64,000 nucleotides of DNA from Chiloscyllium plagiosum (Eukaryota): positions 13,328,543-13,392,542 of the forward strand of contig NC_057749.1 of assembly GCF_004010195.1 (NCBI RefSeq). Reading direction: 5' to 3'. Both the position numbers and the translations under genes were made by a program. Of this stretch, positions 1 through 64,000 are shown in pieces. Every line of letters starts with the position of its first letter. Within the stretch, counting starts at the first letter, position 1. A model generated the notes under the pieces. The model saw only the letters and a program-made list of their open reading frames with translations, ran no database searches and was not told the DNA's origin.

Positions 1-192
1 TGTGGTGGAGGCTGGTACAATTGCAACATTTAAGAGGCATTTGGAAGGGTATATGAATAGGAAGGGTTTGGAGGGATATGGGCTGGGCGCTGGCAGGTGG
101 GACTAGATTGGGTTGGGATATCTGGTCAGCATGGACGGGTTGGACCAAAGGGTCTGTTTCCATGCTGTACACCTCTATGACTCTATGACTCT
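1..192 (+). mobile_element. CR1/HER1-type LINE 3' end with (CTATGACT)n tail
   Basis: TTTAAGAGGCATTTGGAAGGGTATATGAATAGG (RT C-terminus FKRHL-GYMNR), 3' UTR GGACCAAAGGGTCTGTTTCC and tail CTCTATGACTCTATGACTCT; close copies at 12650-12856 and 37525-37860. Confidence 0.9.
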
Positions 193-514
193 AAGTCAGC
201 ATGGATTGGGCTCCCTCAAAATCATCTTACAGAGAATTCTTGTCGATAGATTTGCTGACAATTTGATGCCTGCTTTCATGGGCAATACTACAAGTTCCCT
301 CTGCTCCACCTCTCTGCAGACCCGAACACCCTTCCAGTGAAAGAGAAAGCAAATGTGAAACCAAAAAGGAGATATTTATTGCTTCAGAATTAAGCTTCCA
401 TTACACCCTTCAGGTGTAAGCCCCTTGAATAAGAATGAGAATGAGTTTGTTGTAGGCTCTAGAAATTAAATACACCACACGCAACACCTAACCATCACGG
501 CAAAGAAGCTTTCT

Positions 515-905
515 TTGACGAAAATTTGCCCCTTAGGTCCCTTTTAAATTTTTCCCTTCGCAACTTAAAGCTATACCCTTTAGTTCTGGACTTCCCCATC
601 CCCTGGAGAAGACCTTGTCTATGTTCCCTATTCATGCCCCTCATGACTTTGTCGACCACTGTAAGGTCATCCCTCAGCCTCTGATGCTCCAGGGAACACA
701 GTGTTAGATGAGTTGGCATTGGAGTTAGCTTAACTTGGTTAAAATGTAGGAAAATTCATTAAATGTTTCAGCATCAAACAGGCTACAACATATGGAGCTG
801 GAAAAGACCATTCAGCCCTTTGAGTCTCTGCATCATTCAATTAGTTCATAAGTGATCTTCTACCTCAATGTCGTTATTCCATACTATCCCCATATCTCTT
901 GATAT
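515..905 (-). mobile_element. CR1 LINE fragments (RT C-terminal region and a 3' tail)
   Basis: Minus-strand ORF 495-719 has MRGMNRE...SRTKGYSFKLRREKFKRDLRGKF, a typical CR1 ORF2 C-terminus. Confidence 0.8.
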
Positions 906-1019
906 CTATAACTTCTATTGATGTTTTACTCAAAATATCATTACTTAGATCAAATCAAATACACATCAAATCTCTATCCCCGTGCTTCTCTTAGTTGCCT
1001 TGTTTAATCCTACTTTCAA

Positions 1020-1430
1020 CAGGAAGTTACATTTATGTAGCAACTTTGATGTAGTAAATCATTCCAAGACCATTCTCTAAAGGGTTGTCAGGTGAGGTTT
1101 GACTTCAAGCCACATGAGGAACTATTAAGATTGGTGACAAAACTCTTTGTCAAAGAGTTACGTTGTGTGGGGAATCTTAGAGGCGGAAAATGAACAGACA
1201 GATTTAGGGAAGGATTACTGGAGTTTAGGGCTCAGGAGGCTGAAGACATGGCCACCAATGCTGGAGCATTTATCCATAGGGATACTCAAGAGGACATCAT
1301 TGGAAGAATACAGAGATCTCGGAGTCTGTAAGGCTGAGGATTATAGAGATAATAAGGTATAGGACCATGGAGGCAGTTGAAACCAAGGTTGAGAATTTTA
1401 CAATTGGCAGCCTCTTGTGAATATTTCCAG
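1020..1430 (-). mobile_element. Old L2-like LINE 3' fragment
   Basis: Starts with TTACATTTATGTAGC-type tail followed by purine-rich decayed sequence; the same tail motif occurs at 34460 and 46045. Confidence 0.5.
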
Positions 1431-2569
1431 TGACTGACCACTTTGGTAACCAAATTGCAAAAATAAAACTTTATGATCTAACAGCTCAAGTTCCACTCTG
1501 GATTCTAACTTGTTCAATATATCATCTGGGATCATAACACAGAGAATGTTATCAGCCTTTTTGTAAAGATCTTTTTTTCTAATCTTTCCTTGCATATTTT
1601 TGCCTCTGCTACAACTAGGTCCCACAACTCATTTGCTGTCTGTCCTGCTGTCAAAGCTGTTATCAACAGCTTATTTCTTTCACAACTTATCATTATCCCT
1701 CTGTCCTTGCAAATGACTCCCCATCTCCAGCCTTCCTTTCCTCTCCCAGATTTAGAAAAGTGGCTTTAATTCCCAAATCTCTGCACATCTTTCTCAAAAG
1801 ATCTCCAATTCCAAGCTTCCCAACTTCACTAGTTCCTATTCTTAAATTAATCTTATTCCTGCTGAAGCCCTGAACCTCCATACATCTGACCAAGACCAGG
1901 ATGTGATCTTTTTGATAACATCTCTTCCCCACACTGTAACCTTTAGCTCAGGCAGCTCTGTGACTTTTTCTGATCTAGCATCAGGTGCCTCTCACCCATT
2001 ACTTTTACATTAATGGGTTTTTGACTGCTATAGGTTCCTAACTCCGAAAATATGAAAATTTCATCCTTGTGTTCTAATTCTTGCATGGAATTAATTCATT
2101 AGCACTCCTCGGCCAAGATTCTAATCAGCTCCTGGCTTAGGCATAATTTTGATTTTTCTCTGTTTATCTTCTGTTACAGGTGCTACAGAACATTTATGGA
2201 ACAGAGGATAGTGTCTGTAACTCTAGACCAGAAGCTCTGGGTTCATGTCCCACTCCATGACTTAATAATCCTTGTCAGGTGCATTTGTAACGTGGCCAAA
2301 CAGGTTGCGGTCAGTCTGTAAACCTTTCCAATAGCCAGATGGAAAACCATAAGAATGAGAAAGATTTTCCAAGTTCTTGGTCAGCCATCATGCAGATGGC
2401 AATGACAAACCAATGCAACACTTTGCTGTAAGTGTGAACATATCTAATGAAAGCCCAGAGCCCAACATTTAGAAACATGGATGGGGGGACAGGCAAACAA
2501 AGGCTCTATATGAATAGAAGGATTTTGATTTATTTATTGTTGTTGATTTGTTTCTGGTTATGGTAATAT

Positions 2570-2885
2570 CCTGGCTTCACTACTTAGGCAAAATGCAGTG
2601 CACCAACTCACCAAGACTCCTTTAATAGCACTTTACAAACATGCAACCGCTACCACCATGAACGACATGAGCTACAGATGATGGGAACCCCACTGCTTGT
2701 ATGTTCTCCTCCAAGCCACTCACCATCCTTACTCAGAGGTATATCACCATTCCTTCACTGTTACTGGATCAAAGCCCTGGAACTCCCTCTGGAACAGCTC
2801 TCTGGGTGTACTTAATTCTCAAACAAGATCAATGGTTCAGGAAGGCACCACCTTCTCAAGGACAATTAGGGATGGGCAATAAAGA
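2570..2885 (+). mobile_element. 3' end of a second CR1-group LINE family (GGCAATTAGGGATGGGCAATAAA tail)
   Basis: TCAAAGCCCTGGAACTCCCT...TTCAGGAAGGCACCACCTTCTCAAGGACAATTAGGGATGGGCAATAAA; homologous to 40590-41520, 52320-53670 and 62030-62345. Confidence 0.75.
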
Positions 2886-4436
2886 AAATACTCAATGTTC
2901 CTCAATAAAACTTCCTCTGTAACTTCATCCTCTCTCAGGTGCAACTCTCTAATTCTATCATTGAGCAGTTTCTTCTTGACGTTTCAATTTCCCATCAGAA
3001 ACAGATTCCTTGAAGGCTGAGGCTGTTCTAATGGAGGTTGAACGCAGTGCAGGGTAAGATGTTCAGTCATTATCCAGGTTCGGAGCTAGGCAGCTCTCCT
3101 TGGTGGCCTGGTCCATTATTTACCTTTTTCACCAGTGCCCAAAGTATAGATCACCTGCTCACTTATTTCATTGCTGCTGGTAGGCTCATGCTGTGTGCAA
3201 GTTGGTTGTCCTGTTTCCTACATCACAGCAGTCACTACACTTCAAAAGTACCCCATGAGTTGCAAAGCACTTTGAAATATCCTCAGCTTATCAAAGACAC
3301 TGCATAATGTCAATTGCTTCTTCCTTCTTTATTCTTGATGTCTAAGTTTAGTTGACTTTGCATAATGTTGAGACTTCTTAATACAAGATCTTTGAATGAT
3401 TGCAGTGTTGCTGTGCAGCATCTGGTGTGCACTGCCTGATACCTTTCGACAGGTTGCTTGCGTTGTTTCAGATATTAGGTGTGAAAATGCTCAGCAACGC
3501 AGAGCCATCTGTAGTGCTAATTTACACAGAGTTGGAACTCCAGTGAACAGGGTGACACCTAATAAGGAAATTAACTGAAGACACCAATTAGTAAGTGTTT
3601 TGTAAATTGAAGAAACTTCGAGCATTCAGAAGGCAGTGTCTCAACACATTGGACAATTAAACTATAGTCAACCATGAAGCGGGAAAATTTTAGAAATTAA
3701 ATAACATAAGAATTCTCAAATTGCAAACTATGTTGGGTGCAATTTCCAAGGAGCAGGAAAAGGTTAAGTTGGGAAGATAGAATATATAAACACTCAGGTC
3801 TTCCTGCCTTGTAACACTTGCAAGTAAGTGATTGTACTTTTTTATTTCTTTTATTTGTGTTTGGAAGGTTATGGAAGATGTGTGGATGTGTGTGGATGGG
3901 GAGAGGTGGTAATGGAATGAATGTGAAGCCTTGTGTGACGGTCCAGATACTGTAATGGAATTGGGAGTATCAACATAAAATGAGAAACAGGCCAGTCCAG
4001 TGAATTCAGGAGACAACTTTCCCACAGAAGGATATAGCACAAATCTGGACCTCTTTCCTCCAAATGGCTATGGCTGTTAAGTCCAATGAGAGGTTCAAGT
4101 TCAGTTGTTCATTAATAAAGGTATCACAGATTCTAGATGTAAATGACAAGATGGATAATGACGTTGAGATACAAATTGGCCATGATCTAAATTTGAAATG
4201 TGTACAAATGGCTGAGGGACCTCATCCTCGTCCCATGTTTCTAGTGAAGATGCTGTTTCTCCCTGTTCCTTTGCCAGAAATTTGATCATGTTTTGTCTCC
4301 TTAACAAGCTTAAAACTAAGAGTCCAGTATATCATGTGGCATGCATACAATGCTGGACCATAAGTAAACACTGCAAGCACTCATGGCACTTGCCTTAAAA
4401 TTACTAAACAGCTCAATTGAATTATCACATTATAAA

Positions 4437-4618
4437 CAGAAAGTGCTGGAGATCCCAGTGGGTTGGGCAGCATCCAGGGACAGAATTCCTGATGAAGGGC
4501 TTATGTCTGAAACGTCGGTTCTCCTGCTCCTCAGATGCTGCCTGATCTGTTGTGTCTTTCCAGCACCACACTCTCAACTCTGATCTCCAACATCTGCAAT
4601 CCTCACTTTCTCCTCCTG
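4437..4618 (+). mobile_element. Short Penelope-derived insert with hammerhead core and 14-bp TSD
   Basis: TATCACATTATAAA is duplicated at 4423-4436 and 4619-4632; the insert contains CTGATGAAGGGCTTATGTCTGAAACGTC. Confidence 0.8.
4482..4522 (+). ncRNA. Minimal type I hammerhead ribozyme motif
   Basis: CUGAUGA at 4489-4495, stem II GGGC-UUAU-GUCU, GAAAC-GUC at 4509-4516, and bulged stem I AGAAUUC/GGUUCU. Confidence 0.65.
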
Positions 4619-4691
4619 TATCACATTATAAAGTGTTTCTGAACTAGGACACTTCGCTTGGTTTAAAGTTCAAATCAGCCATTTTCTAACA

Positions 4692-4865
4692 CAGAGGTTT
4701 CCAAACATTTTCCCACGCAGACCCCAATTTGAGGCTGGGAGAGTAAGGAGCTTGTTAAAGTGAGAGCATAGCTGTTACAACTTACTCAGAGTGCCACAGT
4801 GATCATCATTACCTCAGAGCTCATGACCCCATTTAGGGTCCTGATCCCCAATTTGGGAAGCCCTG
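4692..4865. mobile_element. hAT (Charlie-like) MITE
   Basis: Imperfect terminal inverted repeats (TIRs) CAGAGGTTTCCAAA / TTTGGGAAGCCCTG; 8-bp flanks TTCTAACA vs TCCTAACT (6/8). Confidence 0.65.
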
Positions 4866-5569
4866 TCCTAACTGATCAATGGTCAAGGGGTGAATTGGTC
4901 TCCTGTTTAACAAAGGCTTCACATTTGTTGCAAGATCCTATTGTGAAATTGATCACCAAGAGTTTGACCAGATAAACTTGCTCAACACCTCATGATGCTA
5001 AGTGTTACATTAGGTGAGATAGAAGAAGGGACAGAAACAATTGCATGAAGAAATCTCAATTTGTTCTCTGCCAGGGAAGATTGAGAACTATTAATTCAAG
5101 AAACTGTGAATTTACAGACCTTTACTCACTGATATTCCAATGTCCCATCAACTCTCCCCTGATATTCACTGGGATTTTCTGTACGCTAAGCATTTTAGCA
5201 GCAGCAGTTAAGAATCTGAAGGCTCTTGAGATTATTCCTTGTCTAGTGTGCTACACAATTTAAGTGACTTCACACCTGACTTGCAGGATTTGGCTTTGTC
5301 CTTTAGTATTGACACAGTCAAAATAGCAGTGAGTTCTTTGGTGACTGACAAATTGTCCACAAAATGAACAATGGATGTCAGGTCCACCAGTTTGGAGAAC
5401 TGGATTCTTCAGTGAAAATTCTTCATTTGCATTTTACATTCAGTTCAGAAACTCGGTGAGTGTTGTAGTAAGCAATTCCTTCATGGATGTGATTTCTTTC
5501 AGCTTGCTGTACTCTGAATTAATGTGAGTTATCACTACAGTGAGTCAAATTCATTTTTTAAAATTAATT

Positions 5570-5880
5570 CATACACAGGATGTGGACATGACAGGCAGTA
5601 GGATCAGCATTTATTGCCCAGAGGGCAGTTAAGAATCAACCACATTCTTGTGGAGTAGGAGTCCCATGTAGACCAAATCACATAGTCCTTCCCTAAAGGG
5701 CATTAGAGAACCAAAAAGTCTTTTACGGGCAACAATCTACAGTGGGCTGCACAATCACCAATTCTAATTCCAGATTCTTTTAGGAATGGTGGGATTCAAA
5801 CCCACATCTCCCAGTACTTTAGCATGCAGCTCTGGATTACTAGGCCCACTGAAATTTCCACTACGCCAGTGCATCTCCCA
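5570..5880 (-). mobile_element. tRNA-derived SINE sharing the second LINE family's tail (other copies about 8885-9215 +, 10350-10700, 16315-16670, 26965-27330, 32970-33290, 36230-36560)
   Basis: GCATTTATTGCCC...GGCAGTTAAGAATCAACCACATT...CCTTCCCTAAAGGGCATTAG...GGGATTCAAACCC (reverse B-box); recurs at least seven times. Confidence 0.75.
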
Positions 5881-5939
5881 TTGTGCTTGCGGTTAAGTTG
5901 AAGTTGTCAACCATTTGTCTTGACAGAATAGTAGAGTAA

Positions 5940-6280
5940 TAAGACTATAAGACAGTAAGATATAGGAGTAAAATTAGGTCATTTGCCCCATTGAGTCTGC
6001 TCCACCATTTGATCATGGCTGATATGTTTCTCACCCCATTCTTCTGCCTTCTCACTGTAGCCTTTGACCCCATTACTAATCAGGAACATATCTATCTCTG
6101 TCTTAAATACATTCAATGACTTGGCTTTCACCGCCCTCAGTGGCAATGAGTTACACAGATTCACCACACTCTTTCTGAAGAAATTCCTCTTCATCTCAGT
6201 GCTAAAGGTTCATTCCTTCACTCTGAGGCTGTGCCCTCAGATCCCAGTCTCTCCTACTAGTGGAAACATCTTCTCCACAT
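5940..6280 (-). mobile_element. CR1 LINE 3' fragment
   Basis: ORF 5979-6194 MKRNFFRKSVVNLCNSLPLRAVKAKSLNVFKTEIDMFL; TAAGA-like tail. Confidence 0.9.
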
Positions 6281-6734
6281 TGAATATCAAGGGGGAAATG
6301 TTTAGATTCTCTCACAATGGAATGTTCTCTCATTGCCTGACACTTGTTACTTTTACAAGTCTTTTGTAAGTATCTAAGGAAAATGCCAATGGGGAAAGAG
6401 AGAATCTAAGTGATATTGCCTTGTGATAAATGCCTACAATGCACCTTAGGGAGTTAAGTAAGCACACACACATGTTCTTATGTAACCATTATTGGCAAAT
6501 GCCAAAATGAAAAGTCCTACAGAGGAACAGATGATACCTTCACTCTTCTGAACCAGGTCTGATGCCAAACAAATTATTTGGTTCTGTATTTCTAGAAACA
6601 TCCAGAGAACCACGTTCCTCTGGTGGATCTATCGGGTGCATAATAAATTTAACTGGGATGCCTGTGCACAGGAAATAGCCGTACAGGCACAATGAGCAAA
6701 CTACAGTAAGTAGTCACTGACAACAGATGAAGCA

Positions 6735-8450
6735 TTCGTATATTTCCACTTCCAACGCGGGTAACCGAATTGAGCATTAATGAAACAGGTTTAGATGATT
6801 TAATTCTTTACGTGGATTAATACCGCCGAGATAACGGGGATACTTTGCCCCCCCCCCCCCCCCATACAAAACGGACGAAATCTTATAATCTGCCGTCCTT
6901 CCAGCGTGTATTGATTAAAAATAAACCCTTGCAACAGCCCATATACAGAGGCATATAAATACGCTCAGACCGATTCCACTTTAATTAGAAGACGAGGATT
7001 TAATCATCGCCAACAAAACGAGCGTGAAGAACATCGTCGCTTCTATAATAGGAGCTGTCTCAGGTTTCTGAGCACGTTCCTGCACGGCGGAGAGCTTTCC
7101 TGGAAATTGGCGGATTCAGCACGCTGGACAGCTCCCGTGTTAATTGCCCAGTGTCTTTCCCCCGCTGAGAGGAAACCTCTCTCTCCGTTTGGTTGCGGTG
7201 GGGGTTGGGAGCAGAGGTGGTTTGTGTGTATGTGTGCATTATTGTCAAGTATTTACCCCCCCCACACACACACATACACACACACACTGTTATCTAGTGC
7301 GTGCATGTGCCTGTGTGTGTGTGTGTGTAGCTGTTAAAACCTGCGCATGGTTTTGTTTGGGTCTTTTCAGCCGATCGTTCCAAACACTCCGCTGGTGATG
7401 ACGCTAGCATTTTTATTCCGCTCCTTGTTCCTGAGCAAGAGCAGCTTTAGTCTGGGTAGAAGCCAAATCCACTAAAGGAGAGAGAGAGAGAGCGTGAGAC
7501 AAGAAGACTTCCATGAAACAACCTGAACCCCGTGCGAGATCAGCGAGAAAGCCCCAGCACTCCCCCCTCTCTCCGTGAGGAGACACGCTCGCTGGCTTTC
7601 CAGGACGTGACTTGCAGAAGGTAACGATGCAATTTCTAACGATCCATCCTTTTACACGTAGAGAGACAGAGGAGGAGGGGGGGGGGGGTGGATTAAATAG
7701 ATAACAGCCTATTTCTCGAGTCGCTTGTGAAAAAAAAATGCAGTGTTCCAAATGTACATTATATAACTCCTTACTTCTGAGTCAATGCAAGTAACCGCGA
7801 GGGAAGGGTTGAAGAGGACTGGGAGAACAGTCGTGTTTGCATTTTCAAACGGGAAGATGAAGTGCAGCGCCTCACGACCCGTGTTTAAATGTTTATGTAT
7901 TGTGCAGGTGTCTACATGTGTGTGTTTATCAAGAACAGGGAAAACCATCCAGGCCTCGAAACTTACAAAGCACCCAGAGACACAATAAGGATTTCAATGT
8001 ACCAACAATATTTACATGTTTTTTAAGTGGCCAGGGCAGCGGTTGCTGAGGCGCTGTTACCAGGCGGTAGAAAGCGGGAGCCATGAAATTTCTGAAAACT
8101 GGTTGAGATTACAGGCGTGACTCGACCTCGAGGGAGCAGTGCAATCTTTAAACAGGAATTCATAAATATTCAGGGGAAATCCGTGTGAGGAAACGGTTTC
8201 TATTTTGCTCGTAGATATATTTATTTGAGGTGAACGGGGTGGGGGGGGGGCGGCACTCAGGATGAATTCCTTTTGATGATTACCCCGTTTTAACTTAGTG
8301 GGGCCTACTGTACATCTTTTAGAAAAACCAATTCGACATCAATAATCCCATATTCATCAACACGGTCAGGAATAATCTCTTCCGGAATGTCAGCGAAGGC
8401 TGTGCCCGGTTATAATGTGGGAGGGGAACTCTCTCCAAAGTGGTCAAAAG
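6735..8450. promoter_or_regulatory. CpG-rich island / putative promoter
   Basis: Free of interspersed repeats, with visibly many more CpGs than the flanks; TATA-like CATATAAATA at about 6952, STAT-type TTCCTGGAA at about 7097, TGACG half-site at about 7399, CA/GT/GA microsatellites. Confidence 0.65.
7060..7620 (+). other. Putative non-coding first exon of an unidentified gene (start uncertain)
   Basis: Lies in the CpG island and ends at AAG|GTAACG (7620/7621); contains short ORF 7513-7578. Confidence 0.4.
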
Positions 8451-8509
8451 CAACCAAAGTGGTCAAAAGAAATGACTAAATTGCGTTGTGTAGGTACAGA
8501 GTGACCGTC

Positions 8510-8865
8510 TGGTTAGAAACATAGAAAATGGGTGCAACAAAGGGCCTTCGACCCTTCATTCAATATGATCATGCAATTTCAGTATCCCACCCCTGCTTTC
8601 TCCCCACACCCCTTGAAACCTTTACCTGCAAGGGCCGTGTTCCAGCTCCCTCTTGAATATAACTAACCAACTTGTCCCATAGCTTCCAGTGGGAGAGGGT
8701 TCCACAGGTTCACAACTCTCCCAGTGAAGAACTTCTTCCTCACCTCAGTCCTGAATGGCTTATCCCTTATTCTTAGACTGTGACCCCTGGTTCTGGACTT
8801 CCCCAACATTGGGAACAGTCTTCACATATCTCACCTGTCCTGTTCCATCAGGATTTTATATATTT
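8510..8865 (-). mobile_element. CR1 LINE 3' fragment
   Basis: TTCCACAGGTTCACAACTCTC...GAAGAACTTCTTCCTCACCTC...CTGGTTCTGGACTTCCCC; TAGAAACATAGAAA tail. Confidence 0.85.
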
Positions 8866-10229
8866 AATAGTACACTGTACATATGCGGTAATCTAATACT
8901 TGCTGTTTTAGGGACAAGGTTTTGAACCCTATCAGGGCAGATGGTGAAATTCAAATTCAATTTTTAAAAATTGAGTTAAAAGACTCATTGTAGCCATTAT
9001 CGATCATCATGTATACCCATCTGTTCACTAGTTCCTTTCAGGGAAGGATATCTGCCCTCTTTACCTGGTCTGACCTACATGTCAGTCTAGACCTATTGCA
9101 AAGTGGTTGACTCTTAAGCACCCTTTGACATAGTCCCAGGTTCACACAATGATCATAGGCAACCAGGAATAAGCAACGATTTCAGGACCAACCAGTGACA
9201 CCCACCTCCCATGAACAAACAATAATAAGTTGGATGCTGGTAAAGTTTGACATTATTTAACATTAACTGTTATGTACTAGGTCAGACTCTTTCTCCAACC
9301 CACCTTCCCTTGTTCCTCTCTCTCACTCCTTCCCCTCCTTATTTCTGTTCGCATTTGTCTCTTCCCCGCTCTCTACCGCTCCCTTTCTCTTTGGCTATTT
9401 CCACGATTTCACTGCTTAGATAATTTCAGGCAAAGCAATGGTTTTACCCTAATAAACAACATTAATTAATTAATTAATGGCAGTAGCAAGTAATATAGTG
9501 ACTGGTTAAATGTCTGTGGGCACAGGATGATTAGTGTCTGAGAGCAGTTCGCTGTTCCACAGACACTTTTATATGTGTAGTTTACTGATTTACACGCAGT
9601 TACATGGTAATGAAAATGTTGTACATTCTTTCCATTCCTCACCTCCTTTGCCCTTCACTTGGTGGTCATGCCTTCAGTTACCTGGGCTCCAGGCATGAAA
9701 TTCCCTCTCTAACTGTCTCCAAACCCTCACACTTTTAAGATTTTACTCAAAACCATTTGTCATAGCATCTTTTTCATTGACACCCTCAGTTGTGGCCTGA
9801 CTACATTTTGGTAAATACCTCAGAATTCATTGGTACATCAAAGGTGTTATCTGAATGTAAGTAATTGGAGTTGGTTGGCAGCAACATATGAAACTGCCTG
9901 ATTGTGCACACACAGGAGTAGTGTTCATTTGAAGTTTCCTGCAATTCCCCTTCAACATCCACCTGAAATCCTGCTGCCATGCTATTCCCTTTCTCCTCAG
10001 TTGAAGATTGAATCTGGGCAATAGCAGTGCATCAGCACACAACAGAGGCAGTCTAGATCATAGGCTCTGGAGTGGGATTCAAATCTATAACCTGTTGTTT
10101 AACAAACACTGGTGTCATCATTAAATAAAGTGATCCGATCTTTGCACCCACTGCTAAGCCCATTTTTTTTAAATGCACTTTAGTGGCATGTTACCCACTC
10201 CTAATTCCAATTTAAATAATTATTATGTT

Positions 10230-10345
10230 TGATTTCTGTCATTGATATTGGTGCCTTGAGATAGGGCAACTTATAAAACTTTTCACTGTATTTTTAATGT
10301 AAAAGTACGCATGATAATAAATGTCTATTCTATTCTATTTCTGTT
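10230..10345 (+). mobile_element. Rex1/Babar-like 3' tail fragment
   Basis: CTTTTCACTGTA...CATGATAATAAA followed by (CTATT)n, matching the tail at 38400-38446. Confidence 0.6.
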
Positions 10346-10839
10346 CTGTTGAGCCAAGAAGTTTGTTAGGCCATTTTAGAGGGTAGTTAAGAATCAATTT
10401 TTAGGTTTAGATTTAGATTTTATTGTTACATGTACTGCTATGGGTTTGTAGTCACATGCAGCCCAGTCTGCATAAGAATGGCAGATTTCCTTTACACAAG
10501 GGCATTAATGTATCAAATGGGTTTGTGAACAACAATCAACTATAGTCTCCATGGTTACCATCACTCAGACTAGCTTCCAATTCCCAACCTTTATTCATTT
10601 GAAGTTTACCATCAGCAGGTGTGGACCCAAAGCATTAGCCTGGGCTATATAGATTATTAACCCAGTGATATTACCAATACACCACATACTGCCCAACCCC
10701 AGCTGCTGTCACATGGTTGGATGTGGAGTTGTACCTGTTGGTTTTCATTTACTCACAGTTGGATAAATATGGCACTTCAATTTCCGATTTTCTCCTGAAC
10801 ACAATACTGGGCAGTACAGTCAGGTGGTAACAAACTGCT

Positions 10840-10930
10840 ATCGAGAGTGTGGTGCTCGAAAAGCACAGCAGGTCAGGCAGCATCCGAAGAGCAGGAGAAT
10901 CGACGTTTCAGGCATAAGCCGAACATCAGG
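10840..10930 (-). mobile_element. Penelope-derived terminal fragment with mutated hammerhead core
   Basis: Minus strand reads CCTGATGTTCGGCTTATGCCTGAAACGTCGATTCTCCTGCTC. Confidence 0.75.
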
Positions 10931-11380
10931 CATATGCCCTTTGTCAGCCCCTCAACAACAAACTGCTGTAAACCTCAGTCATCAGAAAGTTATTCACTGG
11001 TACCTTCCCTTTGTCATTTATGTAGCTTCTTCCACTGTGTGAATCTAAATAACTGACAGGCTATCTGTTTTGAATTTCTGCTCAAAAAAATTACAATGCA
11101 ATTTGCAGATTCTGTTAAAACCCTGCATAACTAAATAAGGATATTTTCTTAATCTGTCATGATATATAAGGGGCCTTATTTACGTCAGTGCAAAATCCTT
11201 GTTTAAAACCTCATGACAAGACGAAGTTTCACTTGTTCAATCATTCAAAGGTAACCGGTCAGTATGTGCTATGATTAGCAATGAGGCTTATTTTTTTGAG
11301 ATTCAGAGTTGTTTAAGAAATGCAGTACAGCTGTCAGATAATAATTTAATGCAGTCAATTATCATTTTTGATTTCACTGC

Positions 11381-11394
11381 ACATCAGGGGGCAG
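11381..11394 (+). promoter_or_regulatory. CTCF-like motif
   Basis: ACATCAGGGGGCAG matches 12 of 14 positions of CCASYAGRKGGCRS. Confidence 0.4.
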
Positions 11395-12463
11395 TGAAAT
11401 TATCATCACTGTGCAATAAATAAAAGGCATTTTGCAGATAGGTTGAACACGCATGCTGGAAAGGAACTGCACAAAGAATGCAAAATCCAAAAAAGGTTTT
11501 TCCACTGTATCATCTAACTCCTTTTTTTAAACTAAACATTAATTTAGGATATATTTTATGACTACAAACTTCTGTTGCTTTGTCCACTGGAGGATAGATA
11601 GACACGAGGTAGAAAGGGATACAGGGATATGCCAATAGGTTTAAGTTAAAGGGGAAGGCAGCAACAGTGCCAGCATAAGCCTTTGGGCTGAATGGCCTGT
11701 CCTTATGCTGAGGGCTCTTTGTCATGTTGGAAAATTGATCTGTACTTAACAATGAAATTGGTGGAAAAGTCCAAGTCACCAGAATTATGACAGTATCGAA
11801 AAAAACTGTTTCACCCATTGTGTCTGCACCCGCTCTCAAATGAACGTTTCATTTAGTGTCATTCTCTGACCTTTCTCCTGTAACCCTTGAACATTGTTCA
11901 TTTTCAGTTAAGAGTCCAATTCCCTTTTGAAAGCATCGGTTGAACCTGCCTCTATTCGGCCTAACTCATCCATGCCAACCAGGTTTCCTAAACTGAACTA
12001 ATACCATTTGCCTGTATTTGGCCCATAACTCTCCAAACCTTTCCTATCCATTTACTTATCCAAATGATTTTTAGATGTTGTAATTGTACTCGCCTTTACC
12101 ATTTCCTCTGGCAGCTTATTCCATATACACTATCCTGTGTTTGAAAAAGATGCCCCTCAGGTCCCTTTTAAACCTTTCCCCTCTCACTCTAAACATATGC
12201 CGTCTGGTTTTGGACCCCTCTACCCTGGGGAAAAGACCTTGGCTATTGACTTTATCTATGCCCTCATGATTATATAAACCTCTATAAGGCCACCCCTCAG
12301 CCTCCCACACTCCAGGGAAAACAGTCCCAGCCTAACCAACCTCTCCTTATAACTCAAACCCTCCAGTCTCGGTAACATCCATGTAAATCTTTTTTGCAGT
12401 TTAATAACATTCTTCCTGTAGCAGGACAAGCACAATTGTACACAGTACTCTAGATGTGGCCTT

Positions 12464-12942
12464 GGTAAAAACAAGGACTGCAGATGCTGGAAACAAGATT
12501 CTAGATTAGAGTGGTGCTGGAAAAGCACAGCAGTTCAGGCAGCATCTAAGGAGCAGGAAAATCAATGTTTCGGGCAAAAGCCCGATTGAAAGGGTTCAGA
12601 AAAGATTTACAAGGATGTTGCCAGGGTTGGAGGATTTGAGCTACAGGGAGAGCTGCCAAAGGATGTGGTGGAGGCTGATACAATTGCAACATTTAAGAGG
12701 CATTTGGATGATTATATGAATAGGAAGGGTTTGGAGGGATATGGGCCGGGTGCTGGCAGCTGGGACTAGATTGGGTTGGGATATCTGGTCGGCATGGACA
12801 GGTTGGACCGAAGGGTCTGTTTCCATGCTGTACATCGCTATGACTCTATGACTCTAAGGGCTTTTGCCCGAAACGTTGATGTTCCTGCTCTTCAGATGCT
12901 GCCTGAACTGCTGTGCTTTTCCAGCACCACTCTAATCCAGAA
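12464..12942. mobile_element. Penelope-derived fold-back insert with 15-bp TSD and a CR1 fragment in its loop
   Basis: TCTAGATGTGGCCTT at 12449-12463 and 12943-12957; inverted arms at about 12500-12583 and 12858-12943. Confidence 0.85.
12585..12856 (+). mobile_element. Internally deleted CR1 3' fragment
   Basis: GTTCAGAAAAGATTTACAAGGATGTTGCC...GGGAGAG joined directly to CTGCCAAAGGATGTGGTGGAGG; CTATGACTCTATGACTCT tail. Confidence 0.9.
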
Positions 12943-13609
12943 TCTAGATGTGGCCTTACCAATTTCTTGTACCTCCTCAAATTAGCATCTTAACTCCAGT
13001 ACTCAATTCTCTGACTGATGAAGGCAAGCATGCCAAACACCTTGATTTTTTCATTTGTTCATGTGATGTTGGTGTAGCTGGCCAAAGTTTGCGTGGGAAT
13101 TGTACTTGTGAAGCCTCTTGGGAATTTATCAATGTGTTGAACATTCTAAGTAAATACTAGTAAGGTCAGAACAGGTAAGGGAATACATTTTCTTCCCTGA
13201 CAGCTATAGCTGAGAGTCCCTGTTAAAGAGGGTGTTTCTCTGTCGGGATCACTTTGAACAAAGGTTCGTTAGCAGGACATGTTTTAAAGTGCACTATCTC
13301 ACTGCTGAGATCATGACTAATGGATCATGTGGCTGTCTGTAGTTTTGAGAAGTAGGTTGATGAGAAATTGAGTAATCAGCACCAATGTGATGTCATTGTT
13401 ATTTTGTGATGAATAGTTCTGGTTAGTTTTACAAATATTCTAGAGATGACAAAATCTCATTACCCTTTATGGCTTTTTCCCACCGTGCCCAAATCCACCC
13501 AGCAATTGTGTCAAATCCAATACCTTCAGAGATCTAACTTTTCAGTTAAATTCCATCTCCAGAGAAGGCCTGTTAGTAAAGGTTAAGCACAGGGTTGAGT
13601 TTATCCTTT

Positions 13610-14163
13610 GCATAAGGCACTGGTCAAATGCATTCAGAATACTGTGAGCAATTTTGGGCCCTGTATCTAAGGATGTGCTAGCCTTGGAGGGAGCCCAGAG
13701 CAGGTTCACAAGAATGATCCCAAGGATGAAGGGCTGGGCAATGAGGAATGGTTGAGGACTCTGGGTCTGTACTGGATGGAGTTTAGAAGGATGAGGGGGG
13801 GATCTCATTGAAACTTACAGAATACTGAGAGGCTTGGACAGAGTGGACGTGGAGAAGATGTTTCCACCACTAGGAGAGACTAGGATTCCACTAGGGGACA
13901 GCTTCAGAGTGATCCTTTAGAACTGAGATGAGGAGGAATTTCTTCAACCAGAGGGTAGTGAATCTGTCAAATTCATTGTAACAGAAGGCTGTGGTGGCAA
14001 GTCACTGAGTGTATTTAAGACAGAAGTAGATATACTTTTAATGGGTGAGGGATTCAAAGGTTATGGGAAGAGGACAGGAGAATGAGGTTGAGAGACATGA
14101 TCGAACAGCAGACCAAACTGAATGGGCCAAATGGCTTAATTGTGCTCCTAATTCTTATTGGTC
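13610..14163 (+). mobile_element. CR1 LINE 3' fragment
   Basis: Decayed HSEYCEQFWALYLR, RRFTRMIPRMKG, EFRRMRGDLIETYRIL, EMRRNFF. Confidence 0.9.
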
Positions 14164-14499
14164 TTTCCCAGAGTGAATACCCTCAATGCCAAAATAGCTC
14201 TGGAGCATGCCTGTGATGTCAGCTGGCTGTGAGAGGCTTCAGGAAGCAGGTGCTGATGTGTTCTTGTCAAGGGGACCGGGAGATCAGGACTACTGAAGCA
14301 GAGCTTCTATCCTAGGGGTACCTGTGGAGGAGATCCCCTTGGTCGATTGTGACAGCAGGTCAGGGGAACTTGTTTAGTACAACACAATGGTTTCAAATAT
14401 CAACTGGGCCACTCAAGATGAATGCAGAATTGCAGGTGGACACCAATTATCTTTTTTTAGTTTTTCCAAGTGAAGCCAGTTCTTTTGGCCCTTTTAATT

Positions 14500-14850
14500 T
14501 CAAAGATATGGAGATTGCGGGCCAGGCCAGCAGTTATTGGTTATCTCTAACTGCCCTTAGGAAGGGGGTGGCAACCTGCCTTCACGAATCCTTGCACTCC
14601 ATCTGGCAGGGACACCTACAGTGCAGGAAGAAAGGGAATTCCAGGATTTTGATCCAGCACCAGTGATGGGACAATGGATATAATTCCAAGTCTGAATGGT
14701 GAGTGGGTTGAAGGTGAGCTCACAACTGGCGATATTCGAATGCAACTGCTGCCCTTGTCTTTCTAGGTTGTAGAGATCATGTGTTTGAAAGGTGTTGTCA
14801 AAGGAGATTTGGCAAGCTGTTACTTGTAGATGTACCACTGTGCATCAGGG
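14500..14850 (-). mobile_element. Second CR1-group LINE 3' fragment
   Basis: GGGAATTCCAGGATTTTGATCCAGCACCAGTG...TTCCAAGTC, homologous to 52320-52700. Confidence 0.75.
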
Positions 14851-14984
14851 ACTGAAGTTTTAATTTGCGCTTTGTCTTGATTCTTCATTCCCCTAACTGA
14901 GATCAGCAAACTCAGTACTGCACTCAATGGTGCCACGACCATCAAACTATTGGGACATGTTACTCTCTTGATAATCAATAAGGC

Positions 14985-15163
14985 AAAGGTAAAGTTGTAA
15001 TTGGGAGAGATGACTGGTGATGGTTTAATCCAAGGGTCGTCACACCTCAGGCAAGGGGAGAGGTTGGGTCGACAATACTTCATGGTAACCTCAGCGAGTG
15101 CAGGAATTGAACCCATGCTGTTGACGTCACTCTACATTGCAAATCAGCCATCCAGCCAACTGA
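14985..15163 (-). mobile_element. tRNA-derived SINE (related copy about 21400-21545 +)
   Basis: Minus strand A-box TCAGTTGG and B-box GGGTTCAATTCC, then GCTGAGGTTACCATGAAG. Confidence 0.7.
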
Positions 15164-15427
15164 TTCTCTTTTTATACTAGAAGGTGTCACTGTATCTATC
15201 AGAAAAGCATAATCTTTTATAATTAAAGCTACCAAATTAATAGATTATTGATATGATCACGTTATCAATAATTAGGCTGTCAGCACAGAGTACAACAATC
15301 TTGCATCTGTGTAACATTTCAGGACTCATGACCACTCAAACTGTTTTGCAGTCAATTATGTGCTTTTAATATCGTCACCATTGTAATGTGGAATAAGTAT
15401 GGCATTTTTATTAATTGAGTGTGTATT

Positions 15428-15770
15428 TAGAGTCATACAGCACAGAAACAGACCCTTCGGTCCAACTCATCTGTGCCACCCAGACATCCCAGTCTGATCT
15501 AGTCACATTTGCCAGCATTTGGTCCATATCCCTCTATTTGTGTACCCATCCAGATGCCTTTTAAATGTAGTAGTTGTACCTGCCTCCACCACTTCCTCTG
15601 GCAGTTCATTATATACACGCACCACTCTTTGTGTGGAAAGGATTCCCTTCAGAACCTTTTAAAATCTTTCCCATCTCATCTTAAACTTATGCCCTCTAGT
15701 TTTGGACTCCCCACCCTAGGACAAACACCTTGGTTGTTCACCCTCTCCATGCCCCTCATGATTTTATACT
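15428..15770 (-). mobile_element. CR1/HER1 3' fragment
   Basis: TAGAGTCATA tail, AAACAGACCCTTCGGTCC, ATGCCCCTCATGATTTTATA. Confidence 0.9.
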
Positions 15771-17269
15771 TTGGAATAAGATGGTCAATAAGTAAATTTT
15801 TATATTGCTTTACATAAAATGTTACTTGCTCATTTGTTAAGTATCAGAGATGTGCAGCTGAAATTTGTTGCAATTTTGAGAATTTGAATAAGTCAGGTAC
15901 AAAAGTGAGATGCCAACTATGTTTATGAAGACAAAGTAACATAGTCCAAAGCTTCATGCAGCACTACTCACTTACGGAACATCTGTTAAATTTCCTCCTC
16001 CTTTCAGAAAGGAACAAGTCATTCCACTTCCCGACAGCTGTACATAAGATCTTGAACCTGGGCCACCTTCACCTTCAAATTATACATGATGATATAATTT
16101 AGCAATTTTAAACAATTAATTCTAAAATGGTGGACTGAAAGTAACATGGATCTTGCACCTGCTCCTGAGATTCAGGCTTATTTCTGACAGTTATTACATT
16201 TCAATAGTATTGGATTTTTATTTTGATTCATTTTAGTTCAAAGACATTTAGATAAGTACATGAATAAGAAATGTTTGGAGGGATATGGGCCAAGCACAGA
16301 CAGGTGGGTCGAGTTTTTTTTATTCATGGGATGAGGGCATCACTGGCAAGGCCACCATTTATTGCCCATTTCTAACTGGCCAAAGGGCAGTTAAGAGTCA
16401 ACCATATTGCTGTGGATCTGGAGTCACATGTAGGTCGGGCCAGGTAAAGATGCCAGTTTCCTTCTTTAAAGGACATTAGTGAACCATATGGGGTTTTCCA
16501 ACAATTGACAATGGATTCATGGCCATCATCAGATTATTAATTCCAGATGTTTATTGAACTCAAATTCCATCATCTGCTGTTGTCAGGTTTTGAACCCAGC
16601 TCCACAGAACCAATCCTGGGTCTCTGGATTAACTGTCCAGTGATAATACCATTAGGCTATCATCTCCCAAACTTAGTTTGGGATTATGGTGGACTTGTTG
16701 GACTGAAGGGTCTGCTTCCTTGTTATATGACTCTATGACTCTGTTATTCCTTAATACTGATGGCATTTGAGTTAGTCACAGCTTGGAATTGTGGTTGCCA
16801 TTCCTTCACTGTTGCGCAATCAAAATCCTGGAACTCCTGAACAGCATTGTGGGTGTATCTGCAGTAATTCAAGGTGTCCAAGGATGTGTAGGCGAGGTGA
16901 ATTAGCCATGGGAGATGCAAGGTTACAGGGATAGGGTAGGTGGGGTGGCTGTGGATGGGATGCTCTTCGGTGTGGATTCGATGGGTCAAATGGCCTGCTT
17001 CCATATTGTAGGGATTCTATGATTCTCCTCCCTGAAAATTCTGACAGCCTCTTCTAACTGCTTAAGACCCTCAGCTAGGATGAGGATGCCCTAAGCCTCT
17101 CTCGCACCCCTGCCCCCATAAATCATGGGTGGTCAGATAGGAAAACCTAGAAAGCTCTGCTGTCATTTGTGCCCCTCATAATGTGTAAAATTCTGCCCGT
17201 AAGGCTCTGAAGTGACTTCACAGGGTAAACACTGAAAACTTCTACCCTCCCCACCAGAAGTGGAGCAAA

Positions 17270-17990
17270 GAACTCAGTATCAGAGTCTCAGAATAAAGAA
17301 TCCACCATTTTGGACTGAGATGGGGAGAAATAACATTAATCAAAAAGTTATACATCTTTGGAATTCTATATCTCAGTTGGGTGGGAATGCATTGGAAACA
17401 GTTAATAGGAGGTTTACCAGACAAATACCTGGGTTATCTTATTAAGAAGGTCTGTATCCACTGGAGTTTGGAAGAGAAAGAAGTGACCTGATTGAAACAT
17501 GTGGGTTCCTGAGGTGTTTTGACAGAATGGATGTGGATACAATATTTCTACTTACGGAAGAATCGAGAACTAGGGATCACTGCTTGAAAATAAAGGAGGT
17601 CACCATTTAAGACAGAGATGAGGAGAAATTTTAGTTGGTAGGAGGCAAAGTCTTTGAATATTTTGAACGGAGAGTTGGATAGATTCTTGAAAAGGAAGAG
17701 GCGTGTGAAAGTTTATCAGGAATAGGCAGCAACGTGGAATCATCAGATCAGCTGGGATCTTATTGTATGGTGATCCGGCTGAGGAGCTGAGTGGCCTGAT
17801 TCTAATTCACATATTGGTTCGATCATGGGGAAGTTGATGAAAGTTTGGATGATGGGAGGATTAAGCGCTATGCGTGTACTGGTGGAGCTGAGGTAGTAGA
17901 TCAACTATGATCTTTTTGAAGAATGGAGCCGGCTCAAAGGGCCGAATGGCCTATTCCCGCTCCTATTTCTAGGGTTCAGCAGAATTCACT
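17270..17990 (+). mobile_element. Cluster of decayed CR1 3' fragments
   Basis: GGAGTTTGGAAGA...GACCTGATTGAAACA, GAACTAGGGATCAC, GAGATGAGGAGAAATTT, GGCCGAATGGCCTATTCCCGCTCCTA. Confidence 0.8.
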
Positions 17991-18139
17991 TCCTAGGCTT
18001 GTGCGCAAGCAGCTCTTGAAGAAAGCACAGGACGTGCTGCCCTAGCCCAATGGAACTGTACACTGGGAAGAGTCAAGACTTTTCAGAGGGACGATCAGGA
18101 AATGGAAAGGTCAGGGAAGAGAAATGAAGAGGATATAGA

Positions 18140-18320
18140 AGCAAATTATTGCAGATGCTGGAATCTGTACTGAAAACAACAAATGCTGGAGATCACAGCA
18201 GGTCAGATAGTATCCATGGAGAGAAAGCAAGCTAATGTTTCGAGTCGAGATGACTCTTCAGCTGCTGTCTCTCCAAGGCTGTTGTCTGACCCACTGTAAT
18301 CTCCAGTATTCATTGTTTTT
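18140..18320. mobile_element. Older Penelope-derived fold-back insert
   Basis: AAAACAACAAATGCTGGAGATCACAGCAGGTCAG inverted against CTGACCCACTGTAATCTCCAGTATTCATTGTTTT; minus strand CTGAAGAGTCATCTCGACTCGAAAC. Confidence 0.65.
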
Positions 18321-18384
18321 ATGAACAGGATGTACGGAGCTGAAAATTGAATTTACTCAGAGACAGTGAGATGTCCAACAATTG

Positions 18385-19140
18385 TCATAGAGTCATACTG
18401 CATGGAAACTGACCCTTCCTTCCAATTCATCTATGCTGACCAAGTTTCACAGATTAAACTAGTCCCATCTGCCTACATTGGGCCCATGTCCTACTAAACG
18501 TTTCCTATTCATGTACCTGTTCAAATGTCTTTTAAATGTTTGAAATGTACCTGCACCGACCATTTCCTCCAGCAGTTCATTCTATATATGAACCACCTTT
18601 TGTGTGAAAAAGTTGCCCCTCAGGTCCCTTTCAAATCTTGCTCTTCTCACCTTAAAATTATACCGGCTAGTTTTGAACTCCCAACCTTAGGAAAAAGACC
18701 TTTGCTGTTCACCTTATCTATACCCCTCATGATTTTATACACCTCTATAAGGTCACCCCTCAACCTCCTATGCTCCAGTGAAAAATCTCCCAGCTTATCC
18801 AGCCTCTCCTTATAATTCAAACCCTCCAGTCCCAGTAATATCCTTTAAAACTCTCCAATTTGATAAATATCCTTCCTGTAGCAGGGCGGCCAGAACTGAA
18901 CTCAATTTTGAAGATGTGGGTCAAATCACTCCTTAACCTTCTAAATCCTAGATAAACCAACCTTCATTTGTATAATCACTCCTCATTATTTAACCCCTGA
19001 AATCCAGGAACCATTCTTGTTAACCTGTTGTACCCCCTCCAAGGCCAATCTATCCTTCTGAAGATGTGGTGCCCAAATCTGTTGAAAGTACTCCAAGTAG
19101 GGTTTAATCAGAGTTTTGTATAACTGCAGCATAAGATGTG
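18385..19140 (-). mobile_element. CR1 LINE 3' fragments
   Basis: GTCATAGAGTCATA tail; antisense ORF 18525-18815 (LMILYTSIRSPLNLL) mirrors the CR1 RRLRGDLIEVYKIM motif. Confidence 0.9.
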
Positions 19141-19296
19141 AAGGCTTCCTTGATTATTTTCTGGTCTGTTGAGGCTGTTTCTTTGAGTCAAATTGGAACC
19201 CATACACCCATGTATTTGGGTGCTTGCCTGTCAATAAATCATGCTGCCTCTTATTTTTGGCAATTGTGTGAATCCTAGCCATCCCTTTGATTTACT

Positions 19297-19525
19297 TTAG
19301 ATTAGATTAGATTAGATTAGATTATGGGCAATTTAGCACGGCCAATTCACCTGACCTGCACATCTTTGTGACTGTGGGAGGAAACCGGAGCACCCGGAGG
19401 AAACCCACGCAGACACGGGGAGAACGTGCAAACTCCACACAGACAGTCGCCTGAGGCGGGAACTGAACCCAGGTCTTTGGCGCTGTGAGGCAGCAGTGCT
19501 AACCACTGTGCCACCGTGCCGCCCC
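19297..19525 (-). mobile_element. HE1-type (V-SINE) tRNA SINE, internally deleted
   Basis: Minus strand GGGCGGCACGGTGGCACAGTGGTTAGCACTGCTGCCTCACAGCGCC, V-domain GTGTGGAGTTTGCACGTTCTCCCC, (AATCT)n tail. Confidence 0.92.
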
Positions 19526-21060
19526 AAAATAGGCTTTAATAAAATTACATCTCAGTAAAATAGCACAGTGGAAATAATTGTTAGAAGGAAAAGTATCATC
19601 TTGCACTTCTAAAGCACCTTTCACCTCCTTCAGGATGTTCTAAAGTACTTCAAAGCCAGTTAATTATTCTGACCTTTGTCATCATTGTAACATAAGCAGA
19701 GGGCAACTGCTAAGTTGTGAACAGCAATGAGAACTGAGGTAAATTGCCATTCAAATCGTTTTGGTTGTGCAATCTAAAAGATGGATGTTAAACAATTTTT
19801 TAAAGATCTTGAGTTTTCATAGGATCTTTCACAGCCATATGAAGTGTAATCATGACTATAATATTAGAGATGTGGCAGCCAGTATGTGCACAGCAAGATC
19901 CCAAAATCAACAATACAACAAATCCCCCAGATAATCTGCTTCTATGATGAGAGGTCAGTGCACTTCCTACTGAGTCTGGGTGGTGGCAGTGGTTAGCGCA
20001 CTAGGACAGTTCTTTCAATTGTGCATTGAACTGATGGTTGTCTGCTTAGCTCCTGAAATGAGCTTTAAACCAATGACTCTCTGACACTGAGGCCAGGGTA
20101 CTAGCAATTGAGCCAAGCTAAAACATGGTGATTTCATCAGATAAATTATATCTGCTGTCACAATAAGAGCATTTGATTCTTTAGAGTAAATAAGTTAAAA
20201 GTCTAATTTTAAGTTACAAACTTAATTTTATAGTGTGCGTCAAATTAAGCATTTGGTTATTAATATTACAACAGTCATTTTTAAGTTAAAATGTTTATGG
20301 AACTGGATATAAAGATAAAGTTGAAGTACATTTTTTTCAATTTCTACTTTCAATGCCTTAACTTTAGCGTAGGAGAACTGAATGGAAACCCTGTATCAGC
20401 ATTATTTCACACTAGCAAGATTTAATTTCAGCACTGCTGATATTTCCAGATTTGATACAACAGTTAGATGCAGAATTGAATCTTTCTGCTCTGCCACAAT
20501 CTGACTGTAATAATGTGACATTGCTATTTCCTGTACGAACTGTTCTCTGGCCTCTCTGACTGCGACTACCAATTTAGTGGAAATTTAGGAATGATTTTCC
20601 ACTCTGAGACTATGTCCACAAGGAACTGGGCTGAGTGCTCGAACACATTGCTTCAGATCGTTAGCAGCACACAGGCAAGGCTTTCATCCATAAGTCTAAG
20701 CCGGCTTTGAACTCATGTCAAGTGATAAAAAGCTTGAAATGAATTTTAACTCGTCTGCAAATTGCAAAAAACAATGAAGGTGGGAAGGAAATCATTTTCT
20801 AAACATATAAATATTTGCCAGTCAATTTTTTTTAATAGCAGAATGTTTGACAAAGGGATATAACTGTGTAATTTATTGTATTGGTGAGATGTGAACCCAG
20901 ACTGCTAAGCACAGAGGACACAACACCACTAGCACCTACAGATTTCTGGTTTAGGTTTAATTTATCCAGTTCCTGTGGAGAACAAAGAGAAACCAGGATC
21001 TGTCTCTGGTGCCAGTCTATTGCAATCTCAATGTTAAAGAAGTAACTCCCCTGTTCATTT

Positions 21061-21163
21061 CACAAACAAGAACAGAAATTGCTGGAAAAGCTCAGCAACA
21101 TCTGTGGAGAGAAGTTAGAGTTAACATTTCAGGCCTCGTGACTCTTCCTCAGAAGCAGTTCAT
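21061..21163 (-). mobile_element. Penelope-derived short insert with 14-bp TSD
   Basis: TCCCCTGTTCATTT at 21047-21060 and 21164-21177; minus strand CTGAGGAAGAGTCACGAGGCCTGAAATGTTAAC. Confidence 0.75.
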
Positions 21164-21192
21164 TCCCCTGTTCATTTACCTGATTGGTATTT

Positions 21193-21390
21193 GTGGACAA
21201 AGTCAGAAGTCACAAGACACCAGGTTATAGTCCTACAGTTCATTTGAAATCACAAGCTTTCAACACCCAGTGAAGGAGCAGCGCTCTGAAAGCTTGTGAT
21301 TTCAAATAAACCTGTTGGACTATAACCTGGTGTGATGTGGCTTCTGACTTTGTCCACCCTAGTCCAACACCAGCACCTTCATACCATGGC
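21193..21390. mobile_element. Second family of fold-back insert with hammerhead-like centre
   Basis: Arms GTGGACAAAGTCAGAAGTCAC...CACAAGCTTTC and GAAAGCTTGTG...CTGACTTTGTCCAC; centre GTGAAGGAGCAGCGCTCTGAAAGCTT; TATTTGTGG repeated at 21188 and 21391; related copy at 23960-24120. Confidence 0.7.
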
Positions 21391-22264
21391 TATTTGTGGG
21401 TGTGTGCTAGGTGTGAGGATGGGTTCAGTTCCTGCAGTGGTTGAGGTTAATATGAAGGTGCAACCCTACCTGTCAACTGAGGTGACTCGGGCTCAACAAC
21501 CATTGGTTACCTCTCCCTAATGAGAGAGTGGGCTATGACTACTATCCATGTGCAAATTAATTGGTGCAAGTTGAGGAAATTCATTGATGCAAGTTTGCTT
21601 TTCTTTTTCTGTTAAGACAGTACCTGCTATTCTAAACCATAGAGAGACCTGCATTCTAAATCTAATCTATGCTTAGAACTAACCTGGGAGTGTTTGACAC
21701 TGACATGAGTGATCTTAATACCTTCTTGGAGCTATTTTTAGTGGACTGATTAATGCAGTCATAGAAATTCCTGTCAGTGCTATCTTATCGCAGATGTGAA
21801 TCGATTTAAAATAAACAGCTTAGTGACTCTGTGAAAATGCACATTAATTGTCGAGCTAAAAATAGCTCGCAGAGGAAATCAAACCGACAGGTGTCAAATG
21901 GGAGAACATACTCCAGTCTTCAGTTGTTATTGCTCGCGGTGAGGGTCCGCCAGGGCGAGAGGAGGAACAAAGGAAAAACATTCATGAATTTTTCAGTGTG
22001 TCTGGAGTCCGAGTTTTCGCTCCATTTATTTATTTTTATTAAATGCTCCTTCAAAAGCGGGTGCCGGGAACGGAGATCAGGTCTACAATTGCTGTAACTG
22101 ACAGAAGCCTATGGAGGGAGTTCCCTGTAACGGTTGCACCCTCAGCACTTGATTCATTGACAGAATTAGTGTCATCCTGAGTAGGTATGCCATGAATGAA
22201 TCGGGGACGTGAATGTCACTGAGTAGGGGTGGTATTTATTGTTCATCCCTAACAGCCCAGGGAG

Positions 22265-22775
22265 CACCCACAATGTTTCCTGGTCAACATCTCCGCCTCA
22301 GGCCTGCTGCAGGCTGGGTTAACAACGCCTCATTTCCTCCTTGGGAACTCTACAGACTTCTGGACTCAATATTAGATTCAACAATTTTAGGTCTTGAGTA
22401 TTTTCTCCCATGTCCTTACCCCAACCTCCATACGCCAGGCCTTGATATCACATAGGCCGCTACCACACACAACCCATTGTCAGCTACAAATACTGTAGTC
22501 CCCACTAGCAGCTATTCCCTCTCCCAATCTGATCTTCACCCACTCCTTTGTCTGTCCAACTGTTTTTCTCTCTCTTCGGGCTCTATCTCCATCTATGGTT
22601 TACTCCGTCCTCCCACCCTGTCTTCTGCACATATAATCAACCTTTTCCAAGCTACGATCAGTTATGAGAAAGGGTCACTGGACCCGAAATGTTAATTCTG
22701 CTTTCTCTGCACAGATACTGCCTGACCTGCTGAGTGTCTCCAGCAATTTCTGATTTCTAGTATCCGCAGTTCTAC
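22265..22775 (+). mobile_element. Penelope-like element 3' end (GIY-YIG endonuclease C-terminus, 3' UTR, decayed hammerhead)
   Basis: 22323-22397 translates QRLISSLGTLQTSGLNIRFNNFRS*, resembling the Penelope L-TL-P-GLN terminus; 22664-22695 has stem GGGTC-ACTG-GACCC then GAAATGTTA, followed by CTGCCTGACCTGCTGAG. Confidence 0.8.
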
Positions 22776-22847
22776 CACCTGAGTATATAGGCTTTGAATC
22801 TAGGTCCCCAGAACATTGCCTGGGATACTGGATTACTAATCCCATTG

Positions 22848-23132
22848 GTGGGACAGTGGCTTAGTGTTTAGCGCTACTGCCTCACAGTGCCATACCTGGG
22901 TTCAATTTCATCCTCAGGAAACTGTCTGTGTGGAGTTTGCACATTTTCCCCATGTTTTGCATGGGTTTCCTTCAGGTATTCCAGTTTCTTCTCACAGATG
23001 GCAGGTTAAGTGAATTGGCCATGGTAAATTGCCCATAGAGTCCAGGGAAGTGTAGGCCAGGTGGATTAGTCATGGGAAATGTAAGGATAGATCTGGGTGG
23101 CATAAATCAGTGAGGATTCGATGGGCCAAATG
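22848..23132 (+). mobile_element. HE1-type SINE (older)
   Basis: GTGGCTTAGTG...GGGTTCAATT...TGTGGAGTTTGCACATT. Confidence 0.88.
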
Positions 23133-23418
23133 ATTAGATTAGATTAGATTCCCTGCAGTGTGGAAACAGGCCCTTCGACCCAACAAGTCTGTACGGACTC
23201 TCCAAAGAGTAACCCACACAGACCAATTTCCCTCTGACTAATGCACCTAACATAATGAGCAATTTAGCATGGCCAATTCACCTGGCCTGCACATCTTTGG
23301 ACTGTGGGAGGAAACCTATGCAGACACGAGGAGAATGTGCAAACTCCACACAGACAGTCACCTGAGGCTGGAATTGAACCTGAGTCCCTGGTGCTGTGAG
23401 GCAGCAGTGCTAACCACT
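23133..23418 (-). mobile_element. HE1-type SINE
   Basis: (ATTAG)n tail, TGCAAACTCCACACAGACAG, GGCAGCAGTGCTAACCACT. Confidence 0.9.
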
Positions 23419-23959
23419 CACCTGATTATTGCCGATCATTGGTTTCTTAATCTGTAGAAATTATCTTGCAACTTTGGCAAAGAACTTCATAAGATGTTTT
23501 CTGGGTATATTCAAAATCACAAAGATGTAAACCCCCTGGACATCTGTCTCAACCTCAATGGAAAAGCGGCAACTTTTGGAAAGGCAAGGATTATGTGATC
23601 CATACATTGTCATGTCGTAAAGACTGCTCCACTCAGGTAGAGTCAGTTTTTTTGTTCTTTGGCTTTGATAGAAATCAAATTCAGAACAAAGTACAGAAAA
23701 AAAACACAAATAAAAATGGCAGCAGATCAGGCAGAGAAGAGAAATTGAGATTTTAAAGTCAGTGGAGGGAGAGGAGGGGCAGGGAGAAGAAAGGGAAAGT
23801 CAGTGACATGGAAGACACCAGATGAAATTTAAATATCCAGAGAGTTCTTGATGCAATGGCCAAAAAGCGTGGTAAAGGATTCAGTGAAGAAGCAAGGACT
23901 GTGTCCAAATGAGGCATGAATTGCTTTATAAGAACCATCTGAGAATAACATGGCAGCCA

Positions 23960-24120
23960 TGATGTGGAGGTGCTGGTGTTGGACTGGAGTGGACAAGGTA
24001 AAGTCACACAGCACCAGGTTATAGTCCAACAAGTTTATTTGAAATCACAAGCTTTATGAAGGAGTAGCACTTTCAAATAAACCTGCTGTACTATAACCTG
24101 GTGTCGTGTGACTTCTGATC
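23960..24120. mobile_element. Fold-back insert, same family as 21193-21390
   Basis: CACCAGGTTATAGTCCAACAAGTTTATTTGAAA inverted against TTTCAAATAAACCTGCTGTACTATAACCTGGTG. Confidence 0.75.
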
Positions 24121-25334
24121 TTGAGTATGACATGATTGGGGGACCAAAGACCAAAATGACAATAAAGACCGACCCAGCAAGCAAAGGGGAGCAAACAAAA
24201 GTGATGAAACAGAACCATGCATGACAAGGTAGAGGCAGAGTTTATAATTTAAAGTTGTTGAACTCAACGTTAAGTGTGGAAGACTGTAGGTTGTTGCCCC
24301 TCGTGCTTGCAAAATTGTAAACAATATTAGGCCATGTATGTAATTGACGGCTTATTGATATCTCCCACTTCACAACATCACCCACAGTTCAAATGACCCC
24401 TCTGCATACAGGCCCCATATTCATGTGGAATATCATGTGACATTGCCTGGTATATAATGAACGTTAGATTTATGGTTACCTTTCAGTCTTACAGCTTTAA
24501 TACTACACAAACGGTCCGACTGATAGCCCAGGTAATTTAATAATGTTACATGCTAAGGTACACTGGTTGTTCTATTGCTTTATAACAGGCAGTGACATAA
24601 AATCAGCTATTACTAAAGTTCGGATTATGTGAGTCATGGGACCATAGATTCCTCTATTCTATACCTTGCTATCTGTCATTGGCAAATATAAAACTACCTC
24701 CGCAACTGCTACTTTAGGTAACATTATAAATGATGTTACAGAGGATTACACATTTCATTGTTGAGGGCAATGCAGAAGTTTCCCTGAGCTGGTAATCCAA
24801 GGTCTGTGCTGATTTAGCACAATGTCGGGTAATGTTGTGAAATGAACATTACCATGGGCAAAGATATTCTGTTAGTTTTGTATGACGGAGAAAGCTTACA
24901 ATGGGATGTCTCATTTGACACTGTGTTCAGTAAACCCCTAAAACATTGAGTGGGGAAATGAGGTACCTTCTGCAACAAATGTTACTGGGCAGGTTGATAT
25001 AATGACTTCCACAGTCGGAGACTACACGAGTCACAATAATTCCTCATTTTCTATTTATGAAGCCGTGACTGCGTTGTCTGTGTCCTATGTGCATTGAGTT
25101 GAGTGCTGTCTTTGAGGGAGATTAAAGATAGGGATGTCCATTGCTGGGTCAGTGATGAGCTATTGCTTGTTCCTGCTGCAAAGATCCCATGATCCTGGGG
25201 TAGTGAATGAAATAACTGCAGAGGCTGGTCTCCTGTCACTAAGTCACCCTTTATTTATTTGTGGACAGCACACTGCCTGAGACCAGCCAGCTCACAGTCA
25301 GTCCCTGAAATTAGGAGACTCTCTGAATCCCCTG

Positions 25335-26841
25335 TTTTTTTTTTGTTTTTTTTTTATCTTTTGTGTGTGTGCAGGTATCGGACATAGTGAAAAACAAGAA
25401 GTGTGTAAATCTTTATTCAATTTCCACCACCAGGAAGAAAGGAAACACCGAAGTGGTCAGCGACAAGCAGTGCCCTTCTCAAAGGGCAATGCTGCATGAT
25501 CAAACAGTGAAGGGAAGGGCAGAGATTAAATCAACATAGAATTGGAGAGGGAAATAATACCCTCCGCTATCCCCTGTTTATTATTTTTATTTTTTTTATT
25601 AAACCCCCACACTACCGCCTAACTGCGGTAGCGCTTATTTTTTTCCCAGCACCCATGGTGTGTGTGTGCAGGTGTGAGACACAGTGAGAGACACGAGATG
25701 CATGGATCTTTATTCAGTTTCCACCACCAGGAAGAAAGGAAACACCCGAGTGGCCAGTAACAAGCAGTGCCCTTCACATCAAAGGGCAATGCTGCGTGAT
25801 CAAACAGTGAAGGGTAGGGCAGGGGTTAAATCAAAATAGAATTGGACGGGGAAATAATATCCTCCGCTATCCCCTGTTTATTTTTTTTTTCTTTTTCTTT
25901 TTTTTATTTAATTTCCACCATCAGGAAGAAAAAAAACACCCAAGTGGCCCGTGACAAGCAGTGTCCTTAGGCCCCTGTATATTTTTTTTTAGTAAACCCC
26001 CACACTACCGCCTAACTGCGGTAGTGCTTGTTTTTTCCCCCAGCACCCATGGTGTGTGTGTGTAGGTGTGAGACACAGTGAGAGACACAAAGTGCACGAA
26101 TCTTTATTCAATTTCCACCAACAGGAAGATAGGAAAACACCCGGGTGGCCAGTGACAAGCAGTGCCCTTCACATCAAAGGGCAATGCTGCGTGATCAAAC
26201 AGTGAAGGGGAGGGCAGGGGTTAAATCAAAATAGAATTGGACAGGGAAATAATACCCTCCACTATCCCCTGTTTATTTTTTTTTCTTCCACACTACCACC
26301 TAAGTGCAGTAGTGCTTATTTTATCCCCAGCACCCATGGTGCGTGTGTGCAGGTGTGAGACACAGTGAAAGACACAAAGTGCACCAATCTTTATTCAAAT
26401 TCCTCCACCAGGAAGACAGGAAAACACCCGGGTGGCCAGTGACAAGCAGTGCCCTTCACATCAAAGGGCAATGCTGCGTGATCAAACAGTGAAGGGGAGG
26501 TCAGGGGTTAAATCAAAATAGAATTGGACAGGGAAATAATACCCTCCACTATCCCCTGTTTATTTTTTTTTCTTTTTGCTTTTTTTTCTTTTTTTTTTCT
26601 TCCACACTACCACCTAAGTGCGGTAGTGCTTATTTTATCCCCAGCACCCATGGTGTGTGTGTGCGCAGGTGTGAGACGTGGAAAGACACAAAGTGNNNNN
26701 NNNNNNNNNNNNNNNNNNNNNNNNNNNNNNNNNNNNNNNNNNNNNNNNNNNNNNNNNNNNNNNNNNNNNNNNNNNNNNNNNNNNNNNNNNNNNNNNNNNT
26801 AAATCAAAATAGAATTGGACAGGGAAATAATACCCTCCACT
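25335..26841 (-). repeat. Head-to-tail array of at least 6 poly(A)-tailed retro-units (probably Tx1/L1-clade 3' ends)
   Basis: ATCCCCTGTTTAT or a variant at 25327, 25569, 25869, 25972, 26264, 26551 and 26842; the first six are each followed by a T-run and a homologous unit. Confidence 0.9.
26696..26799. other. Assembly gap (104 N) inside the array
   Basis: Run of N. Confidence 1.
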
Positions 26842-28375
26842 ATCCCCTGTTTATATCTGTCAGCGAGGGCTCCTGGATTGGCTCCGGTTAACAACCCCAA
26901 TCAAGGATTTCATGGTAAATAAGATCCACCTGACTTCAATCACTACAACGGATCCACTTTTTTTTAAAACCATTCACAGGCTGAGGGCATCGCTGGGTAG
27001 GTCAGCAATTATTGCCCGTTCCTATAATTGCCCAGAGGACAGTTAAGTGTCAACATGTTGCTGTGGGTCTGGAGTCACATGTAGGCCAGACCAGGTAAGG
27101 ATGGCAATTTCCTTCCCAAAAGGGCATTAATAAGCCAGATGGGTTTTTTTCTGACAATCAACAAAATATTCATGGTCATCATTAGACTCTTAATTCCAGA
27201 TTTATTTAAAAATTGAATTTAAGTTCCACTATCTGTTGTGGCAGGATTTGAATATGGGTCCCCAGAACAGTTCCTGAGTCTCTGGACTAACAGTCCATCA
27301 ATAATATTACCAGGTCATCACTTCCCCAAATGTAGTGCAGTATAAAAGGGAGGGGAATTATGTCTGATTGTGTGAAGTGCTTGTGAGAATCAGTATAGAA
27401 TGTCTCAGGAAGTGACGTGATGTCACATGATCTTGCTCTTTACTGCAGCCTTATGATAGGATGATACTCCAGTAAGATGTTTCCTAAGTTCATCTTTTTC
27501 CTTTCTTCAGCACAATTACTCTAATAATTTGAATATTACTAAAAAAAATACATTTCTTTAAATTTTTAATATCTATTCAGCTGGACAATTCACAAGAAAT
27601 GTCAATGTAGAAGGAAAGCAACCTTTGTACTAGATTTAGCAGAGTGCAATCTGATTGTTAGAGTTGTTGCCATAGAGAATGTAGCAGTTAATGATGACTG
27701 ACAGTTAACTGTGAAGCTTTGATTAAATTTTAAACCTCTGAATGGTCAAGATATTACCCTGAGAATGAACCACAGATTGGCTATCACATATTTTGTTAAG
27801 TTGAGGCATAGTGTGTGTACGTGTTGTATCTGTCTTCAATGAACACGGTCTGTTTTATTGATACGTGTCATTTGAGATCACAGTGTAGCGTACTTGTATG
27901 ACTAGAAGTTACATATTTCACACAGGTGAGGCTTATCTACTATAGGAGGTCCTGCAGAATAAGTGAGGATCGATTATTGCATTCTTCAATAAGAGGTCTC
28001 CAAGCTGCTTCAATGTCACCCTTCAGTCTGATAGTCGGCCCCAGATAGAATTCTCAAACTATTGGTGAAATATCATAACTTTCAAGCATAATTACTGTAT
28101 ATTATCACAAGGTGTATGAAGTACAATGGAATTTATTTCAAGTATACTAAAATTAAGGGTAGAAGTTAGAAGGGAGGACACAATGCTGGTGCACACATTC
28201 CAATTATATTCCTTACAGCATTATTGCAGACAGATCATTATCTTTGAGCCGTTATAATTACACAAAGGTCAGTTACACTAAAGACTAGCACACTGGTGAA
28301 CTTCAGACTGACTCCAGGCATGGAATTCCTAAAGTTAACCCTTTTACGTGTTGAAATTATAGCATGGAATAATAC

Positions 28376-28583
28376 GAGGAGAAAGTGCGGATTGCAGATG
28401 CTGGAGGTCAGAGTCAAGAGTGTGGTGCTGGAAAAGTATAGCAGGTCAGGCAGCATCGGAGGAGCAGGAGAATCGACATTTTGGGCATAAGCCCTGATGA
28501 AAGACCTTTGCACGAAACATCGACTCTCCTGTTTCTCAGATGCTGCCTGACCTGCTGTGCTTTTCCATCATCAGACTCTCAAT
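28376..28583. mobile_element. Penelope-derived fold-back insert with hammerhead core
   Basis: ATGGAATAATAC (28364-28375) vs ATGGAACAATAC (28584-28595); CTGATGA at 28494-28500, GAAAC at 28514-28518; inverted arms. Confidence 0.85.
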
Positions 28584-29639
28584 ATGGAACAATACTGTCA
28601 ATTACTAAGCACATTTATCTCACATTATTTAAAATGTGGGAGCAAGAGGAAGACATTCAGAACCTTGAGACTGTTCCATCATTTAATTCATTCATGTTGA
28701 TCTGTATCCTAATGTATCAAATTGTTTTTTACCATCTCAACCAATCTCCCAGCTTTAATTCTGTAACCCTTAATACTTCAGTTTAATAAAGAATCAAATA
28801 ATCTCAGTTTTGACATTTTCAATTGACCCCAGACTGAACAGAATTTTGAAGAAGGTTGCAGACTTCCAAAAACCTTTGTGTGAAGCAGTGGTTCACAATT
28901 TGCTAAGTTGCTTTGCACTAACTTTAAAATTATTTTAAAATAATCTAATTTTATGTCCATTTGAATTTGATTCTCCAATGACAGGGTATAGTTTCTTCCT
29001 ATCCTCTCAGGTGACACTGTTCATCATCTTCAATATCTCAATCTCTTCGCAATGTTCTACATTAAACAGCATGCAAGCTTAGTCTGTCATGGGACTTTAA
29101 TCTTGTTAGTCACATGCACATAACTTTGTATTAATACAAATCCTGACACAGCACGTTCTGGAACTGAATCCAATGGATCTATGACTCGCTCAGTAAAGTG
29201 TCTCAAAAGACAACGCACTGTGCCTAGTAAGGAGAATGGTTCATAAGAAGAGAATCCACTGGTAAATTCAATTATTTTAGTAACACTCAGTTTAGAATGG
29301 ATATGTGCTGCCCAACATAATACCAAGCAGGTGATCCAAGAGATCAACTTGAAATATTTCTTCTAAACTTCAAGAAAAATCTTCAAGCAATTCTTCAAAG
29401 CTTGAGAAAATTCGCCGTTAACCAAGAAAAGCAGATTTTGTTTTGGTCATTTATGGCATTGCTGTTTGTAGCTCCTGGGTGTGTACAAATTGGCCGCTCC
29501 ATGGTTGTTCAACATAGACCAGAATTCAGAAACATTTTGAAAAGTAATCATACTGGACTCAAAACCTGAACTCTCTCCCTCTTTCCACAGAAGCTGCCAG
29601 ACCTGCTGAGTTTCTCCAGCACTTTCTGCTTTTATTTCA

Positions 29640-30115
29640 GCAACATGTCATTTTCTGTGAGGCACGTGGGCAAATTTTACTGGAAGATTGTTGATGATGC
29701 ACTGTTGGATCCTGTTCTTGGGAATGATGTGGGCCAAGCAGATCAGTGAGGGGACGTTTAGGAAACAGTGATCGGTGTATGATTTAGGATGACAATAGAA
29801 AAGTATAAAAGTGAACCTAGAGTAAGTGTCATTAACCGCAGAAGCACTGATTTCTATGGGACAAGAATGGATTTGGGCCAGATAAACTGGACCAAAATTT
29901 GACAGGAAAGGCCTCATCAATAGGCTGCATTCAAAAGGGAGATGGACTTGGTACAGTGAAACTATATTCCCTCAAAAGGGAAAGGATGGTCAAACAAATT
30001 AGTGCTCCTGAATGAAAGAGAAGATAGAAATTAAAATAAATACGAGAAAGTGTGCCTATGACAGGAGTCAGCTTGAATATAATTGAAAAGCAAATGGAAT
30101 TGCTAGGGTTTAGTT
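29640..30115 (+). mobile_element. Decayed internal CR1 ORF2 fragment (endonuclease end / linker)
   Basis: GCACTGTTGGATCCTGTTCTTGGGAATG (ALLD-VLGN) and TTAGGAAACAGTGATC (LGNSD). Confidence 0.65.
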
Positions 30116-30467
30116 GGGGATGGGGCTGTAAAGTAGGCAGGTGTTAGATGTTCAAAGATGGTTGGGTTGTTGGGATGGGCTACCAAGATGGAAGTGCTTA
30201 CATGTGAGGATTCGCCAAATGTAAGAGACTAAACCTGAGACTCACTGTATGATGAGCGACTGCTGTTTCCTTTCATTGTACTGTAAACAACAAATATAAA
30301 TAGAACTGAACATAGCTGCAACTACAACCAGAATGTCTTCAATAAGGGAGCGGGCATCAATTTTGGATGACATGAAACCTTCAAAGGACGACAGCAGTAC
30401 ACAATCACACAGACACAAAAGCTGAAACACACCTGCCAATAATACATGCTTCGTGAATCTTAACTGA

Positions 30468-30685
30468 CAGGTAGCTCTGCTATAACGTGTGTTTCATCAA
30501 CGCGAATTGGCTATAATGCGATTAACGATTAGGGATGCTGTTTCTAAAGCAAGAACTTTTAAAATGTGTGTCGGCTATAACGCGATTGCATCACCAACAC
30601 TTTAAGTGCTATTTTTATTGCGTGATTTTTATATAGCTCAGGGTCACACAAGAATGCAACTATCACGTAATAGCAGAACTACCTG
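30468..30685. mobile_element. Tc1/mariner (Tigger-like) MITE
   Basis: TIRs CAGGTAGCTCTGCTATAACGTG / CACGTAATAGCAGAACTACCTG (20/22); internal GCTATAA(C/T)GCG repeats; TA TSD not preserved. Confidence 0.8.
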
Positions 30686-31994
30686 AACTGTGTGCAGTGC
30701 AAATCCGAGCCCCAAGCTCTGTTGCAATTATTGTACGAATTGTACGAATCAATCCCCACCAATGGCTGTAATGGAACAACAATGTTTTGCTGTCTGGAAA
30801 GGTTGACCCTGGTTGCCAACGCATAACCTGCAAATGGTGCAGAAGTTGCTCATTTCAACACCTTTACACCATCAAACATCATGTAGTGTTCAGGATGGCT
30901 AAACTCTCAACCTTCAAAGCTGTAGCTGTGGCAAGAGAGACATTCGCCCACAGCTGATGGTGAAAAGTGAACACATACTGAGAAATGTGATTTGTCACCC
31001 CTGCCATCAATGTACTTTCAGAAGGTCTTCTTTCTTTCCCTTGCTGTTTGCCTCAGCAAGGTCCTGGCATCCACAGCTGGAGTAGAGGGAACCCACCCTA
31101 CAGTGGAGCCCACTGTCCTTGGAGCTTTGGTTGGGTAACCTCACAGGCATTTGTGTCCAGAGGGTCCAGACATATTGAGTGTATCCTCCCCAGAAGCAGG
31201 TGTATCCTCCTCAGCTTGAATTCCCACAGGGTAGTAAGGGTGGCAGGCAGGGTGAAGACACCTCTCGAGTGTCCAAAGGAGACTTTAGGAGAGTTGAGTG
31301 TGGTTCCTCTTCCAGTTGAGTGTCTGCTGGCACTGCCCTGTCTCCTTGCAAGGAAGGGACACATTGAGTGAGGTCAAGGTCCCTCGTTTCCCCCGTTACC
31401 TTGCTGTCAGCGCTGAGCAGGGTGTAGGTCTGTGCCATATCCAGCAGGCACTGAGTATGCTGGGCCTGGCTCTCTTCCTGTCCATGGTGGAAGCCAAACC
31501 ATCATGGATCTGACATGGCAGAGTCCCAAACGTGTTACTGAAATCTTGCAGCTTTTGTGTCAATTCATCAGTGCCCCTGAAAATCCTGCCCGCTGCTCTC
31601 CAGTGTCACAAATCACTGACAGCATGCACTTCTCTCCCGCTTCCTCTGAGGCATTGTGCTGTCACCTCAGTGTTTTGTGCCACTGTCCTTTTGACTGCAG
31701 AGACCATGGACATTTGGCTGGTGCTTTCAAGAGACAAAGAGAGAACATGTTGCAAGCAAAAGGTTGTGGCATTATAACTATACTTTCACAGAGGAGCACA
31801 GCAATGGACAATGCTGCTTACTGGTTTGCCAGGACTGGGACGTTTCAGCATCTCCACAGCCTTTTAAACATAGTGCTGGTGCCAGGGATCCTGTGATGTC
31901 CTGGCATTGATGAGAACTCCCACCTACAGAAAATGGGACCAGGCAGCTAGCATTGGACCAGGAGAGTTTGTTACCTGGTAGGGATGTGTTACAT

Positions 31995-32260
31995 AGTTTA
32001 GAATTAGAATTAGGTTTGTTGTCACGTGTATTCAAATACAAAGTGCAGGAGTGCAGTGAAATGTGTGCAGTGTCGCTACACAAGGGACTATCTTAGGTAG
32101 AAAGAACAGAGGTACAAATCGTAGTTACTAAAATAGATTAGGTACAAACATAGAGAAATAAAGAGAACATTGTAGTTCTTCATAGTATAAATTAGAAAGT
32201 TAAAGAAATAAAGTTAAAAGATAAACATTACAGTCCTTCTGTAGCCTGCAGTCTCTCCAA
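31995..32260 (-). mobile_element. Rex1-tail non-autonomous element fragment
   Basis: TTAGAATTAGAATTAG tail, TTGTCACGTGTA...GCAGTGAAA. Confidence 0.6.
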
Positions 32261-33317
32261 GCTGTTTTGGATGATCATGTGAGAAAATGCATTAGGTCCC
32301 ACGGACAGAAACCCTGTACAAAGCTCAACAAAAAATGACACTTAGCCAACTTCTGGTAAACGTTCAGCCCTATGTTACTGCACTTTATGACAATATCTGT
32401 AAGGTGTTAGTCGATTTCACCAGCATTTGCTGTGTTTTCATCTGTTTTCACACATCTTTTGATGAGATGGCCCAGTGGCTTTGCAGAAAGAAAGTATTTC
32501 AGGACGTATTCGGAGCTGAGGATGAGTATCGATGGAAGGATCAGAGAAATAATGACCACAGCAAGAAATGAAAATGAGTTTATCAGATAGTGAGAAAGGG
32601 AAAGGAGACTGGGGCATGGTGGAGACTAGTGAAGGAGCTCCTATATCAGATGACAATCTTCTTGCACTGTTTGTCAAAGCAATGAACTCATCACAAGCTG
32701 AAGGAATGATGCTAACAATGTGCCTGCAGGCATATTTGCTCACACTCAGTTATTGCCAAAGTGAGAGTGTGTGGATTTGCTTTAAAATAAAAGAGAACAC
32801 CAGAAATACTCAACAGGTCAGCTTCAAAGAGAAGCAGAGTTAATGTTTCAAGTTGATTTGAAAGATGGCTGACAGGCACTAACTTTGACTCTCTCTCCCC
32901 GGTACTCCCTGACCAATGAGATTTTAATTTCAGATTTCCAGCATCTGCTATTATTTTATACTTGTCCTTGGAATATGGGCATCAATGGCTAGGCCAGCAT
33001 TTATTACCCAGTTGGCAGTTCACAGTCAAGCAGATTACTGTGGTTCAGGAGTCACGTGTAAGCCAGACCAAATAAGGTTTCCTTCCATAAAGGACATTAT
33101 TGAATCAGATGGATTTTTATGACAATTGACAATAGTTACATGGTCATCACTTGACCACCTTTTAATGCCAGATTGCAAAAAATTGAATTAAAATTTCACC
33201 CATCTACCAGAGTGAGATTCAGACCCATGTCCTCAGAACGTTAGCCTGGGATTACTAGCTCAGTGATGTTACCACTGTGCCACTGCCTGCCCTTGTAACT
33301 ACAATACTAGCACTTGT

Positions 33318-34012
33318 TATAGAGTCATACGGTGTGGAAACAGACCCTTCAGTCCAACCAATTCACGCCGACCATGTTCCAAAACTAAACTAATCCCACC
33401 TACCTATGCTTGGTCATATCCCTCTAAATCTTTCCCCTTCATGAATTTATCCATTTGTCTTTTGAACATTATAACTGTAATTCCATCCATTACTTTCTCT
33501 GGTAGTTCATTCTAAACACAACCACTCTCTGTGTAAAAATGTTGCCCCTCGTGTCCTTTTTAAATCTTTCTCCTCTCACCTTAAAAATACATCCCCTAGT
33601 TTTGAACTCCCCCATCCTCGGGGAAAGACCTTTGCCAATCACCTCATTTATGCCCCTCATGATTTTATAAACCTCAATAAGTTCATCCCTCTACGCTCCA
33701 GTGAAAAAAGTCCCAGCCTTTCCAGTCTCTATTTATAGCTCAAACTCTCCATTCCTGGCAACATCCTAGTAAATCTTTTCTGAACCCTCTCCAGTTTAAT
33801 AATATTCTTCCCACAGCAGGACGAACAGTACTGCACACAAGACACCTCATCAATCCCCTGTACAACCTCAACATGACGTCACAAGTCCTATACTCAAAAA
33901 TCTGAGCAATGAAGGCAAGTGTGCTAAACGCCTTCTTAACCACCTTGTCTACCTGTGACGCAAATTGCAAAGAATTATGTACCTGAACCCCTAGGTCTCT
34001 CTGTTCTACAGT
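33318..34012 (-). mobile_element. CR1 LINE 3' portion
   Basis: ORF 33740-34099 VEQRDLGVQVHNSLQFASQVDKVVKKAFSTLAFI. Confidence 0.92.
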
Positions 34013-34639
34013 GCTATTATTTGGCCTGAAAATGAGCAAAATTTGCTGGCCTGAGACAAGTGTAAGGATTAATTGAAATTCCCTCCAACCTATTTGCATC
34101 TACAAGTTCCTTTGTGAATAGTTTCTGCCCAGTTAATGTTCCTGGTGAACACTTGCTAACGTCACTTATGATGCAAGCTGGCCAGTGTTCCTGTTGAACG
34201 ACACAACAATCTAATTCTGGAGAAATTTTTTTTTTCACTCTCAATACACCTTCTGCCTCAATAGCAATATGCTGACAATTCAACTTCTGCAGGAGTAGCA
34301 ATATCATGCTGTACTAAGGTCTTAAAAAACTGACAATATACTTGAAGTGTTAGTAATTCAGAATAACAAGTCACCTAGCTTCTCAAGCTTCACGTTGAAG
34401 CTATGTATAGTGAACATCACCATATGAATACTGCTAAAAAAACTATCAACATGACAACTTGTATTTATATAGCACATTTCACATAAAGAAACATCGCAAG
34501 GTGCTTCACAACATTATCAGACAAAATGTAGCACTGACACCCCCCCCCCCCCCCCGCCAATAAGGAGACGTGAGGACATGTAGGAGGTACACAGCTCAGA
34601 AGGGTTAGGGAGGGAATTCCAACCTTAAGGTTCATACTG

Positions 34640-35415
34640 TTAGTCATAGAGTTGTACAGCACATAAACAGCTGTCCAGTCCAACTTATCCATGCCCACCA
34701 GATATCCTAAATTACTCTATCCCATTTGCCAGCATTTGGCCACTATCCCTCTCAAAACCTTCCTATTCATTTACCCATCCAGATGCCTTTAAAATGTTGT
34801 TATTGTACCAGCCTCCACCACTTTCTTTAGCAGCTCATTCTAAATATGCACCACCCCCTGCGTGAAGAAGTTACCCCTTTGGTTCCTGTTAAATCTTTCG
34901 CCTCTCACCTTAAATCTATACTCTCTAGTTTTGGACTCCCCCACCCCAGGGAAAACACCTTGGCACTTCACCCTTATCCATGCCCCTCATGATTTTATAA
35001 AGCTCGATAAGGTCAGCCTCCAATGCTCCAGGGAAAACAGCCCAGCCTATTCAGTCTCTCCCTTTAGCACAAACCCTCCATCCCTGGCAATGTAAATCAT
35101 TTCTGAATCTTTTCAAGTTTCACAACATCCTTCCTATTACAGGAAGACCAGATTTGCACGCAATATTCCAAAAGTGGCCTAACCAATGTCCTGTACAGCT
35201 GCAACATGACCTCCCAACTCCTATGCTCAATACACTGACCAATAAAGACAAGCATACCAAACACTTTCTTCACTATCCTATCTATCTGCGACTCCACTTT
35301 CAAGGAACTATGAATTTGCTCTCCAAGGTCTCTTTGCTCAGCAACACTCCCGAGGGCTGTACCATTAGTGTATAAGCCCTGCCCTGATTTGCCTTTCCAA
35401 AGTGCAGCACCTCGT
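34640..35415 (-). mobile_element. CR1 LINE 3' portion
   Basis: ORF 35097-35303 VMLQLYRTLVRPLLEYCVQIWS. Confidence 0.92.
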
Positions 35416-35539
35416 ATCCTCTCGGAATCTTCTAAGTTTTAATAAGGTCTTATCTCATTCTCCTATACTCTAATGAGTACAGGCCCAACCATCTCAACCT
35501 CTCCTCACAAATCAACTAAGACTGCTTCCAATGCCACCA

Positions 35540-35868
35540 GGGCTGGCAGGGTGGCTCAGTGGTTAGCACTGCTGCCTCACAGCGCCAGGGACCCGGGTTC
35601 AATTCCAGGCTCGGGTGACTAGCTGCGTGGAGTTTGCACGTTCTCCCCATGCCTGTGTGGGTTTCCTCCTGGTGCTCTGGTTTCCTCCCACAATTCAAAG
35701 ATGTGCAGGTCAGTTGAATTGGCCATGCTAAATTGTCCATAGTGTTAGATGCATTACTCAGGGGTAAATATAGGGGAATGGGTCAGGGTGGATTACTCTT
35801 CGGAGGGTGGGTGTGGACTTGTTGGGTCGAAGGGCCTATTTCAATACTGTAGGTAATCTAATCTAATC
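35540..35868 (+). mobile_element. HE1-type SINE, full length
   Basis: GTGGCTCAGTGG A-box, GGGTTCAATTCC B-box, V-domain, AATCTAATCTAATCT tail. Confidence 0.93.
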
Positions 35869-36895
35869 TTTCCTTTGATAAAGGGATCAGAGCTGTTCAC
35901 AGTTGGGATTGTTGTGGTCAAGTCAGGGATTGGGGTGAGGGTACCTAGAACTCATTATGCCTGTTGTTTCAGTCCTGGGTGAAACAATGAAAATCTTGGA
36001 AGCTCAAAGTGCATAATTAGGGTAACAGAGAGTCAGGCAAAGCTGAAGCAAGTTACAAAGAAGAAGGGAGCAAGGCCAAGATGGGACTTGAATATAAAGT
36101 GCGTGTGTTTTTTTCAATTAATCTGTACTTTCCTAGCTCCATGAATGCGAGCCATTCCACATTACAATGGAATTCTTCCTGGTCTGTGCAGCTCAATTAC
36201 ATCTCAGGAAAATATTCATTTAAAAAAAAACTCTTTCACAGGATGTGGACTTTCCAGGAAAATCCAACATTTCTTGCCTCTCCCTCAATGCCATTGAATG
36301 GATTGATTCACTATTTCGGAGGGCAGTTTTTAAAGTTAACCACATTGTTGTGGGTTTGCAGTCACATGTAGGCCAGACCTGACTTGGAAGGCAGATTTCC
36401 TTCCCTAAAGGACATTAGTGATCTGGATGGAGTTTAACAACAATCAAAAATGGCTTCATGGTCACGATCATTGAGATGAGCCTCTATTCATTTAATTTCA
36501 CAAACTGCCATTCTGGGATTCTAACCCATGTCCCCAGAACATTAGCCTGAGTCACTGGCCCAACAACAGTATGTCATGCCTCGCTGGGGTAGTGTGCTGA
36601 AAATCAAGCCCCACTCCCCAGAGTCATCACAAAACTTCAAGATTTTGAAAAGTATGCAGAATTTTCCAATTTATCTGTCTTTTAGACCCAGGTTGACAAA
36701 AAAACACTGGCCACGTTTTCATATTTAACATGACTTTTTTTTGCAAACAAATAGATTCTAACTACAGATAAGCAATTAGGAATCATCAACATACAACTTT
36801 ATTGATTAAGGCTTGAACACACACACCTTGGGTACTGTGTGTAGAGATAAAGACTGGGAAGATAATTAAGTGATCCCTATGCACAGTTTTCGCTG

Positions 36896-37183
36896 AGATT
36901 AGATTAGATTCCTTACAGTGTGGAAACAGGCCCTTCGGCCCAACAAGTCCACACCGACCCTCCGAAGAGTAACCCACCCAGACCCTCTGACTAATGCACC
37001 TAACACTATGGGCAATTTAGCATGGCCAATTCACCTAACCTGCACATCTTTGGACTGTGGGAGAAAATCCACGCAGACATGGGGGGAATGTGCAAACTCC
37101 ACAGAGTCACCCGAGGCCAGAATTGAACCTGGGACCCTGGTGCTGTGAGGCAGCAGTGCTAACTACAGAGGCACCATACCACC
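36896..37183 (-). mobile_element. HE1-type SINE
   Basis: AGATTAGATTAGATT tail, GGCAATTTAGCATGGCC, GCAGCAGTGCTAAC. Confidence 0.92.
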
Positions 37184-37524
37184 CATTCCCACTACCTCAC
37201 GCATGATCTTTTTGCTGATCAAAACACTACTCCTCAATCTTTCACCAAGTATTTCCTTGGTTTGCAGTAGACACAGGGTGATTGGTTAACACGTTTAAAA
37301 GTCCCTGGCTTGTTGATTAAACGTCACAGCTTAGAGCAACTGATGAGGTGAAATAAAATGGCTACCTTCAGGATTAAGTTGAATTTTATTGCAGAGCAGA
37401 ACACCTACTTTCCTTCCCAAAGTCTGATGGCCTCTGCCCCAAACATTCACACCTCCAAGTTGTTTAGCTACCTGGAGGCCAATCATGTTGTTGTTGGCAG
37501 ACAGAAGGCCTTTGTTTTCAATAG

Positions 37525-37860
37525 ATCATAGAGTCATAGAGATGTACAGCACGGAAATAGACCCTTTGGTCCAACCTGTCCAATCTAGTCTCACCTGCCA
37601 GCACCCAGCCCATATCTCTCCAAACCCTTCCTATTCTTATACCCATCCAAATGCCTTTTAAATGTTGCAATTGTACCAGTCTCCACCACTTTCTCTGGCA
37701 GCTCATTCCATACATGTAACACTCTCTGTGTGAAAACGTTGCCGCTTAGGTCTCTTTTATATCTTTCCCCTCTCACCCTAGACCTATGCCCTCTAGTTCT
37801 GGACTCCCCGACCCCAAGGAAAAGACTTTGCCTGTTTACCCTATCCATACCCCTCATAAT
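37525..37860 (-). mobile_element. CR1/HER1 3' fragment
   Basis: ORF 37591-37857 SRTRGHRSRVRGERYKRDL...WNELP. Confidence 0.92.
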
Positions 37861-37861
37861 T

Positions 37862-38446
37862 GATCAATAGCATAACGACATCTCTACTTCCTCAGGAAGC
37901 TGAGGGAATTCAGCATATTCATAAAGACACTTACCAATTTTTATAGAAGCTCCATAGAAACCATTCAATTCAAATGCATCACGTCTTGGTACGGCAACTG
38001 CTCTGCCCGGGGCCATAAGAAACTATGGAGAGTTGTGACCTCAGCTCAATCCTTCACACAAGCCAACCTTACATCCACTGACTCCATCTATCCTTCTCAC
38101 TGCCTCGGGAAGGCAGCCAATGTCATCAAAGCCCCCTCCCATCCTGGTTATACTCTCTTCCAACTCCTCCATCGGACAGAAGATACAAAAGCTTAAAAGA
38201 AAGCTTAAACACACATTCCAACAGATTCAAGAACAACTTCTTCCGCACTGTCATCTGACTTCTGAATGGACCTCTCAAATTTTAAATTTAAATTTTGATC
38301 TTGTTCTTTGTGCGCCTTCTCTGCAGCCATAACATTGTATTCCTCGCTCTGTTCTATTATCCTAATGCACCTTGTATGGTATGATCTGCCTGTAAAGCAA
38401 AACTTTCACTGTACCTAGGTACATGTGACAATAATAAATCAAATCA
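37862..38446 (+). mobile_element. Rex1/Babar-like LINE 3' fragment
   Basis: RHLYFLRKLR, LTNFYRSSIE, CITSWYGNCSA, then tail TTTCACTGTACC...ACATGTGACAATAATAAATCAAATCA. Confidence 0.85.
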
Positions 38447-39449
38447 GTAGATCATAGATCCATGAGCTACTTGTTGCCAGTCAAATCTCCATTCGTACAC
38501 ATTCAGTTACCATTTTATTTCATATAGAAAGCAGACACAATGTTAGATGGACAAAGAGGAACGTTTTAATGCTGAGTTCCTCTCCGTTTCAGCTAAGATA
38601 GAGAGGATTATAAAAGAAGCCAGTATATGCAATACATTCCTGTGGTGATATATCTACAACACATTTCCGTGTGTTAACTGATCACCCCATCAAATATCAA
38701 TGTTCAGTCAGACATTGGGTTACTGCGAGGTGGAATCCCCAGCTGTGGGAAAGGGTTAACTCTGCATATCGCGACTGAAAAGACTTGGAAAAGAACATTT
38801 GCATTGATGTGGAACTTTACAAACCCCAAGGATATTCCAAAGCATTTTACAGCCCATGAAATTCCTTTGAGTCTGCATTGGAATCTGTGCAGCAGCCAAT
38901 TTGCTCTCTGCAAGCTCCCACATCCATCATTTCTTATTGTATGAATAATTATAAATAATACAGTATAATATAATGTCAACACATTCTATCTGAAGCTGGG
39001 TGCAGTTTGTGGATTTGGGGTAGACTGCCATGTTACTCTGTGAGGATGGTTGGGCCACAAACAAGCAAAAGAGGTTCTTGTCGTTCAGAATAAGATGCAG
39101 CTCATTATGTAACAGTAACTAAGTATATGTCACATTAACTCTTAGGCAATTTGAATATTGATGATACGAGATAAATAAGGCAATCGTGTATCCATCAAGA
39201 GACCGTTTCCAGCAACTGCTCAATCTGACTGTAGTTGCCTAACTGCAACTGGCATAATCCAATATCCCACCCAATGGCTATGCTACCTACCAGAATGGAT
39301 GGAGCTTCAGTTCTGTTCACATATTAACCCGTTCATACCCATCATCTTGTACAGTAATGATCAGTATATGTGTTCTTAGTTGTTGATTGTTCGATTAAAT
39401 ATTGGTCCAACGTATGGGGCAGACCTTCCATATTCATCTTCAAAATGGC

Positions 39450-40092
39450 ATAGAATAGAAGCATAACAGTGCAGAAAGAGGCCACTCAGCCCACCAAGGG
39501 GTGGCACGGCGGCTCAGTGGTTAGCACTGCTGCCTCACCGCTCCAGGGACCCGGTTTCGATTCCAGCCTTAGTTGATTGCCTGTGTGGAGTTTGCACATT
39601 CTCCCCGTGTCTGCGTGGGTTTCCTCCGGGTGCTCTGGTTTCCTCCCACAGTCTAAAAGATGTGTGGGTTAGGTGAATTGGCTGTGCTAAATTGCCCATA
39701 GTGTTAGGTGCATTAGTCAGGGGTAAATGTGGGGAGGTGGGTCTGGGTGGGTTACTCTTCAGAGGGTCAGTGTGGACTTGTTGGGCCAAAGGGCCTGTTT
39801 CCACACAGTAGGGAATCTAATCTAAAAACACCTATCCTCCAAAGGACATTCTGCCCCAACTCTATACCTATAACATCGTATTTCCCATGGTTAATCCAAC
39901 TAGTGTGCAAATCCCTGGACACTACAGAGCAATTTAGTTCTGCTAATTCACCTGCATATCTTTGCACTGTGGGAGGTAAGAGAACCCAGCAGAAGCAGGG
40001 ACAACACACAAACTCCACACAGTGACCCAAGGCTGGGATCAAAACCAGATCCCTGGTGCAGTGAGGCAGCAGTGTTAACCACTGAGCCACCC
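39450..40092 (-). mobile_element. Older HE1-type SINE interrupted by an antisense HE1 copy
   Basis: Tail at 39450-39498; body resumes at about 39825 and runs to GCAGCAGTGTTAACCACTGAGCCAC. Confidence 0.75.
39499..39824 (+). mobile_element. HE1-type SINE, full length
   Basis: GGGTGGCACGGCGGCTCAGTGGTTAGC...AATCTAATCTAA. Confidence 0.93.
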
Positions 40093-40589
40093 ATAAGTGC
40101 TTCTACATCCAGTGTAAGAGCAGATAGCCTCCCAGTTTAAGAAAGATAGAATGCCTCCAACTCTGCAGCACCTCCTCAGGAGTATTAGCTTAAATGCTCT
40201 GGAGGAGAACTTGAGCCCACAACCTTCATCTTCAGAGATGGGAATGTTACAAACTGAGTCGTTATTGGCAAGACTCCTACATTGCCACAATTGTTTGCCT
40301 GTGTAGTGAACCCCATAAAATATAAAAGTTTAAATTGATTTGTTTCCTTTAGCCCTTCTTTAATAAATGCTCCTGCCAATGCAATTAATGTCAATAAGCA
40401 TGTTTCCAAAGATGGCTAAGTAATTTTAATTTTGCTGATTGCTTTAAGCTCTCACAATCAAATCTCAATAAATGAAACACAGCAATCATAACCATTAAGA
40501 ATATGTCTGAACAATAAGTATTAAAAATTAAATAATGACAAAAGTTAATAGTTGAATATTTGACTTTGTGCTGATTTATTTTTTAGTCA

Positions 40590-41520
40590 TTAATGGGATA
40601 TAGATATATATTACCCATCCTTAATTGTCCTTGCGAACATGACGGTGAGCTGCCTTCTTGAATCGTTGCAGTCTATGTGCTGTAGGTTGACCTACGTTGC
40701 CCTTAGGGAGGGAATTCCAGTACCTTGACTCAGTGACAGTGAAGGAACAGCAATATATTTCCAAGTCAGAATGGTGAATGGCTTGGAGGGGAATTTGTAG
40801 CTGGTGGTGTTCCCAAGAATATGCTGCCCTTGTCCTACTAAGTAGTAGTAATCGTGGGTTTGAAATTGCTCTTAGGAGCCTTGGTGAAGTTTTGCAGTGC
40901 ACGTAGATGGTGCACATTGAGCTTTGTGCTTAGAGAGAGTAAATGTAGATGTGGTGCCAGTTAAGTAGGTTGCTTTGTCCTAGATGGTGCCAACCTTCTT
41001 GAGTATTGTTGGAGTTACATCCATCCAGGCAAGTTGGAAATATGCCATCATAATCCAATCGTTGTGCTTTATAGAATGTGGAAAATCTCTGGGGAGACGG
41101 AGTAACTTACTCACTGCAGAAATTCTAGCCTCAGACTTGCTACAGTTTTTTTATGGCTAATCCAATTCAGTTTCTGGTTAACTAATCTCCAGGCCATTGA
41201 TAATGGGAGATTCAGTGATGGATTGCTGTTGAATATCAAAGGACAATGATTGGATTCTCTGTTGTTTGGAAATGGTCACTCCCTGACACTTGTTTGGCCC
41301 AAACATTAATTGTCCCTTGTCAGCATAAACCTGGATATTGACCAGGTCTTGCTGCACTGGACATTACTTCAGTATCTGAGGAGTCATGAATTGTGCTGAA
41401 CATCGGTGCAGTAATTGGGAAACATCCCCACTTCTGGCCTTATGATGGAGGAAAGATCACTGATAGCTGAAGGTGATTGAGCCTACAATGTGACCCTGAG
41501 GAACGCTGGAGGAGATCTTC
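40590..41520 (-). mobile_element. Second CR1-group LINE, decayed RT to 3' end
   Basis: Homologous to 52320-53260; ORF 40621-40917 ends YWNSLP...LQRFKKAAHRHV. Confidence 0.85.
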
Positions 41521-42944
41521 AATTGTTTAATAAATGGCAGTGAGCTTCCTTCCTGCTTTCAGCACATCAGGTGACACAGAAATTTACTTTAGGGAAGAAA
41601 ATCAGATGAAAACCATCTCTAACTAAGACTAACGATTAAGGTAGTTCTGCCCAGATCTCTTGAACACTTTGTTAACAACGTGTCCTGTTTGAATATTTTG
41701 TCCAATAGCTAATTTTGCTGACAGTGTAGTACTTCCTCAGTCTGACATTTGGAGAATCATTCTCAACCATGTGCTTTGGACTCCAGTGCAGATGGACACC
41801 AACAAACTTCTGACTTAAAAGTGACTACTTACCCACTGAGATGACACAGTGAAGTGATTTGGACAGATTGTGTGCAGGCAGGTGGGAAGAAACCTCTAAT
41901 CCAATGTATTGCTTCTTAAAGTTCATTATTGTTAAGTAAAATGGGCAATCCTTCATTGATGACCCAGGGCATCAAGCTGTTACGTTAAAAAAAATTCCCT
42001 GTTTTCACAGGTTCGGTGTGAATTGTTATCTAACATTTTGCTTTCTCACTCAGATTTCTATTATCTGCAACATTGTACTATCTGTATTAAGTTTGAATCT
42101 TATGTTAGCTATCATGCTAGCTTAAGGCTAGGGACAAAATCAAAGATGAATAACACACACAAAAGCAAGATTATGAATTAGAGATGACCAGGTTAAAGAG
42201 ATGGACATCAAGAAGCCTCTTGAAGTCAGGGAGCAATGTAACAGAGAAAGGTATGGGAAATTTCTTCCAGAATACAAGGGAATAACAAAAGGGAGCTGTG
42301 CAGTTGATGGATCTGGGAAAGTTGGTAAATCTTGAATCAAAGAAGGTGGTGGCATGTGGTAAGGCTAAGTCTTTCAAGAGAAGTATGAATATGACAAGGT
42401 AGTAGAATGGGATTTATGCAGAGAGAAAGAACATTGCTGTAAGTCACTGGACCCAAAGCTTTAACACTGCTTTCTCTCCATAGATGGTGACAGACCTGCT
42501 GAGTTTCTCCAGCAATTTCTGTTTGTGTTGTTCCGTGGACATGATGGGCTGAATAGTCTATTACTGTACTGTAAAATCATTTTGTAATAAACTGTAGATT
42601 CTGTACCAATGAGGAAGGTCCTAATATAAGATGAAAATCTATAATCAAAGCATCATTTTTCTGCAAACTCACCTTGTTAATTCCACTCACAGAATGCAGA
42701 GAAAAAAATGCATGTTTGTAGCTATTCAGATCTCTGTGGGAGAGATCTGTCTATTGATTACTTTGAACTTTAGCCCCATCATTTAATAAGAATCACTAAC
42801 TGCTATAAATAAATTTGGATGATGAGAATTAATGGCCGATGCGTGTGTTGGATTGTACGGATATTCTGATGGGATTAACCATGAGGATATTTGTCTTGCA
42901 GTAATGAGAGTTAAGTAAAATTGAAATCAAGTGCAATAAGATCA

Positions 42945-43300
42945 TTTCTGCTCAAGGACAAGGGTGTCACTGGCCAGGCGATCATTTATGGCCGTCTCTA
43001 ATTGCCTTTGAGAAGGTGGTGGTTGGATGCTTTCCTGCACCATTGCAGTCCTCAAGGGTGTGGGCAGACCCACAATGCTGGATTTAGACTCAGCAACACT
43101 CATGGAGCAGCGATATATTTCCAAGTCACGACAATGTGTGGCTTGGAGGGAATTTGCATTTGGTAATGTTCCCATGTATGTGCTGCCCTCATCCTTTTAG
43201 GTAGTAGAGGTGCTTGGCTTGGAAGGCGCTGGTGAAGGAGCCTTCGCAATTTACTGCAGTGGATCTCATTGATGGTGCACAGTCCTGCCTGTGTGCTTCA
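42945..43300 (-). mobile_element. Second CR1-group LINE 3' fragment (another at about 46230-46520)
   Basis: TTGAGAAGGTGGTGG, ATATTTCCAAGTCA, GGCTTGGAGGGAATTTGC. Confidence 0.75.
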
Positions 43301-44778
43301 AAGGCTCGTTAATGATCAACTCCATTGATGTAGGATTGAAATCATGTGTAGAGTCAGGATCGCAAATAGCTTTCCATGAAGGACATAGGGAACCAAATGG
43401 ATTTTTAAGGTAACCAACATAAGGTTTTTTTTTGAAAGTGAAGTCAAAGTTCTCAATCTGTCAAAGGTAGAATTTGAAGATTTTGGCATTAAAGAAGAGG
43501 GATCGGGGGAGCCCAATAGTGGGCAATGAGACTGGCAACACTGAGGATATGGAGGTCCAGTCAATCTCATCAAGCCTGTGTCCTCTAGTTATTCATACAT
43601 CCTCATGGAATAGTGGTCATGACGAGTGTACCACCATTCGCCATGTGAGCATCAAGGACTACTGGCAATTCTTTCGGGCAGCAGAGAGTAAAGACTATCC
43701 AAGGCTCTGTGCTGGAAGGAGGTGCGGTAGATCGAGGTTGGAGGATCTGGGTTGCAAGGCTGGAAAAGGTTACTGGGCTTACACTGAATTTGGATCCAAA
43801 CACTGTTGCATCCCTAAGCTCCCTTCTGTTTTCTGTTTTTTTAGCAGGTTTTTGTTAGAAATGGTTTCTAAATTGAATGGACTGACCTCCAGGGCGGAAT
43901 ACACACTCGATCTTAGATAGATTCTTGATCTGTGAGGGATTCAAGGGTTATGGAGAAAGGGCAGGAAAGTGGATGTGAGGACTGTTGGATCAATCATGAT
44001 CCTATTGAATAGCAGAGCAGGTTCAAGATGCCAAATGGCCTACTTTTGTTCCTATTTCTTATGGTCTGATGATAGTCTCCATTTAGGTGCAAGCAGACAG
44101 TATACCTTTTTAAGGAGTGACGATCAAGGGGAATGATGTCATGGCTTGAGGTTGGGGGCTAGGGGATATCAAAGGTGCCTTCAAGAAACAAAACAGAAAA
44201 AATACAAGGAAGACCAGAGAATGGGCCACTGAGCAGTTAGATTGGTAACTTCAGATAGTTAAATGAAATTGTTCTATGCTATTTGTGAAGCTATTACACT
44301 GCACCAACACAGCTATTAACAAGTCTGGGGCTATAGCTCAGTGGGAGAGTGTTTGGTTGTCAAAAACAGGATCAAGGCTTAACTTCTTGTCAGAACAATG
44401 CCACCTCTTACAGTGCAGTGCTCCCTTGGTTGTATCAGCCCACAGCATGTGCCCAGGTTGATGGAGTGGGGCTTGAACCCAAAACCCTCTGACACAATGG
44501 TGACAAGGCTTACCACTGAGACACAGAGCAATTACAGATTACACCACTTTGGTCTGTCCCAGTCTGGTGACTATGAGCCATGCAGGAAGACCCCAATTTG
44601 ATCCACTGGCCTGTGCCTCAATCAGGCCCATTGTAGATGGCAACAAATATGGGATGAGATGTTGAACTGGTGTCTCCTGCATCCCCTGGGGTAGGTGTGA
44701 AAGGTCAGATGACACTATCTTGAAGAGGAGCTGGAGATTTCTCCCTGGTGTCCTGCCCAAGTCTTCCCTTCTGACCTT

Positions 44779-45403
44779 TGTGACAATGCTGTGGCTTTAA
44801 TATTTTATTTTGTCCTGTTTTTTGAAGAGAGGTAGTAAGGCAGAAGTGATGAGCAGTCTACCAAAACCACTAGAGTAAACAGCTTGTGAGGCCTTGGTTT
44901 TTTTTTTAAGTTGGAATAATAGAAGCAGCCTGGATGAGTTTGGCCAGCTCTCATAGACTAGGATTTCTCGGGTTTTTCAGTTTTTTGGTTTAGGTTTAGG
45001 CAGCTACTGTTGTGGGTTTGAAGAAGTGGAAGCTATTTTTCTCTCCCCAATTATAGCCAAAAGCTGGGGATTCTTTTCCTGGGCTGATGGATGGCATGTG
45101 AGACAAAGTGTTTTACTGATTTTGCCTTTTTGCCAAAGGGTATGTTTATGGGATGTCACTATATTGGCACAGTTAATTAATAATAGTAATGTATCTATTA
45201 TTCTATTAAGTTTTGCAATAGAGTTATTCTAAATTCCTCTTTCTTTGGTTGTATTTTAACTACTTATTTAAATTACTTGTGTTTTGCTTAACATCAGTAG
45301 TTTGATGAGTTGAATTGCATCTGGAACATGGCACGTTACATTTGCCTTTGTAATAAGAAAATGTTAGGGTCTAGGCTACCTTCTTAAAATATAACCCATA
45401 ACA
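44779..45403 (+). mobile_element. Solo LTR
   Basis: TGTGACAAT...CCATAACA termini; 4-bp flanks CCTT / CTTT; homologous to 51139-51965; strand is tentative. Confidence 0.8.
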
Positions 45404-46700
45404 CTTTTAACAAGAATGAAGTCTAATGGAATAACTGTTATTAATTTATAGGAATGCAAAATCCAAGTGATGAGTTGAAACTCTGATAGAACATGCCGAA
45501 GGTTTAAAAAGCTGCTGTTGAGCTCTGCATCTCCCCACATGGCGAACAATCAGTAAGTGTGATCAATAATCATCTTGACCTTGATATTACCCAGTTACCT
45601 ATACCTCCATAATGCTGAGTAATTAGAGAAAGTCATTACCTTCCATTAGCTTATGCATAGGTTTCTGAAAGAGTCGTTGGGAATTCAGTTCCCTGCACTA
45701 TTGCACAGGAAAGCACTAATCTCATTGTTTTCAACTGAGAAATAGATCTATAAGAGTTTGTTTGATTGAAGGCAAATTGAATTTCCCAAAGTGAAGATGT
45801 GGCACTGGCAGCGGTGCACTGATCATCTCAGAAATGGACCAGATGTAGATACCATCAAATATTGAGAAAAGACCTTACATTTAACATTGGTCACAATTAT
45901 TGTCTGATTTAATAAAACACTCAGGTGGTCATTAACTGCACCATGTTACATAAGACAGATTAACCAAGAGTTTAGAAAAGGAAAACCATTATGCTGAAAT
46001 ATTAATCATCGCTAACCATTCAATGAGGTGGTACCACAACAACATGCATTTGTATAGCATTCCCAATGTAGTAAAACATCTTCAAAATGCTTCTCAGAAA
46101 CATTTCTGACACCAAGTCACACATTCAGATGTTAAGACAAGTGATAGAAAGAGTTAGTGTTCGGCTTTAAATAACAGCTTAAAGGAGGAGAGCGTTAGAG
46201 GGGAGAGGAAGTTTAGAGATTCTTTCAAGGCCAGGATTTACTGCCCGTTCCTTGAGAATGCAGTGGTGAACTGCCTTCTTAAACCCTTCAGTACATGTGG
46301 TGGAGGGACACGCCCAGGGCTACTGGGGAGGAAGGCTCAGGATTTTGACCCAGTGACACTGATGGAACAGCAGTATAACTTCAAGTCAGGATGGTGACTG
46401 GTTTGGAGGGGAATTTGTAGGCAGTCATGATCCAGTACATTGACTGTGCTTGTCCTTCTAAATGTTAGTGGGTGCATGCTTGGAAGGAGCCTTAGTGAGT
46501 TGCTGCAGTGCGTCTGAAAGGCAGTGATAGTTTGAGTGAAATTAAACATACAAACATATTAATTACAAGCAGGAGTATGCCCTGACTCCCCTTGAGCCTG
46601 ATCCTCCACTCAATAAAATCAAGGCAATCTGATTTCTCTACAATCCTGCCAACCCACAATAGCTTTCATCCCCTTGTTTATCAAAATACACATCAAGAAA

Positions 46701-47048
46701 GGGGTGGTATGGTGGCTCATTGGTTAATGTTGCTGCCTCACAGCACCAGGGACCTGGGTTTGATTCCACACTCAGGCGACTGTCTGTGTGGAGTTTGCAC
46801 ATTCTCCCTGTGTCTGCATGGGTTTCCTCCGGGTGCTCTGGTTTCACCCCACACTCCAAAGCTATGTGGATTAGGTGGTTTGGCCTTGCTAAGTTGTCCA
46901 TAGTGTCCAGGGATGTGCAGGCTAGGTGGATTAGCCATAGGAGATGCAGGGTTATGGGGATAGGTTAGGGGGATGTGATGCTCTTCGGAGGTTCGGTGTG
47001 GATTCGATGGGCCAAATGGCCTCCTTCCACACTGTGGAGTTTCTACAA
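46701..47048 (+). mobile_element. HE1-type SINE
   Basis: GGTGGCTCATTGG...GGGTTTGATTCC...TGTGGAGTTTGCAC. Confidence 0.9.
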
Positions 47049-48194
47049 TGCTAGTTGTTTGAAGCAAATGCTGTGTGTTTACAACATTCGCTGTTAGAAC
47101 ATGGTGTGGATGTGAGATTGATGGAACATAGTGACACATAGCAACATGTCTCTCCTCTGGGTTAGTGACCACTAACAAGGTGCCTGGCTTTATGCCTGTC
47201 CTAAACAGCAAGGCAAGACAGGAGTAAAGTGAACCTGTTTGCACTGGCTGAGGAGGCAAGGAAATGTGCAGTGAACCCAGGGGTGCAGTGAACCCAGGCA
47301 GATAGGTGCCAAGAGAGTGAGCACTAAGGAAGTGAGCGAGCAGGGCCCCCCCCCTTGCCACCTAATCTAATTCATGGGCTGGTTGTCAGTCCCCAGACAC
47401 AAAGTGTCCTGACAGCAGTAGCATTCCAATAAAGATGGTGCTGTCCTCTGAAGTGCAGCATTGAAGTGAGGCATCATACTGTAAGTGGGTCAGAGACATG
47501 TCATGATGGTGCAGAGGAGCTGACCTGTGAGTGATGCCAGGATCTGTGGATGCAGTGACTGCCTAGAATAGTGCTCTGAGCTATTGGCGCTGGGTGTTAG
47601 CGAGGGAGGCCCCTAGGCGCAAGTTGGAGTAACCAGGTACTCGCTCTGACTCTCAGGTTGGGAATTCTCAGCATGTAGTTTCTAACCAGAAGGTATTGGA
47701 GTAGGACAGTGCATATTCATGAGATAATAATGAGGGTGATAATGAGCAATAATCCCCATTAATAGGCCTCATGCCTCCCACTGGTGAGAATCTCTTCTCA
47801 GTGTCAAAAGTTAGCAGGAATACAAGACTCATCACTCCCAACATCGAGAAAGTCCTCGCTTGGCTTCTCTTGAATCTCTCAGCGTAGCTCATCTTTTTCA
47901 GGGTCCAGTAAATTCCCCCCTTTTTCATTTCACTCTTCAACAGGATGTGGGTGTTGCTTGTTTTAGAAGGACAGGTTTCATTTAACAACTTGAATTTTCT
48001 GAGCAGTGTGTCTGCATAACGTGAACACAATAGATTATGTAATATATTGATTTTTGGAAGACATTAATAAGACATTAAATTGGCAATTTAAATTATAACA
48101 GCCCCGGCGGGATTTGGAATCAACCATAGGCTTCTCTCTTGAGCCCCATAACTTTCTTGCAATTTACAAAAGAAAATATAAATGACCCACTTTG

Positions 48195-48593
48195 GAACAC
48201 AGATGCACACACAGACACACGCACATAGACACACATACACGCAAACACACACACACACATATACACATTGATACATACACACACACAGATACACATACAC
48301 GCACATACATATAGACACACATGCACAGATACACACAGACACACCTAGACACACACACAGACATACACACACAGACATATGCACACACACAGACACACAT
48401 ACACACACACATGGACATACGCACACACAGGCACACATATACACTCACTAACATATGCGCGTGTGCACACACACATGCTCACACACCCACATGCACAGAC
48501 ACATACATGCACACATACACCCACCTACAGACCCACACATGCCAACACACATGCACACGCACACACACACACAAACACACACACACACACACA
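48195..48593. repeat. Degenerate (CA)n-rich microsatellite, about 400 bp
   Basis: CACA/CATA/GACA alternation. Confidence 0.95.
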
Positions 48594-49449
48594 AAATGCC
48601 TCTGACCAGACTCAAGATGAGAAGCTGGAATCCCTACAGTAGAAACCATAAAGAGGTAAATACAGCTACATCACAAAAGTAGAACATGACCAGGGGCACT
48701 CTGGGGAAAATGGAACCCCACTTAAGTTGTGGCTTCAAGTCCCACTCTAGCGGTCTGAGTACAAAGCCAAAAACACAACCAGTATATTGCAAAGAGAGTT
48801 TTATTTTTAATTTATTCCTTCATGGGATGTAGGTGTAACTAACAAAGCCAGCATTCATTACCCATCACCAATTGCTGATACACAAATTGTGTATCTTGCT
48901 CGCTATGTTCCCTCTAATTTCTTTTCTTTCCGCGCAGTCCTCCAAGGTTCTTGCACAGTAGTGACTTCTGAAAGCAGAAGTCCATGTATTTGTATGCTGA
49001 CCAGAGTGTATGGAACCTTGGAGCAGATCATTGCTTGTTAGGGCCATTCCTGAGGACAGTTAAGAATCAACCACATTGTTATGCCCTGCAGTAGATCAAT
49101 GAGCTTGGGATGGCACCTACACTGTAACAATTCATTGAATCATAAAAACTTACCTATTGTACCCGTGCCAGCTCATTGATCGAACTATCTCAATTAGTCG
49201 CATTCCACTTCTTATTTCCCCACTTCCCTTCAAATTTCCCCCTTTCATAAATCTATCCAATTCCTTCTTGAGAATTCTGATCAATCCACTTGCATCATAA
49301 TAAATTGCTGCAGAAAATAAGTTTTCTTTGTGTTGCTTTCTGCCATTTACCTTAATTCTTTGAGCTTCTGACATAGCTGCCAGAGAAAACTATTTCTCCC
49401 CACGTTCTCTATCAGAATTCCTCATGATTTTGATATTAATCTTCTCGAT

Positions 49450-50110
49450 GTGAATGAATGAATTTATTGTCACATATATTTCCAGAGATGCAGTGAAAAG
49501 TGTTCTGTCGCCACAACCCGGCGCCATTTTGAAGTCCAAGGAGACTAAAAGAAAGTCCTTAAATGTAGTTCACTTTCAGGATCCCAAACACGTCTTCAAG
49601 AATTTCTGCAAGGTCCCTGCTCCGGGCCTACCACAGCCAGCAGCCCTCGCTCCAGGCACTGACGCTGTCCATGTCAATGACCCATTGCCAAGAGCCCACA
49701 CTCTGAGCCTACAGCAGCCAGGAGTGCCCATTCCTCCATAGTTGCTGCCGACACTCCCCTACCATCCCAGGAGTCCACACTTCAGGCCTAGGAAGCCAGG
49801 AGTTGCTGCCGACACCGCTCCAGCTTCCTTGCGATGTCAGGATGATGAAGGAAAGAAAAGACGTATAGGAGAGAGACGAAAAGAAAGCGGCCGGCCCGAA
49901 GCAGATGGGGTCAGCCAGAACGCTACCTGCTCCTCGCTCACTGGGTGACCCAAGGCTGGGGTGGAGCCGTGTCCGACTCATCCTGGAGACCTTCTCCTTC
50001 AGCCGCTACTCTCCAGGCTTTAAAGAAAAAAGGAAGAGCTAAAGTAAAAAGATGAAGACAATAAGGAAAAGAGCGGACAAGGCCCCGGCTCAGCCCTGTA
50101 TTCCGTCGCT
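49450..50110 (-). mobile_element. GC-rich non-coding element with Rex1-like tail
   Basis: Minus 3' end CTTTTCACTGCA...ATGTGACAATAAATTCATTCATTCA; CpG-retaining body; 5' boundary uncertain. Confidence 0.6.
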
Positions 50111-50719
50111 ATGTTGCTGGAACATCTATTTATTCTGGACGTGAATTCTTGCTCTGAAATGAGTGGATGCCATTCAGGACATTGCTTACCTTGCAATACA
50201 CTCATACCCAGGAGAGTTTTGCCTGCCATGCTGTAATTGTGCTCCCTAGCAGCAGTCTCATGTCTGACAGTAAAAGTATGTCCCAGAGAGATTGCTAACC
50301 TTGGATCGGTTCCCTGGCCTGTGATAGTCTTTAAGCAGACAACAGTACGGCCACTGAATGCTTTTGCCAACCTATTAGCTCAGCTGGTAGTGCGTGTTGT
50401 CATGTGCCTCAGGCTGCTCTTCCGAGCAGATGGCCAGATGGAGTCACTGGAGTATGGAGTGGGCAGGTGTTGATGTGCTCTTCAGGATACCCAGCTCCAG
50501 CCTGATGTACATCACTAATGAGGAAAATGATTACGTCGGTCGAGTGCTACTGTGTTCCCTGATTCTAGGTAAAGTGCAGCATGTCACAAACATACACATC
50601 AGAATCATGTGCGAGCCATTTCTATATTACACATTCTGACAGTCCTATAGTCAACCATCCCTTTGTTCTGTGTTACACCAATCCTGCAGTATATTGTATT
50701 CCTACATTCTGCTCCTTTA

Positions 50720-50835
50720 TTCATGTATCACACCATTCCTGCATTAATGCATTAGACCATTCCTGTACTTAACCATTCCTGCATTGATGCATCACATCAT
50801 TTCTACGTTAATGCATTCCTGCATTACACCACTCC
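50720..50835. repeat. Degenerate minisatellite (ACCATTCCTGCATTAATGCAT-like units)
   Basis: CATTCCTGCATT or a variant recurs four to five times. Confidence 0.7.
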
Positions 50836-51138
50836 TCTGTTATCTCATACCAACAGTGACTACAGGTATATGACAATGTTTTTTTAGTAGGCAGTAAAAT
50901 TCTTCAGGATGTGAAAGTTCTTCAGGATGTGAAGAGGTTTTAATTTAATTTGCAAGTTCTTTCTTCTTCCCTTGCACTTATTAAACTGGCATGTTTGAGT
51001 GAACACTATGGTGACCTTTGACAATGACCTTGCTATAGTGTGCCCAACACCATGGAGAGGTGAAATCAGACATAGACAAAATCTCTAAAAAAGGCAATAT
51101 TGATTTGCTGTCCCTTATTCGAAATGTCTGATAGTTAG

Positions 51139-51578
51139 TGTGACAATATTATGGCTTTAAGGAGTGTATTTTGTCCTAGTTGTTTTTCAGAGAGATTTTG
51201 AGCTAGAGGTGTTTCTTATCTTGCAACTTGTACTACAAATCACTATAAGGTAATGTAACTTATTTTTCTTTATTATATCTATTTTGTATCTAAGATTTGT
51301 ACCTAGGTACTTTGTAGCTCAGATGGTGCTGTATGGGGGCGATATTGTTAATTTTTCACTGTATTCCTGTACTTATGTACATGAGTGCATGTGACAACAA
51401 ACCTATTTCTAAATTCTGATTCTTCAAGGCCAATAAACAGCTTGTGAGGCACTGAGGCTTTTCTTAAAGTTAGAACAATAGAAGCAGTCTGACTGGGTGG
51501 AATCATGCTCCCACAGAACCAGGGTTTTAATTTAATTTGCAGTTATTGGGGTTTTAAAGTTGATTGTGGAAGCTGTTA

Positions 51579-51612
<34 letters not shown>

Positions 51613-51965
51613 ACTGCCAAAATTTTCTCTTGCTGTTCTAATCTCCTGGACTGGAGAAACATCACCTCTAAGAGAAACATTTTTACTGTATTTGACTTTG
51701 CAAAGGGTGTGTTAATGGGATGTTACAATACTGGAGTAGTTGGAGTTTAGAAGTTTTCCAATAAAGTTAAAGTTATAGTAATTCTTTCTTTTGTTTGCAC
51801 TTTAACTGTATGGTGAGAATAAAGTGTGTTTTGCTTGAAGCCACGTAGTGTGACCAATTGAAATACATCTGGAACACAGTATATTATACTTTAAATAAAA
51901 TAAAAATTAAGGTCTTAGACTGTCTCCTTAATATAGTTGAAGGAGGTTTGGTCCGGTCCATAACA
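51139..51965 (+). mobile_element. Solo LTR with nested Rex1-tail insert (about 51210-51423)
   Basis: TGTGACAAT...CCATAACA; flanks TTAG / TCAG; AATAAA at about 51819; insert ends TTTTCACTGTA...CATGTGACAACAAA. Confidence 0.8.
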
Positions 51966-52319
51966 TCAGTTATTGAGCTTTTAGGGGATCTGATAGCAGC
52001 AACATTATGACTGGGTCTGATCATGCTCGAAAGGATGGATCCTCATTTCTGTGAATGGATCTTCATTTCTGTGCATTTCTTAATGACTAGGTCAAAGTAC
52101 ACATACGCAGATAGTAAGCTACCTCCATTCTTCAGCTGCCTCACTCTCATCCTCTTGAACACCATCTCCAGACCACAAGGCTCCTCCATCCTGTTCTCCA
52201 CTAATCTCCTCCAATCTCAATCTGTGCAACCAACTGAATTTCCTTTCCATTACCTAACCTTAATTTTCTCAGCTCGGGGAAGCCCTGATGGAGCGTCAAA
52301 GATCCCTGTGCAAATACAT

Positions 52320-53670
52320 TTTTTTAAAATTCACTTGTGGGATGTGAGGGTCACTGGCTGGGCTAGCCTTTATTGCCTATACCTAGTTGACCTTGAGAAG
52401 GTGGTGGTGAGCTGCCTTCTTGAACCTCTGCAGTTCATGTGCTATAGATGGACCCACAATACTGTTAGGGAGGGAGTTCTAGGATTTTGACCCAGTGACA
52501 CTGAAAGAACGGTGATGTATTTCCAAGTTAGGGTGGTGAGGGATTTGAAGAGGAACTTACAGGTGGTGGTCATGTTCCTTTGTATCTGCTACCCTCATCC
52601 TTCTAGATGGAAGTGTTTATGAGTTTGAAAGATGCTGTGTGAGGAATTTCTACAGTGCCTCTTATAGTGGTGGAAAGAGTATACGTTTGCAGATGTGGTG
52701 ACAGTCAAACCAAATACCTTGTATAGATGGTGTCAAGCTGCTTGCATGTTGTTAGAGCTACCCTCATCCAGGCAAGTGGAAAGTATTCTATCACACTCCT
52801 GACTTGTAGATAGTGACAAGCTTTTGGGAGTAAGAAGGTGAGCTACTCAATGCAGGATTCCTAGCCTCTGACCTGCTTTTGTGGCCATTACATTTATATG
52901 GCTAGGCCCATTCAGTTTATGGTCAATGGTTACCCCCAGGATCATATTACTGGAGGATTCAGTGATGGTAACATTGAATGTCATGGGGTAAAGGTTAGAT
53001 TGTTTCTTGTTGGAGATGGTCATTGTCTTGGATTTGTGTGGCATGAATATTACTTGCCACATTTCAACCCAAGCCTTCAAACCATCCATGGCTTGTTGTA
53101 ATTCAGACATGGACTGCTTCAGTATCTGAGGAGTCATCAATGGTGCTAAACATTGTGCAATCATTGATGAACATCTCAAATTCTGACCTTACCATGGAGA
53201 GAAGGATATTGATGAAGCAGTTGAAGATGGAAACTACCCTGAGGAACTCCTCAGAGATGTCCTGGAGCTGAGATTACTGACCTCCCATAATCACAGCCAC
53301 CATCCTTCATGCCAGATATGATTTCAACCAGCAGGGAATTTACCCCTGATTTTAATTGACTCCAGTTTTGCTAGGACTCCTTGATGCCACACTTGGCCAA
53401 GTACAACCTTGGTGACAGCACCTCTGGAATTTAGCTCTCCTGTCCATGTTTGAGCCAAGGCGAGTATTGAGGGCAGAAGCTCAGTGGCCCAGGCACAAGC
53501 CAAGCTGGGCATCACTGAACAGGTTATTGCTGAGCTGGTGATGCTTAGCCTTCTATCTCTTTACTGATGATTGAGAGTAGACTGATGGGCCAGTCGTTGA
53601 TAGGGTTGGATTTGACAGGTAGATGCCAGTGTTGTAACTGGACTGGAACAGCTTAGCTAGGAGAGCAGCA
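52320..53670 (-). mobile_element. Second CR1-group LINE, decayed RT region
   Basis: ORFs 52847-53179 (LQQAMDGLKAWVEMWQVIF...LGVTIDHKL) and 53324-53515 (QVWHQGVLAKLESI). Confidence 0.9.
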
Positions 53671-53850
53671 GATCAGGGAAGAGGGAAGGGACAAAAAGGG
53701 TTTTTTTATTTTAAATAAAGAGGAACCTCGATTGTCTGAATGAGATGGGTGGGCAGTATTTCGTTCGGATAATTGATTATTTGGATAACTGATTCAATGC
53801 CTCTCCTCTGGGACTTGGAGTTTTCTTAAGTTTCCTTTTTCCTCGCTCTG

Positions 53851-54052
53851 GGAGAAAGTGAGGTCTGCAGATGCTGGAGATCAAAGTTGAAACTTTATTG
53901 CTGGAACAGCACAGCAGGTCAGGCAGCATCCAGGGAACAGGAGATTCGACGTTTCGGGCACAGGCTGAAGAAGGGCCTGTGCCCGAAACGTCGAATCTCC
54001 TGTTCCCTGGATGCTGCCTGACCTGCTGTGCTGTTCCAGCAATAAAGTTTCA
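53851..54052. mobile_element. Young Penelope-derived fold-back insert with perfect 17-bp TSD
   Basis: CCTTTTTCCTCGCTCTG at 53834-53850 and 54053-54069; perfect inverted arms at 53888-53965 and 53975-54052. Confidence 0.92.
53965..53992 (+). ncRNA. Minimal hammerhead ribozyme core
   Basis: CUGAAGA-A-GGGC-CUGU-GCCC-GAAAC-GUC; the native 5' strand of stem I is replaced by the inverted arm. Confidence 0.65.
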
Positions 54053-54320
54053 CCTTTTTCCTCGCTCTGCCTGCCTTGCTCCCTCTCTCTGTCTCAGGGT
54101 TTGTTTCTGAGCAGGGACACGCTTGTGTGGAAGGGTCCTGCAGCATTGTTGTAACCTCTCCCCGCTGCTGCTTCACTTCAATGGGATTGACAGAGCGAAC
54201 ACTTGCTTTATCTGCTCAGGAGACTAGGCAGCAGAACACTGCGCAACACCCCCCATGCCCTGCCACCCCCCCCCCCCCACCCATTGTGCCTCCGTATCCC
54301 CACATGTCCCTGCTCCCGCC

Positions 54321-54322
<2 letters not shown>

Positions 54323-54367
<45 letters not shown>
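54323..54367. repeat. Perfect (CA)n microsatellite
   Basis: About 22 CA units. Confidence 0.95.
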
Positions 54368-54369
<2 letters not shown>

Positions 54370-54964
54370 CCATTCCCAAAGCCTCCACCTCCACCTCCAT
54401 TCCCAAAGCCTTCTCTATTTCGCCTACCACAGTGCTCCAGTATTCCCGCAGACTGTGGCAGGACCAGAGACAATGAGTGAGCGTGCCCTTACTCAGTCTG
54501 CATTTTGGACACATTGGAGATGCTCCCACTTTAAACTTAGCGAGGCAGTCTGGGGCCAAATGGACCCTGTGGAGAATCTTCAACTGCAAGGCATGGGTTC
54601 TGTTGCAAATCGAGATCCTTCTTGCATTTTCCCAGATATCCCCCCATACTTCAGAAGAGATCTCAACATCCAACACCCTCTCCCATAACTTAGACAGCCA
54701 TTCAGATTTGTCCGAGAGACCTTCTCCCAGTAGGTGACAAACATTGCTAACAGAAAGCATACCCTCAGGGCTCAGTACCCTCTTCTCCATGTCAGACCTA
54801 TAAAAATCAGTTAGAAATGTGGTCTCTTTTTGTATGAAATTTCTAATTTGAAAAAAAACGGAAGAGGTCCCTACTGGGCAATTGATATCTCCAAGCCAAC
54901 TGGTCAAAGGACATCACTGTGTCCCCTTCAATAAATTACCCAGACAAGGCACACCCTTAGCTGC

Positions 54965-55038
54965 GAGGAGAAAGTGAGGTCTGCAGATGCTGGAGATCAA
55001 AGTTGAAACTTCATTGCTGGAACAGCACAGCAGGTCAG
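54965..55038 (-). mobile_element. Single-arm Penelope-derived insert in L1 ORF2
   Basis: Near-identical to 53851-53922; interrupts the FKL-AAKG frame; no TSD. Confidence 0.85.
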
Positions 55039-57909
55039 CATAGTTTAAACCTCGGGTCCATCATCCCTGGCTAAAAACCCGGCATACCCACTATGGGTGT
55101 CAAAAATGATGTTTTGGCAATATTGCTCTCACTCTGACGCATTGCCCGCCACACCTTGACAGTATTAATAACTATTGGGCTGTGCTAATACTCCTTAACT
55201 ATTCTCATTTTGTCCAAGAACAGCAGGCTAGTAAGGGGGCATCTTGCCTGAGCTGCTTTAATGTCCAACCAAAGTGATTAGGGTCTCCCCATGGCTTAGT
55301 CACTCACGTAGGATAGCAACGGGTTTAATTGATAGTTTTTGATATCTGGGAGGTCCACTCTTCCCAGCGTGTAAGGAAACTGCAGTCGAGTCAGTTTAAT
55401 TAAGGGCCGCTTGCGATAACAGATAAAGGAACTGAACCAGCCGTTCAGTCTCCTAAATATTTGCTTGGTAAAAAGGCTCAGGAAGCATTCACATAGGATA
55501 CAACAGAAGGGGGAGAATGTTCATTTTAATGAGAGCTATCCAACCTAACCAAAATTTCGGAAGCGCCTCCCATCTACGAAGGTCCTCTCGAATAAATTGG
55601 TTTTAAATAGCCGATCTAAGACAGGGGTAATAAATATAATTAAGTAGAGAAAGTCCTCCTGCAACCAGCTAAAGGGAAATCAAGGTTCGCCCTCAGGATC
55701 AGGCAATCTAGGAAGACCATCCGTAGGCATGGCGTCTGATTTCACAAAATTGATCTTATAACCTGAAAAGCCGCCGAATAGATTGATTGCATTGTATCAG
55801 GAGCAGCACTGAAACTGTTGGGTTTGATAAAAAGGCAAGGGCACCATCTGCATACAATGCAATCTTATGTGACTTTGTCCCCACTTCTGGAGCAGATATA
55901 TTGGGATGCCTACATATTGCCTCCGCCAACGTTCGAACAGCAATGTAAAAAGCATGAGGGACAGCCTTGTCGACTGCCCCTACAAATATTGAGACTGCTT
56001 GACCATACACCATTGGTAAGGACCGCAGCAAGAGGGTTACTGTACAAAACCTCCACCTACCTAATGAAGGTTCTTTAAAGTATAAAAAAGATATGGCCAC
56101 TTGACCCGGTCAAATGCCTTTTCTGTGTCTAAAGAGATCACAAATCCTTGTACCGATTACTGTTGACAAACATGGATCATATGAAGTAAGTTCCTGGCAT
56201 TATTCAACGATCTGCAACCTGTTATAAATCCCGTCTGGTCCTCCTTAATGCTGGAGGCCAGTACAGTTTCTAGTCTTAGAGCCAAAGCCTTAGATAGGGC
56301 TTTGAAATCAACATTCAGGAGTGAAATGGGTCTATAGGAAGCACAGTCCTCTGGGGCCTTCCCTTTTTTAAGAATGAGAGAGATGTTCACCTCTCTTAGA
56401 GATGGTGGGAGGAGGCCACGACTACGTGAGTCATTAAACATACTAAGCATCGGCCCTGACGATATAAATTCCTTATAGAACTCACTGGGGAGGCCATCAG
56501 AACCCAGCGCCTTTCCATTCTGGGGCTTCCTCACGGCCTCCTGCACCTCTTGCTCTGACAACGGGGCATTGAGGAAAGATTCTTGTTCAGGTGCCACTCC
56601 CGGAAGGTCCAACTTCTTCAAAAAAGTCTCCATCCTAACCCACCCATCCTCACAACTTTCAGATTAAAACAGTTCAGAGTAAAATTTCTGAAATATTTCA
56701 TTAGTCCTGTTAGAATCATGGGTTAAATTTCCAGTGTCCTCCCTGATCGAGGTAATGGCTAGGGGAGCATTCCTATTCCTGGCAGGATATGCTAAGTACT
56801 TGACCAGCTTATCCCCATGCTCAAACAGCCTTTGGTTTGCAAATGTAAGCTCCCTCTTAGCTGTCTGTGTGAGCATGGAGTTCAGTGTGGACCGAAGTGC
56901 TGTGATGCTCTGCAGTTTATCCAGCGGAAGGCCTGTCAAAGTAAGCCTTTTCAACTACTTTCAGACATGTTTTGAGCAAGTGTTGCTGTTCACCTGCCTG
57001 CCGTTTCTTACGAGCTAAACAGGAAATAACTAACCCCCTAGCATAGGCTTTAGCAGTTTCCCAAAGAATGGGTGGGCTACTGGCCAAGCCTGAATTAATG
57101 TCTTAAAAAGTCCTGAATTCAGTAGACAAGAATTCAATAAACTTACTATCCTGAAGGAGGAAGGGGTCCAATGGCCAATGTCTCGAAATTACCATAGTAT
57201 CCTTATTCTTGACCATTAAATACACTGGGGCATGATCAGAAATAGTGATATTGCCAATTGTGCATGACACCAGATGTGCTGCAGGGGTAAAAAATAAAAT
57301 CAATTCTGGTGTGGCATTTATGTGGATTCAGGAAGAACATGAATTCCTTATCAGTAAGGTGAAGGTGCCTCCAAACATCTACCAATCCCAGTTCAGCACA
57401 CAAATCCCTTAATTGCTTAGATCATGAAAAAGATATCGGAGCGCCTTTGGGCAATCTGTCCACTGTAGGATCTATTAGACAATTGAATTCCCCCCTCCGT
57501 CCCGCCCACGATAATATGCTGTGATGTAAGGTTAACAAGTCTAGAAAGTGCGTCTGTCAAGAACTTACGGGGGTGGGCAGGGGGACAGTAAACATTTAAG
57601 ATCCTGTATTCTTCCCCATGTATCAGAACTTTAAAGATTACAAATCTCCTGTGTGTGTCTTTAATACACTCCAACAAATGGGAGATTCTTTCTAACTAGA
57701 ATGGCCACCCCTCTACTCCTCGTATTGAAAGATGAGAAGTAAATCCTGTCATACCGATTCTGTTGCAGTTTCAAATGCTCTGCAACACCTCGGTGTGTTT
57801 CTTGCAACAAGGCAACATCCAGCCTCTCCCTTCCAAGACTGGAAAGTATCTTTTGTCTCTTGACTGGCGAGTGACTCCCCTTAATGTTCCAGGTGCACCA
57901 CTTGAACAC

Positions 57910-58862
57910 AAATAACATTAGCAAATTTGCTGATGATACAAAGCTGGGTGGCAGGGTGAAATGTGATGAGGATGTTAGGAGATTACAGGGTGACCTGGAC
58001 AAGTTAGGTGAGTGGGCAGATGCATGGCAGATGCAGTTTAATGTGGATAAATGTATGGTTATCCACTTTGGTGGCAAGAACAGGAAGGCAGATTACTACC
58101 TCAATGGAATCAATTTAGGTAAAGGGGCAGTACAGAGAGATCTGGGTGTTCTTGTATACCAGTCAATGAAGGTAAGCATGCAGGTACAGCAGGTAGTGAA
58201 GAAGGTTAATAGCATGCTGGCCTTCATAACAAGAGGGATTGAGTATAGAAGCAAAGATGTGCTTCTGCAGCTGTACAGGGCCCCGGTGAGACCACACCTG
58301 GAGTACTGCATGTAGTTCTGGTCTCCAAATTTGAGGAAAGACATTCTGGCTATTGAGGGAGTGCAGCGTAGGTTCACGAGGTCAATTCCTGGAATGGCGG
58401 GATTACCTTACACTGAAAGATTGAAGCGACTGGGCTTGTATACCCTTGAGTTTAGAAGACTGAGAGGGGATCTGATTGAGACGTATAAGATTATGAAAGG
58501 ATTGGATACTCTGGCAGCAGGAAACATTTTTCCGCTGATAGGTGAGTGCCGAACCAGAGGACACAGCTTAACAATACGGGGTAGACCATTTAGGGCAGAG
58601 ATGAGGAGAAACTTCTTCACCCAGAGAGTGGTGGCTGTGTGGAATGACCTGCCCCAGAGGGCAGTGGAGGCCCAGTCTCTGGATTCATTTAAGAAAGAGT
58701 TGGATAGAGCTCTCAAAGATAGTGGAATCAAGGGTTATGGAGATAAGGCAGGAACAGGATACTGATTAGGAATGATCAGCCAAGATCATATTGAATGGTG
58801 GTGCTGGCTCAAAGGGCAGAATGGCCTACTCCTGCACCTATTGTCTATTGTCTATTGTCTAT
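57910..58862 (+). mobile_element. Young CR1 LINE 3' part (RT from FADD to tail) inserted antisense in L1 ORF2
   Basis: ISKFADDTKLGG...RPHLEYC, one in-frame TAG at 58313-58315, same frame continues to 58765; (CTATTGT)n tail. Confidence 0.95.
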
Positions 58863-59389
58863 TATCCTTAGCCATAACCTTCTCTAGCACCATTTAGATT
58901 CCAGAGAAGGGGAACTCGAACTATAGATCGTTGAGCTTCAATGCAAGAAAACCCACAAAAACCCAAAAGCTACACAAACTAAAATAACTACAGCTAACAA
59001 ATCTACAGAACTTACAAAAACTACATACGTACACCAAAAACAAAAAAACAAAAATCGCCAAAAGCACTGATTAGAGTTTACCCCCCATTCAGAGGAGTAA
59101 CTTTCCCAACCCTCCTCTCAACTCCTACCATCTCGGGTCATGCCACATACACCGGTAACCCGATAGGAAAAAAACCCACAAAAACAAGCTTTGTACTATA
59201 AACAATTAAGTTAAAAATAAATACATCACCCATCCCTTGGTATAACTTAGCTTAGAGATTAAAGGTAAATACTCTATCCATCCCGAGCACAATTGAACGC
59301 AACTTATTACCAACAGAAAGGAGACTCCACCAAGCCCTCTTTAAAGAAGAAAAAACCCGAACAGCTCTGTCCTCTGCCTATTCAATTAA

Positions 59390-60250
59390 CTGATTTAAGT
59401 CAGCATGTCCACAAAATCCCTCTCTTTCTCTGGCGAGTCGAATCAATGTATAGATCCATTATGATTGATCCGAAGGACTGCTGGATATCTTAAAGAATAC
59501 AGGATCCCAAGCTCTCTCAATCTCTTCTTGACGCCATCTTAGGACTTCCTTCTCTGGATCATCACCGCCAAGAAGTCGTGAAAGAGCCTAATCCTGGAGC
59601 CCTCACACACCAATGCCGTTGGATCCCTCCCCTGGGCTCTGGAAGCTTCCAGGACTCTCTGCTTGTCTTTATAATGATGGAACCTTACCAGAACAGGGCA
59701 GCAGCACTGATCCATGCCTGGCTTTCGTGCCGCGACTTGGTGGGCTCTCTCAATCTTTATCTTTCCCTTTTCAGTCTCCAAACTAAGGAATTCCGGGAAC
59801 CACTTCTCGAAGAACTCCACTGGTCACTCACCTTCTGTCCCCTCTAGTATGCCAACAACACACAGGTTCTTTCTTCTGCCCCTGTTTCCGAGATCCAACA
59901 GACTATGAACTTGCATTTCTAGGGTTTCAATCAGGCTCTTGGAGGAGTCAGTCTCTGCCTCTACCCCTGCAGCCCAGTGCTCCAGCTCATTGGTCCTTTT
60001 TCCCCAGCAGCATAGCAGATACAGGAGCCAGCTTCTCCATGATTTTTTTCTTTGATCTGCATCTCCAGGACCTCATGAGATTTGGCCAGCTCATCAACCA
60101 GGGTCTGATGAGTAAGCAAGCCCGCTGCTTCAGTGGCCCTGGCCCTGGGCGAGCTTCCTCTTTAATTCTGCGTTCTCCTGCAGTAAAAACAAAGGTAAGT
60201 AACTTTTTCAGGTTCTCTAGCTCTTTCCCTGTGCTTTTACTCACAGTAAC
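59390..60250 (-). pseudogene. L1 ORF1p (Transposase_22-like RRM/CTD), disrupted
   Basis: IKIERAHQV...PVLVRFHHYKDKQRVLEASR...IRLFHDF...RRKS; boundaries approximate. Confidence 0.85.
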
Positions 60251-61127
60251 ATGGATGGGACAGGTTACAGCACTGCCGTGTTGACATTGTGGCGTGGAGC
60301 CCAGCAAACACGATCCTAGCAGGACACCCACCACCTTGGATTCCCAAAAGGGGGCTTTTTAACCCCATGAAGCTGGTGTTGCCTTGAGTGGATAAATTGA
60401 TTCCTTCTCAGAATTCCTTTTAAGCTAGGTCCCATCACAGGAATCATCTCCAAATCACAATTAGAAATACGTCGCTATTCAACTATTGGGTTAAAATCCC
60501 CCAGAACTCCCTCCTCATCAGTAAGACAGAGGCACCTTCACTACGTGGGACTGGAGCAGTTCAAGAAGGCAGCTCATCACCACCACTACCTTCTCTAGGG
60601 TAACAAGTGACTTTACCACCCACTCCAAAATCAGACAATTAACTTTTAAAATGCTTTGAGATCCATAGACGGAACTCACAAGTCTCAAAGTTTTCAGGAA
60701 ATTACTTTGGGCAGAGATTTTCTTGCTCTGCTGAGCAATTAATTCCACTCTTACTTTGAAACACAGAGTGAAAGGAGGCAGCAGCTGGGACCCAGTACGC
60801 ACACCTGCCTCCCAGCCAAGCTTCCCCCTCACTGCCAGAACCCTTGAACACATGCCTGCCTTTTGCCATGCTTGAGCCAAAATAAGCACTGAAAGGTCCC
60901 ACGTGATTAATTCACTGGACCCCATGCGACAGATGTCCGTCCCTCTGCCTCTCCATCCCTTTGTTTACTCAGGCTGAACAGAAAGTGGAAATGTTGGAAT
61001 CGAAATCTCAAATGGGCACAGGCCCAAGAACAGTCATTAGTCAGTGCCAAACTGAGCTGAGGAGACCTGAGACATTTTCCCCCAAATCATTTCCTAGAGA
61101 TTTAGAAATGCTGCAGTGCAGCAATCC

Positions 61128-61560
61128 TACATAGAAACCTAGCCACTAGGAGCAACAGCAGGCTATTCAGCCCTTTGAGCTTGCTCTATCATTCAATATG
61201 ATCATGGTTGATCATCCAACTCAGTAATCTGTCCTTGCTTTCTCCCCATACCCTTTGATCCCTTTAGCCCTAAGAACTATATTGAACTCTTTTTTGAAAA
61301 TGTTTTGGCCTTAACCAAGTATTCCACAGGCTCACCACTCTCTGAGTGAAGAAACTTCCCCTCATCTTAGCACGAAATGGTCTAGCCTGTATCCTTAAAC
61401 TGTAACCCCTGTTTCTGGACTCCCACGTCATCAACACTTCCTTCCTGCATTTAGCCTGCCTAGTCCTGTTAAAATCTTAGAGGTTTCTATGAGAGATCCC
61501 TCGACTTCTAAATTTGAGTGGTTATCGTCCTAATTGATCCAATCTCTCTTCATACATCAG
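61128..61560 (-). mobile_element. CR1 LINE 3' fragment
   Basis: ATTCCACAGGCTCACCACTCTCTGAGTGAAGAAA, CTTCTAAA, CATAGAA tail. Confidence 0.85.
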
Positions 61561-61664
61561 TCGTACTATCTGTCCTATCCAAATACCTAATGCACTTCAC
61601 TCTGTGAGTCATTTGGAAGTGCAGTGATTATGTTTTCCAACAATCGCGGTAAAGTCATTTTGTT

Positions 61665-61955
61665 TCTGTGGTTCAGTTGATGACACTCACCTTCTGAACC
61701 ACATGGTCCCAAGTCTCACTTGAAACCCAGGCATTGCAACCAAGGCTGGCACTCCAGTAGTTGAGGAGGTGCTGCACTGTTAGAGGTGCCATCTTTTAGA
61801 TGAAACTTTAAACTTTCTACTTGTTCAGGTGGATGTAAAAAAGTCCAATGGCACCATTATAAAGATGAGCAGGGGGAGTTATTCCCCAGTGCCCTAGCCA
61901 ATGTCTAACCCTCAATCAACATCTAAAAGCAGATCATATGGTCATTATTGCATTC
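61665..61955 (+). mobile_element. Deu-domain (SacSINE1/AmnSINE-like) SINE
   Basis: GTGCTGCACTGTTAGAGGTGCCATCTTTTAGATGAAAC...CAGGTGGATGTAAAA...GAGCAGGGGGAGTT; similar minus-strand pieces at about 9900-10090 and 44390-44525. Confidence 0.7.
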
Positions 61956-62029
61956 TTAATAAAGCAAAAATATATGGCGGTGGAGTATGGATGCGAGTCT
62001 GAGATGTCAACCAAAGCAGAGGAAGCAGA

Positions 62030-62345
62030 CCATACGATAAACAAGGCTCCTTAGACAGTACCTTCAAAACCCCAAAAGCTCTCACACAAGAGTGGCAGAT
62101 ACAAGGGAACACCACCAAATGTAAGTTTCCCTCCAAGCCACACACCATCCTGACTTGGAAATATATCACAGTTCCTTCAGTCAAAGGAACTAGGTCAAAT
62201 TCTTGGAACTCCATATCAGCATTATGTAACTACTTACACCTGATGTACTTCAGTGGTTCAAGAAGGCAGCTCACCATCACCTTCTCCAGGGCAATTAGGG
62301 ATAGGTAATAAATGCAGATCAGCGACGCCCAGATCCCATGAATGG
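62030..62345 (+). mobile_element. Second CR1-group LINE 3' end
   Basis: TTCAAGAAGGCAGCTCACCATCACCTTCTCCAGGGCAATTAGGGATAGGTAATAAATGC. Confidence 0.85.
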
Positions 62346-62725
62346 ATATTTTAAAAATCAGCAATGGTCAAGGGACGTGATTTATTTGGATGGTGAAAGT
62401 TGGTTAGGATGCAAGGAGCACTTCATCTCTGAAGGTCAGTGCTTCCCACAATGCAGCATTCCCTCAGTACTGTTTTGGAAAGCCACTTTAAATTCCAAGG
62501 GTCATCTTTGATTTGTGCAGTGCCTGCAACTTTAAGGAAGCTTGCATCTGTTGTGCTATTTTATAGTTTGTCCATGCATAATTTACAGTGTTGGCAAAAT
62601 TAGTATTTGATTGGGTTATTTTATACCACTCACATAATAAATACATATAAAGGTTATTAAATGGCTGTTCTGATTAGATCCTTTGGCTCTGATTAAACCT
62701 TGAGACTATAATCACTTTGCCATGA

Positions 62726-62984
62726 GGGCCCTCCTGTGGTACAATAGTTGTGTCCCTACCACTGGACTGGGAGAACCAGAAGGCCTGGGTTCAAATACCA
62801 CTTGCTCCAGAGGTGTACAATAATCTCTGAATAGGTTAAAAAAGATTACTTCACCATAAGGGCCCTGTTGTGGCGCAGAGGTAGTGGTCCCTATCCTTGG
62901 ACTGGGAGGCCCAAGTTCAACCACCCCTGCTCAGGAGGTGTGTAATAATATCTCTGAACAGATTGATTAGAAAAATAGGTTAAA
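62726..62984 (+). mobile_element. Tandem dimer of a short tRNA-like SINE
   Basis: Two units of about 125-135 bp, each GGGCCCT..TGTGG...GTTCAA...TGCTC..GAGGTGT..AATA.TCTCTGAA; related heads at about 2200 and 63950. Confidence 0.75.
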
Positions 62985-63125
62985 ATAACCACTTTGCTTA
63001 TTCATACAACAGCAAGCTACATTAGCACAAATCAACGGCCATGTAGAAAACAGCCGGAACGCCCTCCCATTCACCATTTGATCTTGACTTATTAAAGGGA
63101 GGCAGCATTGCCTCCAAACCTTTCC

Positions 63126-63202
63126 AGATTAGTGGTGCTGGAAGAGCACAGCAGTTCAGGCAGCATCCGAGGAGCAGTAAAATTGACGTTTCGGGCAAAA
63201 GC
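63126..63202 (-). mobile_element. Single-arm Penelope-derived insert with 15-bp TSD
   Basis: CCTCCAAACCTTTCC at 63111-63125 and 63203-63217; minus strand GGGCTTTTGCCCGAAACGTCAA (stem II plus GAAAC, CUGA box missing). Confidence 0.85.
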
Positions 63203-64000
63203 CCTCCAAACCTTTCCTGTCTGCTTCACAGCCCTCTGCACTCAAACTGCTGTATGCCATACTCTCTCTCCCAGCAACACGTTGCAACTCATAGAATGAA
63301 CATCACCCAGGGCAATCCCCACTCCAAGTGTTAAATGTCACAGCAGGTTTGAATATTTCACTTTCAAATATAGCCCCCCAGGAAATCTGACAGAATTCAA
63401 TCTTCTGCTGGGGTAGTAGGATTGGCGACTTACAATCTTATCTCTGTCATCTGACTCATTCTATGTGCTTGATGTGTGGATGCCAGTCACCCCTTGGTAT
63501 CTCACCCAATGAAATGTGTGTTGACCTTAAGAGAATGGAGGAGGTGAGCTGGTCCAACATGGGCACTGATTCTGCCCTTGGCTGATGTCCACACGCAGGC
63601 CCCTATGGAGGTGTTACTGATGATTCAATTGTGGGAGCCACATGCTCCTTAATCCGAGACCAACTCACTCAGCATCCAACAGTGATCAAACCTGGCCTGT
63701 ATGACTCAGACTCACACCAGCTGCCATTCAGTATCATTGTTGTGGTATTTTGTGCAAAACATGCTACAGCTCTATCTAGGTAGTGTAATTACTAGGCAGC
63801 ACCTCTACCTTGTTAGTTATTACACTTTGTGGAATTGCTTTGAGCTTCTGTCATTCATTGCTGTAATGTTTCTTGTATTTATCAAGCAAATACACACCTT
63901 TCCAAAGCTACATAATGTCCAACCCATCCAAATGACTAATTACTTCCTTTGTGGCTGTGGGCAGTGTCCCTATCTCTGAGCCAGAAGGTCCAGGCTCAAG

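Follow-up and report, generated by a model that had tools for sequence, protein, structure and literature searches.

A stack of six A-tailed retroelement units at the TATA box of an LTR-like repeat in Chiloscyllium plagiosum

Tx1 LINEs that target LTR elements have already been published, namely the crocodilian families Tx1-8_Crp and Tx1-4_AMi, in a study that regarded a family as target-specific when more than 20% of its flanks fell into one repeat type (Kojima 2015, PMC4494074). In R1 arrays, new copies insert into the target site duplication (TSD) that lies 5' of a copy already in place, and where junctions within such arrays were identical, a single event was taken to have been amplified (Stage and Eickbush 2009, PMC2718515). 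We analyzed a stretch of 64,000 nucleotides from C. plagiosum (contig NC_057749.1, positions 13,328,543 to 13,392,542, forward strand; "the window"), and confirmed a genuine array of six A-tailed minus-strand units that lie between seven copies of a short target inside a split LTR-like repeat.

The target is 11-13 nt long and present on either side of every unit. Exact matches to the 13-mer ATCCCCTGTTTAT lie at 25569, 25869, 26264, 26551, and 26842, and a further copy, at 25327, has one mismatch; when up to two mismatches were allowed, nine matches were found in the window as compared with a mean of 2.49 after shuffling (0/100 shuffles reached nine), the remaining three of the nine being two-mismatch matches elsewhere in the window. 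Numbered from the most downstream to the most upstream, the target copies, all on the minus strand, are located at 25327..25339 (copy 1, one mismatch), 25569..25581 (copy 2), 25869..25881 (copy 3), 25972..25982 (copy 4, the 11-nt variant ATATACAGGGG), 26264..26276 (copy 5), 26551..26563 (copy 6), and 26842..26854 (copy 7, ATAAACAGGGGAT). The initial annotation had proposed at least six head-to-tail units with the target regenerated between them, and both statements stand, since target copies separate all units. The last of the six intervals crosses an assembly gap of 104 N (26696..26799, strand not applicable) that may hide further units.

The promoter (5') half of the host repeat (26855..26947, minus strand) starts with TG at 26947 and carries a CCAAT motif at 26881-26877. 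Of all target copies, only the uppermost retains an intact TATAAA (26850..26855, minus strand), which now faces into unit 6; as had been suggested, target and TATAAA overlap, the target beginning at the second letter of the motif. The 3' half (25208..25326, minus strand) is multi-copy, contains an AATAAA at 25259-25254 and ends with CA at 25208. This position is a true repeat edge, at which depth jumps from 7-22 to 6,700-17,800 and from which 257-349 contigs per DNA run exit into unrelated flanks. The features of a solo LTR, that is TG..CA termini, the order CCAAT-TATA-AATAAA and a dispersed repeat with a sharp edge (edge and depth apply to the 3' half only), are thus present. A flanking TSD of 4-6 nt, on the other hand, was not found for any TG in 26900-26999 combined with any CA in 25150-25259; the sequences flanking the two halves are ..CCGT and TTCA.. 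Motifs and read depth are therefore the whole basis for the solo status claimed earlier. An internal region of an LTR retrotransposon was not detected in the window.

All six units share one orientation and end in A tails; in its complete form, a unit is composed of the last ~15 codons of an ORF, a 3' UTR, a hairpin, and the A tail. Units 1, 2, 4, 5, and 6 begin with the same 5' nucleotide, and unit 3 alone differs. Unit 1 (25340..25568), which contig matches also reveal in a second organism (organism B), lacks the hairpin and has its A tail ~50 nt past the AATAAA. Unit 2 (25582..25868) has its stop codon at 25828-25826 and a hairpin at 25634-25609, followed by the end GGGGGTTT and the A tail. 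Unit 3 (25882..25971) is 5'-truncated, with a body of ~60 nt and an A tail that starts at the AATAAA itself. In unit 4 (25983..26263), the stop codon lies at 26223-26221 and the AATAAA at 26108-26103, and the 3' part comprises a hairpin (26026-26001), the GGGGGTTT end, and the A tail. Unit 5 (26277..26550; stop codon 26510-26508, hairpin 26315-26290) is a mosaic with a break near 26418. Unit 6 (26564..26841), which contains the N gap, a hairpin, and a short 3' end (GGAAG, then a long A tail), may consist of pieces of two units. Three types of 3' end exist, exactly as initially described: at the AATAAA (unit 3), ~50 nt past it (unit 1), and after the hairpin (units 2, 4, 5, and 6); the tail sequence is different in each unit.

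LINE fragments are recognized by A-rich 3' tails combined with TSDs, and six A tails with the target flanking every unit are found here; the variable 5' truncation that also marks such fragments is not seen in the array, where all units but unit 3 begin at one position. Folding of three of the four hairpin-bearing units gave z-scores of -3.5 to -5.2 for the terminal hairpin (0/200 shuffles), as opposed to only -2.1 for the whole unit. A SINE head was not apparent, since Rfam returned no match at gathering score (ten weak ones had E values of 0.85-4) and no tRNA is present in the array. With nothing in Rfam, an identity as ribozyme or retrozyme was likewise rejected. The presence of CCAAT and AATAAA raised the possibility that the unit is itself an LTR or a DIRS/Ngaro repeat, a reading rejected because CCAAT and TTTAA fall into the ORF end and stop codon and because the units are A-tailed. 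A sigma-70 promoter scan, a model irrelevant to this host, found nothing.

The data support a derivation of the units from the 3' terminus of a long element that carries an ORF and an A tail. Copies of the family extend beyond the 5' end of the units, a continuation documented at 25855 by 105 RNA reads (agreement 0.91) and at 25858 by 21 contigs. The extension reads RWAPQGVECI, in frame with the ORF end in the window, KQGIAEDIISPSNSILI followed by the stop, such that ~10 further codons are visible; within the window, the ORF-end peptide comprises 17 aa, no open stretch in this frame exceeds 33 aa, and the sequence that precedes the unit in other family copies has no match at up to three mismatches. 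The source is probably an abundant LINE of the L1/Tx1 group, and its ORF end may resemble Tx1 ORF2 ends; members of the Tx1 clade are recognized by a reverse transcriptase and an APE endonuclease that group with Tx1L, Keno, Kibi, and Koshi. RNA reads of the family have mainly one orientation (e.g., 885 vs. 11.5). The lowest bin of the unit 2 body is 40-206 times as deep as the target-proximal LTR bin and 7-15 times as deep as the LTR peak, these values being summed contig depth rather than copy number, with unit tails masked in the read and contig comparison. The family is therefore probably not confined to this LTR, and the original idea of a family dedicated to it is not supported. A decayed, reverse transcriptase-bearing LINE at ~54200-57900 (PF00078, E 3.7e-9) was rejected as the parent because it has no DNA match to the array and the C-terminal peptide of the ORF finds no match in it beyond four residues. 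Exact-pattern scans yielded no locus in metagenome contigs, viral contigs, and prokaryote genomes, collections not expected to contain the host, and no paper on this element was found in the literature covered, which did not extend to subscription papers and Repbase.

Unit 1 is the most diverged full unit, differing by 13.2% from units 2, 4, and 5. Pairwise divergence amounts to 6.8% for units 2 and 4, 6.7% for units 4 and 5 and 10.5% for units 2 and 5, whereas units 5 and 6 differ by two substitutions in 96 positions, with three gaps, in the 3' part and by none in the other 42 positions compared. Divergence thus tracks the physical order of the units; unit 3, at 13-17% from the other units over 60 nt, is more diverged than order predicts. 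Unit 5 is a recombinant of its neighbors, with a unit 4-like 5' half and a unit 6-like 3' half. Between units 4 and 5, the 5' half has 1/133 and the 3' half 15/133 differences (permutation p 0.0076), and with the 5'/3' rates of five other pairs as control, P was 0.002-0.018; this was one of five tests, change was faster in the 3' half of all pairs, and Fisher's test against the 2-5 pair gave p 0.067. Units 1 and 2 share six alleles against units 4 and 5, and there is consequently no single clean tree.

The 5' junction common to five units is rare. In the junction bin (25558-25589, partly masked by 25573-25608), DNA depth is 8-69 times that of single-copy sequence, as compared with 14,000-256,000 for the unit 2 body bins used for comparison, and RNA depth in this partly masked bin is 1.7 vs. 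100-900 in the body. Relative to the reading common in the family, the array junction has three additional letters inserted in frame, and CAGGG at the junction point is common to the family at large and the target. Without a hot spot, the chance that five of six ends coincide is <1e-7. Five of seven hand-tallied differences between array and family are third-position (p 0.045), a value that does not separate the models. As five units share this rare junction and unit 5 is a mosaic, counting six independent insertions, as the initial annotation did for target-primed reverse transcription, is an over-count; the proposed process itself is retained for at least three separate events.

These at least three events follow from the three 3' end types and the truncated unit 3; that at least three units need separate target-primed retrotransposition is supported, and probably there were four or five. 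We consider it fairly probable that target-primed insertions and recombination between units together built the stack. The LINE would nick the bottom strand within the LTR's TATA box, and the freed ...TTTAT-3' end would serve as primer for reverse transcription of the LINE RNA, starting on its A tail. A second cut 11-13 nt away would duplicate the target, so that each insertion would leave a usable site. New copies may have entered mostly at the upstream target copy and pushed older ones downstream, as in R1 arrays. Insertion would account for unit 1, for unit 3, and for one to three of the units that end with the hairpin. Recombination between resident units would then have added at least one more, namely unit 5, via unequal crossover of unit 4 with what is now unit 6. 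Recombination would also be the most economical reason for one 5' junction in five units, to which it may have spread. The agreement of divergence with physical order was counted in favor of this explanation; the three-letter insertion at the junction counts against it, as it fits a native subfamily equally well.

Such a subfamily is the core of an explanation by six independent target-primed insertions, in which the ORF of a sub-lineage natively ends with CAGGGGAT and its 8-nt match to the end of the duplicated target acts as a truncation hot spot, such that five insertions terminate at one and the same letter. We regard it as unlikely. The CAGGG and the in-frame insertion agree with it, as do the different tails of the units, and in the R2 system annealing of as little as 11 bp gives precise junctions (PMC11331408) and microhomology is frequent at truncated junctions (PMC2718515). 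However, the model needs an unseen subfamily, since the coincidence of five ends would otherwise be so improbable; reads show the junction variant rarely, at a level that this array alone could supply, and both the mosaic unit 5 and the odd 3' end common to units 5 and 6 are left unexplained. The shared junction also agrees with an origin by only one or two insertions, with DNA-level tandem duplication, later deletions, and A-tract slippage accounting for the rest. A period of 287 nt with 2.0 copies at 26000-26574 is in line with this, and so are shared minority alleles, at 25795 (C in units 1, 2, 4, and 5, T in 92% of depth) and at 25847 (C in units 2, 4, 5, and 6, G in 96% of depth). Two of the shared alleles, however, sit in CpG sites and may be ancestral states, and units 4 and 5 have family-majority alleles at sites where this is not so for units 1 and 2. 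The missing 55-nt hairpin end rules out unit 1 as parent of the others, unit 3 is bounded on either side by an end of its own that falls at the target, and deletions that all stop exactly at the A tail are hardly to be expected, rendering an origin mainly by duplication improbable.

A fixed 5' end would also be expected of a short non-autonomous derivative whose read-through RNA, consisting of target plus unit, is copied by the LINE protein, with the cDNA annealing via the 13 nt it carries. The intact CCAAT and TATA motifs facing into the stack and the predominance of one orientation among family RNA reads are compatible with such a derivative, and co-transcription with the target has been proposed for SINEU (PMC4494074) and is known for R2 (PMC11331408). 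It is nevertheless very improbable here, because DNA runs rarely contain the junction, RNA coverage of it is thin (in the partly masked bin), and there is no tRNA or Rfam head. RNA polymerase II starts ~30 nt behind the TATA box, and such a start would land inside unit 6. Least probable is an assembly artefact beside the gap. Such an artefact would be in keeping with the interruption of unit 6 by the gap, with the piece following it, 55 nt of which equal units 4 and 5, and with the LTR halves not joined by a TSD. The first junction of the array is, however, present in independent contigs: one from run X1 equals window 24950-25428 with no other letters, one from run X4, a separate study, matches 25258-25428, and one from run X12 (organism B) matches 25191-25410. 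The units differ by 7-13%, far above allelic levels. Doubt is limited to units 5 and 6 and to the connection with the promoter half.

A further reading is conceivable, albeit unlikely: the stack may template itself, in that cDNA primed at the upstream target switches to a resident unit or is made on read-through RNA that includes the target. Nascent L1 cDNA copying nearby DNA has been reported in tumors (bioRxiv 10.1101/2024.08.27.596794), and no paper on stacks built by self-templating was found in the literature covered, again without subscription papers and Repbase. New units would then receive fresh 3' ends and tails and inherit the founder's 5' junction and length cap, the stack would be a polarized, time-ordered record of LINE 3' ends in an LTR TATA box, and the LTR promoter would be directed onto the tails of its parasite.

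The locus contributes a cartilaginous-fish-type case of a retroelement landing in the core promoter of another, an event that could disable LTR promoters and polyadenylation. Because stacks keep several insertion events at one identical site, they can inform about the poorly understood 5' joining step, and they can show how much of an array of "serial insertions" is recombination. An endonuclease with a 13-nt site would, if confirmed, be useful for site-specific gene insertion tools. There is no new principle in the stack, its consequences or its uses.

Having probably arisen partly from repeated insertion and partly from local copying, the stack is a new case of behavior already documented in insects and in other vertebrates. 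For Tx1-8_Crp and Tx1-4_AMi, the section that describes them gives neither a site within the LTR nor stacks (PMC4494074), whereas here the site is the TATA box. SINEU-3/Tx1-Mar in Mariner-N4_AMi likewise consists of short A-tailed units inside another transposon, with tandem copies that sandwich a TSD and were interpreted as sequential insertion; unlike the present units, SINEU-3 is headed by a U2 snRNA sequence, and its target harbors 313 of 347 copies (PMC4494074), while the units described here consist of ORF end and 3' UTR and belong to a family far more abundant than its target. The R1 arrays of Drosophila 28S rDNA also have a TSD, of 14 bp, between copies (PMC2718515); they differ in clade, in their rDNA target and in their long elements, as compared with ~270-nt tails in an LTR. 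Finally, Tx1L of Xenopus laevis resembles the putative site-specific LINE of C. plagiosum in that its site inside another transposon, Tx1D, is specified by the endonuclease (PMC1950540), but there the target is a DNA transposon and the endonuclease was assayed.

The stack occupies the minus strand of a split LTR-like host repeat (25208-26947) and consists of six A-tailed units, from unit 1, the most downstream (25340-25568), to unit 6, the most upstream (26564-26841). The coordinates in the initial annotation proved correct: the 13-mer target ATCCCCTGTTTAT has exact copies at 25569, 25869, 26264, 26551 and 26842, the copy at 25327 carries one mismatch, and an 11-nt variant starts at 25972. When up to two mismatches are allowed, the window contains nine matches where 2.49 would be expected; no shuffle out of 100 gave as many. 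On the minus strand, every unit follows the order target, body, A-rich tail, target; an assembly gap of 104 N (26696-26799) lies within unit 6. Outside the array, TG (26947), CCAAT (26881-26877), TATAAA (26855-26850), AATAAA (25259-25254) and CA (25208) were all located on the minus strand, in the order claimed. As the target begins at the second letter of TATAAA, only its most upstream copy retains the TATA box.

Four of 24 sequencing runs were compared with 24950-25885 (936 bases comprising the left flank, the 3' half of the LTR and units 1 and 2). In three DNA runs, left-flank depth was 7.6, 9.9 and 13, depth rises to 6,700-17,800 at 25206, and 349, 257 and 302 contigs, among the loose ends listed (places where contigs or reads leave the window sequence), depart into unrelated sequence at this edge. 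It follows that the host is a dispersed repeat ending sharply at TG/CA, as expected of an LTR and as observed for its 3' half. To this extent the solo LTR originally claimed holds up; on the other hand, pairing every TG in 26900-26999 with every CA in 25150-25259 revealed no target site duplication of 4-6 nt, which counts against a simple solo LTR. The duplication may have decayed, or two LTR copies may have supplied the halves, through recombination or a join across the gap. The flank beyond the CA end (25196-25211) is an inverted repeat of the LTR's other end (GTAGTGA-TGAA, matching at 11 of 12 letters, of which four lie within the LTR), a match that looks like a terminal inverted repeat extending 8 nt further and may bear on the absent duplication. 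At 25219, the final two letters of a weak consensus of loose ends beyond the CA end are identical across the three DNA runs, which could reflect a fraction of copies leading into internal sequence, e.g., a primer-binding site. In run X12, from organism B, 139 contigs among the loose ends listed match the final 50 nt of the LTR alone, diverging at 25257; a related, more abundant LTR subfamily thus exists, the TATA region of which may differ.

A contig of run X1 matches 24950-25428 without a single other letter, one of run X4, from another study, matches 25258-25428, and one of X12 matches 25191-25410 with three other letters and three gaps. Unit 1 within the host LTR is therefore common to two organisms, and the array is not an artefact, the comparison covering the LTR 3' half and units 1 and 2. 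Organism B differs from the window flank at 7 of 237 letters. Unit 1 is probably old, judging from orthology as suggested by identity and single-copy depth, with 17 letters of unique flank in the B contig. Other repeats also populate the window. The right flank (26972-27300) enters another dispersed repeat, of which the window contains six other, diverged copies; a presumably Penelope-like repeat whose inverted arms are long (44 nt, 89%) is present twice, at 21190-21360 and 23990-24120, and a decayed, near-full ORF2 of an L1-type LINE (reverse transcriptase match PF00078), unrelated to the array, occupies the minus strand at 54200-57900 and is broken near 54960-55030 by another repeat. A tRNA-Gly called by ARAGORN at 20940-21029 is not reported by Rfam and by eye is unlike a canonical tRNA.

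Among the 24 of 1,631 loose ends listed, 105 RNA reads (agreement 0.91) and 21 X1 contigs continue past the unit 5' end into other sequence that translates on the minus strand to RWAPQGVECI, in the same frame as the terminal KQGIAEDIISPSNSILI and stop of unit 2. This rules out a self-contained short element. The in-frame continuation thus shows the end of a longer element, each unit comprising the last ~15 ORF codons, a 3' UTR with AATAAA and an A tail, i.e., a LINE 3' end. We take the ORF end to resemble Tx1 ORF2 ends. In four units there is also a terminal hairpin (of three folded, z -3.5 to -5.2). With the A tails at 25328-25373 and 25573-25608 masked, depth in those bins of the unit 2 body that were compared comes to 14,000-256,000 times the single-copy level. 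The lowest of these bins stands at 40-206 times the LTR bin adjoining the target and at 7-15 times the LTR peak (summed depths, not copy numbers), which argues against confinement of the family to the host LTR. In poly(A) single-cell data, reads of the family are strongly skewed to one orientation (885 versus 11.5 for the deepest bin). If mate 1 reads antisense, this agrees with minus-strand RNA, but an internal A run primed some of these reads, and none is assignable to the array locus.

Target-primed stacking, as initially proposed, is borne out by separate 3' ends, a separate 5' truncation and different tails. All three described types of 3' end were seen: at AATAAA in unit 3, ~50 nt beyond it in unit 1, and beyond the hairpin in units 2, 4, 5 and 6. 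Together with the truncation peculiar to unit 3 and the unlike A tails, they count for separate insertion events, and we consider it improbable that most units are plain duplications. The start of unit 3 (25960-25975) resembles the family's internal hairpin without its loop, so its 5' end may reflect a jump across the hairpin. Substitution levels track the physical order of the units: unit 1 differs by 13.2% from units 2, 4 and 5, the pairs 2-4, 4-5 and 2-5 by 6.8%, 6.7% and 10.5%, and units 5 and 6 at 2 of 96 sites plus three gaps (0 of 42 in the piece beyond the assembly gap). Such a pattern would be expected if new copies entered at the upstream target; unit 3, 13-17% diverged over 60 nt, is out of step. 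By analogy with established target-primed reverse transcription, a nick within the TATA box would release a T-rich 3' end for pairing with the LINE A tail, a second cut 11-13 nt away would duplicate the target, and later insertions would use the duplicate again.

The notion that all six units are independent did not survive, since five share one 5' junction and unit 5 is mosaic. Units 1, 2, 4, 5 and 6 have the identical first letter behind the full 13-nt target (chance under random truncation <1e-7), and this junction would require a step beyond target-primed reverse transcription. Of 133 sites compared in each half, one differs between units 4 and 5 in the 5' half and 15 differ in the 3' half (permutation p 0.0076, for one pair out of five tested). 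The 3' half changes faster in every pair; when the five other pairs supplied the control rates, P was 0.002-0.018, and one Fisher test gave 0.067. Because its 3' part is nearly identical to that of unit 6, including the unusual short end, we read unit 5 most readily as an unequal crossover between units 4 and 6. Six alleles are common to units 1 and 2 against 4 and 5, so the units form no single clean tree.

Why five units have one 5' junction is the point of interest. At exactly this junction, the prevalent family reading has CAGGG in common with the target end; the array junction is three letters longer, in frame. We favor, with some reserve, a junction formed once, aided by this homology, and spread through recombination, with at least three real insertions. 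A sub-lineage natively carrying an 8-nt match to the target and truncated there every time is a rather unlikely alternative; in reads, the shared junction is rare, at 8-69 times single copy for a bin that is masked in part. Similarly doubtful is self-templating, in which new cDNA switches onto a resident unit, or is copied from read-through RNA with the target, and inherits the founder's junction. That read-through RNA itself carried the target along appears less probable still. In R1 and R2, precise junctions arise from cDNA annealing to the upstream target (PMC2718515 and PMC11331408).

The stack is real and well formed, and its kind of behavior is already known. No paper on the array's LINE was found in a literature search outside which most subscription papers lay. 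According to Kojima 2015 (PMC4494074), Tx1-8_Crp and Tx1-4_AMi insert preferentially into LTR retrotransposons; the array likewise sits in an LTR element, its LINE being a candidate member of the Tx1 clade. The same paper describes tandem SINEU-3 copies sandwiching the target site duplication inside a Mariner element, and the array, too, has tandem copies with the target between them inside another transposon. Tx1L, the target of which is Tx1D (PMC1950540), works alike in inserting into another transposon. Tandem R1 arrays grow by insertion into the upstream target (PMC2718515), and the order of divergence among our units would fit this R1-type entry.
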